NCBI GenBank assembly: GCA_963847445.1
Contig: CAWJZV010000045.1
Coordinates: 1 to 64,000, forward strand
Direction: 5' to 3'
Source of the DNA: an uncultured delta proteobacterium
Lineage (GTDB): Bacteria > Desulfobacterota > Binatia > UBA9968
DNA: 64,000 nucleotides
The position numbers were made by a program, and so were the translations under genes. Numbering within the stretch: the first letter of the stretch is position 1; each line of letters starts with the position of its first letter. Positions 1 to 64,000 of the stretch are shown here, one piece after another. The notes beneath the pieces were generated by a model. The model was not told the DNA's origin and made no database searches. It was given only the letters and a program-made list of their open reading frames with translations.

Positions 1-133
1 TTTATCGGGAGTAATGCACCACGAAGGACCCAACGCGGCGCAGCCGCAAGCAAAGAAAAGAAGAGTGGCCGCAAAGGACGCAAAGGGACGCAAAATAAAT
101 CTCATGCGGAAGTCCGAATGTAGGGGCGTATGG

Positions 134-2077
134 GTGCGTCGGCGATAAGCCGGAGGAAAGTAGCGAATGAAAGAGTCGTACAAGGTAAGACCTAGCCAGT
201 CGCCTTGGCCTCGAGTGATGCGTGTGTCGGGCAACCGGCAGGACGAAGCGTTCACAGAGGTACAGCCGGGCTGTGTATTGAACTCCGAAAACATCTTTTG
301 TGGTGGCCGACCTTGTCCTGACAAGGGGAAGGCAATAGTCATGTCGAACGACAAACGGCGAGTCCGACATGACCCCCACGGAGTCTAAGACCACAGGCAC
401 GGTTGGAAACTTTCCTCACGGAAGCCGAGAGACCCCGGCGACATCCGCTTCTCCCATGGAAGCGGATCGGTCGGAGAAGGCGCGAGGCCACAAGTCCGAC
501 ATGCACGTCGCCGGGGAGTCAGACAGTTCCATAGTACCGGAGAAACCGGCGAACAAGGGCGGCGTGCCGCTGCCTGCGGAGTCGGTGGAGGGAAGGGGAC
601 TGACCAAGGAGAACACCGAGCAATCGCTACTGGACCGGACACAGCGCCGGAACTCGGACGGGACACCGTTCGTACCCAGGTCGCGTGGATTGCTCGGTGT
701 ACGTGAAGCGGCACGGAAGGATAAGAAGCTGAAGTTCACCAGCTTGCTGCACCACCTCACGCCGGAACTCCTGCGAGCGAGCTTCTTCGAACTGAAGAAG
801 CAAGCCGCGCCGGGAGTCGATGGTGAGACGTGGCGTGACTACGCGGAGGATTTCGAACAGCGGATCGACGATCTGCACGGATCGAATCCATCGCGGAGCC
901 TACCGGGCCAAGCCCTCCAAGCGGACCTACATCCCCAAGCCGGATGGCAGGATGCGACCGCTGGGAATCGCCGCCCTGGAGGACAAGATCGTCCAACAGG
1001 CGGCGCGCACGGTTCTGGAATGCATCTACGAACAGGACTTTCTGGGGTTCAGTTACGGCTTTCGTCCCGGACGAAGCCGTCACCAAGCCTCTGGATGCTC
1101 TGTTCGTCGGTATCACGAAGCGCGAAGTGAACTGGATCATCGATGCGGACATTCGCGGCTTCTTCGACAACATCAGCCACGAGTGGCTGATGAAGTTTCT
1201 GGAGCATCGAATCGCCGATCGACGGATGCTGCGGCTGCTGAAGAAATGGCTCAGGGCCGGAGTATCCGAAGACGGCGAGTGGTCCCCCACGAAAGTCGGA
1301 ACGCCGCAGGGAGCGGTGATCTCACCGCTCTTTGCGAACGTGTTCCTGCACTACGTGCTGGACCTGTGGATTCATGACTGGCGAAAACGTCAGGCCAAAG
1401 GTGAAGTCACCATCGTGCGCTACGCTGACGACTTTGTGATCGGATTCCGCGAGGAATCGGACGCCCGAAAATGCTTGGCCGCACTGGGGGAGCGGTTTGC
1501 CAAGTTCGGCTTGGAACTGCACCCGGAGAAAACGCGGCTGATCGAATTCGGACGCTACGCAGAGGAGCGGCGAGCGAAACGCGGCGATGGCCCGCCCGAG
1601 ACGTTCGACTTTCTGGGTTTCACGCACATCAGCGGCAAGACCCGGCGAGGCGACTTCACGATCCACCGCAAAACGTCGCGGAAGAAATTCCAAGCCAAAC
1701 TGACAGACCTCAAAGAGAAACTATCACGGAGACGCACGACGACCTCGCGCAAGTCGGCGCGTGGCTGCAAAGCGTGTTCCGCGGCTGGTGCCAGTACTAC
1801 GCGGTGCCCGGCAACTACGCACGCCTGAAACAATTCCGTGACGCGATCCAAGACATGTGGCTCCGCACGCTGCGTCGACGCAGTCAACGCGGCCGCCGCC
1901 TGACCTGGGAAAAGTTCTCGAAGCTCTGCAAACGCTGGCTGCCGACGCCGAAGATTCTGCATCCTTATCCCGACGTGCGGTTTGCACGTCAACATCCAAG
2001 GTAAGAGCCGTATGCGGTAGTTCCGCACGTACGGATCTGTGCGGGGGGCGGTCAGCAATGACCGTCCCTACCGCGAT
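134..2077 (+). mobile_element. Group II intron (resembles bacterial class E), full length
   Basis: 5' GTGCG at 134. Domain V GAGCCGTATGCGGTAGTTCCGCACGTACGGATC at 2005 (AGC triad). Domain VI GGGGGGCGGTCAGCAATGACCGTCCCTACCGCGAT ends in AT at 2077. Internal RT ORF present. Confidence 0.92.
501..2004 (+). CDS. ltrA: Group II intron reverse transcriptase/maturase (3 frameshifts; start uncertain; no En domain)
   Basis: Pieces in three frames: [68 protein letters not shown], and X-domain GWCQYY..LRRRSQ. The stop codon abuts domain V. Confidence 0.9.
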
Positions 2078-2227
2078 CATACGCCCAGGGGCGGCGGAGC
2101 GGTGATCGCATGGCCGGAAAATTTACGCAGGCGCGGCAAATTCTAATGGATAGCAATGCAGGTTCGAAGGCACGAATGTCGGCGAATAGCCGTCATCCTT
2201 AACTCGTCGTGTCCCCGTAAAGTTGCG

Positions 2228-2452
2228 CGAAAATACATGCGAGGTGGATAATATGCACGGTGAAGAGCCGTTCGGGGATCCGTCTTATCATCGAAAGTGG
2301 CGTATCAGGCCCATCATTCGCGAGACGGCATATCCGAATCCGAGAGTCTTTGGCCGGGCGGATTTCTCGATGCGCCAATGCCAGGAGGGTGGGTTTATGA
2401 GAACCCGCCCCTACGACTCCCGGTAAAAACTCTTTCCCTTTGGTTGCGGATC
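2228..2452. repeat. Degenerate repeat remnants: family-A end, GTAG-type REP hairpin, family-B end
   Basis: CGAAAATACATGCGAGGTGGATAATATGCAC matches the reverse complement of the A end near 31313-31342. Hairpin GGGTGGGTTT..AACCCGCCCCTAC. TTGGTTGCGG matches a reversed B left end. Confidence 0.55.
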
Positions 2453-2502
2453 GCCCTGAGTACCGTCGTAGGTTCTTTGCGGCCAGTCATTTAAGAGGCA
2501 CC

Positions 2503-3237
2503 ATGCGAGCACTTTCAGCCGCGCAGTTGATCGGCATGTGGGAACGGGGCGCGCGGCAACCTTGGGTTGACCGAGCGCTCACTCTGGTTTCCGCCTGTCA
2601 TCCGGAATTGACCGACAGCGCTCTCGCCGCGCTCACGGTGGGTGAGCGCGATGCCGATTTGCTCGCTCTGCGCGAGGGGCTTTTCGGGCGCGCGCTCAAG
2701 AGCTGCGCCGAGTGTCCGAATTGCCGGGCCCGATTGGAATTTTCCGTTGACGTGAACGAGCTTCGAGAGAGCTTTGCCAATGCCGCCAATGGCGAGCCCG
2801 CCGAACTGACGGTGGACGATATTCGCATCCAGTTCCGCCGACTCAACACGGCAGATTTAACCGCCGCGGCGCGCTGCGCGGACGTCAACGCTGCGCGATC
2901 GGTTTTGCTGCAACGATGCGTCGTCGAGGCGCGGCGCGACGGCGCGCCGCTGGCCGCGGCAGATTTACCGGCGGCCTGCGTCGAAGCGCTGTCGTCCCGG
3001 TTGGCGGCGCTCGACGGCGCCGCCGACATTTCGCTCGATCTGCGCTGCGTTGCCTGCGCTCACGCCTGGCAGCTGACCCTCGATATCGTCAGGTTTCTCT
3101 GGGCCGAGGTCAATGCTTTGGCCAAAGCTTATCTCAATGACGTGCATATGCTCGCCTGGGCCTACGGCTGGCGCGAGGCGGATATTTTGGCGATGAGCTC
3201 GGCGCGCCGGCAGTTTTATCTGGAGCGGGTGGGCTGA
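2503..3237 (+). CDS. eCIS T4 gp26-like baseplate/tail assembly protein
   Basis: GAGG RBS. Motifs LTVGERDADLL, CxxC (CPNC, CVAC) and C-terminal VHMLAWAYGWREADILAMS..RRQFY, typical of this eCIS protein. Confidence 0.75.
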   Translation: MRALSAAQLIGMWERGARQPWVDRALTLVSACHPELTDSALAALTVGERDADLLALREGLFGRALKSCAECPNCRARLEFSVDVNELRESFANAANGEPAELTVDDIRIQFRRLNTADLTAAARCADVNAARSVLLQRCVVEARRDGAPLAAADLPAACVEALSSRLAALDGAADISLDLRCVACAHAWQLTLDIVRFLWAEVNALAKAYLNDVHMLAWAYGWREADILAMSSARRQFYLERVG

Positions 3238-3918
3238 TGGGCGATTTCTTTACCCGGCTCGCCGAAAGAACCCTCGGCCTTGCGCCGGTGGTGCAGCCGG
3301 ATCTCATGCCGGTGTTGCTGCCGACGACTGAAAGTGAAGTCGTCAGCGATTCGCTCCCCCGACTGGAAGAGACCCGCGAGCGCACGGCTACGCCGGCGAG
3401 AAAAGCGGCGCCCTATGATGACAACGATTCGACTAAGCCGGAACATGAGTATTACAGAGATCGCCACCGTCGCTGGGGATATGCCGCAAAGCCTGACACA
3501 AGGTTGGGATCAAGCAGTTGCCCTGGCGGCGCGCGCTGATCGTGCCGTCGATCGGCAACTCGAGGCGCCCAACCGGGAGCCGGGCGCGGTCGCGTCGCCA
3601 ATGCCGATGACTCAGGCAAAGCAGAACGTAGTTGAAGTCGACAGGAACCATCTCGATCGAGAATTTAATACTGGCGAGTCAACAGCGCCGGCTGAGATGC
3701 GCCAATCGCCCCATGCCAGCGCCGTCATGGTTCCGTCCAACCCGTCCGCGGTAGGACCGACGGCAACTCCGACGGTGCAAATCTCCATCGGCACTGTAGA
3801 GATTCGCGCCGTGACGCCGGCGCCAACCGCAGTGCCACAGCGTTCGGCGGAGCGCCGCGGCAACCCACGGCTATCGCTGGAAGAATATCTGCGCCAGCGC
3901 AACGAGGGCAGGCGATGA
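3237..3918 (+). CDS. eCIS-associated hypothetical protein (frameshifted)
   Basis: N-terminal MGDFFTRLAERTLG and C-terminal VQISIGTVEIRA..LSLEEYLRQR motifs. Coupled to both neighbours. Confidence 0.65.
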
Positions 3919-5161
3919 GCAATCATCTGGCAGTGGCCACCGTCACCGGCGCGCTGCACACCCAGTTGCTCAATGCCACGGCACTGGTGCCGGGGGCGAG
4001 CGTGACGACGACGCGGCCCAACGGCGCGGCGGCCAATCCGAATCCGGCGATCAACATATATCTCTATCAGGTGATTCCCAACGCCGCCTATCGCAACGCC
4101 GACTTGCCGACGCGGCGCAGCGATGGGCAGTTGGCGCAACGGCCGCAGGCAGCACTGACTCTGCATTATCTGCTCAGTTTTCTCGGCGACGAAACCACTT
4201 TGGAGCCGCAACGCTTGCTCGGCGCGGCGGTGCGCCAGCTGCACGCTCATCCGTTGATCACCGCTCAGGATATTATTCAGACCATCGCCAATCCGCCCTA
4301 CGATGCCGTGCTGCCGGCGTCCAATCTCGCCGATCAGGTCGACGTCGTGCGGGTCACGCCGCTCGGTTATTCCCTTGAGGAACTGTCCAAGCTCTGGTCG
4401 ATTTTTTTTCAATCCCCCTATGTGCTGTCGATGGCTTATCAGGCGAGCGTCGTGCTGATCGAGAGCGACGACGCGCCGCGCCCGGCACTGCCGGTGCAAA
4501 CGCGGCAATCTTTACGTCGTGCCGTTTCGTCATCCGACCATCGAGCGGGTGATCGCGCAAGCCGGAGAGAACGCGCCGATTCTCTCGCTGTCGACGTTGG
4601 TCATCGAAGGCAAGCAGCTGCGCGGCGAGGTGACGACGATTGTCATTGGCGGCGCGGAGTTCGCCCCGGCCCCGGCCAATGTCGCGCCGGAGCGCATCAC
4701 GTTGGCGGTGCCCGCGGGATTGCGGCCCGGTGTCCAGGCATTGCAAGTCACGCAGCCGATCCTGATGGGATTGCCGGCGCCGGGAACGCCGCACCGGGGT
4801 TTCGAATCCAACGTTGCAACCTTCGTGCTGCGGCCGCAAATCAACGCGCCGATCGTCGTCACCACGGTGCCCGACCCGCAGGGCGGCGCGCCGCTGCCGG
4901 CGCTGCAAGTCGGCACCGACTTGATCATCGGGCGCAACCAGCGCTTGGTCTTGCTGCTCAACTCCAGCGCGGCGGTAAATGGCTGCGGCGTTTAGTTTCC
5001 TGGCACCACCGCGTAGTACCGATAGCAGTTCGCTGGCGATTGCCATTGCCAATGTACCCGCCGGGCAATATTTCGTCCGGCTTCAGGTCGATGGCGCCGA
5101 GAGTTTGCTCGATCTCGACACCCTGAGCCCGAGCTTCGGCCCGACGGTGACATTGCCATGA
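3915..5161 (+). CDS. Pvc16/DUF4255 tail terminator-like protein with C-terminal Ig/IPT-like domains (2 frameshifts)
   Basis: MSNHLAVATVT, INIYLYQV.PNAAYRN.DLP, LHYLLSF, LEELSKLWS..Y..S..YQASVVLI. Continues in ORFs 4519-4995 and 4979-5161. Confidence 0.8.
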
Positions 5162-7146
5162 ACGCAGCAGCAACCGATCAGAGCTGGCATGACGCCAATC
5201 AAGCCCATCTCAGCCGCGAGATCGCGGCGCTGCGACTGACTTTGCAACGTCGGTCCGGCGCTCTGCCGGCCGCCGGTGACGCCAATAGCCCCGAGCCAGG
5301 GACGGCGGCGCAAGCTAGCGAAGCGATTCATCCAGCAGCGGCGCTCGAACAGCTATGCGGCGCCTTTGGCCTGTCGGGTTTCGAACGCGCGACGCTGCTG
5401 CTCTGTGCCGGCGTCGAACTCGATGCCAGCTTTGCCCAGGCGGTGGCCGCTGCCCAGCAGGATCCGCGCTTGTCGTTTCCAACTTTCGGCTTGGCGCTGG
5501 CGGCCCTTGACCAGCCCCATTGGAGCGCGCTGTCGCCCGCCGGTCCGTTGCGCCGTTGGCGCCTGATCGAGCTTACCAGCAGCGACACGTTGACGACCGC
5601 GCGCATGCGCATCGACGAGCGGGTGCTGCACTACCTGGCGGGGGTGTCGCATCTCGACGATCGCTTGGCCGGTTTGTTGGAAGCGGCGTCCGCCAGCGGC
5701 GAGCTGCCGGCGTCGCACGGCGAACTGGCACGGCAAGCGGCCCATGCGTGGGCGACCGCCCGCGGCGAAGCGCTGCCGGTCATCCAGTTGTGCGGCGCTG
5801 ACCGAGCGGCCAAACGCGCCATCGCCGCCGCGGCCTGCGCCGATGTCGGTCTCGGTCTTTATATCCTGCGCGGTGAAAGCTTGCCGCTTCATGGCGCAGA
5901 GCTCGATGCCTTCATGCGTTTATGGCAGCGCGAGGCGATATTGGATGGCTGCGCGTTGTTGATTGAACTACCTGAACGGGACAGCGCGGAGCCCCAGCGC
6001 GAGCCGGCGGTTGCCCGCTTGCTGGAGGATTTGCGCGGCGCTCTAATCCTCAGCAGCGCGAACCGGCGCTTGATGTTGGCGCGGCGCGTGACCACGCTCG
6101 AAGTCGACAAGCCGACGAAAGCCGAGCAGCGCGCGCTGTGGCAGCAGCGGCTCGGCAGCGCCGGCGCCGCGGTCAATGGCAAACTTGATGGCACACTTGA
6201 CGCCATCGGCAGTCAATTCAACTTTGCCGCTAACGTGATTCGCAGCGCCAGCGACGAAGCCCTGCAGGCGCACAGCGACGGCGGCGATCTCACTGGTGCT
6301 CTGTGGGACATCTGCCGGGCCCATGCCCGGCCGCGTCTCAACGACCTCGCCCAGCGCATCGTTGCGGTCACCGGTTGGGACGAACTCGTGCTGCCCGACG
6401 CGCAGAAACAGATCTTGCGACAGATCGTCGTGCAGGTGCGCCAGCGTGCCAAGGTGTACGACGCCTGGGGCTTCGGCGCGGCGGGGGCGCGCGGTCTGGG
6501 CATCGGCGCGTTGTTTGCCGGCCCCAGCGGCACCGGCAAAACCATGGCCGGTGAAGTGCTCGCCAACGAACTCAAGCTCGATCTCTATCGCATCGATCTC
6601 AGCCAGGTGGTCAGCAAGTACATCGGCGAGACCGAGAAAAATCTGCGCCGGGTCTTCGACGCCGCCGAAGAAAGCGGCGCGATATTGCTGTTCGACGAAG
6701 CCGACGCGCTGTTCGGCAAGCGCAGCGAGGTCAAAGACAGCCACGACCGTTACGCCAATATTGAGATCAGTTATTTGCTCCAGCGCATGGAGGCGTACAG
6801 CGGCCTGGCGATCCTCACGACCAATATGAAAAGCGCTTTGGACACGGCGTTCCTGCGCCGCCTGCGCTTCGTCGTCCAGTTTCCATTTCCCGACGCGGCT
6901 CTACGCGCCGAGATCTGGCGGCGGATTTTTCCCGCGCAAACGCCGACCGACGGCTTGGACTTTGTCCAGCTGGCGCGCCTGCAAGTTGCCGGCGGCAATA
7001 TTCGCAACATGGCGCTCAACGCCGCGTTTCTCGCCGCCGAGGCGAACCAGCCGGTGGGCATGGGCCATTTGCTGCACGCCGCCAAAAGCGAATACGCCAA
7101 GCTCGAACGGCCGCTCGCCGAAGCCGAGATCGGCGGCTGGCGATGA
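5158..7146 (+). CDS. eCIS AAA+ ATPase (Afp15/Pvc15-like)
   Basis: Walker A GPSGTGKT, Walker B LLFDEAD, VVSKYIGETEKNL, DRYANIEISYLLQRME. Confidence 0.92.
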   Translation: MNAAATDQSWHDANQAHLSREIAALRLTLQRRSGALPAAGDANSPEPGTAAQASEAIHPAAALEQLCGAFGLSGFERATLLLCAGVELDASFAQAVAAAQQDPRLSFPTFGLALAALDQPHWSALSPAGPLRRWRLIELTSSDTLTTARMRIDERVLHYLAGVSHLDDRLAGLLEAASASGELPASHGELARQAAHAWATARGEALPVIQLCGADRAAKRAIAAAACADVGLGLYILRGESLPLHGAELDAFMRLWQREAILDGCALLIELPERDSAEPQREPAVARLLEDLRGALILSSANRRLMLARRVTTLEVDKPTKAEQRALWQQRLGSAGAAVNGKLDGTLDAIGSQFNFAANVIRSASDEALQAHSDGGDLTGALWDICRAHARPRLNDLAQRIVAVTGWDELVLPDAQKQILRQIVVQVRQRAKVYDAWGFGAAGARGLGIGALFAGPSGTGKTMAGEVLANELKLDLYRIDLSQVVSKYIGETEKNLRRVFDAAEESGAILLFDEADALFGKRSEVKDSHDRYANIEISYLLQRMEAYSGLAILTTNMKSALDTAFLRRLRFVVQFPFPDAALRAEIWRRIFPAQTPTDGLDFVQLARLQVAGGNIRNMALNAAFLAAEANQPVGMGHLLHAAKSEYAKLERPLAEAEIGGWR

Positions 7147-7511
7147 ACCACCGCGAACAGATGCGCCGCCGGCTCGGTGGCAGCGCGCCGCTCGGTAACA
7201 CAATTCATGGACCGGGCGCCATGAGGCCGCCGGCGTCGGTGGAAGTTAGCATCGATCGACTGGTTTTAGATGGAGTCGCGCCTGGCGACCGCTATCGCGT
7301 GGCCGATGCCGTGCAAAGCGAATTGGCGCGCTTGTTGATCGACCAGGGGGTGCCGGCCAATCCCGCGGCGCATGAAAGACAGCTCGACGGCGGGACCATC
7401 CAGATCGCTAGCGGCATGCGCGCCGCCGGCGTCGGTGGACAAATCGCCCAGGCGATTTATCGCTGTCTTGGCTCGGCAACGAACTTAGGCGCAAGAACGC
7501 AGCGGTCTTAA
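7143..7511 (+). CDS. eCIS-associated hypothetical protein
   Basis: VEVSIDRLVLDG..VQSELARLL..GGQIAQAIY pattern. ATGA overlap with the ATPase gene. Confidence 0.6.
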   Translation: MNHREQMRRRLGGSAPLGNTIHGPGAMRPPASVEVSIDRLVLDGVAPGDRYRVADAVQSELARLLIDQGVPANPAAHERQLDGGTIQIASGMRAAGVGGQIAQAIYRCLGSATNLGARTQRS

Positions 7512-7705
7512 CAGATGGAATCCGAACTCAAATTTATTACCGAGCCGACCGGCAGCGGATCGCTTCCCTCGCCGTCCTTTCTGCCTGGCATCGTACAGCT
7601 GGGCTCTCGATGTGTCGCGCGGCTGCGGCTGGTCAGTGTGCCAATCGCGCAGAGCCTAGCGCGGCATAGCGGCAACCAATTGGGAAATAGTTTTTCACCA
7701 CGAAG

Positions 7706-7911
7706 TGAATCATGATCTACGCTCGTCTACAGAATATGAAAATGCATGGGATTCGCTCCATAGGCAGTCTACTCGACGCGTCATTCCCGCGCACGCGGGA
7801 ATCCAGGTTTGATCTGCGCCCAATTAGCCTGGATACCCGCTTTCGCGGGTATGACGGAACCCAGATACCCTCTTCATTTTGGCGACCATCCCCTTACATG
7901 TATTTTCGAAG
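7706..7911 (+). repeat. Family-A element (copy A1) carrying a GTCATTCCCGCG/CGCGGGTATGAC REP doublet
   Basis: Ends TGAATCATGATCTACGCTCGTCTACAGAA..ATGTATTTTCGAAG. Lies between CACCACGAAG and GAGGACAC. Similar to 31105-31345. Confidence 0.8.
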
Positions 7912-7919
7912 GAGGACAC

Positions 7920-8199
7920 AACGAGGCGTAACCGCAATCGAAACTCGGGATATCTCTCGCAAAGGCGCTAAGCTCGCAAAGGTGACGGGCCGATGCCCGT
8001 CATCCCGAGCGAATGCGAGGGATCTAAGATAGATTTCTCCCAAGGGTCGAAATGACAGTAAGGGCAATTCATGAACTCGCGCGTACCTTATGCGGCCTTG
8101 GCGAGAGAAATTTCCGAATCCGAAAATCTACGACTCCCGGAATATTAAAGCCGCACGCTATGACAAACATGTTGGTGTTAGTTTTTTGGATAGCAATGC
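7920..8199 (+). repeat. Family-B element (copy B3)
   Basis: AACGAGGCGTAACCGCAATCGAAAC..GGATAGCAATGC. Nearly collinear with 24238-24528. Internal GTCATCCCGAG..TCGAAATGAC hairpin. Confidence 0.8.
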
Positions 8200-8251
8200 T
8201 GTTGCGCATTGGCGAAAACGTCGAGCGCGTTATTGCCAAGGAGCCACTGAG

Positions 8252-11108
8252 ATGACCGCCGCCGCCGCGCCTTTGCAGAACGTTGCCGCTAAGCCGCCGC
8301 CGCCGAGCCATTCGATGCATGCCGGTCTGGTGCTGCAACGGACGTGCGCGTGCGGCGCGCCGACAGCGTCGCTGAGCGGCGAGTGTTCGGAATGTGCGAG
8401 CAAGAAATTCCTGCAACCGAAGCTCACCATTGGCGCGAGCAACGACCCGCTGGAACAGGAAGCGGACCGGGTGGCGGATCAGGTAATGGCAACGCCGGTC
8501 AGCGCCGCTGTTAGCACAGCGCTGCCGCGCATCCAGCGCTCATCAGGACAAGATAATCGGCAGACGGGCACGGCGCGGCCGCAGCAGATGGAACATCGCT
8601 TGGGCCATGATTTTTCGCGGGTACGGGTACATGACGGTGTCGCAGCCACTCTGCCGAATAACCTGCGACCCGATGCCACTCCCGCGGGCAGGGCGTTGGT
8701 CCACGGCGCCGACCAGCCAATCGGCGATGCCGGCGCGCCCCTTTCGCCTCGACTGCGTTCGTCCTTTGAAGAACAATTTCAGACGTCCCTTGCCGATGTC
8801 CGCCTGCACAATTCATCGAGCGCTGCGCGTCTGGCGCGGCAGCACCAGGCGAACGCGCTGACCATCGGCAGAGACATTTACTTTGGCAAAGGACGATATC
8901 GACCGGACGAGCGCCGCGGCCAGGCGCTGCTCGCTCATGAAATAACCCACGTCCTGCAACAGTACCCGGGTGGCTCGCGCGGGACGATCGCAGCAGCCGA
9001 AGCCGAGGCATCCGCTGTAGCCGAGCGCAGCCAAAATGGCTCGTCTCGTTATCGGATTCAGCATCACGTGGCGCCGTCGGCTGTGCCGTTACGCGACGCG
9101 GCGTCGCTCAAGGCCGCGATCGAGGATGAGCTGGACGATTTCTTTGTCGGCATCGACAACACCTGGCCGCAGATCCGCAAGGAACCGCAGGCCGAGCGCG
9201 ACAAGTTGCGCTCAGACAAGGTCCTCGAGCGCAACATTCGCCGCGAAGTCGACGAGATGGAGCTGCTCAAGACCTACCTGCTGCTCACCTACCAGAAAGA
9301 AGAGTCCTTCCCTGCTCATTTCAAGAGCTTCATCCAGGCGACCGACATGGTCGGCACCCACGAAGCGCGAATTTACTCTATCTTCCGCGGCGTCAACCCA
9401 GCGGAACGCAAGGAGATGCAGGACATGCCGGGAGTGGCCGAGGTGATGGCAGATGAAATGTCGGGCAAGGAGTTGGAGCGCGGCCGGCAATTGCTCTCCG
9501 GCGGGGTCGAGGCTCAAGGCTCCGGAGTCACCAGCGCTCGAACCAGCACCCATCTCGAAATAAGCGAGCGCTACGAGCTCAATGTCGAGACTACGGGGGA
9601 TTTCGAAGACGTGGTCACAAACCTGACCGCGGCTACCGGCGAGACCAGCAAACAGACTCTGCTCCGCGATACTTCGCTGTGGTCGAAGCTTGCCGATGAG
9701 TTTGATCACGAGGAGACTTGGTACTTGCGCATGATTGCGCGCTACGGCGGGGCGGATCACTTTCCCAAACTCACGGGTCCGAAGGCGCCGGCGGAATCTT
9801 TCATTTTTCCCATCTGGGAGTCCGTGAAGGGCGCCGGCACCAAAGAGAGCAAGCTCATCGACACGCTAAAAGCGGTCAACAGCGCTCCGGGAATGACCGG
9901 CGGCCAGCGCGCGACGCCGAAAGATGAATTGCTCGACGATCCATGGTTTGTGCCGATGTTGAAGGACGAACTCTCAGGAGACGAACTTTCCGACGCCCTG
10001 GCAGCCGCTTCCGCCGTGCCGAGCGCAGCGGCCGGGAATACAAAAGGATCTCAAGAAAGCGATTAACCAGCGCGACCTCGGGCAAATTCGCAAGCTCCTG
10101 ACTGATCCGGCTCTGCCGGCGGCCGATCTTGATAAGTTGCGCGATGACCCGGTCATTCTCGAAGAGATGGGCGACGAATTGAGCGGTGTCCAGTTGTGTG
10201 AAACCAGCCTGCTGCTCAAGTACGGCAGTGCGCCGCTCCCGGCAAACGTGACCGCGCTGCTCGGCAGCTTCCAGAAAAAACCAATCGACGCCGCCGGCGC
10301 TATCACGTTCCTTCAATCGCTTGCGGCGACAGCAGGCGCTCTCGCTGCCTTGCGCCGAGAGCCCGGGGTTTTTTTCATGCTGACCAATTCCGGCTTATCG
10401 ACTGCGAATGCCGGCAAGCTGCTGAGCGCTATTCGAGCGGATCAACCGCGGTATCAGATAGCCGGCTCGGAAGGCTTTTACCATAGCCACGAAGAAAATG
10501 TTCAGACCAGGCTTCCCGTGCATTTCGCGGGTACGGAAGTGAGAATCCCGATTCGCTGCAACATTGACCGGACCCGGATGCGCGGCAAGCAGAAATTCGA
10601 CACGGATGTGATCGAGGACTGGCTGCGCGAAATCGACAAGATCTGGAACAACAAGTTCGTGCTGCGCGACAACGGCCACAGCCTTGCGTTGGTTTTCGCG
10701 CCGTTCATGGCCGAGGGGCTCGGCGCGCCGGACATCACCATATTTGTCATGAACTGGAAGGACAGATCATTCGTCAGAGCGGCGCGCGATGCCGCGCTCA
10801 ACATCTGGCTCGAGCGCGAGATGCATCTCTACCTCGAGGATCTGGAGCCCAAGACGGTCGCGCACGAATTCGGCCACGTCCTTGGCAATCCAGACGAATA
10901 TGCGCTGACCGCGAGCGAATACCTGCGAATCACCGGCACGGCAGCCACCAAACCCTCTGCTCGCGGCACGACAGTTAAAGGTTTGATGGGCAGCCAATAC
11001 CAGAGCACTGCCATAGCAGAGCGTCATGCCGCTCCTGCGCTGGAGGTCATCAACGGTGCGCGAAATGTAAGCGTCTATCCAAATCCGTTCGTGCTGCAGA
11101 AGAAGTGA
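8252..11108 (+). CDS. DUF4157 eCIS cargo protein with annexin-like repeats and a C-terminal metzincin-type Zn protease (frameshift near 10050)
   Basis: AAGGAG RBS. LQRTCACG..CSEC..LQPKL..EQEADRVADQVM leader. DUF4157 LLAHEITHVLQQ. GTHE/GAGTKE and DE(L/M)SG repeats. HEFGHVLGNPDEY plus GLMGS Met-turn. Confidence 0.75.
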
Positions 11109-11166
11109 GAATACCGGCGAGAGCGAGATGTTTGTTTGAGGAATCAAATGACCGAAGCGAGCAAAG

Positions 11167-12540
11167 GTGCGGGCCATTAAGATGATCGCACACCATATGA
11201 ATGGCGGGCTGAAAAGCGCCGCGATGCCCACATACATACCGGCTCGCGGAATTCAGCTGCAGCGCCAGTGCGCGTGCGGCGGCTCGAGCGGGCTCACCGG
11301 CAGTTGTCCAGAGTGTGAAAAGAAAGTGTTGATCGGCCCATCGTCGCAAACCAAATTGCCCATTAACCAAGCGGGCGATGGGTACGAACAGGAAGCGGAC
11401 CAGGCGGCGGATCAGGTGATGCGGATGACGGAACCTGCATCTGCGAGGGACACATCGAAGATCTCAACGTCTGCACTCGTGCAACGAAATGTCGGTGCTG
11501 GTGCTGCCGGGCCGCCGGCCGCCGCGCCGGCGATTGTTCAGGACGTGCTGTCTTCACCCGGCGAGCCGCTGAATGCAGAGACGCGGGCCTTCTTCGAGCC
11601 GCGCTTCGGTCACGACTTCAGCCGAGTGCGTGTGCACAGCGACCGGCGCGCCGCGGCATCGGCACGGGCGGTGAGTGCGTTGGCCTATACCGTGGGAGCT
11701 GATGTTTTCTTTGGCGCGGGACAATACCGAGTTAATAGCACCCAGGGGCGGCGTCTATTGGCCCATGAATTAACTCACGTCGTGCAACAAAGCGCAGCGG
11801 GCTCGTATCGAGCGCCGAGCCTGCAGCGGACGGCATCGTTCGTCAACGGTTCGATTAGCGAAACGCTAAACTTGGCTGACCGTGTTTTGAACGGCCAAAG
11901 CGCCGGAGAAACGGACTTTGTCTTGAACGGTTCAACGTTTACGCCCGTTACGACCGTGAACGATGGCGTCAAAGCGTTGCACGTGCCGCGCCTCGGCAGC
12001 TCGGCCAGCGGCCGACAGACGCGATGTTGGTTTGCCTCGGTGCCCGATAACGAAGTTAGTTTTGCCATGAGGATATTAAGTCCGGATCCATGGTCCGCCG
12101 CCACAACCAAGGCGGCGATGGGTAATTTGTTGCCAGGCTTGAGCGCCGCGTGCAGCGGCGCCGATGCGTCAACGTTCACCGTCAATGGCAGTCCGAAGAA
12201 TCAGGATCAGCGCGATCGCACGCGCGCCCATGAACAGCGTCACGCTGACGATTACCAAGTGATTCTCAATGACATCATTGCGCCCTGGGACAAGGCCGTG
12301 ACCGAAGCTCGAGCGAAACGAAAAGCAGTTGTCGATGCCGACAAAGACCAATGCAGTGCCAAGCTCTATGGCGATGCTGTGGGGCAGAACCAAAGGCCTG
12401 AGGACATCGTCACGGCGGTGATTAACAACATCAATGCCAAGGCAAGACTGTTTCATAATAGCGCGGCGGGACGCAACGTTAGACTGGCCAATCCGGCCAC
12501 AGATAGAAACTGTAACACGGTCACTATGGAGGCTCATTAG
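11167..12540 (+). CDS. DUF4157 eCIS cargo protein with C-terminal HExxH domain
   Basis: Same Cys leader. FFEPRFGHDFSRVRVH..LLAHELTHVVQQ. C-terminal RAHEQRHADDY. Start may be 11197 or 11224. Confidence 0.8.
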   Translation: MRAIKMIAHHMNGGLKSAAMPTYIPARGIQLQRQCACGGSSGLTGSCPECEKKVLIGPSSQTKLPINQAGDGYEQEADQAADQVMRMTEPASARDTSKISTSALVQRNVGAGAAGPPAAAPAIVQDVLSSPGEPLNAETRAFFEPRFGHDFSRVRVHSDRRAAASARAVSALAYTVGADVFFGAGQYRVNSTQGRRLLAHELTHVVQQSAAGSYRAPSLQRTASFVNGSISETLNLADRVLNGQSAGETDFVLNGSTFTPVTTVNDGVKALHVPRLGSSASGRQTRCWFASVPDNEVSFAMRILSPDPWSAATTKAAMGNLLPGLSAACSGADASTFTVNGSPKNQDQRDRTRAHEQRHADDYQVILNDIIAPWDKAVTEARAKRKAVVDADKDQCSAKLYGDAVGQNQRPEDIVTAVINNINAKARLFHNSAAGRNVRLANPATDRNCNTVTMEAH

Positions 12541-13675
12541 ATGAGCGTCGGACTCCACGCGGAAAGAGCGCATAGCTCAAGTTCTGGATTTACGCCGATC
12601 CATGGCGCGATGCTGCAGCGCAAGTGCGCCTGCGGCGGCTCGAGCGGACTGACTGGCAGTTGTGCCGAGTGTGAAAAGAACAAGCTGGTCGGCCAGCCGC
12701 TGCAAACGAAGCTGCGCATTAACGAACCGGGCGATCGGTATGAACAGGAAGCGGACCGGGTGGCAGAGCAGGTGATGCGCACGGCTGACTCTGAGTTCAA
12801 CTCAAGTCAGCGACAATCCAGCGCGACCGCGCAACGGCGCGTTGCCGGTGATGAACTCGCGAACCTGAATGGTTCGATGATCCAACGGGCAGAGGAGACC
12901 AGTGAGACACCGGCCGAGAGCGCTGCGCAGACTGACAGCGGGCCGGCCCCGGAGGAGGGCAGCCGTTGTCCGAGCTGGCGCGGCGATCCGGAGAGCATCA
13001 GCAAGCGGGCGGCGGAAACCTATGTGCAGAACGATATAACGCCGCCGTCGCAGGCGACGGTGGAAAAAATCGACTGCGAGCCGCCGATCGCTAACGGTAA
13101 TTATGGCTGCTACGTGCATTTCAGCGATGGCCTGGTGGTTCGCGTGATTGTCCGCGAGAAGGACATCGTCGTCGGCATGGGGCCGGGGCCGATCACGACC
13201 GAGACACCGCCGCCGGCGACGCCGCTGTGTTTCTACGATTACGCCTGTCCGGACGGGCAATCTGGTCTTAACTGTAATCGAATGTAAGAGCGCCAAGCCG
13301 GCAGCGCCGCCGGGGCCGACGCTGGTTGGGCAACGGCGCGCCGCGCCCGGCGCAAGCGCATCGCTGGACGCTCCGCCGATGGTGCACAGCGTGCTCGCTA
13401 CGCCGGGCCAGCGCCTCGACGCCGCGACGGGCGAATTTTTTTCGTCTCGTTTCGGCCACGACTTTGCCAATGTGCGCGTGCATGCGGATGCGGCTGCCGC
13501 CGAGTCGGCGCGCTCGGTGCATGCGCTGGCCTACACGGTCGGCAGCGACGTGGTTTTCGGCGCCGGTCAGTATGCGCCGGGAACCCGCGCGGGACAGCAA
13601 CTTTTGGCCCATGAGCTGGCCCACGTCGTGCAACAAAGCGGTCGCTCAGCCAGCGCCGGGCGCAAAGCCGGGTGA
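12541..13675 (+). CDS. DUF4157 eCIS cargo protein with a Cys-rich domain placed before DUF4157 (frameshift near 13260)
   Basis: Same Cys leader, then a CPSW..C..C..C..C..C domain. DUF4157 LLAHELAHVVQQ is at the C-terminus in ORF 13148-13675. Confidence 0.7.
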
Positions 13676-13723
13676 CCTTCGGGCCTGCTGCGGCGTTTTT
13701 AGTTTTAATGGAGTGTAATCATC

Positions 13724-14380
13724 ATGTCGACTTTTCCCAATTCCCCGCGCCTGCTCAAAGGCGGCCTCGTGCTCATCGATGCCGACACTTCGGCGGTGCA
13801 GCGGATAATTGTCCTGCAATACAACCCGGACACGCTGAGCCGGACGTTGCAGCCGCAAGCGGTGAAAGAGAGCGGCGACCGCGCCGAGGCGATGCGGCTC
13901 ACCGGCCCGCCGGTGGAGACCATCAAGCTCGACGCCGAGATCGACGCCACCGATCAATTGGAGTTTCCCGATCAGCATGCCAACGCGGTGCAGTTCGGCA
14001 TCCAGCCGCAGTTGGCGGCGCTGGAGACGATCCTTTATCCGGCCAGCGGTCAGTTGTTGGCGAACAATGCGCTGGCCGCGGCGGGCATGTTGGAGATCCT
14101 GCCGACGCTGTCGGCGTTGACGCTGTTTGTCTGGAGCAAGAGCCGCATCGTGCCGGTGCGCATCACCGATTTCAGCGTCACCGAGGAAGCCTTCGATACG
14201 GCGCTCAATCCGCTGCGCGCCAAAGTCAGCCTCGGCATGCGCGTGCTGAGCGTCACCGATCTCGGTTACGACAATAAGGGCGGCAGCTTATTTATGGCGT
14301 ACCAGCAGCTCAAAGAGCAGCTCGCGGCGAAAAATGGCGCCGGCGCCCTCGGCATGCTCGGTCTCGGAGGGATTCCATGA
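13724..14380 (+). CDS. eCIS tube-initiator-like protein (Afp7 N-terminal type)
   Basis: LQYNPDTLSRTL, ETIKLDAEIDATD, FVWSKSRIVPVRITDFSVTEEAFD..LNPLRAKVSL. Confidence 0.7.
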   Translation: MSTFPNSPRLLKGGLVLIDADTSAVQRIIVLQYNPDTLSRTLQPQAVKESGDRAEAMRLTGPPVETIKLDAEIDATDQLEFPDQHANAVQFGIQPQLAALETILYPASGQLLANNALAAAGMLEILPTLSALTLFVWSKSRIVPVRITDFSVTEEAFDTALNPLRAKVSLGMRVLSVTDLGYDNKGGSLFMAYQQLKEQLAAKNGAGALGMLGLGGIP

Positions 14381-14745
14381 ACGATCCAACTCAAGCGTTG
14401 CAGGCATTGCTGCAGGCGGGCGGGGCGACTTCGGCGTTTGCCGCCAACAGCCGCTATCACGCCGTCGCGACCGCCAAGCTGACCACGAGCGACGGCCGGA
14501 CGGTGGTTTATCTGCGCCGCCGCTTCGTGCCGGCGCCGGAACAGTTCAGCGTGATGCAAGAGCATTTCGTCGTGCAGGGCGATCGCTTGGATAATCTCGC
14601 CGCCAGGTATATCGGCGATCCGGAGCAGTTCTGGCGCCTGTGCGACGCCAACGGCGCCATGCGTCCGGACGAATTGGTCGAAGTCATCGGCGCGGTGATC
14701 AAGATCACCTTGCCCCAGGGAATCGCGGGATCGCAGAATGCTTAA
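14377..14745 (+). CDS. LysM/tail-X domain eCIS protein
   Basis: HFVVQGDRLDNLAARYIGDPEQFWRLCDAN. Confidence 0.8.
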   Translation: MNDPTQALQALLQAGGATSAFAANSRYHAVATAKLTTSDGRTVVYLRRRFVPAPEQFSVMQEHFVVQGDRLDNLAARYIGDPEQFWRLCDANGAMRPDELVEVIGAVIKITLPQGIAGSQNA

Positions 14746-15870
14746 AGGCGTTACCCTGCAACTTTACCTCGGCCCGCTGGTGCCGGTGCCGGCGCCCAAG
14801 GTCGTGATGGACGCGTTGACCGAACTGTCGGTGACCGTCAACGACGTCGGCGCCAGCGGCTTTCAGATGTCGTTTACGCTCGACAATCGCTCGCCGCTGC
14901 ACACACTTGTTTCTCTTGAGCGGCGGCGCGCCGATCCCGATCATGCGTGTCGTCATCGTGGTCATCGTCAGCGGCACGCCGCATGTGTTGATGGACGGCG
15001 TGGTGACCCATCAGCAAATCCTCCCCGGCCGCGACCCCGGCAGTTCGACGCTGTCGATTACCGGTGACGACCTGACGGTGTTGATGGACAAGATCGATTT
15101 CAGCGGCTTTCCGTTTCCGGCGACGCCGGCGGAAGGACGGGTGGCGCTGATCCTGCTCAAGTACGCTTTTCTCGGGCTGATCCCATTGATCATTCCCAGC
15201 GTATTGATCGACGTGCCGATTCCGACCACGCGCATTCCGGCGCAAAAGGGCACCGACCTCGGCTTATATCAAAGAGCTGGCCGACAACGTCGGCTACGTT
15301 TTCTATCTCGATCCCGGCCCGGCGCCGGGCACCAACGTCGCCTACTGGGGGCCGCAGATCAAAGTCGGCGCGGTGCAGAAGGCGCTCAACATCAATATGG
15401 ACGTTCATACCAACGTCGAGTCGCTGACGTTTTCCTTCAACAATCATCAGAACGGCATCCCGACGGTTTTTTATTACGAAGAACTGACCAAGGCGATCAT
15501 TCCGATACCGATCCCGCCGATCACGCCGCTCAATCCGCCGTTGGGTCTGATCCCGCCGATCCCGACCAAGCTGACGCCGGCAAGCAATGACTTGGCCAAG
15601 CGCTCGATCCCGCAGGGCGTGATGATCGGCCTGGCCAAGGCGTCGCAGTGGGCCGACGCCGTCACCGGCAAGGGCGAGCTCGATGTCTTGCGCTACGGCA
15701 GCGTGCTCAAGGCGCGCCAACTGGTCGGCGTGCGCGGCGCCGGGCTGGCCTATGACGGACTGCATTACGTCAAGAGCGTGACGCACAAGATCAAAGCAGG
15801 GGAGTACAAGCAGAGTTTCGAGCTGAGCCGCAACGGTCTGATTTCAACCCTGTCGCAGGTGGCCGCATGA
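14738..15870 (+). CDS. Baseplate hub, phage late-control D/gp27-like (2 frameshifts)
   Basis: Spread over ORFs 14738, 14907 and 15373. GELDVLRYGSVLKARQLVGVRGAG..YDGLHYVKSVTHKI. Lies directly before the gp5-like gene. Confidence 0.7.
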
Positions 15871-16433
15871 ACGACGGCAAGATGACCCGCTACTACGGCA
15901 AGTATCGCGGCACCGTGATCAACAATCTCGATCCCGAGCAGCGCGGCCGCATCCAGGCGCTGGTGCCGGACGTGCAAGGCATCATACCGATGACTTGGGC
16001 GCTGCCATGCGTGCCCATCGCCGGCAAACAGGAAGGTGTTTACATGGTGCCGCAGATCGGCGCCGGGGTGTGGATCGAGTTCGAGCAGGGCGATCCGGAT
16101 TATCCGATCTGGGTCGGCGGTTTTTGGGGCTCGGCGGCCGAGTTGCCGCCGGCCGCCTTGGCGCCGCCGCCGATTCCGCCGGGACAGACGATCGTCATTC
16201 AGACGACGTTGCAGAACTCGATCATGATCAGCGATGCCGTGCCGATCCCGATGCAGGCACCGGTGCCGGCGCCGGCGCCGCCGGGCACCGGCGGCATCGT
16301 GCTGCGCAGCCCGAGCGGCGCCATGATCGTCGTCAACGACACCGGCATCTACATCAACAATGGCAAAGGCGCGTCCGTCGATTTGATGGGACCGAGCGTG
16401 ATGATCAACAAAGTCGCATTGGTGGTGACGTGA
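15867..16433 (+). CDS. Baseplate assembly protein V / gp5 OB-fold spike
   Basis: YYGKYRGTV.NNLDPEQRGRIQALVP..WALPC..PQIGAGVWIEFEQGDPDYPIWVG. Confidence 0.88.
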   Translation: MNDGKMTRYYGKYRGTVINNLDPEQRGRIQALVPDVQGIIPMTWALPCVPIAGKQEGVYMVPQIGAGVWIEFEQGDPDYPIWVGGFWGSAAELPPAALAPPPIPPGQTIVIQTTLQNSIMISDAVPIPMQAPVPAPAPPGTGGIVLRSPSGAMIVVNDTGIYINNGKGASVDLMGPSVMINKVALVVT

Positions 16434-16463
16434 TTCTAATAAACGCGCGGAAGATAAATTAAC

Positions 16464-16784
16464 ATGCCGGGCTTTCTCTTACATGCCGGCGCCACGGTGA
16501 TGTGCGCTCACGGCGGCCAGGCGCAGCCGACGGCAACCTTCGCGCGGGTGTTGGTCAACGGCATGGCGGTGACGACGCTGCCGGCGCCTTATGTCGTCGC
16601 CGCTTGTCCGTTCGTGCCGCCGGGCGGCAACGGCCCCTGTGTCAGCGCCCAATGGCTTGTCGGCGCGACCCGCGTGCTCGCCGGCGGCATGCCGGTGCTG
16701 TTGCAATCGAGCCAGGCGATCTGCGCGCCCACCGGCACGCCGGTGAATATTATCTTGACGCAAACCAGAGTGAGCGGATTATGA
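16464..16784 (+). CDS. PAAR-like spike tip protein (DUF4280-like)
   Basis: GATVMCAHGG, C..PC..W..GATRV..GMPVLL..C. Lies between spike and gp25. Confidence 0.75.
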   Translation: MPGFLLHAGATVMCAHGGQAQPTATFARVLVNGMAVTTLPAPYVVAACPFVPPGGNGPCVSAQWLVGATRVLAGGMPVLLQSSQAICAPTGTPVNIILTQTRVSGL

Positions 16785-17149
16785 GCCAGCTCGACTATCC
16801 ATTTCATTTCGATTCGCGCGGGCGCACGGCGGAGAGCGGTGACGACGCCCATATCCGCGACCTGATCGAACAGGTGCTGTTCACCGCGCCGGGCGAGCGG
16901 GTCAACCGGCCCAGCTTCGGCAGCGGTTTGATGCAGCTGGTCTTCGCCCCCAACAGCGATACCTTGGCGGCGACCACGCAGTTTCTCGTCCAAGGCGCGC
17001 TGCAGCAATGGCTCGGCGATCTGATCGTCGTCGAATCGGTGCAGGTCGAGGCCGACGACGGCACGCTGCGGGTGGCGATTCAGTACTTGACACGGCGCAC
17101 GCAGTCGCGGCAAACCGCCCAGTTCAGCCGGGCCGGGAGCGGCCTATGA
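16781..17149 (+). CDS. GPW/gp25 baseplate wedge (sheath initiator)
   Basis: HIRDLIEQVLFTAPGERVNRPSFGSGL..LVFAPN. Confidence 0.9.
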   Translation: MSQLDYPFHFDSRGRTAESGDDAHIRDLIEQVLFTAPGERVNRPSFGSGLMQLVFAPNSDTLAATTQFLVQGALQQWLGDLIVVESVQVEADDGTLRVAIQYLTRRTQSRQTAQFSRAGSGL

Positions 17150-19644
17150 TTTATTTTTGCTGCGATCAGCGCCGGCGCAACGATCTGGCCGGCAGCGCCT
17201 TCAACGGCATCGATTATCTCGAAGTGCTCGACCATGAGATCGCGCAGAGCGATCCGGCCAATCGGCAGAAAAAACTGGTCGTCCATTTCATCAATGACCT
17301 GGCAGCCGGCGCGCTCGATAAGCCAAACATTCTTATCGAAGGCGGCGAGCGTGTACCCGGCATCTTTGGCGGCATCTTCGCCATTAACGTCGCCGTCGAT
17401 GTTCAAGATGCCAAACTGCTGAATATCGAGCTCAATCGGTACGGCGATTTCTCCATCTATACTTTGCGCCTGGTGCAAAACCCACAGAACCTGGCGCCGC
17501 CGACGATTATCGATCCGCTGTTCGCCGCCGTGGATTTTTCTTTCAAGGTCGACTGCCCGAGCGATTTCGATTGCCAGCCGCGCTGCGATTGTCCGGCCGC
17601 GCCGCCCGAGGAGCCCGAAATCAACTATCTGGCCAAGGACTACGGCAGCTTTCGCCGCTTGATGCTCGACCGCATGGCGGCGCTGATGCCGCAGTGGCGC
17701 GAGCGCAACCCCGCCGATCTCGGCGTGGCGTTGGTCGAAATGTTGGCCTATGTCGGCGACCATTTGAGCTATCAGCAGGATGCGGTGGCGACCGAAGCCT
17801 ATCTCGGCACGGCGCGCCGGCGCGTCTCGGTGCGCCGTCACGCCAAGCTGGTCGATTACCATATGCATGACGGCTGCAACGCGCGCGCCTGGGTGCAGGT
17901 GCGGTTGCAAGCCGGCGCCGCTGCGACGATCGCGCCTGGGGATACGCAGTTCTTCACGCGGATTGCCGACCAGCCCACGGTGCTGCCGGATGACCCGCAG
18001 CTGCGCGCCCAGGCGCAGGCGATCTTCGAGCCGATGGAAACGGTCAGCCTGTTCGCCGATCACAATAAATTTGAGCTTTACACGTGGAGCGATCAGCGCT
18101 GCTGTCTGCCCAAGGGCGCGACCAGTGCGACGCTCAAAGATTTTCACCCTGATCTCAAGCCGGGTCATGTTTTGATCTTCGAAGAGGTGCTCAATCCTCA
18201 CACCGGCGGGAGCAAGGATGCCGATCCAAAGCATCGTTGGGCTGTGCGGCTCGTCAACGTTCAAGCGCGCGACGAAAATAATCAACCGCTGCGCGATCAG
18301 CTCACTAATCAACAAATCACCCAGATCGCTTGGGCCGATGCCGATGCCTTGGCATTTCCCTTTTGTCTGTCGGCGCAGACCGACAAGAGCCATGGCGCGC
18401 AGTTCATCGACAACGTCACGGTGGTGCGCGGCAATATCGTCTTGGCGGATCATGGCGCGACGATCGGCGGCGAAGAGCTCGGCAGTGTCGGTGCGGCGTT
18501 GCCGGTGGCGCCGTCGAGCACCGGCTGCGAGCGCTGCGCTGCGCCGGACCTCGAGCCGCTCGCGCCGCGCTTCCGGCCCACCCTCGCCCAGCGGCCGCTG
18601 ACCTTCGCCGCGCCATATGACCAGAGCGGCGCGGCCAGCGCGGCGATGGTCTGGTCGGAACGCGCCGCCGAAGCGCAGATCACACTTACCGGTGTCGACA
18701 AAGGCGATCCAACGCCTTGGCAAGCGCGCGCGGATTTACTGCAAAGCGCTGCGGATGACAACCACTTCGTGGTCGAGATCGAAAGCGACGGCCAGGCGCA
18801 GCTGCGCTTCGGCGACGATACGCTTGGGCGGCGCCCCAAGTCGGACAGTGAATTTACCGCCGACTATCGGATCGGCAACGGCGCCGCCGGCAATATCGGC
18901 GCCGAAGCGCTGGCCCATGTGCACACCGGTAACGCGCTGTTGGCCGCGGCGATCAGCGAGATCGGCAATCCGCTGGCGGCCCGGGGCGGCGTCGAGCCGG
19001 AGACCATGGAGCAAGTGCGCGCCTACGCGCCGGCAGCCTATCGCACCCAGAAGCGCGCCGTCACCGAAGCCGACTACGCGGCGGTGGCCGGTCGCCATCC
19101 GGGCGTGCAGCGCGCGCTCGCGACGTTTCGTTGGACCGGCAGCTGGCACACGGTCTTTATCACCGTGGATCGTCAGCAGGGCAAGCCGGTGGACGGCGCC
19201 TTCGAAGCCTCGGTGCGCCGGTTTGTCGAACCTTTTCGCATGGCGGGTCATGACATCGAAGTCGACGGACCGCTGCCGGTGTCGTTGGAAATCGCCATGC
19301 ACGTGTGCGCCGATCCGGCCTACTTCCGCGCCGACGTCAAGCGCGAGTTGCTGGAATTGTTCAGCACGCGGGAGTTCGCCGACGGCCGGCTTGGTTTGTT
19401 CCATCCGGATAACTTCACTTTCGGACAAACGGTTTATTTAAGCCCATTAATCGCCGCGGCGCAGGCGGTGGCAGGCGTGACCTCGGTGCAGATCGATAAA
19501 TTCCAACGCCAAGGCAGGCCCGACAACAAGCCGCTCGCCGCCGGCAAGCTGGAATTGGGCCGTTTGGAAATCGCCCGCTGCGACAATGATGGCAATTTCC
19601 CCGAGCATGGCGTTTTCAATCTCAGCGTCGGAGGTGGCAAGTGA
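17146..19644 (+). CDS. Baseplate J/gp47-like protein 1 (Afp11-like)
   Basis: INYLAKDYGSFRRLMLD, ADLGVALVE..YQQDAVATEAYLGTARRR.SV, LRFGDD..GRRP, RAVTEADY. Confidence 0.88.
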   Translation: MIYFCCDQRRRNDLAGSAFNGIDYLEVLDHEIAQSDPANRQKKLVVHFINDLAAGALDKPNILIEGGERVPGIFGGIFAINVAVDVQDAKLLNIELNRYGDFSIYTLRLVQNPQNLAPPTIIDPLFAAVDFSFKVDCPSDFDCQPRCDCPAAPPEEPEINYLAKDYGSFRRLMLDRMAALMPQWRERNPADLGVALVEMLAYVGDHLSYQQDAVATEAYLGTARRRVSVRRHAKLVDYHMHDGCNARAWVQVRLQAGAAATIAPGDTQFFTRIADQPTVLPDDPQLRAQAQAIFEPMETVSLFADHNKFELYTWSDQRCCLPKGATSATLKDFHPDLKPGHVLIFEEVLNPHTGGSKDADPKHRWAVRLVNVQARDENNQPLRDQLTNQQITQIAWADADALAFPFCLSAQTDKSHGAQFIDNVTVVRGNIVLADHGATIGGEELGSVGAALPVAPSSTGCERCAAPDLEPLAPRFRPTLAQRPLTFAAPYDQSGAASAAMVWSERAAEAQITLTGVDKGDPTPWQARADLLQSAADDNHFVVEIESDGQAQLRFGDDTLGRRPKSDSEFTADYRIGNGAAGNIGAEALAHVHTGNALLAAAISEIGNPLAARGGVEPETMEQVRAYAPAAYRTQKRAVTEADYAAVAGRHPGVQRALATFRWTGSWHTVFITVDRQQGKPVDGAFEASVRRFVEPFRMAGHDIEVDGPLPVSLEIAMHVCADPAYFRADVKRELLELFSTREFADGRLGLFHPDNFTFGQTVYLSPLIAAAQAVAGVTSVQIDKFQRQGRPDNKPLAAGKLELGRLEIARCDNDGNFPEHGVFNLSVGGGK

Positions 19645-22121
19645 GCAACCCGGCCCTGGTATCGCTGCATGGCCTGGGGCAGTGCGGCTGCTGCACCGGC
19701 GTGACTCAAAGCACTCCCGGCGCGCTGTTCAACCGGCCCGGACTGTCGGCGCTGGCATACCGCATCGGCACTCATAGCGCATTCAAACAGAGCTTCCTGG
19801 CGGCCTTGTCGCGCGCCGAGTTTTCGGCGTTGCAGCAACTGCGCAGCCGCGCCGATGACGATTTCACCATCGCGCTGCTCGACGCCGCGGCGACCATGGC
19901 CGATGTGCTGACGTTTTACCAAGAACGCATGGCTGACGAGGCGTTTCTGCGCACCGCCGGCGAGCGCCGCTCGGTCTTGGAATTGGCCCGGCTGATCGGC
20001 TACGAACTTCATCCCGGCGTGGCGGCGAGCGCGGTGCTGGCGTTTTCTCTAGACACCGCGCCAGGCGCGCCGGCGCAGACATATATAGACGCCGGCACCC
20101 GGGTGCAGAGCATTGCCGGCCCGAACGAAAAACCGCAGACCTACGAGACCATCGAAAAGGTTGAAGCGCGGGTCGCGTGGAACGCGCTGACGGCGCAGCG
20201 CACCGAGGTGCATGTTCCGCTATTCGGCGACCGCTTTCTGTATCTCAAGGGTATCGCTACCAATCTCAGAGCGGGGGATGCGATCTTGCTCGTCGGCAAA
20301 GAACGAGAAGACAATCCGGGCCGGGAGGAATGGGACTTCCGCCGGATCAGCGCGGTTGAAGCCGACGCAGAAGGGAATCGCACGCGCATCGAATGGGTCG
20401 AGGGTTTGGGCACGACTTCGCCGCACAGAGTGTTGCCGGCGGCGGCAACCGAAGATCTACGCGTTAAGAACTCGGGCCGGGTTGTTCGGCTTCAATGCGC
20501 CAAATCCAAAAACGCTGTCGAATGAGACGCTGGGGCATTACAACCAGTTGGTCAGCAGTGACTGGCCCTTCTCCATCTCCAACCAGACCATCGATTTGGA
20601 TACAACCTATCCAGCGGTACTTGAGAAGAGTTGGCTGGTGCTGTCCAAGCCAACCTATCAAGAACTCTACCGCGCCAGCAAAGTGGTCGAAGCGTCGCAG
20701 GCGAATTTTACCGTCAGCGGCAAAACCACGCGCATCACTTTGGACACCGACGAGCATTTGGATTTCTTCGACGGACTCGAGCTATCGCGACACGCTGGTG
20801 TTCGCCCAGAGCGAGTTGCTGGAGATCGCCGAGTTCCCGCTGAGCCGAGCCGATCACTGGCACGAAGGTTAAACTCGCCAAAGTCGCCGATGGCATCAAT
20901 ATCGGCCAACTGCTCGCGGCCTCGGGCAAAGACGTTGCGACTGGCGAGACCATCCAGGAAGTGGTGCGGATCAACGCGATCTCCGGCACGCAGATCACGG
21001 TGACGCCGCCGCTGGCGCATCGCTACGAGCGTGGGAGTTTTTCCTTCAACGCCAATCTCGCGCACGCCACCCACGGCGAGACCGTCGAGGAGATCCTCGG
21101 TTCCGGCGATGCCAGCCAAGGGTTCCAGAAGTTTCATTTGAAACAGCCGCCGCTGACCTATGTCAGCGCGAGTAATCCGAGCGGCGCGGCGTCGACCCTT
21201 GAAGTGCGGGTGAACGACGTGCGTTGGGATGAGGCCGAGACGTTTTTCGAGCGCGCGCCCAAGGAGCATGTTTTTATCAGCCGGCGCGACGATGACGGCA
21301 AGACCGGCGTGCAATTCGGCGACGGCAAGAGCGGCGCGCGCTTGCCGAGCGGGGCGAACAACCTGCGCGCCAAGTATCGCAAGGGCATCGGCATCGAAGG
21401 GCTGGTCAAAGCCGGACAGTTGAGCATGCTGCTGTCGCGCCCATTGGGCGTCAACGGCGTAACCAATCCGCTCGCCGCCAGCGGCGCGCAGGACCCCGAA
21501 CAAATCGACGACGCGCGCGCCAACGCGCCGCTGCGCGTGCTCACCCTGGAGCGAGTGGTGTCGCTGCGCGACTACCAGGACTTTGCCCGCGCCTTCGGCG
21601 GCGTCGCCAAAGCTTTGGCGAGCTGGAGCTGGGATGGTCGCAACCGCGCTGTCTTGGTGACGGTGGCGGGGCCGGCGGGAGCGCCGATCCTGCCGGATAG
21701 CGCGACCTACCAGAACTTGCTCAAAGCGCTGCGCGCCGCCGGCGATCCGTTCGTGGCGCTGAGCGTGAAGACGTACCGCCCGGCCTTTTTCCGCTTCGCC
21801 GGCAAGGTCAAGATCGATCCTGCCTATGAGCCGGAGCTGGTGCTGGCCCAAGTCGAGCTGGCGCTACGCGACGGATTTTCTTTCGCCCACCGCGAATTCG
21901 CCCAGCCGGTGATGCGTAGCGAAGTGATCGCCGCGATGCAATCGGTCGCCGGCGTCATCGCGGTCGACGTCGATAAACTTTATCGCAGCGACAAGGCCGC
22001 GACCCTGGAGCAGCGCTTGCTCGCCGAAGCGCCGGTGACGGCGGCGAACGGCGCGTTGCAGGCGGCGGAGCTGCTGACGCTGGACGCCGTGCCGCTCGAT
22101 CAACTGGGAGTGATGGCATGA
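19641..22121 (+). CDS. Baseplate J-like protein 2 (about 3 frameshifts)
   Basis: DDFTIALLDA..DVLTFYQER.A.E.FLRTA.ERRSV, VQFGDGKSGARLPSG, RVVSLRDYQDFARAF. Confidence 0.85.
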
Positions 22122-24193
22122 GCTACGACGGCGAAAAATTATTCAACCTGCTGCCGGCGATTTACCGCGTGCGCGACGCCGAGCAGGGCGGCGCGCTGCG
22201 CCAGCTCATGGCGGTGATCGCCGAGCAAATGGCGCTGCTCGAAGCGAGCAACCAGCAGCTTTACGACGATCAGTTCATCGAAACCTGCGCCGATTGGCTG
22301 GTGCCCTATATCGGCGATCTGATCGGTTACCGGACGCTGCATGGAGTGGTTCCCAAGGTGGCGAGCCCGCGCGCGGAAGTGGGCCACACCATCGCCTTGC
22401 GCCGGCGCAAGGGCACGGCGACCATGCTCGAACAGCTGGCGCGCGACGTCACCGGCTGGCCGGCACGGGTGGCGGAAATGTTCCAGCTCCTGGGTTGGAC
22501 GCAGCATATGAACCATATTCGGCCCGAGAGCCGCTACGCCCCGGATCTGCGCCGGTGGGAAAAACTCGAGCGGCTCAACACCCCCTTCGATTCACTCTCC
22601 CATACCGTCGACGTGCGCGGCATCGCCAAGGGACAGGGTAAGCACAATATTCCCAACATCGGCGTCTTTCTCTGGCGCTTGCGGGCGTATCGTCTGCACG
22701 GCTCGCCGGCGGTGCCGGCGGCGCCGGGCGATGGCCAGCGATTTTTGTTCGACCCGTTGGCGATGGAGCGGCAATTGTTTACTCGCGATGAAGCCGAGCT
22801 CGAGATCAGCCATCTGGCCGAACCGATCAATGCGCCGGTGCCGCTGAGCCGGCGGGTGCTGGCGAATTTTCTCGACCGCTACTACGGCGAGCACAAGAGT
22901 TTATTTATCGCCGGCGCCGCGCTTGCGACGATCCAGATTTGCAATCTGAGCGATAGCGCCGGCGGTTGGGCGCATACGCCGCCGCCGGCGGGCAAGATCG
23001 CCATCGATCCGGTGCTTGGCCGGATCGCCTGCGGCGATGTCCAAGCGCAGCCGCCGCAGGTGACATTTCACTACGGCTTCAGCGCCGACATGGGGGCAGG
23101 CGAATATGATCGCGCGGCGACGCTGACCGAGAAGCCGACGGCGGCTGCATCGGTGCCGATTCCCAACGCGACGATGCAAGCGGCGCTGGCGCTGGTGCAA
23201 CCGGCGGGCGGCGTCGTCGAGATCACCGATAGCGGGCGCTACGTTGAAACTCCCGTGCTTAACGCCGCCACCGCGACCAAGGTTGAGTTGCGTGGCGCCA
23301 ACGAGCGCCGGCCGACGTTGGTGTTAGGTGGCGCTTGGGAAATCGCCGGCGGCGATCAAGCCGAGGTGACGCTCAACGGTTTGTTGATCACCGGCGGCGC
23401 GCTGCGCGTTTCGAACACGCCGGGAAACCAGTTGCGGCGCCTGCGCCTGCGCCATTGCACGTTGGTGCCGGATGGCCAGCCGACTTTGGTGGTCGAGATT
23501 CCCAATGTCACAGTGGAAATCGATCACTGCATCGTCGGCCCGCTGCGGGTCGCCGCCGGCTCGACGGTCAGGATCGCCAACTCGATTGTCGACGCCACGG
23601 GAGAAACCAATGTTGCTTATTGCGGCACGGCGAGCGTGCCGGCGGGACAGCCGGAAGCCGCCGGCGGCGCCGTGGAAATTCTTAACAGCACCATCGTCGG
23701 CAAAGTGCGCAGCGGGGAATTCAAACTGGTTGCCAATTCTATTTTCGTCGCGGCGCTGTCGGCGGGCGACAATTGGCTTGCGCCGGTGCGCTCGGAAAAA
23801 AAGCAGCAGGGCTGCGTGCGCTTCAGTTATCTCCCGCCCGGATCGCTGACGCCGCGGCGTTACCGCTGCCAGCCGGATTTCGAGATCGCTACGCGCATCG
23901 ATGGCGCCGAGAAAGCTGCCGGCGGACCGATCGATGCGACCGAAGTGAACGCGATTCGCGCCGATGTCGAGAGTTGGCTGGCGCCGGGTTTTTCGACCTT
24001 GCGCTACGGCCTGGCGAGTTACGGCCAACTGCGGCTGTCTTGTCCGGCACAGATTCGCGCCGGCGCCGACGATGAGGCGGAGATGGGCGCGTTCCACGAT
24101 CTTTACCAACCCCAGCGCGAAACCAATTTGCGCGTGCGCTTGGACGAGTATCTGCGCTTCGGTCTGGAGGCGGGAGTTTTTTATGACAGCTGA
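22118..24193 (+). CDS. Phage tail protein I-like baseplate protein with beta-helix-like C-terminal half
   Basis: LFNLLPAIYRVRD..QFIETCADWLVPYIGDLIG, RRKGT, LRHCTLVP/IDHCIVG/NSIVD repeats, EMGAFHDL. Confidence 0.8.
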   Translation: MSYDGEKLFNLLPAIYRVRDAEQGGALRQLMAVIAEQMALLEASNQQLYDDQFIETCADWLVPYIGDLIGYRTLHGVVPKVASPRAEVGHTIALRRRKGTATMLEQLARDVTGWPARVAEMFQLLGWTQHMNHIRPESRYAPDLRRWEKLERLNTPFDSLSHTVDVRGIAKGQGKHNIPNIGVFLWRLRAYRLHGSPAVPAAPGDGQRFLFDPLAMERQLFTRDEAELEISHLAEPINAPVPLSRRVLANFLDRYYGEHKSLFIAGAALATIQICNLSDSAGGWAHTPPPAGKIAIDPVLGRIACGDVQAQPPQVTFHYGFSADMGAGEYDRAATLTEKPTAAASVPIPNATMQAALALVQPAGGVVEITDSGRYVETPVLNAATATKVELRGANERRPTLVLGGAWEIAGGDQAEVTLNGLLITGGALRVSNTPGNQLRRLRLRHCTLVPDGQPTLVVEIPNVTVEIDHCIVGPLRVAAGSTVRIANSIVDATGETNVAYCGTASVPAGQPEAAGGAVEILNSTIVGKVRSGEFKLVANSIFVAALSAGDNWLAPVRSEKKQQGCVRFSYLPPGSLTPRRYRCQPDFEIATRIDGAEKAAGGPIDATEVNAIRADVESWLAPGFSTLRYGLASYGQLRLSCPAQIRAGADDEAEMGAFHDLYQPQRETNLRVRLDEYLRFGLEAGVFYDS

Positions 24194-24237
24194 GCAGGCT
24201 TTTCCCCAGACTTCGCTGGAGAAAAGAGGTTCGCCTG

Positions 24238-24528
24238 TCGGCGAACAGCCGCAATCGAAACTCCGAATATCTCTCGCAACGGCGCCAAGCTCGCAAAGGT
24301 GACGGGCGATGACCGTCATCCCGAGGAAACACGAGGGATCTGAAGATAGATTTCTCCCAAGGGTCGAAATGACAACAATTCCGAACTTGGCGTCTTTGCG
24401 CCCCTTCGACGTTGCTCAGGACCTGCTTGGCGAGAGGAATTTCCGAATCCGAGAATCTTCGACTCTCGGAATATTAAAGACGCAGGCTATGACAAACATG
24501 TTGGTATTAGTTTTTTGGATAGCAATGC
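24238..24528 (+). repeat. Family-B element (copy B4) inside the eCIS operon
   Basis: Near copy of 7920-8199, with an extra CCCTTCGACGTTGCTCAGG unit. Confidence 0.8.
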
Positions 24529-24615
24529 TGGGCACTTCGCGTACGGGGATTAACCCGCACGTGCCCAAAGCCGGCAGCAAACTGCGGCGAATAACTCGAT
24601 CATAGGGAGTCAAAC

Positions 24616-27600
24616 ATGAGCGGAGATTACAGCCGGCAACGATTCGACGTGAAGCATGATTTCACCGGCGTGTTGATGCAGCAGGGGCGGGTTCAGCTCG
24701 ATGCCGATTGGAATGAGCTGGTCGCCATCCTCGATCGCCGCCTGCGCGCCGAGACCACCGATATCATCGGCAAGAGCACCGTGCCGAAGGAGACCCCGGA
24801 GGGATTTCGCATACAGCTTGCGGCGGGTGTCTTGACCATCGGCCGCGGGCGCATCTATGTCGATGGCCTGCTCGCCGAAAATCACGGCAAGGCGCCGATG
24901 GAATTCGATCCGATTCTCGCCGAGCAGCGCGGCACGCTGGCGCTGCCCTACAATGAGCAGCCCTACTTTCCCGAAGTCGCAAGCGCGGCGCCGGCCCCCA
25001 GCGCCGGCGGGCCGCACCTGGTTTATCTCGATGTCTGGCAGCGTGAGGTGACCTATTTGCAGGATCCTAATCTGGTCGAGACGGCGGTCGGCGTCGATAC
25101 CACGACCCGGCTTCAGACCGTCTGGCAAGTGCGCGTGCTGGCCAACGTTGGCGCCGGCGTTACCTGCGGCGCGGCGCTGCCGGCTTGGGATAGTTTGATC
25201 GCGCCGTCGGCCGGGCGCTTGAGCAGCAAAGCGGTCGGCGTGGCGACGGCGAGCGATCCCTGCTTGATCCCGCCGAGCGGCGGCTATCGCGGCCTCGACA
25301 ATCGTCTCTATCGGGTTGAAGTCCACAGCGCCGGGGCGGGCGGTGCCGGCGGCACGGCGACCTTCAAATGGTCGCGCGACAACGCGTCGGTGGCCAGCGC
25401 GGTAACCGCGATCACGGCGCTCGATAAATTAACTGTCGCCAGCCTCGGCCGCGACTCGGTGATGCATTTCCGCATCGGTGATTGGCTCGAGATCACCGAC
25501 GATCGCCGCGAGCTGGGCGGCCAGAGCGGCGTCATGGCCCAGGTGAAGAACGTCGATGATGACAACCGCATCATCACGCTGACCGCGCCGCTGGCGGCGG
25601 GCAACTTTCCCCACCGACGCTCAAGGCAACACCACGCCGGCGCACCACACCCGGGTGCGCCGCTGGGACCAGAGCGGCCAGGTGCGCGATAGCAATGGCG
25701 TCCTGATCGTCGATCTCAACGCGCCGGGCAGCCAGGGGGTGATTCCGCTGCCGGCCGGCGGCACGTCGATCGTTCTCGAGGACGGCGTGCAGATCACCTT
25801 CGACAGCGCTAGCGGCGGCAACCACCATCTGGGCGACTATTGGAACTTCGCGGCGCGCACGGCCGACGCTTCGGTGCAAGAGCTGAATGCCGAGCCGCCG
25901 CGCGGCACGCATCATCATTTCGCGCGTCTGGCGCTGGTGACGTTTCCGGCAACCGTCAGCGATTGCCGGACGCTCTGGCCGCCCGAGTTCGGCGACGAAA
26001 GTTGCGAGTGCACGGTCTGCGTCAGCGCCGCGGCGCATAATCAGGGCACGCTGACGATCCAGCGCGCCATCGATCAGGTCAAAGCCGCCGGCGGCGGCAC
26101 CGTCTGCCTTGGCGTCGGCGTTTACAATCTCGGCGAGGCGCCGCTGCCGATCAACATCGACGGCCTGCGCTCGCTGACGATCCGCGGTCAAGGCGCAGAG
26201 ACGCAGTTGAATTACCTCGGACGCGGGCCGGCCATCACCGTGCAAAACTCCGTCGGCGTCACCATCGAAAAGCTCTCCCTCGCCACCGCCGCCGCGGAGG
26301 GCGATGCCCTGCCGGCGATATTATTGACCAACAGCGGAAGCGTTACGTTGCAGCGCTGCGCGGTTTTGCGGCTCGGCAGCGAGGCGACCAACAGCGCCGC
26401 CATCGGCATGGCCGGCATTCTCCTGAGCACGACGATCCGGGAAAATCTACTGGTCGCGCCGATCGGCATCGGCAACCTGATTAAACCGACCGCCGCAGGC
26501 ATCGCCGTGGCGGCGCAACAGAGCGAGCCGCTCATCACGCTCGCCCTCGACATTCGCGACAATGGGCTTTTCTGCGGCCGGCGCGGCGTCAGCTTTGTCG
26601 GTCTGGCGCTGCATGCGCTGACCACCCGCGTGAGCGGCAACTTTTTCAGCGATTGCGCCCAAGCCGGCATCGCGATGTTAGGTTACGTGCCCGCCGGTTT
26701 CAGCGTCGAGATCGGCGCCAACGAGCTGCGCGTCAACGGCATCGGTATCGCCATCGGCACCGACGGCACCAGGGTGACCGAGAACAGTATCACGTCAGTG
26801 CGCGCGCGCGGCGCCAACGACGGCATCCTGGTCGCGCCGGGCTTGGACAAAACCGGCATCGATCAATGCCATATTATCGGCAACCGGGTCACCGCTGTCG
26901 GCGGCCACGGTGTCAATCTTCGCGCGCCAGTCAATTCGGCGATGATCAAGAATAATTTCATCGAGGATGTCGGCCTCGGCGGCATCGTCATGGGCGAGGA
27001 GGCATCGGCGCAAAACCTGTGCGTCGAGAACAACCAGATTCGCGACGTGGTCGGAGAGCCCAACAGCGATCAGACGGCCGCGCTCACCGGCATTCGCCTG
27101 GTCGATAGCAAAAACGGCGAAGTCGTCAACAATTCGATAATCGGCGTCGGCCTGCGCGCGCCCAATCAACGGCCGGTGGCGATTCAACTGATCGGCTGCG
27201 AAGCGGTGCGCGTGGCGGGCAATAGCGCGCTCGATATCGGACCAGTAGAGGGCAACCACACCGGCGCAGGCATTGAAAGCGTCGGCACCTTCGACCGCCT
27301 GCAGATCGTCGGCAACACGGTGCGGCGCAGCCAGACGCAGACGAAGCTGATCGACGGCGCCCAATGGTACGCCGTGGTGATCTCCGGCGCGCGCACCGTG
27401 CCGCCGCGGCTGCGGGCGTTTACCAACTTTTTTGCCGCCAAGTCCAATACGTCTTTTATCCTGAGCGATGCCAAAGTCATTGCCCGGCCGCTGGGACGGG
27501 AGTTGGTGAGCTTGCACGATAATCATTTCGACGCCTACGGCGCGGCGCAGGCGGTCTTGATCGCCATCAGCGGCGCTTGTACGTTTAACGATAACCGCTG

Positions 27601-27823
27601 CCTGTTGCTGGCGTTGGCTCGATCAGCCGTGGCGGTGACCGCCCAGAGCGCCATCGTCAATGCCAATCATGTGACCAACGAAAGCGATGTGACATTCAGC
27701 GTGGACCTCAACTTGCCGGAGCGGGCGTTGTTCACCGTCGTCGGTAACGTCACCACCCGGCTGATCGGCGTCAATGGCAACCAGATTCCGGCGCCGTGGA
27801 CGGCGCTTAACGTGCATCAATAA
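24616..27823 (+). CDS. DUF6519 tail fibre/tailspike-like protein with right-handed parallel beta-helix (frameshift near 25610)
   Basis: GDYSR..F..VLMQQGRVQLDADWNE, GYRGLDNRLYRVEVH, FKWSRDNAS, GDYWNFAART, TIQRAID, many N-rich beta-helix rungs. Confidence 0.85.
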
Positions 27824-27844
27824 TAATCGAAAAGGGAGCGCGCC

Positions 27845-28354
27845 ATGAAATACGCGGTGTCTAAAGGCGAAAGTGAAATCTCCGAACTGGCGGGGCGCCT
27901 GTTCGATATCAAAGGCCGCGGCTCTGCCGCCGCGAGCAAACAGGCCGAGGCGGCGTTGCTCAAGGCCAATCCTCACCTGCACGATTTGACGAAAATCAAA
28001 CCGGGCACGCTCATCATAATTCCTGAGACGGCGGAAAATCCACCCGTGCGCGGCCCACAGACCACCGGCGCCGGCGGCGATACCATGGAGCAGCTCAAGT
28101 TTGTTTTGGAAGATTTGGCCGGAGCCATCGAACGGGCGGCGAAAAGCGACGAGGAAACCGTCGCCGGCCAAACCGAAGCGCTCAAGGACCGCGAGCTGCG
28201 CGACTTCGCCGCCCAATCGCCGGAAGCCAAGGAACAGCTCGGCAAACTCAGCGAGGCGCTCAAGAACCGCAGCAAAGAGATCAAAGCCAACACCGCGGCG
28301 CAGAAAGATGGCTTGAAGCAGCTCGTCGAATCGTTGGACAAGCTGCCGCGCTGA
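27845..28354 (+). CDS. LysM-like N-terminus plus coiled-coil protein
   Basis: GGGAG RBS. LLKANPHLHDLTKIKPGTLIIIP followed by a helical charged tail. Confidence 0.6.
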   Translation: MKYAVSKGESEISELAGRLFDIKGRGSAAASKQAEAALLKANPHLHDLTKIKPGTLIIIPETAENPPVRGPQTTGAGGDTMEQLKFVLEDLAGAIERAAKSDEETVAGQTEALKDRELRDFAAQSPEAKEQLGKLSEALKNRSKEIKANTAAQKDGLKQLVESLDKLPR

Positions 28355-28417
28355 CGCCGGCTTGGGTTTCGAAATCTGCTTCGATCAGTCCGATATGCGC
28401 GTCGAATTATTTGCTCG

Positions 28418-28783
28418 ATGGATTCGGGAGAAAGGCATTGCCAGACATGCCAACGCAGCCACCGCCGTCTCGTTGTCGACTTCCCAAAATTTGTCGGCGG
28501 ACTAATCAAGAACGTGTTCCAGGCGATCGTCGAGTCCTCCATCGAGCAGATGCGGGCTTATGGTGAACTGATCGGCAACGTGGCCAAGACCGTGGACCAG
28601 TTCATGACCGACAACATATCCGCGGGCCCCGGCAGTTTCGCGGGAGACGGCGAATCGCCAGCGCCAACGGCCCAACTCGCCGCACGAGGCGAAAACGCGC
28701 AGGCGAGGGTGGCGGAGATCAGTCGTGACCTCAACCTCAACCCGCCGGTGAGTTGCGCTGTCTCGACTGCAGGCGGTACGTGA
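28418..28783 (+). pseudogene. Probable truncated remnant of a conserved hypothetical protein
   Basis: Protein-like core VDFPKFVGGLIKNVFQAIVESSIEQMRAYGELIGNVAKTVDQFMTDNI flanked by non-protein-like sequence. Confidence 0.4.
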
Positions 28784-28855
28784 ATCCGTTCGGCAGGTAC
28801 TTAGCGCAAGTGCGGATTACCAAAATCTCAGTCAATTGACGCGCCGGGATATCGC

Positions 28856-29623
28856 TCAGGGGCTAGTTAAGATCTTCGGCCGATAGAACTCAATTGCGTT
28901 CTTGTAGAAAACATTCGCCGCCTTTTCTTCTCCTAAGGTTTCCATGACCAGCGTGTAATCGCTATCGAGATAGGGCCTTGGCGCGCGCGTGGACGGCAGG
29001 TCGGTGCCGAACATCAGTGAGCGCGGATTGGCCGCGTACAGGTCGGTCAGGGCGGAGCGCACGTCGAAGTCGACCCGTCCGAAGCCGGTGGCTTTGACCC
29101 GCACACCTTTTTCCACGAGTTTGAGCAGCGTCGGGAAACCGGCTTTGGAGAGACCGAGATGGTCGATGCTGACCGCCGGCAACGACACCAGCGTATCGAA
29201 AAGACCGGCAAGCTCGGTGGAATCGACATAGAGCTCGGTGTGCCAGCCGACCAGCTTATGAACCCGCCGGGCGAAGCCTTCCAGATGCCGGACGTCTTCC
29301 GAACCGCCGCGCTTGACGTTGAAACGGACGGCGCGAACCCCGGCGTTGTCGAGTTCCTGCAACTCCCGATCCGACACGGTCTGCGGCACTTGGGTGACGC
29401 CGACAAAGGTCGGGCCGAGCACTTTTAAAGCGTGAAATAGATACGATTGATCCAACTCCTGGAACGAGCCCGACACCACCGCGCCGCCGCAAAGATCGAT
29501 CGCTTTGACCCGCTCTAGATAATCCTCGCTGGTAAAGGCGTCGGGCATGAACCCTTGATTGGGCACGACGGGGAAATTCTTGTCGATGATATGAAAGTGG
29601 CAATCGAAATACTTTTGCTTCAA
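28856..29623 (-). CDS. Amidohydrolase_2 family protein (2-pyrone-4,6-dicarboxylate lactonase-like)
   Basis: FDCHFH, GVRAVRFN, SIDHLG, VKATGFGR, MFGTDLP. Confidence 0.85.
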   Translation of the reverse strand: MKQKYFDCHFHIIDKNFPVVPNQGFMPDAFTSEDYLERVKAIDLCGGAVVSGSFQELDQSYLFHALKVLGPTFVGVTQVPQTVSDRELQELDNAGVRAVRFNVKRGGSEDVRHLEGFARRVHKLVGWHTELYVDSTELAGLFDTLVSLPAVSIDHLGLSKAGFPTLLKLVEKGVRVKATGFGRVDFDVRSALTDLYAANPRSLMFGTDLPSTRAPRPYLDSDYTLVMETLGEEKAANVFYKNAIEFYRPKILTSP

Positions 29624-29683
29624 CGGAGTTCTCCTCTCAAATTATGGAACCGCTTATCGCAATCACGCGGTGCGATCAAGTAT

Positions 29684-30023
29684 GGTTCTACAGTCTTTCC
29701 TGTGATGCAGGGTTCGAAGATTCCACCGCCGAGGCGCCCTTCGACGTGGCTCAGAACAGACTCCGGGCGCGGAGGAAAGAAATCCTCCCTCGGGAAAAAT
29801 TCCGAACTCTGTACTACTATCCATGATAATTTGCGTCGCCTGCGCGAACTTCGCAATCATGCGATTGCCGCGCCGCCACCCCAGGGCGTATGCAATACGC
29901 CCCTACACAGAAATCCGAACTTTGCGCCCTTTGCGTTCTTTGCGGCCATTCTTCTTTTGGTTGCGGCTCTGCTGCGCTAAGAATTCTGTGTCTCTGTGGT
30001 GAATAATTCTTCATAGGAAACCC
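29684..30023 (-). repeat. Family-C element (copy C2) containing nested family-B copy B5 (29811-29979) with an intact GTAG REP at 29884-29906
   Basis: Ends GGGTTTCCTATGAAG..CATCACAGGAAAGACTGTAGAACC match 47391-47535. Confidence 0.75.
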
Positions 30024-30061
30024 AGAATAACCTCAAACCTCACAAGGTCGCAGTTGCACAA

Positions 30062-30820
30062 TCACCCGGCCCGCATCTTGAGCAGCGCCGGAATATCTAT
30101 TTCCCCCTGATATTGCCGCAGTTCTTTTTCTTTACGCTGGGCGCCGAGCATGGCCATGCGGTCGGCGAGTTCGTTGCCTTCGGTGCCGACATGGGCGGCA
30201 ACGTGGGTGAGGGTCAGTTGTTTTTTAATCCGTCGGTAGATCGCGTAGCAGGCCTGGATGATTTCCAGGTTCTTAATTTCGCCGCCAGCTTTTTTCCAGC
30301 CTTTCTTTTCCCAGCCCGGTGCCCAAGTGCGAATGCAGTTGATGGAGTAAGCCGAGTCGCTGCAGATCTCGACGCTGTTGCCGCTCTTGATCTCGGCTTC
30401 GGCCATGCGCAGGGCGTGATAGAGCGCGTGCAGTTCGGCGGTGTTGTTGGTCCCCATGGGGTTGTACAGGCCATACCACAGTTCCGCCAGTTCGCCGGCT
30501 CGATAGACGACGATGCCGGAGCCGGCGTTGCCGGGGTTCGGCTCACAGGCGCCATCGCAATAAATGCTGACATCGAACTGGTGCGCGGTATGTGCGGCAC
30601 GGCGTTGGCTGTCCGATGTGCCGGCTTTTGAGCTGCCGGTTGTTTTTGCCGGACTGCTTGCGGAGCCGCCGCGGCCAAAGGCTTGCTCGGCTGCCGCGCG
30701 GGTCGGGAAGGACTTGAAGCGCGCCCCGGCAAACTTGTCGACGGCCCGCTGCGTGGTCGCCCAATCCGTGAAGACACCGGTCTGCCGTCCTGACCATACG
30801 ACGTAAAATTTTTGCGCCAT
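30062..30820 (-). CDS. rnhA: Ribonuclease HI with N-terminal hybrid-binding (viroplasmin-like) domain
   Basis: KFYVVWSGRQTGVFTDW..FKSF, YCDGAC.PNPG, TNNTAEL, SDSAY, HV.AHVGTEGNELAD. Confidence 0.92.
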   Translation of the reverse strand: MAQKFYVVWSGRQTGVFTDWATTQRAVDKFAGARFKSFPTRAAAEQAFGRGGSASSPAKTTGSSKAGTSDSQRRAAHTAHQFDVSIYCDGACEPNPGNAGSGIVVYRAGELAELWYGLYNPMGTNNTAELHALYHALRMAEAEIKSGNSVEICSDSAYSINCIRTWAPGWEKKGWKKAGGEIKNLEIIQACYAIYRRIKKQLTLTHVAAHVGTEGNELADRMAMLGAQRKEKELRQYQGEIDIPALLKMRAG

Positions 30821-30900
30821 GCTGAGTCGATCTGCCTCCGTTAGAAACTGGTCCTGCAGGTTTTTGCGTGGATCATGGGCAATTTTCAGTTTGTTTGTTG

Positions 30901-31817
30901 CACCACGAAGAGCCTAACGCGGCGCAGCCGCAACCGAAAGGAAGAATGGCCGCAGAGAACGCAAAGGGCGCAAAAAAGAATCGGGAGTTGGAGCGGGTTT
31001 GAAACCCGCCTTCTCGGATTTGGCGCATCGAGCAATTCGCGCAAGCCGTGTAAATTTTGAGGCATAGTAATGCGAAGGACATTAATGGTGTTTGCACCAC
31101 GAAGTGTTTCATGACCTTACGCTCGTCTACAGAAAATGAAAATGGCTGGGATTCCCTCCATAGGCGGTCTGCTTGACGCGTCATTCCCGCGCACGCGGGA
31201 ATCCAGGTGACGGACAGTAGTCCGTCATACCGTTGAAAAACGGTATCCCAGGTGATGATGGGTCTGGATACCCGCTTTCGCGGGTATGACGGAGCCCCGC
31301 AGGCTCTTTGTTGTGCATATCATCCCCTCACATGTATTTTCGAAGAAGGACCAGCGCGACAGAGCCGCAATCGAAACTCGGAATATCTCCCGCAAAGGCG
31401 CTAAGCTCGCAAAGGTCGGATAATAAGGTGGTGAAGACCGTTTGTAAAAGTCCCATTTTTTTTCTTTCCGAACTTGGCGTGCTTTGCGCCTTGGCGGGAG
31501 TCGATCCCCTCTTCGGGTATTGCGGATCACCCGAAATTTTGCGCGAGCCGGGCAAATTGTCAACTATAGTAGTACGAAGGTTTCGGAAAATTATTTCTCC
31601 GAACCTCGTGCTCTTCGTGTCCTCCTTCGAAAATACACGTGCAGCGATGATCTGCGCATCGATAACGACTCTCTGTTCCGTCATACCGGCGCAGGCCGGT
31701 ATCCATCCCCCTCCCGCCCCTGGATGCCGGCCTGCGCCGGCATGACGAGTCTAAGGAATGGCTTCCGGTATTTTCATTATCTGTGGGCGTGCGTAAGATC
31801 ATGATTCACTTCGTGGT
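30901..31817. repeat. Composite nested repeat cluster: B6 (30915-31073), A2 (31105-31345), B7 (31352-31575), A3 (31625-31808, inverted)
   Basis: Conserved A and B termini inserted in CACCACGAAG..CTTCGTGGTG inverted-repeat hosts. Confidence 0.8.
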
Positions 31818-31980
31818 GCAAAGAGCATTACAGTAAACTCAAAAGTCCCAGAAATAAAACCATGGTGTCAAAATGTCCAGAATCATCCGGCACCACAGGA
31901 TCGTATTGGGTGGCGCCATCGGGACGAACATTAGATGCCCCAATTACGCCAAGGCTGGAGCGCCCCACTCGCAAGAGTTT

Positions 31981-32961
31981 CTAAGGTTTCCAGCCCGCTT
32001 GGGTTAGCTCGCTATCGGCTTTCTTGGCAAAGCTGAAATCGTAGGCGCGCTCGATGGGCACTTCCTTGGTGACTTTGAGGACCTCGCGAACGATGTCGAG
32101 ATCGTTTTTCTGGGTTTCTTCGTCGACCACGCCGTTGGTCGTAAAAGTTCCGATCATGCCGTCGTAAGTGCGCGCGGCCAAGTCCCTGTTTAACTCGGAA
32201 AATTTCATCATCACATCCATCGCGACCTCGCGGTTCTGCTTGACCAGGCGCAGGGCTTTGAGCAGGGCGCGCATGAATCCATGCATCAACTTGGGTTTTT
32301 CTTTGATGAATTGGTCGTTGGTTGCCATCGTGCCCCAGGAATTTTTCACTTCTTTGCCCAGATACAAGATCTCTTTCATGCCTTGATCGAGGGCGGCAAA
32401 GCGTTCCTCGGAACTCAATAGGCCGCCATCCACGACCCCTGACTGTAGCGCCGCAAGGCGCTGGCCCGGCGGCAGGGCGAGAAAGGTCAAATCCTTGTTG
32501 GCGTCGAGGCCGTACTTCGGGGCAATTTTTTTCAACATGAACGTCGCCACCGAGGCGACGCCGGTGACGGCGATCTTTTTATTCTTTAGATCTTTAAAAG
32601 CGCTGTACTGGGGCCGGACCATGAGCCACTGCAGCACCTGATCGGTGACCGCCAGGACGGTTTTGAGCGGCGCGTTGCCTTGAGTGACGGCGACCAGGGC
32701 GCTGCTGCCGGAACCGGTGAAATCCATTTCACCGGCGAGCACCGCTTGCAGGCCCGGGGTCGAGGCCATGACGACGATATTGAGATCGATCCCTTCCTCT
32801 TTCATATAACCCCGCTCCTTGGCGAGCGGAAAGATGATGAACTGAAACGACTTGGACGGCAGGGTGACGTTGATTTTATCGAGGGCGAATGCCGCTTTGC
32901 CGGAAAACAACAACACGCCGATCAGCAGCGGTGAGATCATCGACCGGATTAAGATATTCAT
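31981..32961 (-). CDS. ABC transporter substrate-binding protein (NMT1/SsuA-like)
   Basis: Signal peptide, GYMKEEGIDL, DLKNKKIAV, RLAALQSGVVDG, YDFSF. Confidence 0.88.
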   Translation of the reverse strand: MNILIRSMISPLLIGVLLFSGKAAFALDKINVTLPSKSFQFIIFPLAKERGYMKEEGIDLNIVVMASTPGLQAVLAGEMDFTGSGSSALVAVTQGNAPLKTVLAVTDQVLQWLMVRPQYSAFKDLKNKKIAVTGVASVATFMLKKIAPKYGLDANKDLTFLALPPGQRLAALQSGVVDGGLLSSEERFAALDQGMKEILYLGKEVKNSWGTMATNDQFIKEKPKLMHGFMRALLKALRLVKQNREVAMDVMMKFSELNRDLAARTYDGMIGTFTTNGVVDEETQKNDLDIVREVLKVTKEVPIERAYDFSFAKKADSELTQAGWKP

Positions 32962-33193
32962 CGTTCAGTTCCTCCTGGAAATAAGTTGCCGAACCGGCGG
33001 CGAAAACCGCTCACGCCCACATTATAAAAGTCAATTTTCTATGTCGAGGGGAAAGTTAAGGGTTTACCGGCTTGTGTCCTGACGTTGTCGCTGACGATGA
33101 AAGGTGTGAGGTGTGCGAGACGATTTTCCGGCGGAAGGAAGCGGCACCTGGCGGGACGGGCAAACGCCGAGCCGGACAGGTCGCGGCCTGGTC

Positions 33194-34117
33194 TTAGAAC
33201 ACAATCCGGGTGGGCGCACGGACTGGTGAAATTGACAGTGGTCGAAGCGGTCCCGACTGGCAGCGAATTGAAGTTTTGGCAGTGAATTGAGCAACAGGCC
33301 GAGCCCTGTCGCGGACAATGCTCAGCTCGTTTCCGCCGATCACCCGCGCATCATCGGCGCGTACGTAGCCTGGAGGATTGCCGCGCTTGGACCGCACTTC
33401 CAGCCAACCTGCGGCAGAACTTACGACGTTGATCCTGGTTCCGCCGCCGATTTGCGAGATAACGCGCGCGGCCGATGACGGATTTTCATATACCGACGTC
33501 GCTCGGGTTGTCTCATAGACACCCGGAGCGGCTGTTGGTCTTGCCGTCGCTGGCTGAGGCAGCGAGCCAGCGGCGTCCGTCGCGCGCGAGGCTGTTCTTC
33601 TCGCCACCGGAGAGCGGCTCGCGGTCGGACGATCTAATTGCTGCGCGGCGGCGCTCACGCGTTGCTTTGCCAGCGAAAGTTCTTTCTGGCTTGCTTCGAG
33701 TTTAACCTTCATTTCGGCGAGCTGATTGGCGCTATCGTTCAGCTGTTGGCGCGTTTGCGCAAGTTGCCCTTCCTGACTTTGAATTATTTGATCTTTTCCT
33801 TGGAGCTGCTTGAGGTTGGCCTGAGCAGACAGCGAAAGCTCGCTGCGTTCTCTGTAACCTCCGGCAAAAAAGGCGTTCAAAGCGACAACCAGCATGGCGG
33901 TGAGCCAAATATATTTTGCCGGGATTGAGAATCTCTTGTGATTCTCCGGGCCGATGCTTGTTTGCGCTGATTGCCCGTCGCGCTTGAGCCATTGAGGAGT
34001 AGACTGCGATGACAGATCGGCCTTGCAATAAGGACAATTCGCGGCATCTGTCGCGATACTGTTGGCGCAGTCTGGGCAAAGCCGCGTTTGAGCGGTGGAT
34101 TCTCCGATCATGACCAT
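33194..34117 (-). CDS. Zn-ribbon / TM / coiled-coil / SH3b protein
   Basis: CPDC..CPYC, hydrophobic helix, Gln-rich coil, VYENPS..GWLEVRSKRGNPPGYV. True 3' end may be near 33320. Confidence 0.65.
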   Translation of the reverse strand: MVMIGESTAQTRLCPDCANSIATDAANCPYCKADLSSQSTPQWLKRDGQSAQTSIGPENHKRFSIPAKYIWLTAMLVVALNAFFAGGYRERSELSLSAQANLKQLQGKDQIIQSQEGQLAQTRQQLNDSANQLAEMKVKLEASQKELSLAKQRVSAAAQQLDRPTASRSPVARRTASRATDAAGSLPQPATARPTAAPGVYETTRATSVYENPSSAARVISQIGGGTRINVVSSAAGWLEVRSKRGNPPGYVRADDARVIGGNELSIVRDRARPVAQFTAKTSIRCQSGPLRPLSISPVRAPTRIVF

Positions 34118-34365
34118 TATCCTCCTAAGCGCAGGCGTTAACCGGATCCTGGTATTCGCCGAGGCACCGGGGCGGTGTCTTGAAACACCCTTAGCAGCGT
34201 CAAGCGCTATCTGCTTAGACGTTCGGCAACCTCAGTTGTGAATCGTCTTAAGTCGCGCAGTGTGGCCGAGGCTCATCGTTACCCATAAGTTTCAGCTGGA
34301 CACGGCGGGTGCGAGAGTGTCAACCAATTATGATAAAGCACTCAAGTCGCGGCGGGTTTTCCGAT

Positions 34366-34510
34366 CCCCCTCTTTGGAAACGAGGGGCTAGGGGAGATTT
34401 GTCGCGCCTACGCAACTCCATTATAGAACTGGAATGCTGCGCTGGTGCTAAAGAAACCTCCCCCCATGCCGCAACCAAATCCCCCTCAATCCCCCTTTTC
34501 CAAAGGGGGA
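34366..34510. repeat. REP-like inverted doublet (CCCCCTCTTTGGAAACGAGGGG type)
   Basis: CCCCCTCTTTGGAAACGAGGGGCTAGGGGAGATTT..AAATCCCCCTCAATCCCCCTTTTCCAAAGGGGGA. Confidence 0.7.
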
Positions 34511-34634
34511 AGGGGTAACTATGAGGCCTCTGCTTCAACCCCGGTGTCCAGCCAATGAGATATGGCGCATGATTAGTGCCGGAGCAGGAGAGGATTGTGG
34601 TCAAGGGAGCGTGCGGTACTCGGCGCGGTCGTCG

Positions 34635-35439
34635 CTATTTCAACGCGTTATTGAGCAACCAAGCCAACCTGATTCCGGCCTGAGCAAGTTTTCTTCGGAC
34701 CACCGGGCGGGCTTTTTCCACGTAATCATCGGTTAGTTCGCCAGAGGTTCCGGTGTTGTATGCGTGCGACCTGACCAACATCAACGATTCATTGGTCCAC
34801 TGTTTGGGGTCGCCGGCCTGCCATTTGCGGCGATCCGCTGCCGTGAGATTCGCTGTCAGCCGCTTGGCGATCTCCTCCTCATTGCCCGTCTCCAAGTCGA
34901 CCAGGTTGGCATCCCAGAAGATAGTGAAGATTGGTTGTTGCGCCTCGGTAAGTCACGGAGATATCGATCCCTCCTCGATCCGCGGCGCGGCCGGCATGAA
35001 GCGGCTGATGCATGTCGCCCACCAGATGGGCGACGTAGCGAAGGGCGAGTCTCCTCATCATGATCGGCGCATGCTTATCGGCGACGGCCGCGGCAAACCA
35101 GTTGAGGGCTTCAACCATGCAGTTTCTCTCCGGGCAGTCGCGTGCTTGATCGTAGCCGCTGGCAGGCTCGGGAATACGGACGTAGTGGAGGGGGTCGAAT
35201 TCACGTATGCTTCGCCCCTCATGGTCCGGCCAAACGGCTGCGTCCGCCAAGGTCATGCCTCCTGGAAGTATCCTTTCAATCTCCTTGCGCGCGTCGACGG
35301 TGAGATGCGCCTGGGCGATCAAACCGACGATTCGGTGGCCTTTGTCGAACCATGAGTTAGCCGGCGTAACCGCGAGCAGGTTGAGGAGCAAAAACGTCGC
35401 GAGAAACGTCGGTGTAAATAAAGCGAGAGCAGAAGACAT
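34635..35439 (-). CDS. Secreted S1/P1 nuclease (frameshift near 34915)
   Basis: Signal peptide then WFDKGH, AVWPD, LHYV, HLVGDMHQPLH, NLH..WD, AGIRLAWLLN. Confidence 0.88.
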
Positions 35440-35539
35440 CACGGAACCGGTATATCGGATTTTCGGTTTTAAATTTCGTGCTTGAGTCCGCCGACCTTCG
35501 ATCGGCAATTTGCTTCGGCAACAAGGCGCGCCGCCGCGG

Positions 35540-35947
35540 TCAGCGGTTGGTGTACATCGGTTTGCGATCCCGCAGCGCCAGCCAGCCGCGCACGACTCGG
35601 TAGATGACCCACAGGCCGGCGGCGACGAAAACCACTATCGCAAGCGGAATGCCTATGAAAGTCACAAACAAAAAGCCGCCGATCAGACACCAGAGCAGGC
35701 CAAACCAAAAGGTTCTTATCTGCCAGCGAAAGTGGGACTCGAGAAAGGTGCCGCGCGCCTCTGCTCTCTTCAGGTAGTTGACGATGACGGCGATAATCGA
35801 GGGAATGCCAAAGACGAAGGCGCCGATGATCGACGCAGCGGTGGTTATGCCGATCAGGAGACTGAGGGCGTGCAGAGCATAGATCAGGTGTGTGGCGCTA
35901 ACCAGGGAAGGTGCCGGGTTGGCGTCGATGAGGATTTCTTCGGACAT
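35540..35947 (-). CDS. DUF4870-like membrane protein
   Basis: HLIYALHA..IIAVIVNYLKR..LESHFRWQIRTFW..YRVVRGW. Confidence 0.8.
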   Translation of the reverse strand: MSEEILIDANPAPSLVSATHLIYALHALSLLIGITTAASIIGAFVFGIPSIIAVIVNYLKRAEARGTFLESHFRWQIRTFWFGLLWCLIGGFLFVTFIGIPLAIVVFVAAGLWVIYRVVRGWLALRDRKPMYTNR

Positions 35948-36207
35948 GAGCGTTGCCTCGCAGCGAATCAGACTCTCATCCTGCTCGACCATCGTCGTTA
36001 ATTCAAGTCCATGGGCCGCCAGTTCCGCTGTAAGTGACTTCGCAACTAAAATGCCCAACGTTGCGTGATCTTCAGTGCGCTGAGGTGATCTTGAATGGCT
36101 GCGGCAAGTCTTGTCTTGAAAGGAGCTCGGGTTTTCTAACCCGCGATTAAAACACGCGGACAGGAATGTCCGCGCTCCAATGTCCGCGCTCCCATGGCCA
36201 CGCGCCT

Positions 36208-38330
36208 TTATCGCATCACCAGCAAGGCGTCGACGGCGAAGGCGCCTTGGCCGGCTGGCAGCACCACCACTGGATTCAAATCGAACTCGGCGATCTCATT
36301 CCTGAGATCGTGGGCAAGCCAAGAGAGCTTGGCGGCCATGTCGGCCAGGGCGTCGAGGTCTGCCGCCGCTGCGCCGCGCACGCCGGTGAAGACTTTGGCG
36401 CCTTTCAAACTTGCCAGCGCGCGCTTGGCTTCGGCGGCGCTGATGGGCGGGATGCTAATCTGCACGTCGGCGAGGATTTCCACGAAGACGCCGCCCAAGC
36501 CCATCACCAAAGTCGGGCCGAGTTGTTCGTCGCGGGCGATGCCGAGCAGGCATTCGACGCCTTTGATTTGGTTTTGCACCAATACGCCTTCGATTCTGGC
36601 GTCGGGCTTTTTCGTGCGCACGTTGGCGAGCATTTCTTCGTAAGCATTCTCGACCGCGGTGCGATTTTCCAAGCCAAGACGCAGGGCGCCGAACTCGGTC
36701 TTATGCGGGATGTCGACTGAAGCGATTTTCAGCACACAGGGATAGCCGAGCTTTTCCGCGGCGCTGACCGCTTCGCCGGCTGATTGCGCGATCACCGCTG
36801 GGGCGAGCGAGATGCCGTAGGATTGCAGCAGCTTGTCGGTGTCCTGGTACGACACGACGCCGGAGTCGAAGGATAGAAGGTTCGGTTGCGCACTCGACCT
36901 GGTCGGCGGCTGGAAGCGGCCGATGGCGCGGTCGCGTTCGTTTTTACGCAGCCGGCTCATGGCGCGAACGGATTTGCGATAGTCGCCGGTGAAGGTCAGG
37001 CTCAAGGCTATTCAACTTGTCGTACCACACTTGCGCCGGCGGCTCGCTGGCGCGGGTGAGGACGAAGACGCGCTTGTCGTTGGCTTTGCTCAGCGCGGAG
37101 ATCTGCGTGTACAGCTTCTCCGCCGCCGGCGTGATCGCTTCGGGCAGATTCAAGCGCACACCGAGCATGTCGAAGTTGGCTTCGGCGAAAAACTTCTCCA
37201 GGCAGCGGTCGAAGCCCTCCGGTTTCATGCGCTGCAAGTCTTCGACGTCGAGCGGGTTGCCGAGCACGGTCGGCTTGTCGAGCGCTTCGACCATGACTTG
37301 CTGGGTTGCCGGGCTCAGCTCCGGCAGGTTGAGACCTTCCTGGTCGGCGATGTCGCAGAGCAGCGTGCAGTCGCCGCCGGAGATCGTCATCAAACCGACA
37401 CCGCGCTCATGTTTGTCCGGGCGCAGTCGCGCGCCGGCAAACAGCGCCGTGGTGTCGATCAGATCGTCGAGGTCGTTGACGATGATCGCGCCATGTTGCT
37501 CGAAGAAGGCGTCCCAAGCCGCGGCCGAGCCGGCGAGCTGGCCGGTGTGGGCGATGACGTTTTTCTTGGCGCGCTCGGTGCGGCCGGCGCGCAGGATCAA
37601 GACCGCTTTGCCATTGATTATCGCGCGGTCGAGGGCGGCGGCGAAGCGTTCCGGCTCTTTGGGCGCCGCTTCGAAATAGCAGGAGATGACGTCGATCTCG
37701 GCACATTCGGCCTGGTAGCCGAGATAGTCGGCGGAGTTGAGGACGATCTCGTTGCCGCCGCTGGCGCAGAGGTGAAAGCCCAAACCGCGCTTGACGCCAA
37801 AGTTCATCAATAAATTCATCATGCCGCTGCTCTGAAAAATGCAGCCGATATTGCCGGGGCGGATGTTCTTCGGTAGTTCGCCGCCCCAGATGCCGAGCTT
37901 GGAGCGCAGCGCGACGAAGCCCATGCAGTTGGGGCCCAGGAGCTTCAAGTTCGCCGCTTTGGCCGCGGCGGTGACATCTTGCTGGATCTTCTTTCCCGCT
38001 TCGCCGCCTTCGGCGAAACCGTCGGCGAAAATCACCGCGGCCGTGACGCCTTTTCTGCCGACATCCTCGACGACGGCGAGCACGTTCTGGGTATTGACGG
38101 CAATCACCGCGAGCGGCAGCTCGCCGGGAACGTCGAGTATGCTCGGATAAGCCTTCAAGCCCGAAGACTTCGGGACGGCCAGGATTGATCGGCACGACTT
38201 TCGATATGTCGAAACCGAAGTTCTGCAGATTCTTAAAAACATTGACGGCGTAGTGATTGCGGTCGCTGGCGCCGATGATGGCGAGACGATCGGCTTCGAA
38301 GAGCGGCGCCAAAGGTTGATTGCTGGCCAT
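36208..38330 (-). CDS. Acetate/acyl-CoA ligase (ADP-forming) family, CoA-binding plus ATP-grasp (2 frameshifts)
   Basis: IIGAS, GFAE, LLGPNCMG, AHTGQLAG, ISGG, NPLD, HKTEFG, DLNPV. Confidence 0.88.
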
Positions 38331-38413
38331 GACGAGCCTCCTGGGATGAATAAGACTGCTGGTGCGATTTCGCTCTATCGCAGTTGGAAATAGTTGTCTA
38401 TGGCAGAACGAAG

Positions 38414-38637
38414 AGTTGGAGTGATGGAGTAATGGAGTGTTGGAGTGATGGTTTCTTGGACGATGTCAGATACGTTCACTTACTTCAGGAGGAACACGCA
38501 GGTAGTTAATGGAGGGATTTCTCGCTGTGCTCGAAATGACATGTTTGCAATGACAGGTTTGCTTGGTGTCGCTGGATTCAACCAGCCGGATCGCGTCCGA
38601 ACCCAATACTCCAGTACTCCATCACTCCAACTACTTC
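38414..38637. repeat. 8-bp periodic TGGAGTRW inverted repeat
   Basis: GGAGTGATGGAGTAATGGAGTGTTGGAGTGATGG..CCAATACTCCAGTACTCCATCACTCCA. A related copy is at 50972-51060. Confidence 0.7.
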
Positions 38638-39307
38638 ACCCGACGTGCCGCGCCAAGAATTCCAGGGTGCGCTCGCGGGCGAGCTGGCCGGCTTCTGGGT
38701 GGAATCTGTCGGCGCGGCTCGGGTTGTCAAAGCCATGCTGGGCGGCGGGATACATGTTGATCGGAACGGTCGGCTGGGCTTGGTGAAACAGATCGATACG
38801 TTCTTGCGGCATGGTCGTGTCTGCGCTGCCGATATGGGCGATGACGGGACAGCGCGCGGTTTCAAGCGCGAAGTCCGGCATCATTGAACCGTAATAAGCG
38901 ACAGCGGCGGCGTAGTCGCGGCGGCAGGCGGCGAGCCACGCCAGCGTGCCGCCCCAGCAGAAGCCGACGATGGCAACTTTCCCGGCTTCCAAGACAACAT
39001 TCTTGCCGGCGTCGAGATCGTCGAGGGCGTGCTCCCAGTTCCAGTTCTTGTAGATCGTCTGGGCGAGATCGTGGTTTGCTTGGGTATATTCCAGAACGAG
39101 GCCGCGTTGGCGCCGGTCGTAGAGTGCCGGTGCGATGGTGAGATAACCCTGGGCGGCGTAGAAATCGCAGGTATCGCGCAGATAGCTGGTGACGCCGTAC
39201 ATTTCTTGAGCGATCACGATGGCGCCGTGCGGCTTATTTGCCGGCCGCGCCAGATAGGCATCGAGGGTATGGCCGTCGCGGGCGGTGATTTGGGTCATTG
39301 TACCCAT
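38636..39307 (-). CDS. Dienelactone hydrolase family protein
   Basis: QEMYGV, VGFCWGG, AYYG, HGFD. Confidence 0.9.
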   Translation of the reverse strand: MGTMTQITARDGHTLDAYLARPANKPHGAIVIAQEMYGVTSYLRDTCDFYAAQGYLTIAPALYDRRQRGLVLEYTQANHDLAQTIYKNWNWEHALDDLDAGKNVVLEAGKVAIVGFCWGGTLAWLAACRRDYAAAVAYYGSMMPDFALETARCPVIAHIGSADTTMPQERIDLFHQAQPTVPINMYPAAQHGFDNPSRADRFHPEAGQLARERTLEFLARHVG

Positions 39308-39368
39308 GTCATTTTTCCGAGTTTGGCGATGGGTATCGCTTTGCTCCACCCATCCTTCTGGATTCTGC

Positions 39369-40736
39369 TCATGACAGTGTCAGCAAGCTCGCCACCTTCC
39401 GCACGTTATCGACAGTCTCAAGGTTCTGCACGGTGGTGATGAGATTTCTAGCGCGGTCTTCCGACAGCAGGGCTTTGACGTTGCCGCGAAATTTCTCGGT
39501 CACTTCTTCTTCGGTCATCGGATTGCGCGGGTCGCCTTTGGCGATCTTCGCCGTGTAGCTGTGGCGGGTGCCGTCCTTCAATTCGACGCTGACCGGGCAG
39601 TAGGGGCCGGGCTCGGGGATCGACTCATCGCAGATGACTTGAACCTTGCTGAAGGCGTCTTGCACTTTAGGCTCGTTGACTTTCTCGTCGGTGAAAGTGG
39701 CGATCTCCAGCTTGCCGTCGAGAAAGCACATGGCGACGACGTAGTTGATGGCGAACTTGCCGCGCAGGCCGGTTTTGACCTCGGCCGAGTAGTGGCGCGC
39801 GTAGCGTTTGGGCGGGATGCTGACTTCCATCTTGGCGACATCGGCGAAATTGATTTTGTGTTGACGCTTCAATTGCAACGCGGCGTCGGCGGCGAGGAAC
39901 TGCGGCGCGCTGCATGGGTGCCATTTGAGGCCGATGCCGGGCGAATCGAGAAAGTAAGGTGCGCCGATGTCGGCCACCATTTTCTCATAATCGCAGGTGT
40001 CCGGGCCGAAGAAGGTGTCGCAGAAGCCGCGCGGCGCTTCGAAGATGGCGGCGTCGGCGGTGAAACCTTTGCTCGCCAGTATTGCAGCCTCGGCGCCGTT
40101 GCGCGCGGAGTTGCCGGCGTGAAACGGTTTGACCATTGAGCCTTGCTGACGATGGATACCGCCAGCGCCGGAGGCGGCGACACCGAGAGCGGCTTTGATT
40201 TTGTCGACGGGTAGTTTCAACAAGCTGGCACAGGCGATGGTGGCGCCGAGGCTGCCAAAGACCGGCGTGCTGTGAAAGCCGCGGTCCTGGACATTGGGCG
40301 CGTTGGCGGCGATCTTACAAATCACTTCGATGCCGAGCACGTAGGCTTTGAGCAGGTCTTTGCCGGAAGCGCCGAGATGCTCTGCCAACGGCAACGCCGC
40401 GCCGACGATCATACTCGACGGATGACCGACATGGATAAAGGCATCCCAGTCGTCGTAATCGAGGGCGTGGGCCAGCAGGCCATTGGCGAAGGCGGCGGTG
40501 CTGACAGAGGCTTTTGCCGGGGTGCCCCAGATCGACGACTCGTTACGCGCGCCCAGTCCTTGGCAATAATCGAGCGCGATCGCCGCGACCTCGGTGGACA
40601 CGCCAGCAAGGGCGACGCCGAGGGTGTCGAGGATATGCAGCTTGGCTTCGGCCAAAGTTTTCCCCGACATGGTCGACATGTCAGTGTCGTTAACAAAGCG
40701 TGCGAGCAGGTCGGTGACCGGCGGAGGTGTTGCCAT
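39369..40736 (-). CDS. MmgE/PrpD family protein
   Basis: ILDTLGVALAG, AHALDYDD, HPS, GFHST, KPFHAG, KGDPRNPM. Confidence 0.9.
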   Translation of the reverse strand: MATPPPVTDLLARFVNDTDMSTMSGKTLAEAKLHILDTLGVALAGVSTEVAAIALDYCQGLGARNESSIWGTPAKASVSTAAFANGLLAHALDYDDWDAFIHVGHPSSMIVGAALPLAEHLGASGKDLLKAYVLGIEVICKIAANAPNVQDRGFHSTPVFGSLGATIACASLLKLPVDKIKAALGVAASGAGGIHRQQGSMVKPFHAGNSARNGAEAAILASKGFTADAAIFEAPRGFCDTFFGPDTCDYEKMVADIGAPYFLDSPGIGLKWHPCSAPQFLAADAALQLKRQHKINFADVAKMEVSIPPKRYARHYSAEVKTGLRGKFAINYVVAMCFLDGKLEIATFTDEKVNEPKVQDAFSKVQVICDESIPEPGPYCPVSVELKDGTRHSYTAKIAKGDPRNPMTEEEVTEKFRGNVKALLSEDRARNLITTVQNLETVDNVRKVASLLTLS

Positions 40737-40913
40737 CTTGTTCTCCCGCGAAATGGGCGATATGAAAGTTCATTATCGGATTAAGGCGGCAATAGGCAAC
40801 AGGCAAGGGGAAAGTAAAAAGTAAAAAGGCAAAAATAAAAAGGTAAAATGCCAAGATGCCAAGACGAAAGAGGCATCGGCCGATAGCAAGAAATTAATTA
40901 AGGAGACAGAAGC

Positions 40914-42089
40914 ATGAGCGGTTGTTTAGACGGCATCAAGGTTTTGGAGTTGGGTAATTTTATTTCCGGACCGTACGGCGCGATGTTGCTGGCGGACATG
41001 GGCGCGGAAGTTATTAAAGTCGAGAATCCCAAGGGCGGCGACCCGTTTCGCGGTTGGGATTTCGGCGGCGATCAGCCGAACTTCTGGGCCTATAATCGCG
41101 GCAAGAAGAGCGTCACGCTGAATTTACAGACTCCCGAGGGCAAGGAAGTCTTCTACGGTTTGGTCAAGCAGTCTGACGTGGTGATGGACAACTATCGTCC
41201 CGGCGTGACCAAGAAGCTCGGCATCGACTTCGAGTCGCTGAGCAAGATCAATCCGAAAATAGTTTGCTGCTCGATCACCGGCACCGGCCCATCGGGACCC
41301 TATGTGAAACGGCCGGCGTACGACACCGTGGGCCAGGGCATGGGCGGCATGATGAGCGTGTTGATGGACCCAAAAAATCCCAAACCGGTGGGGCCGGCCT
41401 ACGCCGACGGTTTGAGCGGCATGTTCTCGGCGCTGGGGGTCTTGGGCGCGCTGGTGGCGCGCGCGTCCACCGGTAAGGGCCAGCAGGTCGACGCGACCAT
41501 GGTCGGATCGATCCTCGCTTTCCTGAACGCGCCGGCGACCGAAACGCTGGCCCATGGAAGAATCCCCGGACCGTACACCCGGCCGCGCCAGTCGCAGACC
41601 TATGCGTTCGCCTGCGCCGACGGCGCCATGCTGGCGATTCATCTGTCGTCGCCGCAAAAATTTTGGGAAGGGCTGTGCAATTCGGTCGGCCATCCGGAGA
41701 TAATCGAAGACCCGCGCTTCAAGTCGCGGCCGGACCGGCGCGCCAATTATGACGAGCTTAACAAGACCTTCGCGGTGTTTTTCAAAGAACAGCCGCGCGC
41801 CCATTGGGTCGAGCAACTCGAAGCCAACGACGTGCCGCACACGCCGGTGTACAACCTGAAAGAAGTCTTCGACGATCCGCAGGTCAAACATATGGGCATG
41901 CAGATCGCCATCGAGCGCAAAGACAAGCCGACGATCAAAACTGTGAAGTTTCCATTGACCCACAGCGATACGCCGTCGCCGTTTCCTTCGCCGCCGCCCG
42001 AGCTGGGCGAGAACAATGGCGAGTTTTTGAATGCGCTGGGCTACGACGAGGCGAAGATCGCTGAGTTCAAGGAGAAGGGGATTATCTAA
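40914..42089 (+). CDS. CaiB/BaiF family III CoA-transferase (paralog 1)
   Basis: ISGPYGAMLLADMGAEVIKVE, NRGKKS, DNYRPG, AYD, PPELGE. Confidence 0.92.
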   Translation: MSGCLDGIKVLELGNFISGPYGAMLLADMGAEVIKVENPKGGDPFRGWDFGGDQPNFWAYNRGKKSVTLNLQTPEGKEVFYGLVKQSDVVMDNYRPGVTKKLGIDFESLSKINPKIVCCSITGTGPSGPYVKRPAYDTVGQGMGGMMSVLMDPKNPKPVGPAYADGLSGMFSALGVLGALVARASTGKGQQVDATMVGSILAFLNAPATETLAHGRIPGPYTRPRQSQTYAFACADGAMLAIHLSSPQKFWEGLCNSVGHPEIIEDPRFKSRPDRRANYDELNKTFAVFFKEQPRAHWVEQLEANDVPHTPVYNLKEVFDDPQVKHMGMQIAIERKDKPTIKTVKFPLTHSDTPSPFPSPPPELGENNGEFLNALGYDEAKIAEFKEKGII

Positions 42090-42207
42090 ATTCTCACGCA
42101 AATTCGTGTCTATGTTCGCCAAGTCGTGGTTCGCTCATGCCAAGGACGGCTGGCATCGGTTTTGACGGCGGCGTCGCGTTCGTGTATACCTAATTTGGCA
42201 TGTAAGC

Positions 42208-42550
42208 ATGATTGACAAACCCATCGTCTGGATAGGATCGTCACGGCGCGATCTACGTGATTTTCCAGACGAAGCCCGTCGCAAGGCTGGATTTGAATTG
42301 AGAGCCCTCCAACAAGGGGACGAGCCCAGCGACTTCAAACCGATGCCAACGATAGGTCCTGGCGTTTATGAAATCCGTATCCTAACCGGCGACGCTTTTC
42401 CGGGTATTTTACTTGAGCAAATTTGATGAAGGTGTCTATGTCCTCCACGCGTTCCAAAAGAAAAGTCAAAAAACCTCCAAGCAAGATATCGCGATCGGCC
42501 GGCAGCGTTTCAAAACAGCGCGACAGGTTCACAAAGAAACTGGAAAATGA
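42208..42550 (+). CDS. RelE/ParE (HigB/Gp49-like) toxin (frameshifted)
   Basis: WIGSSRRDLRDFP..KPMPTIGPGVYEIRI, continuing in another frame as KFDEGVYVLHAFQKKSQKT. Confidence 0.8.
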
Positions 42551-42848
42551 CCCTTTAGACAAGAGTGTTATCAAGGGAAGTTCCAATGTCTTCGAAGACT
42601 TGGGCTTTAACCCAGGCGAAGCGGCGAACCTGAAAATCCGTGCCGATTTAATGCTCGATTTACGCCGGCATATTCTAAATAATGGCTGGACTCAGGCGCA
42701 GGCGGCAGAATTCTTCGGCGAGACACAACCGCGTATTAGCAATCTCTTGAAAGGGGAAATCAGCCGATTCAGCGTGGACAAGTTGATTGTCATGCTGGCG
42801 AGAGCTGGAATTACGGTTCGCGTCGAAACGAAGCGGCGAGCGGCGTGA
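42547..42848 (+). CDS. HigA-like XRE HTH antitoxin (start approximate)
   Basis: SSNVFEDLGF..TQAQAAEFFGETQPRISNLLKGEISRFSVDKL. Confidence 0.82.
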
Positions 42849-42928
42849 TCTAAGAACTTATAATCTCTCGATGTGAGGAAATCGCGCGCTAGAGGATGAC
42901 GAAAGAATTATTGGATTGAGGAGTGGGC

Positions 42929-44104
42929 ATGAACGGTTGTTTAGATGGCATCAAAGTTCTGGAATTGGGCAATTTTATTTCCGGGCCCTACGGCGCGATG
43001 TTGCTCGCCGACATGGGCGCGGAGGTGATTAAAGTCGAGAATCCCAAGGGCGGCGATCCCTTTCGCGGCTGGGACCTGGGCGGCGATGAGCCGAACTTCT
43101 GGGCGTACAATCGCGGCAAGCGCAGCATCACGCTCAATCTGCAGACTCCCGAGGGCAAAGAAATCTTTCTAGCTTTGGCCAAGACTGCCGACGTAGTTCT
43201 CGACAACTATCGGCCCGGGGTCATGAAAAAGCTTGGCATCGATTACGACACCGTGAGCAAGACCAATCCGGGGGTGATCTATCTTTCGATCACCGGCACC
43301 GGACCGACCGGACCTTACGTCAAGCGGCCGGCTTATGACACCGTCGGCCAAGGGCTGGGCGGCATGCTGAGCTTGCTGATGGACGCGCAGAATCCCCGGC
43401 CCCTCGGTCCCAATTACGCCGACAGTTTGAGCGGCATGTTCGCTACCATCGGCGTGCTCGGCGCCATCGCCGCGCGGGCGAAGACCGGCAAGGGCCAGCA
43501 AGTCGATACCACGATGGCCGGTTCCGTCCTGGCGTTTTTGATCGCTCCGGCGACCGATTCACTTGCCACTGGAAAGATTCCCGGTCCCTACACCCGGCCG
43601 ATGCAGTCGCAGACCTACGCGTTCACCGGTTCCGATGGCGCCATGTTCGCGATTCATCTTTCCTCGCCGGAGAAATTCTGGGAAGGATTATGCAAAGCCG
43701 CCGGCCATGCGGAACTGATCGACGACCCGCGCTTCAACACGCGGCCCAACCGGCGCAAGAACTACGACGATCTCGCCAAAACCTTCGGCGAGTTCTTCAA
43801 AGAAAAACCGCGCGCTCACTGGATGGCACGGCTCGAAGCCGAGGACGTGCCGCACACGCCGGTCTACAACATGCAGGAAGTTTTCCAAGACCCGCAGATC
43901 AAACATATGGGCTTGGAGATCGAGATCGAACGCAAAGACAAGCCGAACATTCGCACAGTGGCGTTCCCGAACCAGTATAGCGACAGCAAGAATCCCCACC
44001 CGTTGCCGCCGCCGGAGTTGGGCGAACACAACGCTGAGTACTTGAAGCCGCTGGGTTATACCGACCAGCAGATCGCCGAGTTCAAGGAGAAGGGAATCAT
44101 TTGA
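42929..44104 (+). CDS. CaiB/BaiF family III CoA-transferase (paralog 2)
   Basis: Highly similar to 40914-42089 along the full length. Confidence 0.92.
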   Translation: MNGCLDGIKVLELGNFISGPYGAMLLADMGAEVIKVENPKGGDPFRGWDLGGDEPNFWAYNRGKRSITLNLQTPEGKEIFLALAKTADVVLDNYRPGVMKKLGIDYDTVSKTNPGVIYLSITGTGPTGPYVKRPAYDTVGQGLGGMLSLLMDAQNPRPLGPNYADSLSGMFATIGVLGAIAARAKTGKGQQVDTTMAGSVLAFLIAPATDSLATGKIPGPYTRPMQSQTYAFTGSDGAMFAIHLSSPEKFWEGLCKAAGHAELIDDPRFNTRPNRRKNYDDLAKTFGEFFKEKPRAHWMARLEAEDVPHTPVYNMQEVFQDPQIKHMGLEIEIERKDKPNIRTVAFPNQYSDSKNPHPLPPPELGEHNAEYLKPLGYTDQQIAEFKEKGII

Positions 44105-44205
44105 GGGCGCTTTCTCGCGGAGAGGCGGGGAAGCGACTCTGGTTTGCTTGGATCGCCGCAAGCGATGGGTTGTGGTATATTGCCGGCATGGATTCGGAGT
44201 TGAAG

Positions 44206-44430
44206 ATGTCATTACCTGAACCACTGATCACCATGTCGCCTGATCGCATGAGCGGTGCACCCGTGTTTGCTGGCACGAGAGTTCCGGTACAGACCCTCAT
44301 CGAATATCTCGAAGCGAACGACTCGCTCAACGATTTCCTGGAAGACTTTCCCAGTGTGTCGCGGGAGCACGCCATTGCCGTTTTGGAGCTTGCTAAAACC
44401 GCGTTGCTAGCGAAAGCCGCCGCGGCGTAA
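44206..44430 (+). CDS. DUF433 antitoxin (VapB45-like)
   Basis: PDRMSGAPVFAGTRVPVQTLIEYL..FLEDFPSV. Confidence 0.88.
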   Translation: MSLPEPLITMSPDRMSGAPVFAGTRVPVQTLIEYLEANDSLNDFLEDFPSVSREHAIAVLELAKTALLAKAAAA

Positions 44431-44446
44431 TTGCCTTGGAGCCAGC

Positions 44447-44782
44447 GTGCGAGTTCTTCTCGATAGCTGCGTGCCTAGAAAGCTTGCCCGCGAAATATCC
44501 GCACACGAAGTCCGGACTGCGCCACAATTGGGTTGGGGAGATCTCGACGATGGCCCGTTACTGACGGCCATCAGCGGTGGGTTCGATGCTTTCATCACCG
44601 TCGACAAGAGTCTGAGACATCAGCAAAACCTTAGCAGCCGTTTATTCGGTGTGATTATTCTGCGTGCTAAGACAAATAGACTCTTGGATCTGCTCCCGCT
44701 TGTGCCTGAGCTACGGGCGGTTCTAGATGAAATTCAACCTGGCGAGGTTCGTGAGATTGGAATCATTGACGATTCAAAATGA
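44447..44782 (+). CDS. DUF5615 PIN-like toxin (VapC45-like)
   Basis: MRVLLDSCVP..GWGDLDDG..FITVDKSLRHQQN. Confidence 0.85.
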   Translation: MRVLLDSCVPRKLAREISAHEVRTAPQLGWGDLDDGPLLTAISGGFDAFITVDKSLRHQQNLSSRLFGVIILRAKTNRLLDLLPLVPELRAVLDEIQPGEVREIGIIDDSK

Positions 44783-44797
44783 TACTCTATTACCATC

Positions 44798-44881
44798 ATG
44801 AATCGACTTGCCGAGCGACCTTCGTTTCAGCGCGTGCTTCAGGAAGCAGCGCCTTATCTAGCGGCGTTCAATAAGAAGTAG
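44798..44881 (+). pseudogene. Possible C-terminal remnant of a glutathione S-transferase
   Basis: Manual translation MNRLAERPSFQRVLQEAAPYLAAFNKK* resembles the GST C-terminal RL..RPSF.RV..EA.PY motif. Confidence 0.45.
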
Positions 44882-44901
44882 AACCGCCGTATGACGGGTT
44901 A

Positions 44902-46080
44902 ATGATCGATTACGACGTAGCAGTGATCGGCGCTGGCGCCGCCGGCTTGATGTGCGCCATCGAGGCGGGCAAGCGCGGCCGGCGCGTTCTCGTCATCGAA
45001 CATAGTGACCGCGTCGGCAAGAAAATTCTCATCTCCGGCGGCGGACGCTGTAACTTCACCAACCTCAACGTCACGCCGGACAATTTTCTCTCGGCCAATC
45101 CGCACTTCTGCAAGTCCGCGCTGGCGCGCTACACGCAGTGGGATTTTATCGCCATGGTGGAGCGTCATGGCATCGCCCATCACGAAAAGGAGCTGGGCCA
45201 GTTGTTCTGCGATCAATCGGCGCGCCAGATCGTCAAGCTGCTGACCGACGAATGCAGCCAGGCGGGCGTGCGAATAGCGACCGATTGCACTGTGAACAGC
45301 GTGGAGCGCGGCGCCGCGGGGTTTGTCATCAAGAGCAATCGCGGCTCATTCGCAGCGGTGTCTTTGGTGGTTGCTTGTGGCGGCCTGTCGGTGCCGAAGA
45401 TGGGCGCCAGCGGATTTGGCTACGAACTCGCCAAGCGATTCGGCCACGGCATCGTGCCGACACGCGCCGGTCTGGTGCCGTTGGTTTTCAGCGCGGACGA
45501 TCTGGTGCGGTATAAAGATCTGTCCGGTGTTGCCCTGCCTGTACAGGTCGAGTGTCGCGGGCAAAGTTTCGCCAACGCGTTGTTGTTCACCCATCGCGGC
45601 ATCAGCGGTCCGGCGATTTTGCAAATCTCGTCTTATTGGCAGCCGGGCGATGACCTGACGATTAATTTTCTGCCGTTGACCGATGCCGACGCTTGGCTGA
45701 AAGGGCGACAGTCCGCGCGACCGGACGCGGAGTTGAAAACCGTGCTTGGCGAATTCCTGCCGAAACGCCTGGCGCAACGGTTGTGCGAGATCGAACTGGG
45801 CAGCCGGCCGCTGCGCCAATATTCCCAGCGCGACATGCGGGCGATCTGCGAGCGGCTGCAAAGTTGGCGCTTTCGGCCGAACGAAACCGAAGGCTATCGG
45901 ACCGCGGAGGTCACCCTCGGCGGCGTCAACACCGACGAACTCTCATCGACTACGATGGAGTCGAAGATCGTTGCCGGCCTATATTTCATCGGCGAAGTCG
46001 TCGATGTCACCGGCCATCTTGGCGGTTTCAATTTCCAGTGGGCCTGGTCGTCGGGTCATGCGGCCGGTCAGGTGGTGTAG
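44902..46080 (+). CDS. HI0933/YhiN family flavoprotein
   Basis: GAGAAG, GKKILISGGGRCNFTN, LFTHRGISGP, AEVTLGGV, GGFNFQWAWSSG. Confidence 0.92.
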   Translation: MIDYDVAVIGAGAAGLMCAIEAGKRGRRVLVIEHSDRVGKKILISGGGRCNFTNLNVTPDNFLSANPHFCKSALARYTQWDFIAMVERHGIAHHEKELGQLFCDQSARQIVKLLTDECSQAGVRIATDCTVNSVERGAAGFVIKSNRGSFAAVSLVVACGGLSVPKMGASGFGYELAKRFGHGIVPTRAGLVPLVFSADDLVRYKDLSGVALPVQVECRGQSFANALLFTHRGISGPAILQISSYWQPGDDLTINFLPLTDADAWLKGRQSARPDAELKTVLGEFLPKRLAQRLCEIELGSRPLRQYSQRDMRAICERLQSWRFRPNETEGYRTAEVTLGGVNTDELSSTTMESKIVAGLYFIGEVVDVTGHLGGFNFQWAWSSGHAAGQVV

Positions 46081-46164
46081 ATTGCACCGGCAAAATCGCT
46101 TTAAGCGCGCTAGCTGCACAGTCACGATGAGCGTATGTAACGATTCATCAGAACGGAGGAGTCC

Positions 46165-46635
46165 ATGGAGATACCGATCAGAAAGGCCGTTTTCGACGAT
46201 GCGGCCGGGATCGCAAAATTGCTGCAAGGCATAGGATGGTTCGAGGCGTTCAGCAGCCGGGAGTTCAAGGACTCGGTCACGCGAGTTGAAGGCCGGCTTC
46301 GGCAATGTCTCGCCGACGATAGTCACTCCATCTACGTCGCCGAATCGCCCCATGGCGAGATCGCTGGCTATGGTTCGGTGCACTGGCTGCCGTATCTTTT
46401 CATGGCCGGGCCAGAGGGTTATGTTTCTGAATTATTCGTTCGGGATGACGCGCGCGGACAAGGGGTGGGCCGCCAACTGCTCAGAATCATCGAGGTCGAA
46501 GCACGGGCGCGCGGCTGTCAACGGCTCTCCCTGATTAACCTGCGCAACCGCGAATCCTACCAGCGGCAGTTTTATCTTAAAGCCGGCTGGAGCGAACGCA
46601 GTGAAGCGGCGAACTTCGTATATACGATTTCCTAA
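46165..46635 (+). CDS. GNAT acetyltransferase
   Basis: VSELFV..ARGQGVGRQLL..FYLKAGW. Confidence 0.88.
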   Translation: MEIPIRKAVFDDAAGIAKLLQGIGWFEAFSSREFKDSVTRVEGRLRQCLADDSHSIYVAESPHGEIAGYGSVHWLPYLFMAGPEGYVSELFVRDDARGQGVGRQLLRIIEVEARARGCQRLSLINLRNRESYQRQFYLKAGWSERSEAANFVYTIS

Positions 46636-46648
46636 GCTACGCGCTTCG

Positions 46649-47359
46649 TTAGCTGATTGCCAATTCTCTTCCGAGGAAACTCGCCATCAGGCCCCACGCT
46701 TGTTCGGCTAATGCCGGATCGTAGCAGTCGCCGTCGGCCATGGCGAAGCCGTGACCGGCACGGTGGAAGAAGTGCCAGTCCAATGGCTGGCCGTTGGCTT
46801 GGAAGCTCGCCATTAGTTTTTGCTGCACCGGAATGCTGGCGACATGATCCTTGCCGCCGAGGAAGATTTGCGAAGGGCATTTGAAATCTTTGACCGCGTC
46901 GTTGGGATGACGCGGCCGGAGTTTGCTCGGCTCTTCATCGCGCACCGACGGATAGTAACCGACGAAGGCGCGCGCGCTCGGCGTCGCGGCGACGAAGTGA
47001 ATGCCGATGCGGCCGCCCATGCAGTAGCCGACCACGGCGCAGCGCTTGGCGTCCACCTCCGGTCTGCTGGTGAGATAATTCCAAGAGCGGGTGAGGATCT
47101 CGATGAACTGACCGTCGGTGGTGGTCTTTTGTGCTTCATGCACGCCATCGGCGGCGCCGAGCATCTTATATAAGTCCGGAACGATCGTCGTGTAGCCGAG
47201 CTTGGCGTAGTCGCAGACTTTGACTTTCATGTTGCCGGTGCAGCCATAGTGATGGTGCACGATCATGATGCCGGGACCGGGCTCTTTGCGGTCGGGATGG
47301 GCGAGATAACCGGGCACGCCGTCTTTGTTCATGTCTAAATCGCGATTGACAATTTTCAT
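46649..47359 (-). CDS. Dienelactone hydrolase family protein
   Basis: VGYCMGG, GYYP, AGHGF. GGAGG RBS. Confidence 0.88.
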   Translation of the reverse strand: MKIVNRDLDMNKDGVPGYLAHPDRKEPGPGIMIVHHHYGCTGNMKVKVCDYAKLGYTTIVPDLYKMLGAADGVHEAQKTTTDGQFIEILTRSWNYLTSRPEVDAKRCAVVGYCMGGRIGIHFVAATPSARAFVGYYPSVRDEEPSKLRPRHPNDAVKDFKCPSQIFLGGKDHVASIPVQQKLMASFQANGQPLDWHFFHRAGHGFAMADGDCYDPALAEQAWGLMASFLGRELAIS

Positions 47360-47390
47360 TGATTTATCCTCCAATTTATTTAGCTATTGC

Positions 47391-47535
47391 GGGTTTCCAG
47401 TGAAGAAGAATTCACCACAGAGGCACAGAGTTGAGAGTTCGGAGTATTTTTAAATCACAAAGTGGTTACTCTGCGCCCTCTGCGTCTCCGCGGTGCAATC
47501 TCCGAGCCGTGCTTCACAGGAAAGCCTGAAAACCC
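47391..47535 (+). repeat. Family-C element (copy C1)
   Basis: GGGTTTCCAGTGAAG..CTTCACAGGAAAGCCTGAAAACCC imperfect terminal inverted repeats around a CACCACAGAG/CTCCGCGGTG doublet. Confidence 0.7.
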
Positions 47536-47537
47536 AT

Positions 47538-48377
47538 TTAATTCGGCAGCGGCCAGCGTAACCATTCGGCCAGACCGCGGCCCATGATCCATTCCAACTC
47601 GGTCGACGATAGCGACTTCATTTCTTCGGTGAACAACGTCACCACTTGTTTATACGGACAGGGCAGGTGGGACAAATCGGTGCCCCAGAAGCAGCGCTGC
47701 GGACCGAAAGCATCGACGACGCGGCGCACCAGCGGGTGCAGGGTTGGGAAAGGATACGCCTCGTTGACGTAACATGGCAGCGCGGAGACTTTAACCGCGA
47801 GGTTCTTGTGGCGCGCGAGTTTGATCACGGTATCGACCGACGGGTCAAGCGGTTTGCCGCGCAGCACTGAATTCAGCCCCATGTGATCGACGATCAAGCG
47901 CAGCCCCGGATGGCGTTCGGCGACTTCGCCGAGCTTGGGCACATCGGCCGGTGCCAATGTCATCACCGGAATGTCGTATTTCTCAGCGGCATCCCAGAAC
48001 CAGTCGGCGGTGCCATCGTTCAACCACTGCGCCGACTGGCCGCGGTTGAAAACCATGCGGATACCCAACATGAACGGTTGTTGTTTCCAGGCGGCCATCA
48101 ACGCCGGGCCGTTGGGATTGGTCAACGCGAGTTTGCCCATGACGCGGAAGCGCTCGGGGTGGAGCCGCGCCGCTTCCAGCGAAGTATCGTTGCGGTCGGC
48201 TTCCCAGGTGGGCGGCACGAGAATGCAACGCGATACACCGGCGCCGTCCATCTCGCGCAACAGTTCGTCGTGACCGAGGGGCTGGGCGCGATGGGGCGGC
48301 GAGGCGTTTTCCTTGGCGTAAGGCTTGTCCGGTGTCTCTGGAGCCCAGATATGAACTTGTGAGTCGATGATAAACAT
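47538..48377 (-). CDS. Amidohydrolase_2 family protein
   Basis: IIDSQVHIW, LIVDHMG, VKVSALP, FGPQRCFWGTD. Confidence 0.9.
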   Translation of the reverse strand: MFIIDSQVHIWAPETPDKPYAKENASPPHRAQPLGHDELLREMDGAGVSRCILVPPTWEADRNDTSLEAARLHPERFRVMGKLALTNPNGPALMAAWKQQPFMLGIRMVFNRGQSAQWLNDGTADWFWDAAEKYDIPVMTLAPADVPKLGEVAERHPGLRLIVDHMGLNSVLRGKPLDPSVDTVIKLARHKNLAVKVSALPCYVNEAYPFPTLHPLVRRVVDAFGPQRCFWGTDLSHLPCPYKQVVTLFTEEMKSLSSTELEWIMGRGLAEWLRWPLPN

Positions 48378-48454
48378 CGGCGGATATCCTCGTTTGAATT
48401 GCGTAATAGCGACGATACGGACGTGATAGTCCAGTTTCTGCTCATACGTCAAGG

Positions 48455-48483
48455 AGGAGGGCGGGTTTAAAACCCGCCCCTAC
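48455..48483 (-). repeat. GTAG-type REP hairpin
   Basis: Reverse complement GTAGGGGCGGGTTTTAAACCCGCCC. Confidence 0.7.
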
Positions 48484-48527
48484 GATGATCGTTGCCGTGG
48501 CCTGTTTGCCGGTACGCCCAGCGCACC

Positions 48528-49964
48528 CTATGGATTCGGAGAAATGCGAGCAAGAACTTTTTCCGCCGCCTCTTCGCCGGTGCGGACGCAGTCGGAGATG
48601 CCGACGCCATGGTAGGCGCTGCCGGCGAGGGTGAGGGTAGGGAACGATTGCAATGCGCCGTCAATTCGTTTCACCCGGGCTTCGTGGCCGACATGGTATT
48701 GCGGCATCGAATTGGCGTGGCGCCAGATGCGCGAAAATATCGGTGTGGCGGTGATGCCGAGCAGGCCCGCCAGTTCGCCTCGGACGCTGCTCTCCATCTC
48801 GCCGTCACTTGCGGCAAATAGTTCAGGCTGCAAGCTGCCGCCGACGAAAGCGCGCAGGAGAATCTTATCCTCGGGCGCGCGGCCGGGATATTTCAGGCTG
48901 CTGAATGTGCAGGCCATGATCTTACGTCTCTCGATGGCCGGCACGACGAAGCCAAAACTGTTCGGCGCTTGGGGAAAATCTTCGCGGCGGTAGGCGAGGC
49001 TGACGGTGGCGGTGGAAGCGTAGGAGATCGATTTCAATTCGCCGGCGGCATTACTGTCGATGGGGCTCAGCAAATCGCCGGCACGAAAAGCGGGGGTGGC
49101 GAGAACTACCGCGTCGGCGGCGATGACATGATTATCGCCGGCGGTAACCTGCCAGCTCTTTCCGTTGGGGCCAAGCTTCAGTTGTTTAGCCGCGCAGTTC
49201 AATCGCACGCTGCCGTCGGGCAGACGCTCGGCGAGCGTGTCGACGAGTTCCTGCATGCCGCCGGCGAGGGTGACGAATAGACTCCAACGCGCGCCGCTGC
49301 CGGTTTCAGCTGATGTCGCACTTTTGGCGCGCTGGCGCTGGGCCGACCACATGGCGTAGATGACGCTGCGGCGATCGCGTTCCATTTCTTTGAAGCGCGG
49401 CATGGTGGCGCCGAGGCTGAGCCTATCGGGATCGGCGGCGTAGATGCCGCCGACCAGCGGTTGAGCGACCCGTTCCAAGGCTTCGTTGCCGAAACGGCGG
49501 CGCACGAAGGCGCCTAGGCTTTCGTCGTCGGACAATTCGCCGCGCGGTAAAAGCAGCTCGCCCGCCATGCGCAGCTTGCCCGGCCAGGAAAACAGCGGGG
49601 TTTGGATAAACGGCCAGAGGCGCGTCGGCGCGAGCAGGAAGAATCCTTCGGGAAGCGCGACCAGTTGGCCGTTGTGAACGATAAATATTTTTTGATAGGC
49701 CGACTGTGTTGAAACCAGCCGATGGGTTAGACCGATCCGCTCGCATAACTTGAGCGCCCAAGGCTTCTCGGTGATGAACGAATCGGGGCCGGCTTCGACG
49801 AGAAACTCGCCGACGCGCTCGGTAGCGATGGAACCGCCGAGGCGTCCGGATGCTTCGAGCAGTGTAACGTCGATGCTGAGCGAATTCGTGCCGGCAAGTT
49901 CAGTGAGGCGGTGAGCGGCGGCGAGTCCGGCGATGCCGCCGCCGATGACGACTATTCGTTGCAT
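48528..49964 (-). CDS. hemY: Proto/coproporphyrinogen oxidase HemY
   Basis: GGGIAGL, EAGPDSF, GGIYAAD, GFVVP, MPQYHVGH, GVGISDCV. Confidence 0.92.
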   Translation of the reverse strand: MQRIVVIGGGIAGLAAAHRLTELAGTNSLSIDVTLLEASGRLGGSIATERVGEFLVEAGPDSFITEKPWALKLCERIGLTHRLVSTQSAYQKIFIVHNGQLVALPEGFFLLAPTRLWPFIQTPLFSWPGKLRMAGELLLPRGELSDDESLGAFVRRRFGNEALERVAQPLVGGIYAADPDRLSLGATMPRFKEMERDRRSVIYAMWSAQRQRAKSATSAETGSGARWSLFVTLAGGMQELVDTLAERLPDGSVRLNCAAKQLKLGPNGKSWQVTAGDNHVIAADAVVLATPAFRAGDLLSPIDSNAAGELKSISYASTATVSLAYRREDFPQAPNSFGFVVPAIERRKIMACTFSSLKYPGRAPEDKILLRAFVGGSLQPELFAASDGEMESSVRGELAGLLGITATPIFSRIWRHANSMPQYHVGHEARVKRIDGALQSFPTLTLAGSAYHGVGISDCVRTGEEAAEKVLARISPNP

Positions 49965-50020
49965 CAAAATACCGGTCGAGGATGGATGATTGAGGATCGA
50001 GGATTGCGATCGTCCATCTT

Positions 50021-50971
50021 CTATCCTCTATTATCCTCGACGGATTTGATCTTGGCGGCAATTAAATCCGCGATCATGCGCACGAACGTCGGATGGTCAT
50101 TGGGACAGCCAGCGCGGATCAGTTCGACCCCCAGATCGTTGGCGATTTTTTTCGCTTCGATGTCTAAGTCATAGAGCACTTCGACATGATCGCAGACAAA
50201 GCCGATGGGCGCGACGATGATTTGCTTTTCGCCCCGCAGCCGCCAAGTCGCGGATCGCCTGGCCGATATCCGGTTCGAGCCAGGGATCGCCCGGTCTGCC
50301 GCTGCGGCTTTGATAAGCGAGCGACCATTGCGGGTGGCTTAGCTTGGTCGCGATGAGCTGGGCGCTCGTGGTTAGTTGTTCGACGTAAGCGAGAGCGACC
50401 GGCCATGGCCGTCGGCAAACTGTGGGCGGTGAAAATCAACGGTGTGCTCTGTCGCCGGTCAGCGTGGATTCCCTTCGTTCGCCGTTTGAATCAGCTCCGT
50501 CCAGCTTTGAATAAATAGCGGATGGTCATGCCAGCCGTCGCAATAATCGACTTCGGGTGCGCTGCCGCCCAGCTCCGCGCGGGCGTCGGCGATATTTTCC
50601 TGATAGCGCTCCCAGCTCGCTGCGCTGCGATGTGACGAAAGAATGAATCCGAGGGCGCGCGTGACGCCGGCGGCTGCCATCTGTGCCAACGTATCGACGA
50701 AGAAAGGCGCCGCATTGCGCATGCCGACGTATACCGGCAGCCTGTTGTTCAGGAAATTCTTCAATGCGTTTGCCTGACGAAAGGTGATTTCGTTGAGCGG
50801 CGATTTGCCGCCGACCGCTTCGTAGTGGCGGGCAACTTCCTCAAGACGCGCCGCTGGGATCGGAATGCCTTTGGTTACGCGGGCGAGAAAGGGGCGAATT
50901 TCTTCAAGGCAAGTAGGGCCGCCGAAAGCGATGAGCAGGATGGCCTGGTACGGGTGCGGCATCGGGGTCAA
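50021..50971 (-). CDS. hemH: (Copro)ferrochelatase (several frameshifts)
   Basis: [67 protein letters not shown]. Confidence 0.88.
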
Positions 50972-51076
50972 TGGAGTGATGGAGTGCTGGAGTATTGGAG
51001 TGTTGGGACGGACGGGGAGTTCTGCGAATTTAACATCACTCCATCACTCCAGTACTCCATGTTTCCAACTCTTCTT

Positions 51077-52111
51077 CTACCTTGCGCTCAGTTCGTGCAC
51101 GGCGTCGACCATGGCGATCACATGATCGACCGGAGTTTCCGGCAGGACGCCGTGGCCGAGATTGAAAATATGGCCGGGACGGCCGGCGGCGCGGCGCAGG
51201 ATCTCAGCCACTCGGTTTTTGATTTCCTTCGGCGCAGCGAATAGCGCGACCGGATCGAGGTTGCCTTGGACGGCGACGTCGTGGCCGACGGTGGCCCAAC
51301 CTTCGTCAAGATTGACACGCCAGTCCAGGCCGATGACATCGCCGCCGGCGGCACGGATATTCTTCAGCAAACCGCTGGTGCCGGTGCTGAAGTTGATCAC
51401 CGGCACACCGGGAGTGACCGCGTCGATCACCGCTTTGGTGTAGGGTTGAACAAATTGCTCGTAGTCGGATGGCGTCAGACAGCCGGCCCAGCTATCGAAG
51501 ATCTGCACAGCTTGGGCGCCGGCGGCGATCTGGCAATTCAAATACTCGCCGATGAGTTTCGCCAGCCGTTCCATCAGGCGCTTCCACGCTTCCGGCGCGC
51601 CATAAAAAAGCTTCTTGGTATGGACATAGTTGCGCGAGCCGCTGCCTTCGATCAAGTAGGACGCCAGGGTGAACGGCGCGCCGGCAAAGCCGATGAGCGG
51701 CACTTTGTTGTGCAATTCCTTGCGAATCTTTTTGACCGACTCGTAGACGTAGGCGAGTTCGCTCTCGACCTTGAAATCTATCAAGCCGTCGACATCCTTG
51801 CCGCTGCGCACCGGCCGATGGATCACCGGGCCATCGCCTTTGGAGTATTCCAGGCCGACGCCCATCGGTTCGAGGATCAACAGGATATCGGCGAACAATA
51901 TCGCCGCGTCGACGTTCAACTTCTCCACTGGCGTGACCGTGATCTCGGTGGCGAGATCGGGCTTCTTGCACAGTTCGAGAAAGCCATGTTGGGCGCGCAG
52001 CTTGCGGTATTCTTCCATGTAACGGCCGGCCTGGCGCATGAGCCAGACCGGAGTGAATGAAGTCGGTTCGCGCCGGCAGGCGGCAAGAAAAGGATGATTC
52101 GTAGTAGCCAT
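51077..52111 (-). CDS. hemE: Uroporphyrinogen decarboxylase
   Basis: PVWLMRQAGRY, IGFAGAPFTLASY, QIFDSW, QGNLDP, IFNLGHG. Confidence 0.95.
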   Translation of the reverse strand: MATTNHPFLAACRREPTSFTPVWLMRQAGRYMEEYRKLRAQHGFLELCKKPDLATEITVTPVEKLNVDAAILFADILLILEPMGVGLEYSKGDGPVIHRPVRSGKDVDGLIDFKVESELAYVYESVKKIRKELHNKVPLIGFAGAPFTLASYLIEGSGSRNYVHTKKLFYGAPEAWKRLMERLAKLIGEYLNCQIAAGAQAVQIFDSWAGCLTPSDYEQFVQPYTKAVIDAVTPGVPVINFSTGTSGLLKNIRAAGGDVIGLDWRVNLDEGWATVGHDVAVQGNLDPVALFAAPKEIKNRVAEILRRAAGRPGHIFNLGHGVLPETPVDHVIAMVDAVHELSAR

Positions 52112-52156
52112 GATGTTCGTCGAGATGGAAAACAGTATGAAGCTTTAGCGGCAAAA

Positions 52157-53278
52157 TCAACTAGAACGTTTGCGCGGCGTCGCGGCGCCGATGGTCTGCT
52201 CGCCGTACTTGCGGCGCAGTTTGTCGATGGCTTGATACAGACGTCCGAAAGATTCGCGCCGCTGACGATTCAACAAGGGCTCCTGCCAGCCGGAAGTTTG
52301 CAGCGCGCTGGCGCTCACGCCCAACAAACGCACCGCGCGACCCTGGGCGATGTTCTGGCGCAGTAAGTCGCTCACCGCCTGAAAAATCTCTTTGTCAAAG
52401 CAAGTGGGCGAGGCGAGGGTGCGCGAGCGGGTGATCGTCTGGAAATTGCTATAGCGGATCTTCACCGTCAAGCAGCGGGCAAAGTACTCTTCCTGGCGCA
52501 GCCTGCCGCCGACCTCTTCGACCAGCTGCCAAAGCACTTCTTCCATTTCGGCGATGGTCTTGAGCGGAGTGCTCAGGGTCGTTTCATTGCCGATGGAATG
52601 ATCGTGGTGGTGGGGGTGTGCCGCAGCTTCGCTGAGGTCGAGATAGCGCGCCGCTAGTTCAGGCCGTGCCAATAGATCGCCAATGGTTTTGATGCCGCGC
52701 TGGAGCATGGTCTTGTGGGTCTTGGGGCCGACACCGGGGATCGTCTCCACTGCCAGCGGGGCGAGAAAGTCTTTTTCCGCCCCGGCCGGGATCTGGATCA
52801 GCCCATGGGGCTTAGCCAAGGTGGCGGCGATTTTGGCAGCGACGCGGCTGGTCGACAATCCGGCTGAGGAGGGTAGCGCCAATTCATTTTCGATGCGCCG
52901 GATCATCGCGTCGGCGGTTTTGAGCGGCGGACCGAACAGTCTCTCCGTGCCGGTGAGATCGACCAGCGCTTCGTCGATGGACAGCTTGTGCACTTCGGGC
53001 GAGTAGTGTTCGAGGATGGCGAATACTTTGTCGGAGAATTCCCCATAAGTGCGCCGCCGGTTCGGCAGAAAAATTCCCTGCGGGCAGAGTTTTTTCGCTT
53101 GAAACCCGGGCATCGCCGAGCGCACGCCGAACTCTCGCGCCGCGTAGGACGCCGAGGTCACCACGCCGCGGCCGTTGCGGCCGCCGACGATGACCGGTTT
53201 GCCTTTCAAACTCGGATCGAGCGCTTCTTCCACCGAGGCGTAGAAGGCGTCCATGTCGATGTGGAGGAACCAGGACAT
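52157..53278 (-). CDS. dinB: DNA polymerase IV
   Basis: HIDMDAFYASVE, SYAAREFGVRSAM, SIDEA, IPGVG, VRLLGV. Confidence 0.93.
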   Translation of the reverse strand: MSWFLHIDMDAFYASVEEALDPSLKGKPVIVGGRNGRGVVTSASYAAREFGVRSAMPGFQAKKLCPQGIFLPNRRRTYGEFSDKVFAILEHYSPEVHKLSIDEALVDLTGTERLFGPPLKTADAMIRRIENELALPSSAGLSTSRVAAKIAATLAKPHGLIQIPAGAEKDFLAPLAVETIPGVGPKTHKTMLQRGIKTIGDLLARPELAARYLDLSEAAAHPHHHDHSIGNETTLSTPLKTIAEMEEVLWQLVEEVGGRLRQEEYFARCLTVKIRYSNFQTITRSRTLASPTCFDKEIFQAVSDLLRQNIAQGRAVRLLGVSASALQTSGWQEPLLNRQRRESFGRLYQAIDKLRRKYGEQTIGAATPRKRSS

Positions 53279-53341
53279 GCTTGTTCGTGTTTCGTGATCG
53301 TGTTGGTTTTTCGGATCGATGAATGGTTGCCATTCCACAGC

Positions 53342-54334
53342 TCAGCGGGCGTAGAGCGAATTGATAAAGCCCGAGGCTTCGATCTTTTGCACGAAGGAGT
53401 TGTCGTAAAATACTTCGGGCTTGGCCTGGACACCCCTGGGGCTTTTTACGACATCGAGGACCGCCTGGACTTCCTGGCGGGTCATCAGCGGCACGCGTTG
53501 ATAGGCGCTGCCGTAATCGTCGTAGATGCTTTCCAAGACTTGCCGGTTATCGGTCTTTAAGAACTTGCCCATGGCTTTGAACGTGGTCTCTTTGTCGCTG
53601 CGAATGATCGCCAGAGCTTCGATATAGGCGCGGAGAAACCGGCTGATGTGATCGGGTTTCTGCTGAATTATTTTTCGTGTCGTACAGACGCCGACAAAGA
53701 CAAAGGGGATGTTTAGCTCGGTGACGTTGAGGATCGGTTTCATACCCAACTCGAGGGCTTGAATCGTCGTCGGCGCGGACATCAGGCCGGCGGCGGCATT
53801 GCCGGACTTCACCGTCGTCACCAGCGCCGGCATGCTGCCGGTGAAGAGAATTTTTACATCCTTGTCAGGAATCAAACCGTAACGGCGCAGGACGATGCGG
53901 GTCGCATAGTCGGTGGAGGCGGCGGCTTGGGTGGCGGCGACGGTTTTGCCTTTCAGATCCTGCACGGTTTTGATCGCCGGATCGCCGTACAAGTGGAAGA
54001 CAAAGCGATTGATGTTGCCGGCGACGTAGATGGTGTCGGCGCCTTCGAGGGCGACATCGATGCATTGATTGCCGACCATGCCGATGTCCTCGCTGCCGGC
54101 GACGATCGCCTGCACCGAAGTCGTCGCGGCCAAGTAATTCAGGCTATGTTGCAGGCCATGTTTGGCGAACAGGCCCAACTCTTGGCCCAACCACAGCGGC
54201 GCCATGGAACCGCCGAGGGCGTTGTAGACGATGCGGATGTTTGGGGCTTCGGCGGCGAATGACCCAGACACGCATGCTTGCGCGCCGAGCAAGGTCACGA
54301 ACAGTACCTTGGCGAGCTTTGTCGACAATTTCAT
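53342..54334 (-). CDS. ABC transporter substrate-binding protein (NMT1/SsuA-like)
   Basis: Signal peptide, GLFAKHGL, DLKGKTVA, YDNSFV. Confidence 0.88.
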   Translation of the reverse strand: MKLSTKLAKVLFVTLLGAQACVSGSFAAEAPNIRIVYNALGGSMAPLWLGQELGLFAKHGLQHSLNYLAATTSVQAIVAGSEDIGMVGNQCIDVALEGADTIYVAGNINRFVFHLYGDPAIKTVQDLKGKTVAATQAAASTDYATRIVLRRYGLIPDKDVKILFTGSMPALVTTVKSGNAAAGLMSAPTTIQALELGMKPILNVTELNIPFVFVGVCTTRKIIQQKPDHISRFLRAYIEALAIIRSDKETTFKAMGKFLKTDNRQVLESIYDDYGSAYQRVPLMTRQEVQAVLDVVKSPRGVQAKPEVFYDNSFVQKIEASGFINSLYAR

Positions 54335-54445
54335 TATGCCTCCCCGAGCGAACTATCGAGCGGAGAGTAGGAGAGCCGGCGGGTTGGTGTCAAGGGAACT
54401 GGCCGCACAAAATCGATCAAGACCCTGAAATTTGTTGTTGCGCGG

Positions 54446-55891
54446 TCAATTTTCTTTGTGTGTGCCGCGGACTGCGGAAGAAAACACTGCGAGTAAAGTG
54501 AAAATGCTCAAAGCGTAGATCGTCGTCGAGAAAGAACTCATAAAAACCTCCGGCGCGGCGCGCCAGCTGTTGGGCGAATTCACTTGATTAGCGGTTAAGC
54601 CGGCGCCGGCCAGGAGGTAGCCGAACAAAGTCGCCGATAGAGCCACACCCATGGCGCCGCCGGTGCGCGCGCTGGTAGCGATCATACCGGCGGCGGCGCC
54701 GATTTTATCCGTCGCCACGGCGCCTAAAATCGACCGTTGATTGGGCGCGTTGAAGAGCGACCAGCCGACGCCCCAAAGCACCAGCGGCAGCATGATGCGC
54801 AGCAGCGGCGCATGCAGGTCGAGGGATGCCAACAGGAACTGCGCGATGGCAACGGCGAAACAGCCGAGGGTGCAAAGCAGACGCGAGCCGAGACGGTCCG
54901 ATAGCGCGCCGGCGATGGGCGCCATCACCATGATGATCACCGAGTCGGCGACGATGATCCAGCCGGTCTGCGAAGCCGAGTAGCCGAGCAAGCTTTGCAA
55001 ATAAAATGGCAGGAGAAAATTAATTGCCGACAGAGTGGCGGCAAGCACGAACAAGCTGGCGATGCCGGCGCTGAACAGCCGGGCGCGAAACATCGACAGC
55101 ACCAGAATCGGCAGCTTGGCGCGGGCTTCGGCGCGCAGGAGAAAGACCAGCGCGATGGCGGCCAGCGCCAGGGTCAGAAAAAACGCCGGATGGCGCCAGC
55201 CGACCCGCGGCAATTGATCGATGGCGTAGATGAACAAGCCATTGGTCAATAACAGCAGCACCGCGCCGGCGATATCCACCGAGGTTTTGCCCTGCATGCG
55301 CGTCTCGGGGACGACCTTCCAAGCTAAATAGGCGCCGGCCAGGCTAAACGGCATGTTGATGTAAAAAATCCAGCGCCAGCCGAGACTGTCGATCAAGAAT
55401 CCGCCGAGTGCGGGGCCGGTGAGAAAGCCGATGTGAAACGCCGTCGACGTGAGTCCCAGGGCGCGGCCCCGTTCTTCAGCGGGCAAGTTTACCGACACGA
55501 TGGCGCGGCCGTTGGCGGCGATCATCGAGCCGCCGATGGCCTGAACCGCGCGGAAAAAAATTAGCTGGCCGGTGGTTTGGGTCATGCCGCAGATCGCCGA
55601 CGCGGTGACGAAGATCAAAAAGCCCAGGGTGTAAAAGCGCCGCCGGCCGAACATATCGCCGAGCCGTCCCATGGTGATGATCAGGCCGATTAGAACCAGA
55701 TCGTAGACCAGGATGGTCCACTGGATGGTGCTGAAGGCGGTGTTAAACGTCGTCGTCAACGTCGGCAGGGCGACGGTGATGGCGCGTTGATCGAGGCCGA
55801 CTAGGGCCTGGCCGAGGCAGACGCTCAACAAAATCAAGCGCGAGGCGCGCTTTGAGTGGACTACCTCGTGGGTTTGCGTTGGCGGAGTCAT
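54446..55891 (-). CDS. MFS transporter (DHA2/EmrB-like)
   Basis: 14-TMS pattern, GRLGDMFGRRR, GALSDRLGSR. Confidence 0.9.
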   Translation of the reverse strand: MTPPTQTHEVVHSKRASRLILLSVCLGQALVGLDQRAITVALPTLTTTFNTAFSTIQWTILVYDLVLIGLIITMGRLGDMFGRRRFYTLGFLIFVTASAICGMTQTTGQLIFFRAVQAIGGSMIAANGRAIVSVNLPAEERGRALGLTSTAFHIGFLTGPALGGFLIDSLGWRWIFYINMPFSLAGAYLAWKVVPETRMQGKTSVDIAGAVLLLLTNGLFIYAIDQLPRVGWRHPAFFLTLALAAIALVFLLRAEARAKLPILVLSMFRARLFSAGIASLFVLAATLSAINFLLPFYLQSLLGYSASQTGWIIVADSVIIMVMAPIAGALSDRLGSRLLCTLGCFAVAIAQFLLASLDLHAPLLRIMLPLVLWGVGWSLFNAPNQRSILGAVATDKIGAAAGMIATSARTGGAMGVALSATLFGYLLAGAGLTANQVNSPNSWRAAPEVFMSSFSTTIYALSIFTLLAVFSSAVRGTHKEN

Positions 55892-57339
55892 CTCGCGGTT
55901 GCCTGATCTTTCCGTGAGCCGCGCATGGCGGCGAAGATCACGGAAAAAATCGCAAAGGCGTTGATCCAGTGGGTGGTGAAGCTAAAGGATTTTAAAAACA
56001 CTTCCGGCGCCGCCGCCCAGCTGGCCGGCGACTCGATCTGCTCCGGGGTGAGGCCGTTGGCGCCCAAGGCGTAGGTCATGATTGCGCCGGAAATGGCGAT
56101 GCCCATGGCGCCGCCAATTCTCGCCGTAGTGAGCGTCATGCCGGAGGCGGCGCCGACTTTGTCGCGCGGCACGGTGCTCATGATCGCGCTCTGATTGGGC
56201 GAGTTAAACAGCGCCCAGCCCAAGCCGATCAAAATTTGCGGCATGACCATTTGGAAAATCGTCGACTGCAAAGTCAGCGAACCGATGAAATATTGACCGA
56301 CGATCATGATCGCGGCGCCGACGGTGCAAAGTATGCGCGAACCGAAGCGGTCGGACAGGCGGCCAGCCACCGGGGCTAACACGATGATCACCACCGAGCC
56401 GCCGATCAAGATCCAGCCCATCTGGGTCGGCGTGAAACCCATCAGGTTCTGCAAATAAAACGGGATCAAGACGCTAACCGCGGCCTGCGTCGAAGTCAAA
56501 AAGAACAGGCTCAAATTGGCCGCGGTGAACAGCCGGTTGCGAAACAACGATAAACTGAGGATCGGCGTGGGGGCTTTTTGTTCGGTGCGAATGAACAGAA
56601 ACAGCGTCGCGGCGGCGACGATGAAAAAAATCACGACCAAGCTGTCCTGGGCGCCGCGGTGGGGCAGGCGATTGAGCGCATAGAGGAAACAGATATTGGT
56701 CAAGAGCAGATACGCGGCGCCGGCGAAGTCCACTTGGACCTTTGCTTCGCTGCCAGCGCGCTCTTTGAGAATTATCCAACCGAAATAAGCGCAGGCCAGG
56801 CCGATGGGCACGGTGAGAAAGAACACCCAACGCCAGCCCACCGCGTCGATGATGAAGCCGCCCAGCGTCGGCCCGGTGATGTAACCGACGTGAAACGCCA
56901 TGGACGTGAAGCCGAGGGCTTTGCCGCGTTCGGACGCGGGCGAGTTGACGGTGACCAGCGCACGGCCGTTGGCCATGATCATGGCGCCGCCGATGCCTTG
57001 GAGCACGCGGAACAAAATTAATTGAGTGGAGGATTGCGCCAAACCGCAAAACAGCGAACCCAGGACGAAGATCAAAAAGCCGGAAATATAGATCCATTTG
57101 CGGCCGAACAGGTCGCCGAGTCTGCCCAACGTCAGGACCAAACCGATAACGCAGAGATCGTAAACCAACAAAACCCACTGAATGAACGACAGGTCGCTGT
57201 GAAAAACATGGGTGAGGGTGGGCAAGGCGACTTGAATGGCGCGATGGTTGATCGCCACGACGGCGAGACCGAGGGACACTTGATAAAGCACCAGCCGGGA
57301 ATGGCGTCGTTGCTCGTCGCTGATAGTTGAATCTGCCAT
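55888..57339 (-). CDS. MFS transporter (DHA2/EmrB-like), tandem paralog
   Basis: GRLGDLFGRK, GRLSDRFGSR. ATGA-coupled to the next MFS gene. Confidence 0.9.
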   Translation of the reverse strand: MADSTISDEQRRHSRLVLYQVSLGLAVVAINHRAIQVALPTLTHVFHSDLSFIQWVLLVYDLCVIGLVLTLGRLGDLFGRKWIYISGFLIFVLGSLFCGLAQSSTQLILFRVLQGIGGAMIMANGRALVTVNSPASERGKALGFTSMAFHVGYITGPTLGGFIIDAVGWRWVFFLTVPIGLACAYFGWIILKERAGSEAKVQVDFAGAAYLLLTNICFLYALNRLPHRGAQDSLVVIFFIVAAATLFLFIRTEQKAPTPILSLSLFRNRLFTAANLSLFFLTSTQAAVSVLIPFYLQNLMGFTPTQMGWILIGGSVVIIVLAPVAGRLSDRFGSRILCTVGAAIMIVGQYFIGSLTLQSTIFQMVMPQILIGLGWALFNSPNQSAIMSTVPRDKVGAASGMTLTTARIGGAMGIAISGAIMTYALGANGLTPEQIESPASWAAAPEVFLKSFSFTTHWINAFAIFSVIFAAMRGSRKDQATAR

Positions 57340-57454
57340 GAATCAAAAATTAGATTTCTTAACGGTATACCGTTTGTGGATGGGTGTTTACCATGGAAGT
57401 TCATTGTCGGGGCGAAAGATTTTCCGCCCCGACGCACACGGCAGCCGGATGAAC

Positions 57455-57498
57455 CAAAAATGAAGAGGGGGCGGGCCGGTGCCGGCTGCCCCCTCTTC
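57455..57498 (-). terminator. Rho-independent terminator after the clpB operon
   Basis: GAAGAGGGGGC..GCCCCCTCTTC stem followed by ATTTTT on the minus strand. Confidence 0.6.
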
Positions 57499-57522
57499 TG
57501 AGCGTCTCTTTTCAGAAGAAAA

Positions 57523-57687
57523 TTATGATCGGCTGTCGCGCAGCGATGCTTTGAGTTCGCGGCTGAGCTCGGCTTTGGCGCGCTTACGCAGAACGTCTTT
57601 TTTGCTTTTCAAGATTTTTCCCGGCGGCGGCAGTTCCTTGCGCACTTTCGCCAGGCCGATGGGAATCTTTTTTGCCGATGGACTCAA
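57523..57687 (-). CDS. Small basic protein (54 aa), not in the ORF track
   Basis: TTG start overlaps the clp[58 protein letters not shown]. Confidence 0.6.
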
Positions 57688-60312
57688 TGCAGGGTCCTTT
57701 GCTCGAAGGTCGCGTCGCTCGCCAGCGGCGGACCATGGGTGAAGCTGAGCTCGTCGTCGTCCACTTCTACCTTCACGGTGTCGCCTTCTTTGAACTCGCC
57801 AGCGAGAATCTTAACCGCCAGCGGGTCCTGAATCAATCGCTGGATGGTGCGCTTGAGCGGGCGCGCGCCGTAGACCGGATCGTAGCCCTTGTCGGCGAGC
57901 AAGGCTTTGGCCGGCGCGGTGATCTCCAGCGCCATCTTGCGGTTGGCCAAATTCTGCCGCAGTCGTTTGAGCTGAATATCGACGATCGACTTGATCTCAT
58001 CGCGGCCGAGGCTGCTAAAAATGATCGTCTCGTCGACCCGGTTCAAAAACTCCGGCTTGAAGGCCTCGCGCAAGGCATTGCCGACATAGTCTTCCATCTG
58101 TTTACGGTCTTTGCCGGCGAGCTCTTGGATGTACTGGCTGCCGAGGTTCGATGTCATGATGATGACGGTGTTTTTGAAATCGACGGTGCGCCCTTGGCCA
58201 TCGGTCATGCGGCCATCTTCAAGCAGCTGTAAGAGCGCGTTGAACACGTCGGGGTGGGCCTTCTCGATTTCGTCGAACAACACCACGGAGTAGGGCCGGC
58301 GGCGCACCGCTTCGGTCAGTTGCCCGCCTTCATCGTAGCCGACGTAGCCCGGCGGGGCGCCGATCAAGCGCGAGACGGAATGTTTTTCCATGTACTCCGA
58401 CATGTCGAGGCGCACGATGGCTTGCTCGTCGTCGAAGAGAAATTCGGCCAACGCCCGGCACAGTTCGGTCTTACCGACGCCGGTGGGGCCGAGAAAGATA
58501 AACGAGCCGATCGGCCGATTGCTATCTTGCAAGCCGGCGCGGGCGCGGCGCACGGCGTTGGACACCGCGATGAATCGCGTTCTCTTGGCCGACCACGCGG
58601 AGCTTTAGCCGATCTTCCATTTTGAGCAACTTCTGGACTTCGCCTTCGAGCATCTTCGAAACCGGAATGCCGGTCCATTTGGCGACCACTTCGGCGATAT
58701 CTTCGGCGTCGACTTCTTCCTTGAGCATCTTTTGATGGGTTTGCAGTTCCGCGAGTTTCTGATTGGCCGCGTCGCTGTCTTTCTGCAACTGCGTCAACGT
58801 GCCGTAGCGCAGCTCAGCCGCCTTGTTGAGATTGCCCTCGCGTTGGGCTTTTTGTTCTTCGACCTTGGTCGCTTCGATCTTTTCCTTGATGCCACGCAGC
58901 TGTTGGATGGCGGCTTTTTCATTCTGCCAATGGGTTTTGAGAGCGCTCGAGGTCTCCTTCAAATTGTGAATATCCCGTTCGAGCTGCGCCAAACGATCCA
59001 TTGACGCTTTGTCCTGTTCGCGTTTGAGTGCCTGGCGCTCGATCTCCAATTGCATGATCTTGCGCTCGACCTCGTCGATTTCGATGGGCATGCTGTCGAT
59101 TTCAATGCGCAGCCGCGACGCGGCTTCGTCGATCAAGTCGATCGCCTTGTCCGGCAGGAAGCGGTCGCTGATATAGCGGTGCGACAGCGTCGCCGCGGCG
59201 ATAATCGCCGGGTCGGTGATACGCACGCCATGATGGACTTCGTAGCGTTCCTTCAAGCCGCGCAGGATGGCGATGGTGTCTTCCACCGAAGGCTCGCCGA
59301 CGTAGACTTGTTGAAAGCGCCGTTCCAGCGCCGGATCTTTTTCGACTCGTTTGCGGTACTCGTCCAACGTCGTCGCGCCGACGCAGCGCAGCTCACCGCG
59401 CGCCAGCGCGGGCTTGAGCATATTCGATGCATCCATGGCGCCTTCGGCGGCGCCCGCGCCGACTAATGTATGCAGCTCATCGATGAACAGAACGATCTGG
59501 CCGTCGGCCTCGGTGACTTCCTTCAAAACCGCTTTGAGACGGTCTTCAAACTCGCCGCGGAACTTCGCCCCGGCGACCAGGGCGCTGAGATCGAGCGAGA
59601 TAAGTTTTTTGTCCTTCAATCCTTCCGGGACATCGCCGTTGACGATGCGCAAGGCGAGGCCTTCCACGATGGCGGTCTTACCGACGCCCGGCTCGCCGAT
59701 CAGCACCGGATTATTCTTAGTCCGGCGCGATAGCACTTGAATCACCCGGCGAATCTCGTCGTCGCGGCCAATCACCGGATCGAGCTTGCCCTTGCGAGCC
59801 AGGTCGGTGAGATCGCGGCCGTACTTTTCCAAGGATTGATATTTTCCTTCTGGATTCGGGTCGGTGATCCGTTGAGAGCCGCGGATGCTGACCAGGGCGT
59901 TGAGAATTTTGTCGCGGGTTGCGCCCAACTCTTTGAGGGCTTTTCCGGTTTCGCCGCTATCCTGCACCATGGCGAGCAGCAAGTGTTCGGTGGAGACATA
60001 CTCGTCTTTCAACGCTTCGGCTTCGGCCTCGGCGCTTTCAATGAGTTTCTTGAGCCGTGGCGTGATATAGCTCTGGCCGCTGGCACCGGTCACTTGAGGC
60101 AGGCGGTCAAGGGTTTTTTGCAGCCTGTCGGTTAGGTTGGTTAGCGGCACGCCGAGCTTTTGCAACAGCGACAAGACCACGCCTTCCTTCTGCCCTAACA
60201 ATGAGAAAAGCAGGTGTTCGACATCGAGGGCCTGATGGTTGCGTTTGTCGGCCAGAGACTGGGCGTCACGCAATGCCTCTTGAGATTTGGTGGTAAGTTT
60301 CTCTAAATTCAT
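57684..60312 (-). CDS. clpB: Chaperone ClpB (frameshift near 58570)
   Basis: [14 protein letters not shown]-domain [32 protein letters not shown]. Confidence 0.95.
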
Positions 60313-60418
60313 ATGATTTCTCCGTAGCTTGCGGGGAAATTTAAGCATCCTTCGGCGGGCTGTCAAGAAAAAGGCTTGAACCGGGAGAAATCGCGGATTC
60401 CAGTGCCGCGTGAACGCT

Positions 60419-60592
60419 TAGCGCGCCAAAGCCGCAACCAAAGAAGAAGGGATTTCACCGCAGAGACGCGGAGTTCGCGGAGTTCGGAAAATATCTTAAT
60501 GAAAAAAATTCTTTACTCGGCGTCCTCTGCGCCTCCGCGATGAGGTTTCCGAAAGTTTGCGCACGCCCGGCAAATTTGCAGCTATAGCAGCT
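60419..60592 (+). repeat. Family-B element (copy B8)
   Basis: TAGCGCGCCAAAGCCGCAACC..GTTTGCGCACGCCCGGCAAATTTGCAGCTATAGCAG. Cargo resembles the interior of C1. Confidence 0.7.
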
Positions 60593-60610
60593 CTTCGCGC
60601 TCGCCGGCCG

Positions 60611-61393
60611 CTAGTTTCGCAGCTTGGACGGATCGAAGTATTCGAACATGGGTGGCGTCGCGCTCGATGCGGCAGCCACGTTGCCGGGCAGGTCGAGGAC
60701 GATGCCCTGGTCTTTTTGCATGGTGAAGCGGTATTTCACCGGTGCGGTGGCGAGGCTTCGCATTTTCTTGACGGTTACCGTGCGCTCATAGCCGGCTGCA
60801 GTTTCGGCCATTTCAAATACCAAGACACCGGCGGCAAGATGTTCTTCAATCGCCACACTTGGCGATGGGCCGCCGTCGGGGCAACGCTGCGCCGTCAAAA
60901 TGTTAGTGACGCTAATCTGCGTTTGCACCAGTTGGATCAGCGAGCGCGCTTGATCTTGCGCCGGGCTACTGGCGTCGGGTGGGAGGCTAAACGGCGTTAC
61001 CGGATCGATAATCAAGAGCGTCGCGCTGAGCCGTCTGACATAATTGCCGAGATCGGCGACGATCTTTTGCGGATCGATGCCTTTTTCACCGCCGCCGCGG
61101 GCACCGAAGTAGGGCGAAGCGTCGAGGATGATCAATTGCTTTTCTTGGATGTAGCTCTGGAGATCCCAACCCAATGCCGCGGCGGCCTCCAAGATCTCCG
61201 AAGGGCGCTCGTCGACGGTCACGTAGACCGCCTTATCACCCGCTTTGAGGCGGGTAGCGACTAACTGCAAACAGGCGATGGTTTTCCCGGTGCCCGATTC
61301 GCCGGCAAAGAGATAGGTGCGCCCACGGCTAAATCCACCGAGCAGCAGAGCATCCAAGCCGGTGATGCCGGTGGCGATGCGTTCGTTAGCCAT
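60611..61393 (-). CDS. KaiC/RAD55-like single-domain ATPase
   Basis: RIATGITGLD..GG, GESGTGKT, YVTVDERP, IEEH, VKKMRS. Confidence 0.88.
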   Translation of the reverse strand: MANERIATGITGLDALLLGGFSRGRTYLFAGESGTGKTIACLQLVATRLKAGDKAVYVTVDERPSEILEAAAALGWDLQSYIQEKQLIILDASPYFGARGGGEKGIDPQKIVADLGNYVRRLSATLLIIDPVTPFSLPPDASSPAQDQARSLIQLVQTQISVTNILTAQRCPDGGPSPSVAIEEHLAAGVLVFEMAETAAGYERTVTVKKMRSLATAPVKYRFTMQKDQGIVLDLPGNVAAASSATPPMFEYFDPSKLRN

Positions 61394-61421
61394 TAATATA
61401 GAGATATTGTGCGACCGGTTG

Positions 61422-62149
61422 TCAGGGCTTCGGCAGGACCACCAAGCCCTCACCCTTGACGATGTCGAATTCCAGTTGGGTCGGTTTAACGTCGGTACAG
61501 CGCATTTTTTCGACGATCAGGCTGCGCGCCAGCGCGCCATCGTTGCGCCAAATCATTTCCAAGACGACGGCGCCGGCGACCATGTATTCTTCAATGCCGT
61601 GCATGCTGCGCTCGCCGGTTCTTGGTACTGCATAGGAAGTGAGAAGGTTGGTGGTCGCCATCGAAGAACGCAGCAATTTGATCAGTAAGCGGGTTTGATC
61701 TTGGATTCGTGTGGCGACGTCGCGCAACAGGACAAACGGCCCGGCGGGATCGAGCACCAATCGCTCGGCGCCAAGCCGATTGACGAAAGTCGCCAGGTCG
61801 CTCACCGCTTTGTGAATGTCGATTTGGCGGTCATGGCCGGCGCCGGGCAGTGAACTTAAATAGGTCGCCGGCGTTAAGGATCGACAATTCATTTTGCTCC
61901 GCATGGCGTTCAAAGTCCCAACCCATCGACGCGGCTTGTTCGAGCACGTCCAGCGGTCCTTCGTCGGCGGTGACGTAAGATGCATTTTTCACCGCGTGCT
62001 AAACCCTCGGCGAGAAACTGGAGCGCAAAAATGGTTTTACCGGTGCCCGGCTCGCCGGTCACCAGGATCGAACGACCCTTGGGGAAGCCACCTTCGATCA
62101 ATGGGTCCAAGCCTTTGATCCCAGTGGTTACGCGTTCTGTTTGAATCAT
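61422..62149 (-). CDS. KaiC/RAD55-like single-domain ATPase (frameshifted)
   Basis: [44 protein letters not shown]. Confidence 0.85.
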
Positions 62150-62200
62150 CGTTATCCTTCGCTTTGCCGCTTTCAGCTGCTCGCCAGATTTTACCAGGCG

Positions 62201-64000
62201 TTACGAGCGCCAGCGCCGTTTCCATCCGAAGCCGCTTTGCCAACGCCGTCCCGACGGTGCTGGAGCGCTGACATTGTCACTGGAGCGAATCGCATTGACC
62301 ATGTCGTCAAGTTTGAGCAGTTTTTCCCGCTGGGCCTCGGTCAAGTTGGGATCGCCCATGACGAATGCGTTGTCGGCCGGTATGGCTGACTGTTCTTCCT
62401 CGGCTAACTGCTGGCGCAAGGCGTCGAGCTGCTGGCGATGTTCTTGTTCGATTCCGGCGATGATCGCTTGGCGCTCTTCCAGGGCCCACTCCTTTTGACT
62501 GAGTTCGGCCTGCAGCAGCGCTAACTGCGCCTGAAACCCGGTGCGCATACTCTCGGCTTCGCCGCTGGCGTTACTTTGGGCGTGGACAGCGTGGGACTCT
62601 AATTGACTGAAGCGCTCGGCCAAACTGTCCAGGTCGTTTTTCACCCGCACCAACTCATCGTTGCGGCTTTGCAGGATCTGATTGCGTTCTTGGGCTTCGC
62701 CGATCAGCCGATCGATCTCGCTGCGTAGAGCTTGCTCGCTGTCGGAATTAGCGCCGGCGCGGTCCTGAAGCTCGGCGGAACGCTCGACCAGTTCGCGTTT
62801 GAGCGTATCGACACGCGCTGCATATTCTTGGCGCAGCTGTTCGGTGCGGCTGTTGGCGCTGACTTCGGTCTGCTGCAATGTGCTTTGCAGCTCTTCAATC
62901 CGGCTGTGCAATAGGGTGAGCTGCGCTTGCGCTTGGTCAACTTCCCGTCGATGCTCTTCGCTCGCTCTATGCTGCTCGCTTAGATTCGCTTCAAGTTGTT
63001 CCACCTGGCTGCGATGGCGCGCTGCAAGATCATCCATGGCCGCCTGTTGGTGCGCCACCGCGGAAGATCCTTGGTGCAGTTCGTTGCGCAGGGCGGCGAG
63101 CTCGCTCTCCAGACCGCTCTTAGCCTGGCTGATCTCACGCGCTTCGCTTTCGGTGCGCGCGCTAACCGATTCCAACTGCACGAGGCGATTCTGTACCGAG
63201 GTCATTTCCGCGCGCACGCGGTTGAGCTCGTCCTCCCGGCTCTGCAACGCCGAAGTGCGCGACTGTATTTCGCTGTGCAGGCGGCTGAGTTCGCCACGCA
63301 ACGACGCTTCGACATTGGCTCGGACCGCGTCGCTGTTGGCCATCTCCGCCGACTTTATTGCCAGCAGCGAGTTGACGGTTTCCAACCGGGCGGCGTATTC
63401 CTGACGAATCTGCTCGGCCTGGCTGGCGCCGGCGGCCTGGGCTTGCTGCAGCGCGCCGCGCAGTTCTTCGACCTGCCGCTGCAAGCCATTGGCGCGAGTG
63501 AGCGCTTGTTCTAGTTCCCGCGATTGCTGTTCGATGACCGGTTGTTGCTCGCTCAGCCGCGCTTCCTGTTTGCGCATCTGCTCGCGGTGGATCTGCGCCA
63601 GGTTCTCGACACTGGCCTGGTGCTGTGCCAGCGACCAGGCTTTTTGTTGCAACTCGTTGCGCAGGGCGCTGAGTTCGCTTTCCAAGGCGTCGCGGCCCTG
63701 GGCAAGTTCGCGGGCGGCATCGGCCTTGGTCTGGTTGTGGAGCGCGTCAAGGTTTTCAAGTTCGCTGCGCAGCTGTGCGCGCTCGGCTGCGACCACGGCC
63801 ATGGCGGTTTGGCTGCTTTTTAGCAGCGCCTCGAGTTCAGCAACGCAGTCTCTCGATTCCTGCAGCTCGCCACGCAAACCGGCGTTGGCGCCGTGTGCCT
63901 GATCGAGCTCGACTTTCAGCGCGGTCTGACTGGACAATAGCTCGTCGCGCGCCGTAGTTAGCTGAGCGATTTCGGTGCTGTGTTGCGCCTGGGAATCTTG
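62201..64000 (-). CDS. Long coiled-coil protein (5' end beyond the window)
   Basis: More than 570 aa of E/Q/L/A-rich heptads with internal repeats (LESELxALRNELQ, LQQKAWSL/LSQKEWAL) and a basic Trp-rich C-terminus. Confidence 0.8.
   Translation of the reverse strand, partial: QDSQAQHSTEIAQLTTARDELLSSQTALKVELDQAHGANAGLRGELQESRDCVAELEALLKSSQTAMAVVAAERAQLRSELENLDALHNQTKADAARELAQGRDALESELSALRNELQQKAWSLAQHQASVENLAQIHREQMRKQEARLSEQQPVIEQQSRELEQALTRANGLQRQVEELRGALQQAQAAGASQAEQIRQEYAARLETVNSLLAIKSAEMANSDAVRANVEASLRGELSRLHSEIQSRTSALQSREDELNRVRAEMTSVQNRLVQLESVSARTESEAREISQAKSGLESELAALRNELHQGSSAVAHQQAAMDDLAARHRSQVEQLEANLSEQHRASEEHRREVDQAQAQLTLLHSRIEELQSTLQQTEVSANSRTEQLRQEYAARVDTLKRELVERSAELQDRAGANSDSEQALRSEIDRLIGEAQERNQILQSRNDELVRVKNDLDSLAERFSQLESHAVHAQSNASGEAESMRTGFQAQLALLQAELSQKEWALEERQAIIAGIEQEHRQQLDALRQQLAEEEQSAIPADNAFVMGDPNLTEAQREKLLKLDDMVNAIRSSDNVSAPAPSGRRWQSGFGWKRRWRS

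Follow-up and report, generated by a model that had tools for sequence, protein, structure and literature searches.

Group II introns change targets by mutation of their guide sequences and favour repeated or mobile DNA, where insertion is harmless. In Thermosynechococcus elongatus, the TeI3/TeI4 families as described by Mohr, Ghanem and Lambowitz (2010, PMC2882425) arose by EBS divergence toward new targets; they prefer other mobile or repeated DNA, which amounts to fresh unoccupied sites, and ORF-less derivatives sharing one common deletion joint proliferate among them, presumably mobilised in trans. The intron described here lies in a 64,000-nt stretch of DNA from an uncultured delta proteobacterium (contig CAWJZV010000045.1, positions 1 to 64,000), hereafter termed the window. 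It resembles TeI3/TeI4 in that one intron has diversified by EBS divergence, in having ORF-less derivatives and in the use of repeated or mobile DNA as a target. The T. elongatus introns carry an endonuclease domain, belong to a cyanobacterium and target introns and IS elements, whereas the present intron has no such domain and is IIE/IIF-like; moreover, it has turned to a new target, RAYT-associated REP hairpins, which it enters at the loop, and copies that are not adapted to this target are also found there.

Class C (IIC) introns sit at terminator and attC stem-loops (PMC1702495; PMC4424553). The present intron, too, has its insertion site marked by a palindromic DNA motif, and its protein lacks the endonuclease domain, as is the case throughout classes C, D, E and F (PMC4424553). 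Whereas IIC introns enter immediately 3' of the stem and have a short EBS1, no EBS2 and a CGC triad, the window intron lies inside the loop; its EBS1 is of 6 nt and covaries with the exon, a site resembling EBS2 and an EBS3 are present, and the triad is AGC. For Pseudomonas putida KT2440, Tobes and Pareja (2006, PMC1525189) tabulate two of nine group II intron copies as REP-associated, the table entry being an association ratio without insertion position, guide pairing or intron class. The IIE/IIF ribozymes of Nagy et al. (2013, PMC3753933) are small and IIB-like, measuring 450-700 nt without the ORF, with a domain V loop of 5 nt, an extra stem-loop in DId3 whose tip carries alpha-prime, EBS1 and EBS2 in domain Id and no endonuclease domain; class F itself is poorly supported (PMC3552965). 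The window intron is like them in ribozyme size, 5-nt domain V loop, extra stem-loop, the location of EBS1 and the candidate EBS2 in domain Id and a protein without an endonuclease domain, and no REP-like target preference for IIE/IIF introns appears in the text of PMC3753933 available to us. The repeat that it occupies resembles REP/RAYT systems (NCBIfam NF047646, Pfam PF01797) in its GTAG-led palindrome, its tens of copies, its Y1-transposase-like gene with inverted copies and the pairing of paralogues with their own stem variants. It is unlike them in that the REP loop appears to serve also as the homing site of a retroelement, one relative (L151) lying in a REP inside a RAYT-like gene.

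The intron and the REP hairpin that it interrupts

A group II intron without an endonuclease domain occupies positions 134-2077 of the window (1,944 nt). It and the features associated with it are listed below.

34-94, plus strand: 'module A', a purine-rich dispersed repeat commonly found upstream of the REP hairpin (96 BLAST matches genome-wide with the left flank as query)
120-133, plus strand: left half of the REP hairpin, GTAGGGGCGTATGG, forming the end of the 5' exon; in REP-adapted relatives it supplies IBS2 and IBS1
134-2077, plus strand: group II intron, GTGCG to CTACCGCGAT (Rfam RF02005 and RF00029)
294-299, plus strand: candidate EBS2 (TCTTTT), tentative, assigned by eye from the aligned stretch in relatives (e.g. 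L070, L071), which pairs with exon positions -12 to -7
305-333, plus strand: domain I hairpin bearing EBS1 (317-322, CCTGAC), from blind covariation
338-373, plus strand: second distal stem-loop of domain I, containing 351-357 and paired in the Rfam alignment
369-2004, plus strand: reverse transcriptase/maturase frame, in ORF pieces in three frames with three 1-nt frameshifts near 881, 1091 and 1738
386, plus strand: EBS3 (T), the best column for exon position +1 (83%, four pair types)
2003-2077, plus strand: domains V and VI, with an AGC triad (2006-2008), a 5-nt domain V loop and a bulged A (2070)
2078-2086, plus strand: right half of the REP hairpin, CATACGCCC, forming the 3' exon start
2087-2166, plus strand: 'module C', a dispersed repeat that follows many REP copies (22 BLAST matches with the right flank as query)
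29884-29906, minus strand: intact REP hairpin GTAGGGGCGTATTGCATACGCCC of the same subfamily (TTG loop), in the same composite repeat

The window thus reads GTAGGGGCGTATGG (120-133), then GTGCG...CTACCGCGAT (134-2077), then CATACGCCC (2078-2086). RF02005 (group-II-D1D4-6) matches 172-393 with 154.5 bits (E 1.9e-44, cut-off 49) and RF00029 (domains V/VI) matches 2003-2077 with 43.3 bits (cut-off 40); a literature search with the Rfam model name of RF02005 returned the Rfam 15 paper only. The 5' end is GTGCG, the bulged A lies 7 nt from the 3' end, and the domain V loop is of five nucleotides instead of a tetraloop (GCGG-TAGTT-CCGC at 2013-2025, with five loop bases in the Rfam alignment too). 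Ribozyme length in ORF-less copies is 677 nt (L181) and 674 nt (G601, from the same genus). By analogy with the introns of PMC3753933, as far as they are described there, the stem-loop at 338-373 is probably the alpha-prime stem-loop typical of the IIE/IIF type; a covariation scan for alpha, the pairing partner of its loop, gave nothing usable. We class the element as an IIB-like group II intron with no endonuclease domain and with features of the IIE/IIF type, leaving E and F undivided. The original prediction of an intron without an endonuclease domain that is outside class C agrees with these matches, with the AGC triad at 2006-2008, with the 6-nt covarying EBS1 and with the junction inside the loop. 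This genome has two other domain V matches, C11:775-848 and C11:94193-94268 (the latter below the cut-off), which are unrelated or dubious elements.

The pieces of the protein frame match RVT_1 (108.6 bits) and, under its cut-off of 23, GIIM (19.7 bits) in Pfam, with no nuclease domain among the matches; a 218-aa piece scores 204 bits against TIGR04416, whose cut-off of 300 is set for the whole protein. The extra bases at 879-881 and 1090-1091 of the window copy are missing from its relatives. Full-length relatives (L124, L038, L039) share about 91-92% nucleotide identity with the window intron, and in L124, apparently an intact member of the clade (intron of 1,946 nt), the same frame is open over 574 aa. 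The window copy has few private changes, four compared with 31-37 in L124, L038 and L039, and is therefore close to the clade consensus; as a degenerate copy, it has probably lost its mobility. At most 0.17 of the words sampled from window positions 1-2400 was present in any public sequencing run, and contigs of four public runs, compared with the window intron, yielded relatives only.

As originally proposed, the intron sits in the loop of a GTAG REP hairpin; the insertion point falls between the second and third loop bases, GTAGGGGCGTATGG and CATACGCCC being the two halves that it splits. The joined exons read GGGGCGTATGGCATACGCCC, which is the commonest variant of the REP hairpin, with 20 intact copies in the 7.19-Mb assembly, so that excision would restore that variant. 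Second in frequency is the TTG-loop form, with 12 of the 61 hairpins of this stem class that are preceded by TAG. The left half TAGGGGCGTAT occurs 47 times in the genome, and the right half is missing in one of these, the window copy, which is the one filled REP copy among the 47. The exact hairpin pattern is found 36 times in this genome and also occurs in 10 of the 20 further genomes examined from the genus. The intact relative GTAGGGGCGTATTGCATACGCCC is where it was said to be (29884-29906, minus strand), but the similarity of about 90 bp claimed for both flanks is uneven: on the right, 90 nt including the 9-nt right half are 77% identical (2078-2166 versus 29892-29803), whereas on the left 61 nt are 82% identical (34-94 versus 29976-29921) and the approximately 25 nt beside the hairpin differ.

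The hairpin is a true REP, because a RAYT-like gene is flanked by inverted copies of it. This gene is an ORF on another contig, C23 (L197:597-1220), with hairpins at about 583-610 (minus), 907-930 (plus, inside the ORF) and 1156-1182 (minus). It scores 29.2 bits against Pfam Y1_Tnp (cut-off 23) and 70.5 against NCBIfam REP_Tyr_transpos, below the cut-off of 80, and two paralogues of it sit with other stem variants. RAYT candidates on contigs C2 and C7 were rejected as the cognate gene since neither has a GTAG hairpin within 3 kb, which leaves the C23 gene as the cognate one. One of these rejected candidates, L004, scores 88.3 bits against NF047646 (cut-off 80).

Guide sites and insertions at other REP copies

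Guide sites were assigned by a blind covariation scan of intron columns against exon positions over 23 relatives. Exon positions -1 to -6 pair antiparallel with window 317-322 (87-100% complementary), which is EBS1, and position +1 pairs with column 386, which is EBS3, in 19 of the 23. EBS1 makes six of six pairs with its own exon in 18 relatives, five of six in two and at most four of six in three, with a mean of 5.57 pairs against 2.9 for the exons of other introns; 15 distinct EBS1 sequences occur in the set. The loop at 351-357, originally taken for EBS1, shows no covariation with the exon over the same 23 relatives. EBS2 was not resolved by the blind scan, and its assignment comes from inspection. 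The usual target of the clade is AAAGGGG(T/A)C(A/G)GG (leading A variable) with A following the junction; it is common to L038, L039, L040, L045-54, L059, L105, L115 and G601, and it fits the EBS1 (CCTGAC) and EBS3 (T386) of the window intron. This target can also be written as AAAGGGGTCAGG followed by A. Against the REP, by comparison, the window EBS1 makes four of six pairs and EBS3 is mismatched, T386 requiring an A at +1 where the REP has C. By a simple pairing score, 76,069 of 14,382,030 genome positions fit the guides of the window intron at least as well as the REP site does.

One metagenome scan for the junction pattern, which could find a single strand orientation of the hairpin, returned 75 stretches. 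Four of these (L124, L151, L156 and L181) are this intron at other REP copies, inserted at the same loop position and each with a different upstream flank; the remaining 71 are unrelated chance matches. Both junctions are present in L124 and in L181, a 677-nt ORF-less copy. Three of the four are guide-matched, all on metagenome contigs, L156 lacking its 3' junction at a contig end. The EBS1 of L156 (CCATAC) makes six of six pairs with GTATGG, and that of L181 (CTATAC) six of six with its own GTATAG, so that EBS1 follows the REP loop variant in adapted copies; that of L124 (CGATAC) makes five of six with GTATGG and would be perfect for a TCG loop variant, which this genome also has. EBS3 is G in all three, pairing with the C at +1, and the EBS2 region is CCTA, complementary to TAGG, in L124 and L156. 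The fourth, L151, makes three of six pairs (EBS1 TTTGAT); it is inserted in a REP copy inside a RAYT-like gene, and an empty site homologous to that of L151 exists in this genome (C23:187807-187829). Two of the five REP insertions, the window copy and L151, are thus unmatched. The junction patterns were absent from 20 other genomes of the genus and 30 other genomes of the family; as these are mostly fragmented assemblies, their absence is weak evidence.

The recurrence of this intron at REP loops, together with the covariation of guide and loop, bears out in substance the original prediction that the REP is a real target for such introns. That prediction also held that close homologues in unrelated sequence would speak against it, and such homologues were found: a second copy in this genome, the same-genus copy (G601) and L038/L039 (approximately 91% nucleotide identity) all occupy non-REP sites. 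The interpretation offered originally is therefore partly supported.

The proposed target switch and its alternatives

From these observations, we hypothesize that the clade finds its DNA targets through base pairing of EBS1 (317-322), EBS3 (386) and probably EBS2 (about 294-299), with (A)AAGGGG(T/A)C(A/G)GG before A as its ancestral target. One branch would then have changed all three guide sites so as to pair with the apex of the RAYT-associated REP hairpin (GTAGGGGCGTATNG, with C following the junction), upon which each REP copy would become a neutral, multi-copy homing site. Three insertions with re-tuned guides, and an EBS1 that tracks the loop variant, argue that a branch of the clade does home into REP loops by base pairing. 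We infer from the sequences that movement is by retrohoming, that the events followed this order and that the site is neutral. The window copy, at a REP position yet with ancestral guides and a broken reading frame, would most likely be an unadapted intron that inserted off-target, as a founder-type event, or else a REP-resident copy whose domain I patch has been replaced, and it probably cannot splice efficiently from its REP site. We put the probability of this account as a whole, that is, guide-paired homing into REP loops in one branch and a window copy that is off-target or domain I-exchanged, at about 0.7.

The tree of the clade is star-like. Placement of the five REP-located copies in one clade is rejected (AU p = 0.00045), and a single origin of the three matched copies is not (p = 0.094). 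In a recombination test, sites siding with L124 or with L039/L038 were interspersed and formed no blocks, and identities to the window intron in 100-nt windows are similar for L124, L038 and L039.

Given two unmatched insertions and the 76,069 positions that fit the window guides equally well or better, base pairing alone does not explain the window copy and L151. We consider it possible, though tentative, that REP loops attract the intron particle regardless of EBS1 pairing, whether because the loop is exposed, because replication forks stall there or because a protein makes contact. In that case unadapted introns would land there repeatedly, the window copy and L151 being examples; selection favouring splicing out of the new exon would then re-tune EBS1, EBS2 and EBS3, so that every REP copy became targeted at once. 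A more specific proposal, compatible with the preferred account but in our judgement unlikely, is that the RNA-protein particle recognises the extruded or single-stranded hairpin itself, in the way that class C introns recognise terminator and attC stem-loops, so that introns without adapted guides also reach the REP apex, and that the guides adapt afterwards. It would fit the ancestral-type guides found at an identical loop position despite pairing of four of six (CCTGAC) and three of six (TTTGAT), the number of sites elsewhere that score as well or better, the REP-located copies not being monophyletic, and the L038 site, an imperfect palindrome of 12 spanning pairs whose loop holds the junction at the corresponding position. 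However, the fold of that site is not unusual for its composition (z = -0.5), and among the 33 genome-derived relatives with both flanks, a perfect stem of at least 6 bp never encloses the junction in its loop; 2 of the 33 have 5-bp stems. Moreover, EBS1 can pair only once the 5' arm of the stem has melted, the guides of the matched copies change along with the loop base, which is what base pairing by itself predicts, and the intron enters within the loop, whereas class C introns insert 3' of theirs.

REP-to-REP spread without reverse splicing, either by homologous recombination or gene conversion via the flanking modules or as RAYT-mobilised REP DNA, would remove the need for guides to match their site and could explain why unmatched copies occupy precise REP positions; dispersed modules flank the REP on either side, and a RAYT-like gene with cognate REPs is present. 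We nevertheless hold it improbable: between the five REP-located copies, flanking sequence differs as far as the hairpin itself, no locus is known that could have donated the same unmatched intron, we know of no RAYT-mediated movement of a 2-kb loop, and the first unmatched insertion would still require another explanation. Already disfavoured, and very improbable, is the view that one intron hit a common repeat off-target by chance and that the clade and REPs are biologically unconnected. The mismatched guides of the window copy, the one filled REP among 47, the non-REP sites of this genome's other copy and of the same-genus copy, and the fact that intergenic repeats are where introns survive best are all as it would have them, but it does not accommodate four more independent insertions at the same loop position, with EBS1 and EBS3 re-tuned in three and EBS2 in two.

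Significance for the intron clade

For the window itself the result is the more modest one of a degenerate copy. If REP loops do attract the particle regardless of pairing, this copy, nearly identical to the clade consensus, would be the preserved first step of a target switch. Since one 90%-identical clade contains copies at the ancestral target as well as REP copies with and without matching guides, together with L124, the start of such a switch becomes testable. Under the preferred account of guide-paired homing, what is new is the target, a REP loop, in a repeat that is multiplied and kept uniform by a host-encoded RAYT transposase. Because RAYT multiplies the REP and keeps it uniform, the intron would gain self-renewing neutral homing sites, and two mobile systems would thereby be coupled.

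The window intron and its hairpin

The element splitting the hairpin loop is a group II intron, and contig C45 ends at the window start, 133 nt ahead of it. The exon junction of the original prediction, GTAGGGGCGTATGG before and CATACGCCC after the intron, was recovered, as was the AGC triad in domain V, which is capped by a 5-nt loop. RVT_1 and group II maturase are the only domains matched by the reading-frame pieces, which gave no nuclease-domain match, in keeping with the endonuclease-less intron proposed.

Features of the window intron
134-2077, +, group II intron: RF02005 (D1-D4 model) at 172-393, 154.5 bits; RF00029 (domain V/VI) at 2003-2077, 43.3 bits against a cut-off of 40; GTGCG start, CTACCGCGAT end
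369-2004, +, intron reading frame (ORF pieces over three frames)
2006-2008, +, AGC triad (sequence)
2070, +, bulged A (sequence)

The joined exons read GGGGCGTATGGCATACGCCC, which has 20 intact occurrences in the 7.19-Mb assembly and is the commonest variant among 61 TAG-preceded hairpins of its stem class; the intact relative predicted at 29884-29906 is indeed present, in a TTG-loop form that is the second commonest variant. The right half is kept by 46 of the 47 hairpin left halves in the genome, only the window's being without it. This genome contains 36 exact matches to the hairpin pattern, which is also present in 10 of 20 other genus genomes. A composite dispersed repeat surrounds the hairpin (the 231-nt unit at the intact copy gives 182 BLAST matches). 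The REP forms the core of this modular repeat, preceded by a purine-rich module and followed by a GC-rich one (34-94, 2087-2166; 29780-30010), and the two modules are also found apart from each other across the genome.

On contig C23 of the same assembly, a 207-aa ORF has inverted copies of the same hairpin on both flanks and a third inside, in frame, where it codes for RRGVLPYAH. Against Pfam Y1_Tnp, which has a cut-off of 23, the ORF scores 29.2 bits; its 70.5 bits against the NCBIfam REP-associated tyrosine transposase fall under that model's cut-off of 80. There are three RAYT-like paralogues, each with a different REP stem variant. This arrangement is the signature of RAYT/REP pairs and bears out the REP identity of the hairpin.

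RAYT-like genes
C23:187496-188116 (L197:597-1220), RAYT-like gene (Pfam Y1_Tnp, flanking hairpins)
C16:5092-5643, RAYT-like paralogue, other REP stem variant alongside
C2:86820-87242, RAYT-like paralogue, other REP stem variant alongside

Guide sites and the usual target of the clade

Relatives came from two sources: 401 phylum genomes, where the best match reached 64% amino-acid identity, and one genome per species of a large collection, where 80 of 534 confirmed loci were kept, the closest being 73-92% identical. For each exon position, we identified the domain I alignment column most often complementary to it in 23 non-redundant relatives with both flanks, the window having been excluded and 10 near-duplicates removed beforehand. 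Exon positions -1 to -6 correspond to window positions 317, 318, 319, 320, 321 and 322 in order (87-100%), and +1 to 386 (83%). EBS1 forms 6/6 pairs with its own exon in 18 of these relatives, 5/6 in two and at most 4/6 in three, two of the last having 5-nt loops divided by an alignment gap and one being a tandem copy for which the wrong start was used; the mean is 5.57 pairs with the own exon versus 2.9 with exons of other introns. The covariation and the direct pair counts therefore define the guides as follows.

Guide sites of the window intron
317-322, +, EBS1, CCTGAC (covariation with exon -1 to -6)
386, +, EBS3, T (covariation with exon +1)

The loop at 351-357, originally taken for EBS1, instead caps a second stem-loop (338-373), which agrees with the extra terminal stem-loop of DId3 that bears alpha-prime in IIE/IIF introns according to the available text of PMC3753933; a search for a pairing partner of 338-373 found none. 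Many relatives begin with GAAAGCG, and ORF-less copies with GAAGCG or GAGCG, rather than the canonical GTGCG (L056, L058, L061, L070, L071, L079, L080, L085, L086, L106, L108; L002 at ~1512; L199). These ends appear real, because EBS1 pairing fixes the exon end independently in each case.

The 5' exons of close relatives end in (A)AAGGGG(T/A)C(A/G)GG, then mostly A (L038, L039, L040, L045-54, L059, L105, L115 and the ORF-less same-genus copy G601), and a second copy in the same genome, a 675-nt ORF-less derivative on contig C6, lies at a decayed site of this type. In none of 33 relatives with both flanks does the junction fall in a loop closed by a perfect stem of at least 6 bp, and in two it is enclosed by a 5-bp stem; folding gave a junction-centred imperfect palindrome in L038 only. 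The usual target of the clade is not a hairpin. The window EBS1 forms 4/6 pairs with the REP, with mismatches at the two central positions, and EBS3 (U) stands opposite C; the window guides suit the ancestral clade target rather than the REP. Under a simple score for pairing, 76,069 of 14,382,030 genome positions match these guides as well as the REP site does, or better. Close homologues in non-REP sequence, which the original prediction had counted against REP targeting, do exist: L038, L039 and G601 at the clade target, and the C6 copy at its decayed form. Before the metagenome scan, the window insertion looked like a one-off off-target event.

Several relatives show other arrangements. In a Planctomycetaceae MAG (L045-L053, L098), a related intron is present at least 10 times, with 8 of 10 copies at caaaggggtcagg/a.tcattg.tt, itself a repeated sequence. 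The more distant L013 and L020 are inserted antisense across an apparent Shine-Dalgarno sequence and start codon (cat..ctcct/gtgcg). Tandem head-to-tail copies occur at L109, a second intron starts 9 nt after the first at L065, and at L079 the 5' stem of one copy is interrupted by another intron. The introns of L038, L039 and L115 are 85-91% nucleotide-identical to the window's, and their MAG labels are delta proteobacterium, Nitrospiraceae and Chitinophagaceae, reflecting either recent cross-phylum transfer or binning errors. An unrelated group II intron is represented by its domain V/VI (55.6 bits) at C11:775-848 (L118), near a contig end.

Further insertions at REP loops

When metagenome contigs were scanned once for the 5' junction pattern (18 specified letters), 75 stretches matched, 71 of unrelated sequence and four of this intron; chance could explain most of the matches, on a rough estimate that takes the collection as some trillion bases in size. 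In these four, L124, L151, L156 and L181, the intron occupies the same place in the loop as in the window, but in other REP copies whose upstream flanks differ. Across the first 745 nt of the window intron they are about 80-94% identical to it. L124 is a full-length copy of 1,946 nt, with an open 574-aa frame and both junctions visible, the same as in the window. L181 is ORF-less (677 nt) with both junctions present, and its deletion joint is nearly identical to that of the C6 copy. L151 lies in sense orientation in a REP within a RAYT-like gene, and C23:187807-187829 is the empty homologue of its site in the window's genome. Relatives of the same family are also carried by contigs of four public metagenome runs, two of which show ORF-less joints (709/714 to 1969-1974) and deeper coverage of the intron ends than of the ORF region.

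The guides are altered in three of the four REP copies. EBS1 is CCATAC in L156 (6/6 with GTATGG), CTATAC in L181 (6/6 with its own loop variant GTATAG) and CGATAC in L124, which pairs 5/6 with GTATGG and perfectly with the TCG variant present in the genome of the window. EBS3 is G in all three and pairs with the +1 C, and the EBS2 region of L124 and L156 has gained CCTA, the complement of TAGG in the GTAG motif. L151 is unmatched, as is the window copy (EBS1 TTTGAT, 3/6 with the REP). The proposal that REPs serve as targets thus gains four loop insertions, three with altered guides, but the window's own guides suit the ancestral target.

Origin of the window copy and retargeting

At just four positions the window copy departs from a state shared by all of five relatives, against 31-37 private changes each in L124, L038 and L039. 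Two of the four, at 881 and 1091, are extra bases that shift the frame and that the metagenome relatives lack as well. The frameshifts of the window copy, in which three indels and two substitutions are present, may be assembly error; a search of public sequencing runs for the window's source found none. With guide columns masked, a tree built on the first 560 nt is star-like, and the window terminal branch is 0.004. A clade of all five REP-located copies, a grouping chosen after inspection of an earlier tree, is rejected (AU p = 0.00045), and a clade of the three guide-matched copies is not (p = 0.094). No mosaic blocks were found among the informative sites of the window copy relative to its relatives. 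From the guide, tree and informative-site results, the window copy is probably one of two things: an unadapted intron that landed off target, as a founder-type insertion, or a REP resident with an exchanged guide patch.

We propose that one branch of the clade homes into REP loops through ordinary EBS/IBS pairing, its EBS1 tracking the loop base. This leaves unaccounted for the two unmatched insertions (window, L151) at the identical loop position, so a structural or fork-related contribution is possible. In the available text of PMC2882425, Thermosynechococcus introns diverge in their targets, proliferate as ORF-less copies and use repeated DNA; the same kind of behaviour is here applied to a RAYT-maintained repeat. 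The one related entry found in print is a table row in the available text of PMC1525189 that lists two of nine group II intron copies of P. putida KT2440 as REP-associated. Among the listed titles and abstract openings of openly available papers, none dealt with introns that target REP or RAYT sites. Retargeting into repeated DNA by guide mutation is a known principle; as far as could be seen, the REP-loop target, the coupling to RAYT and the presence of adapted and unadapted copies side by side are new.
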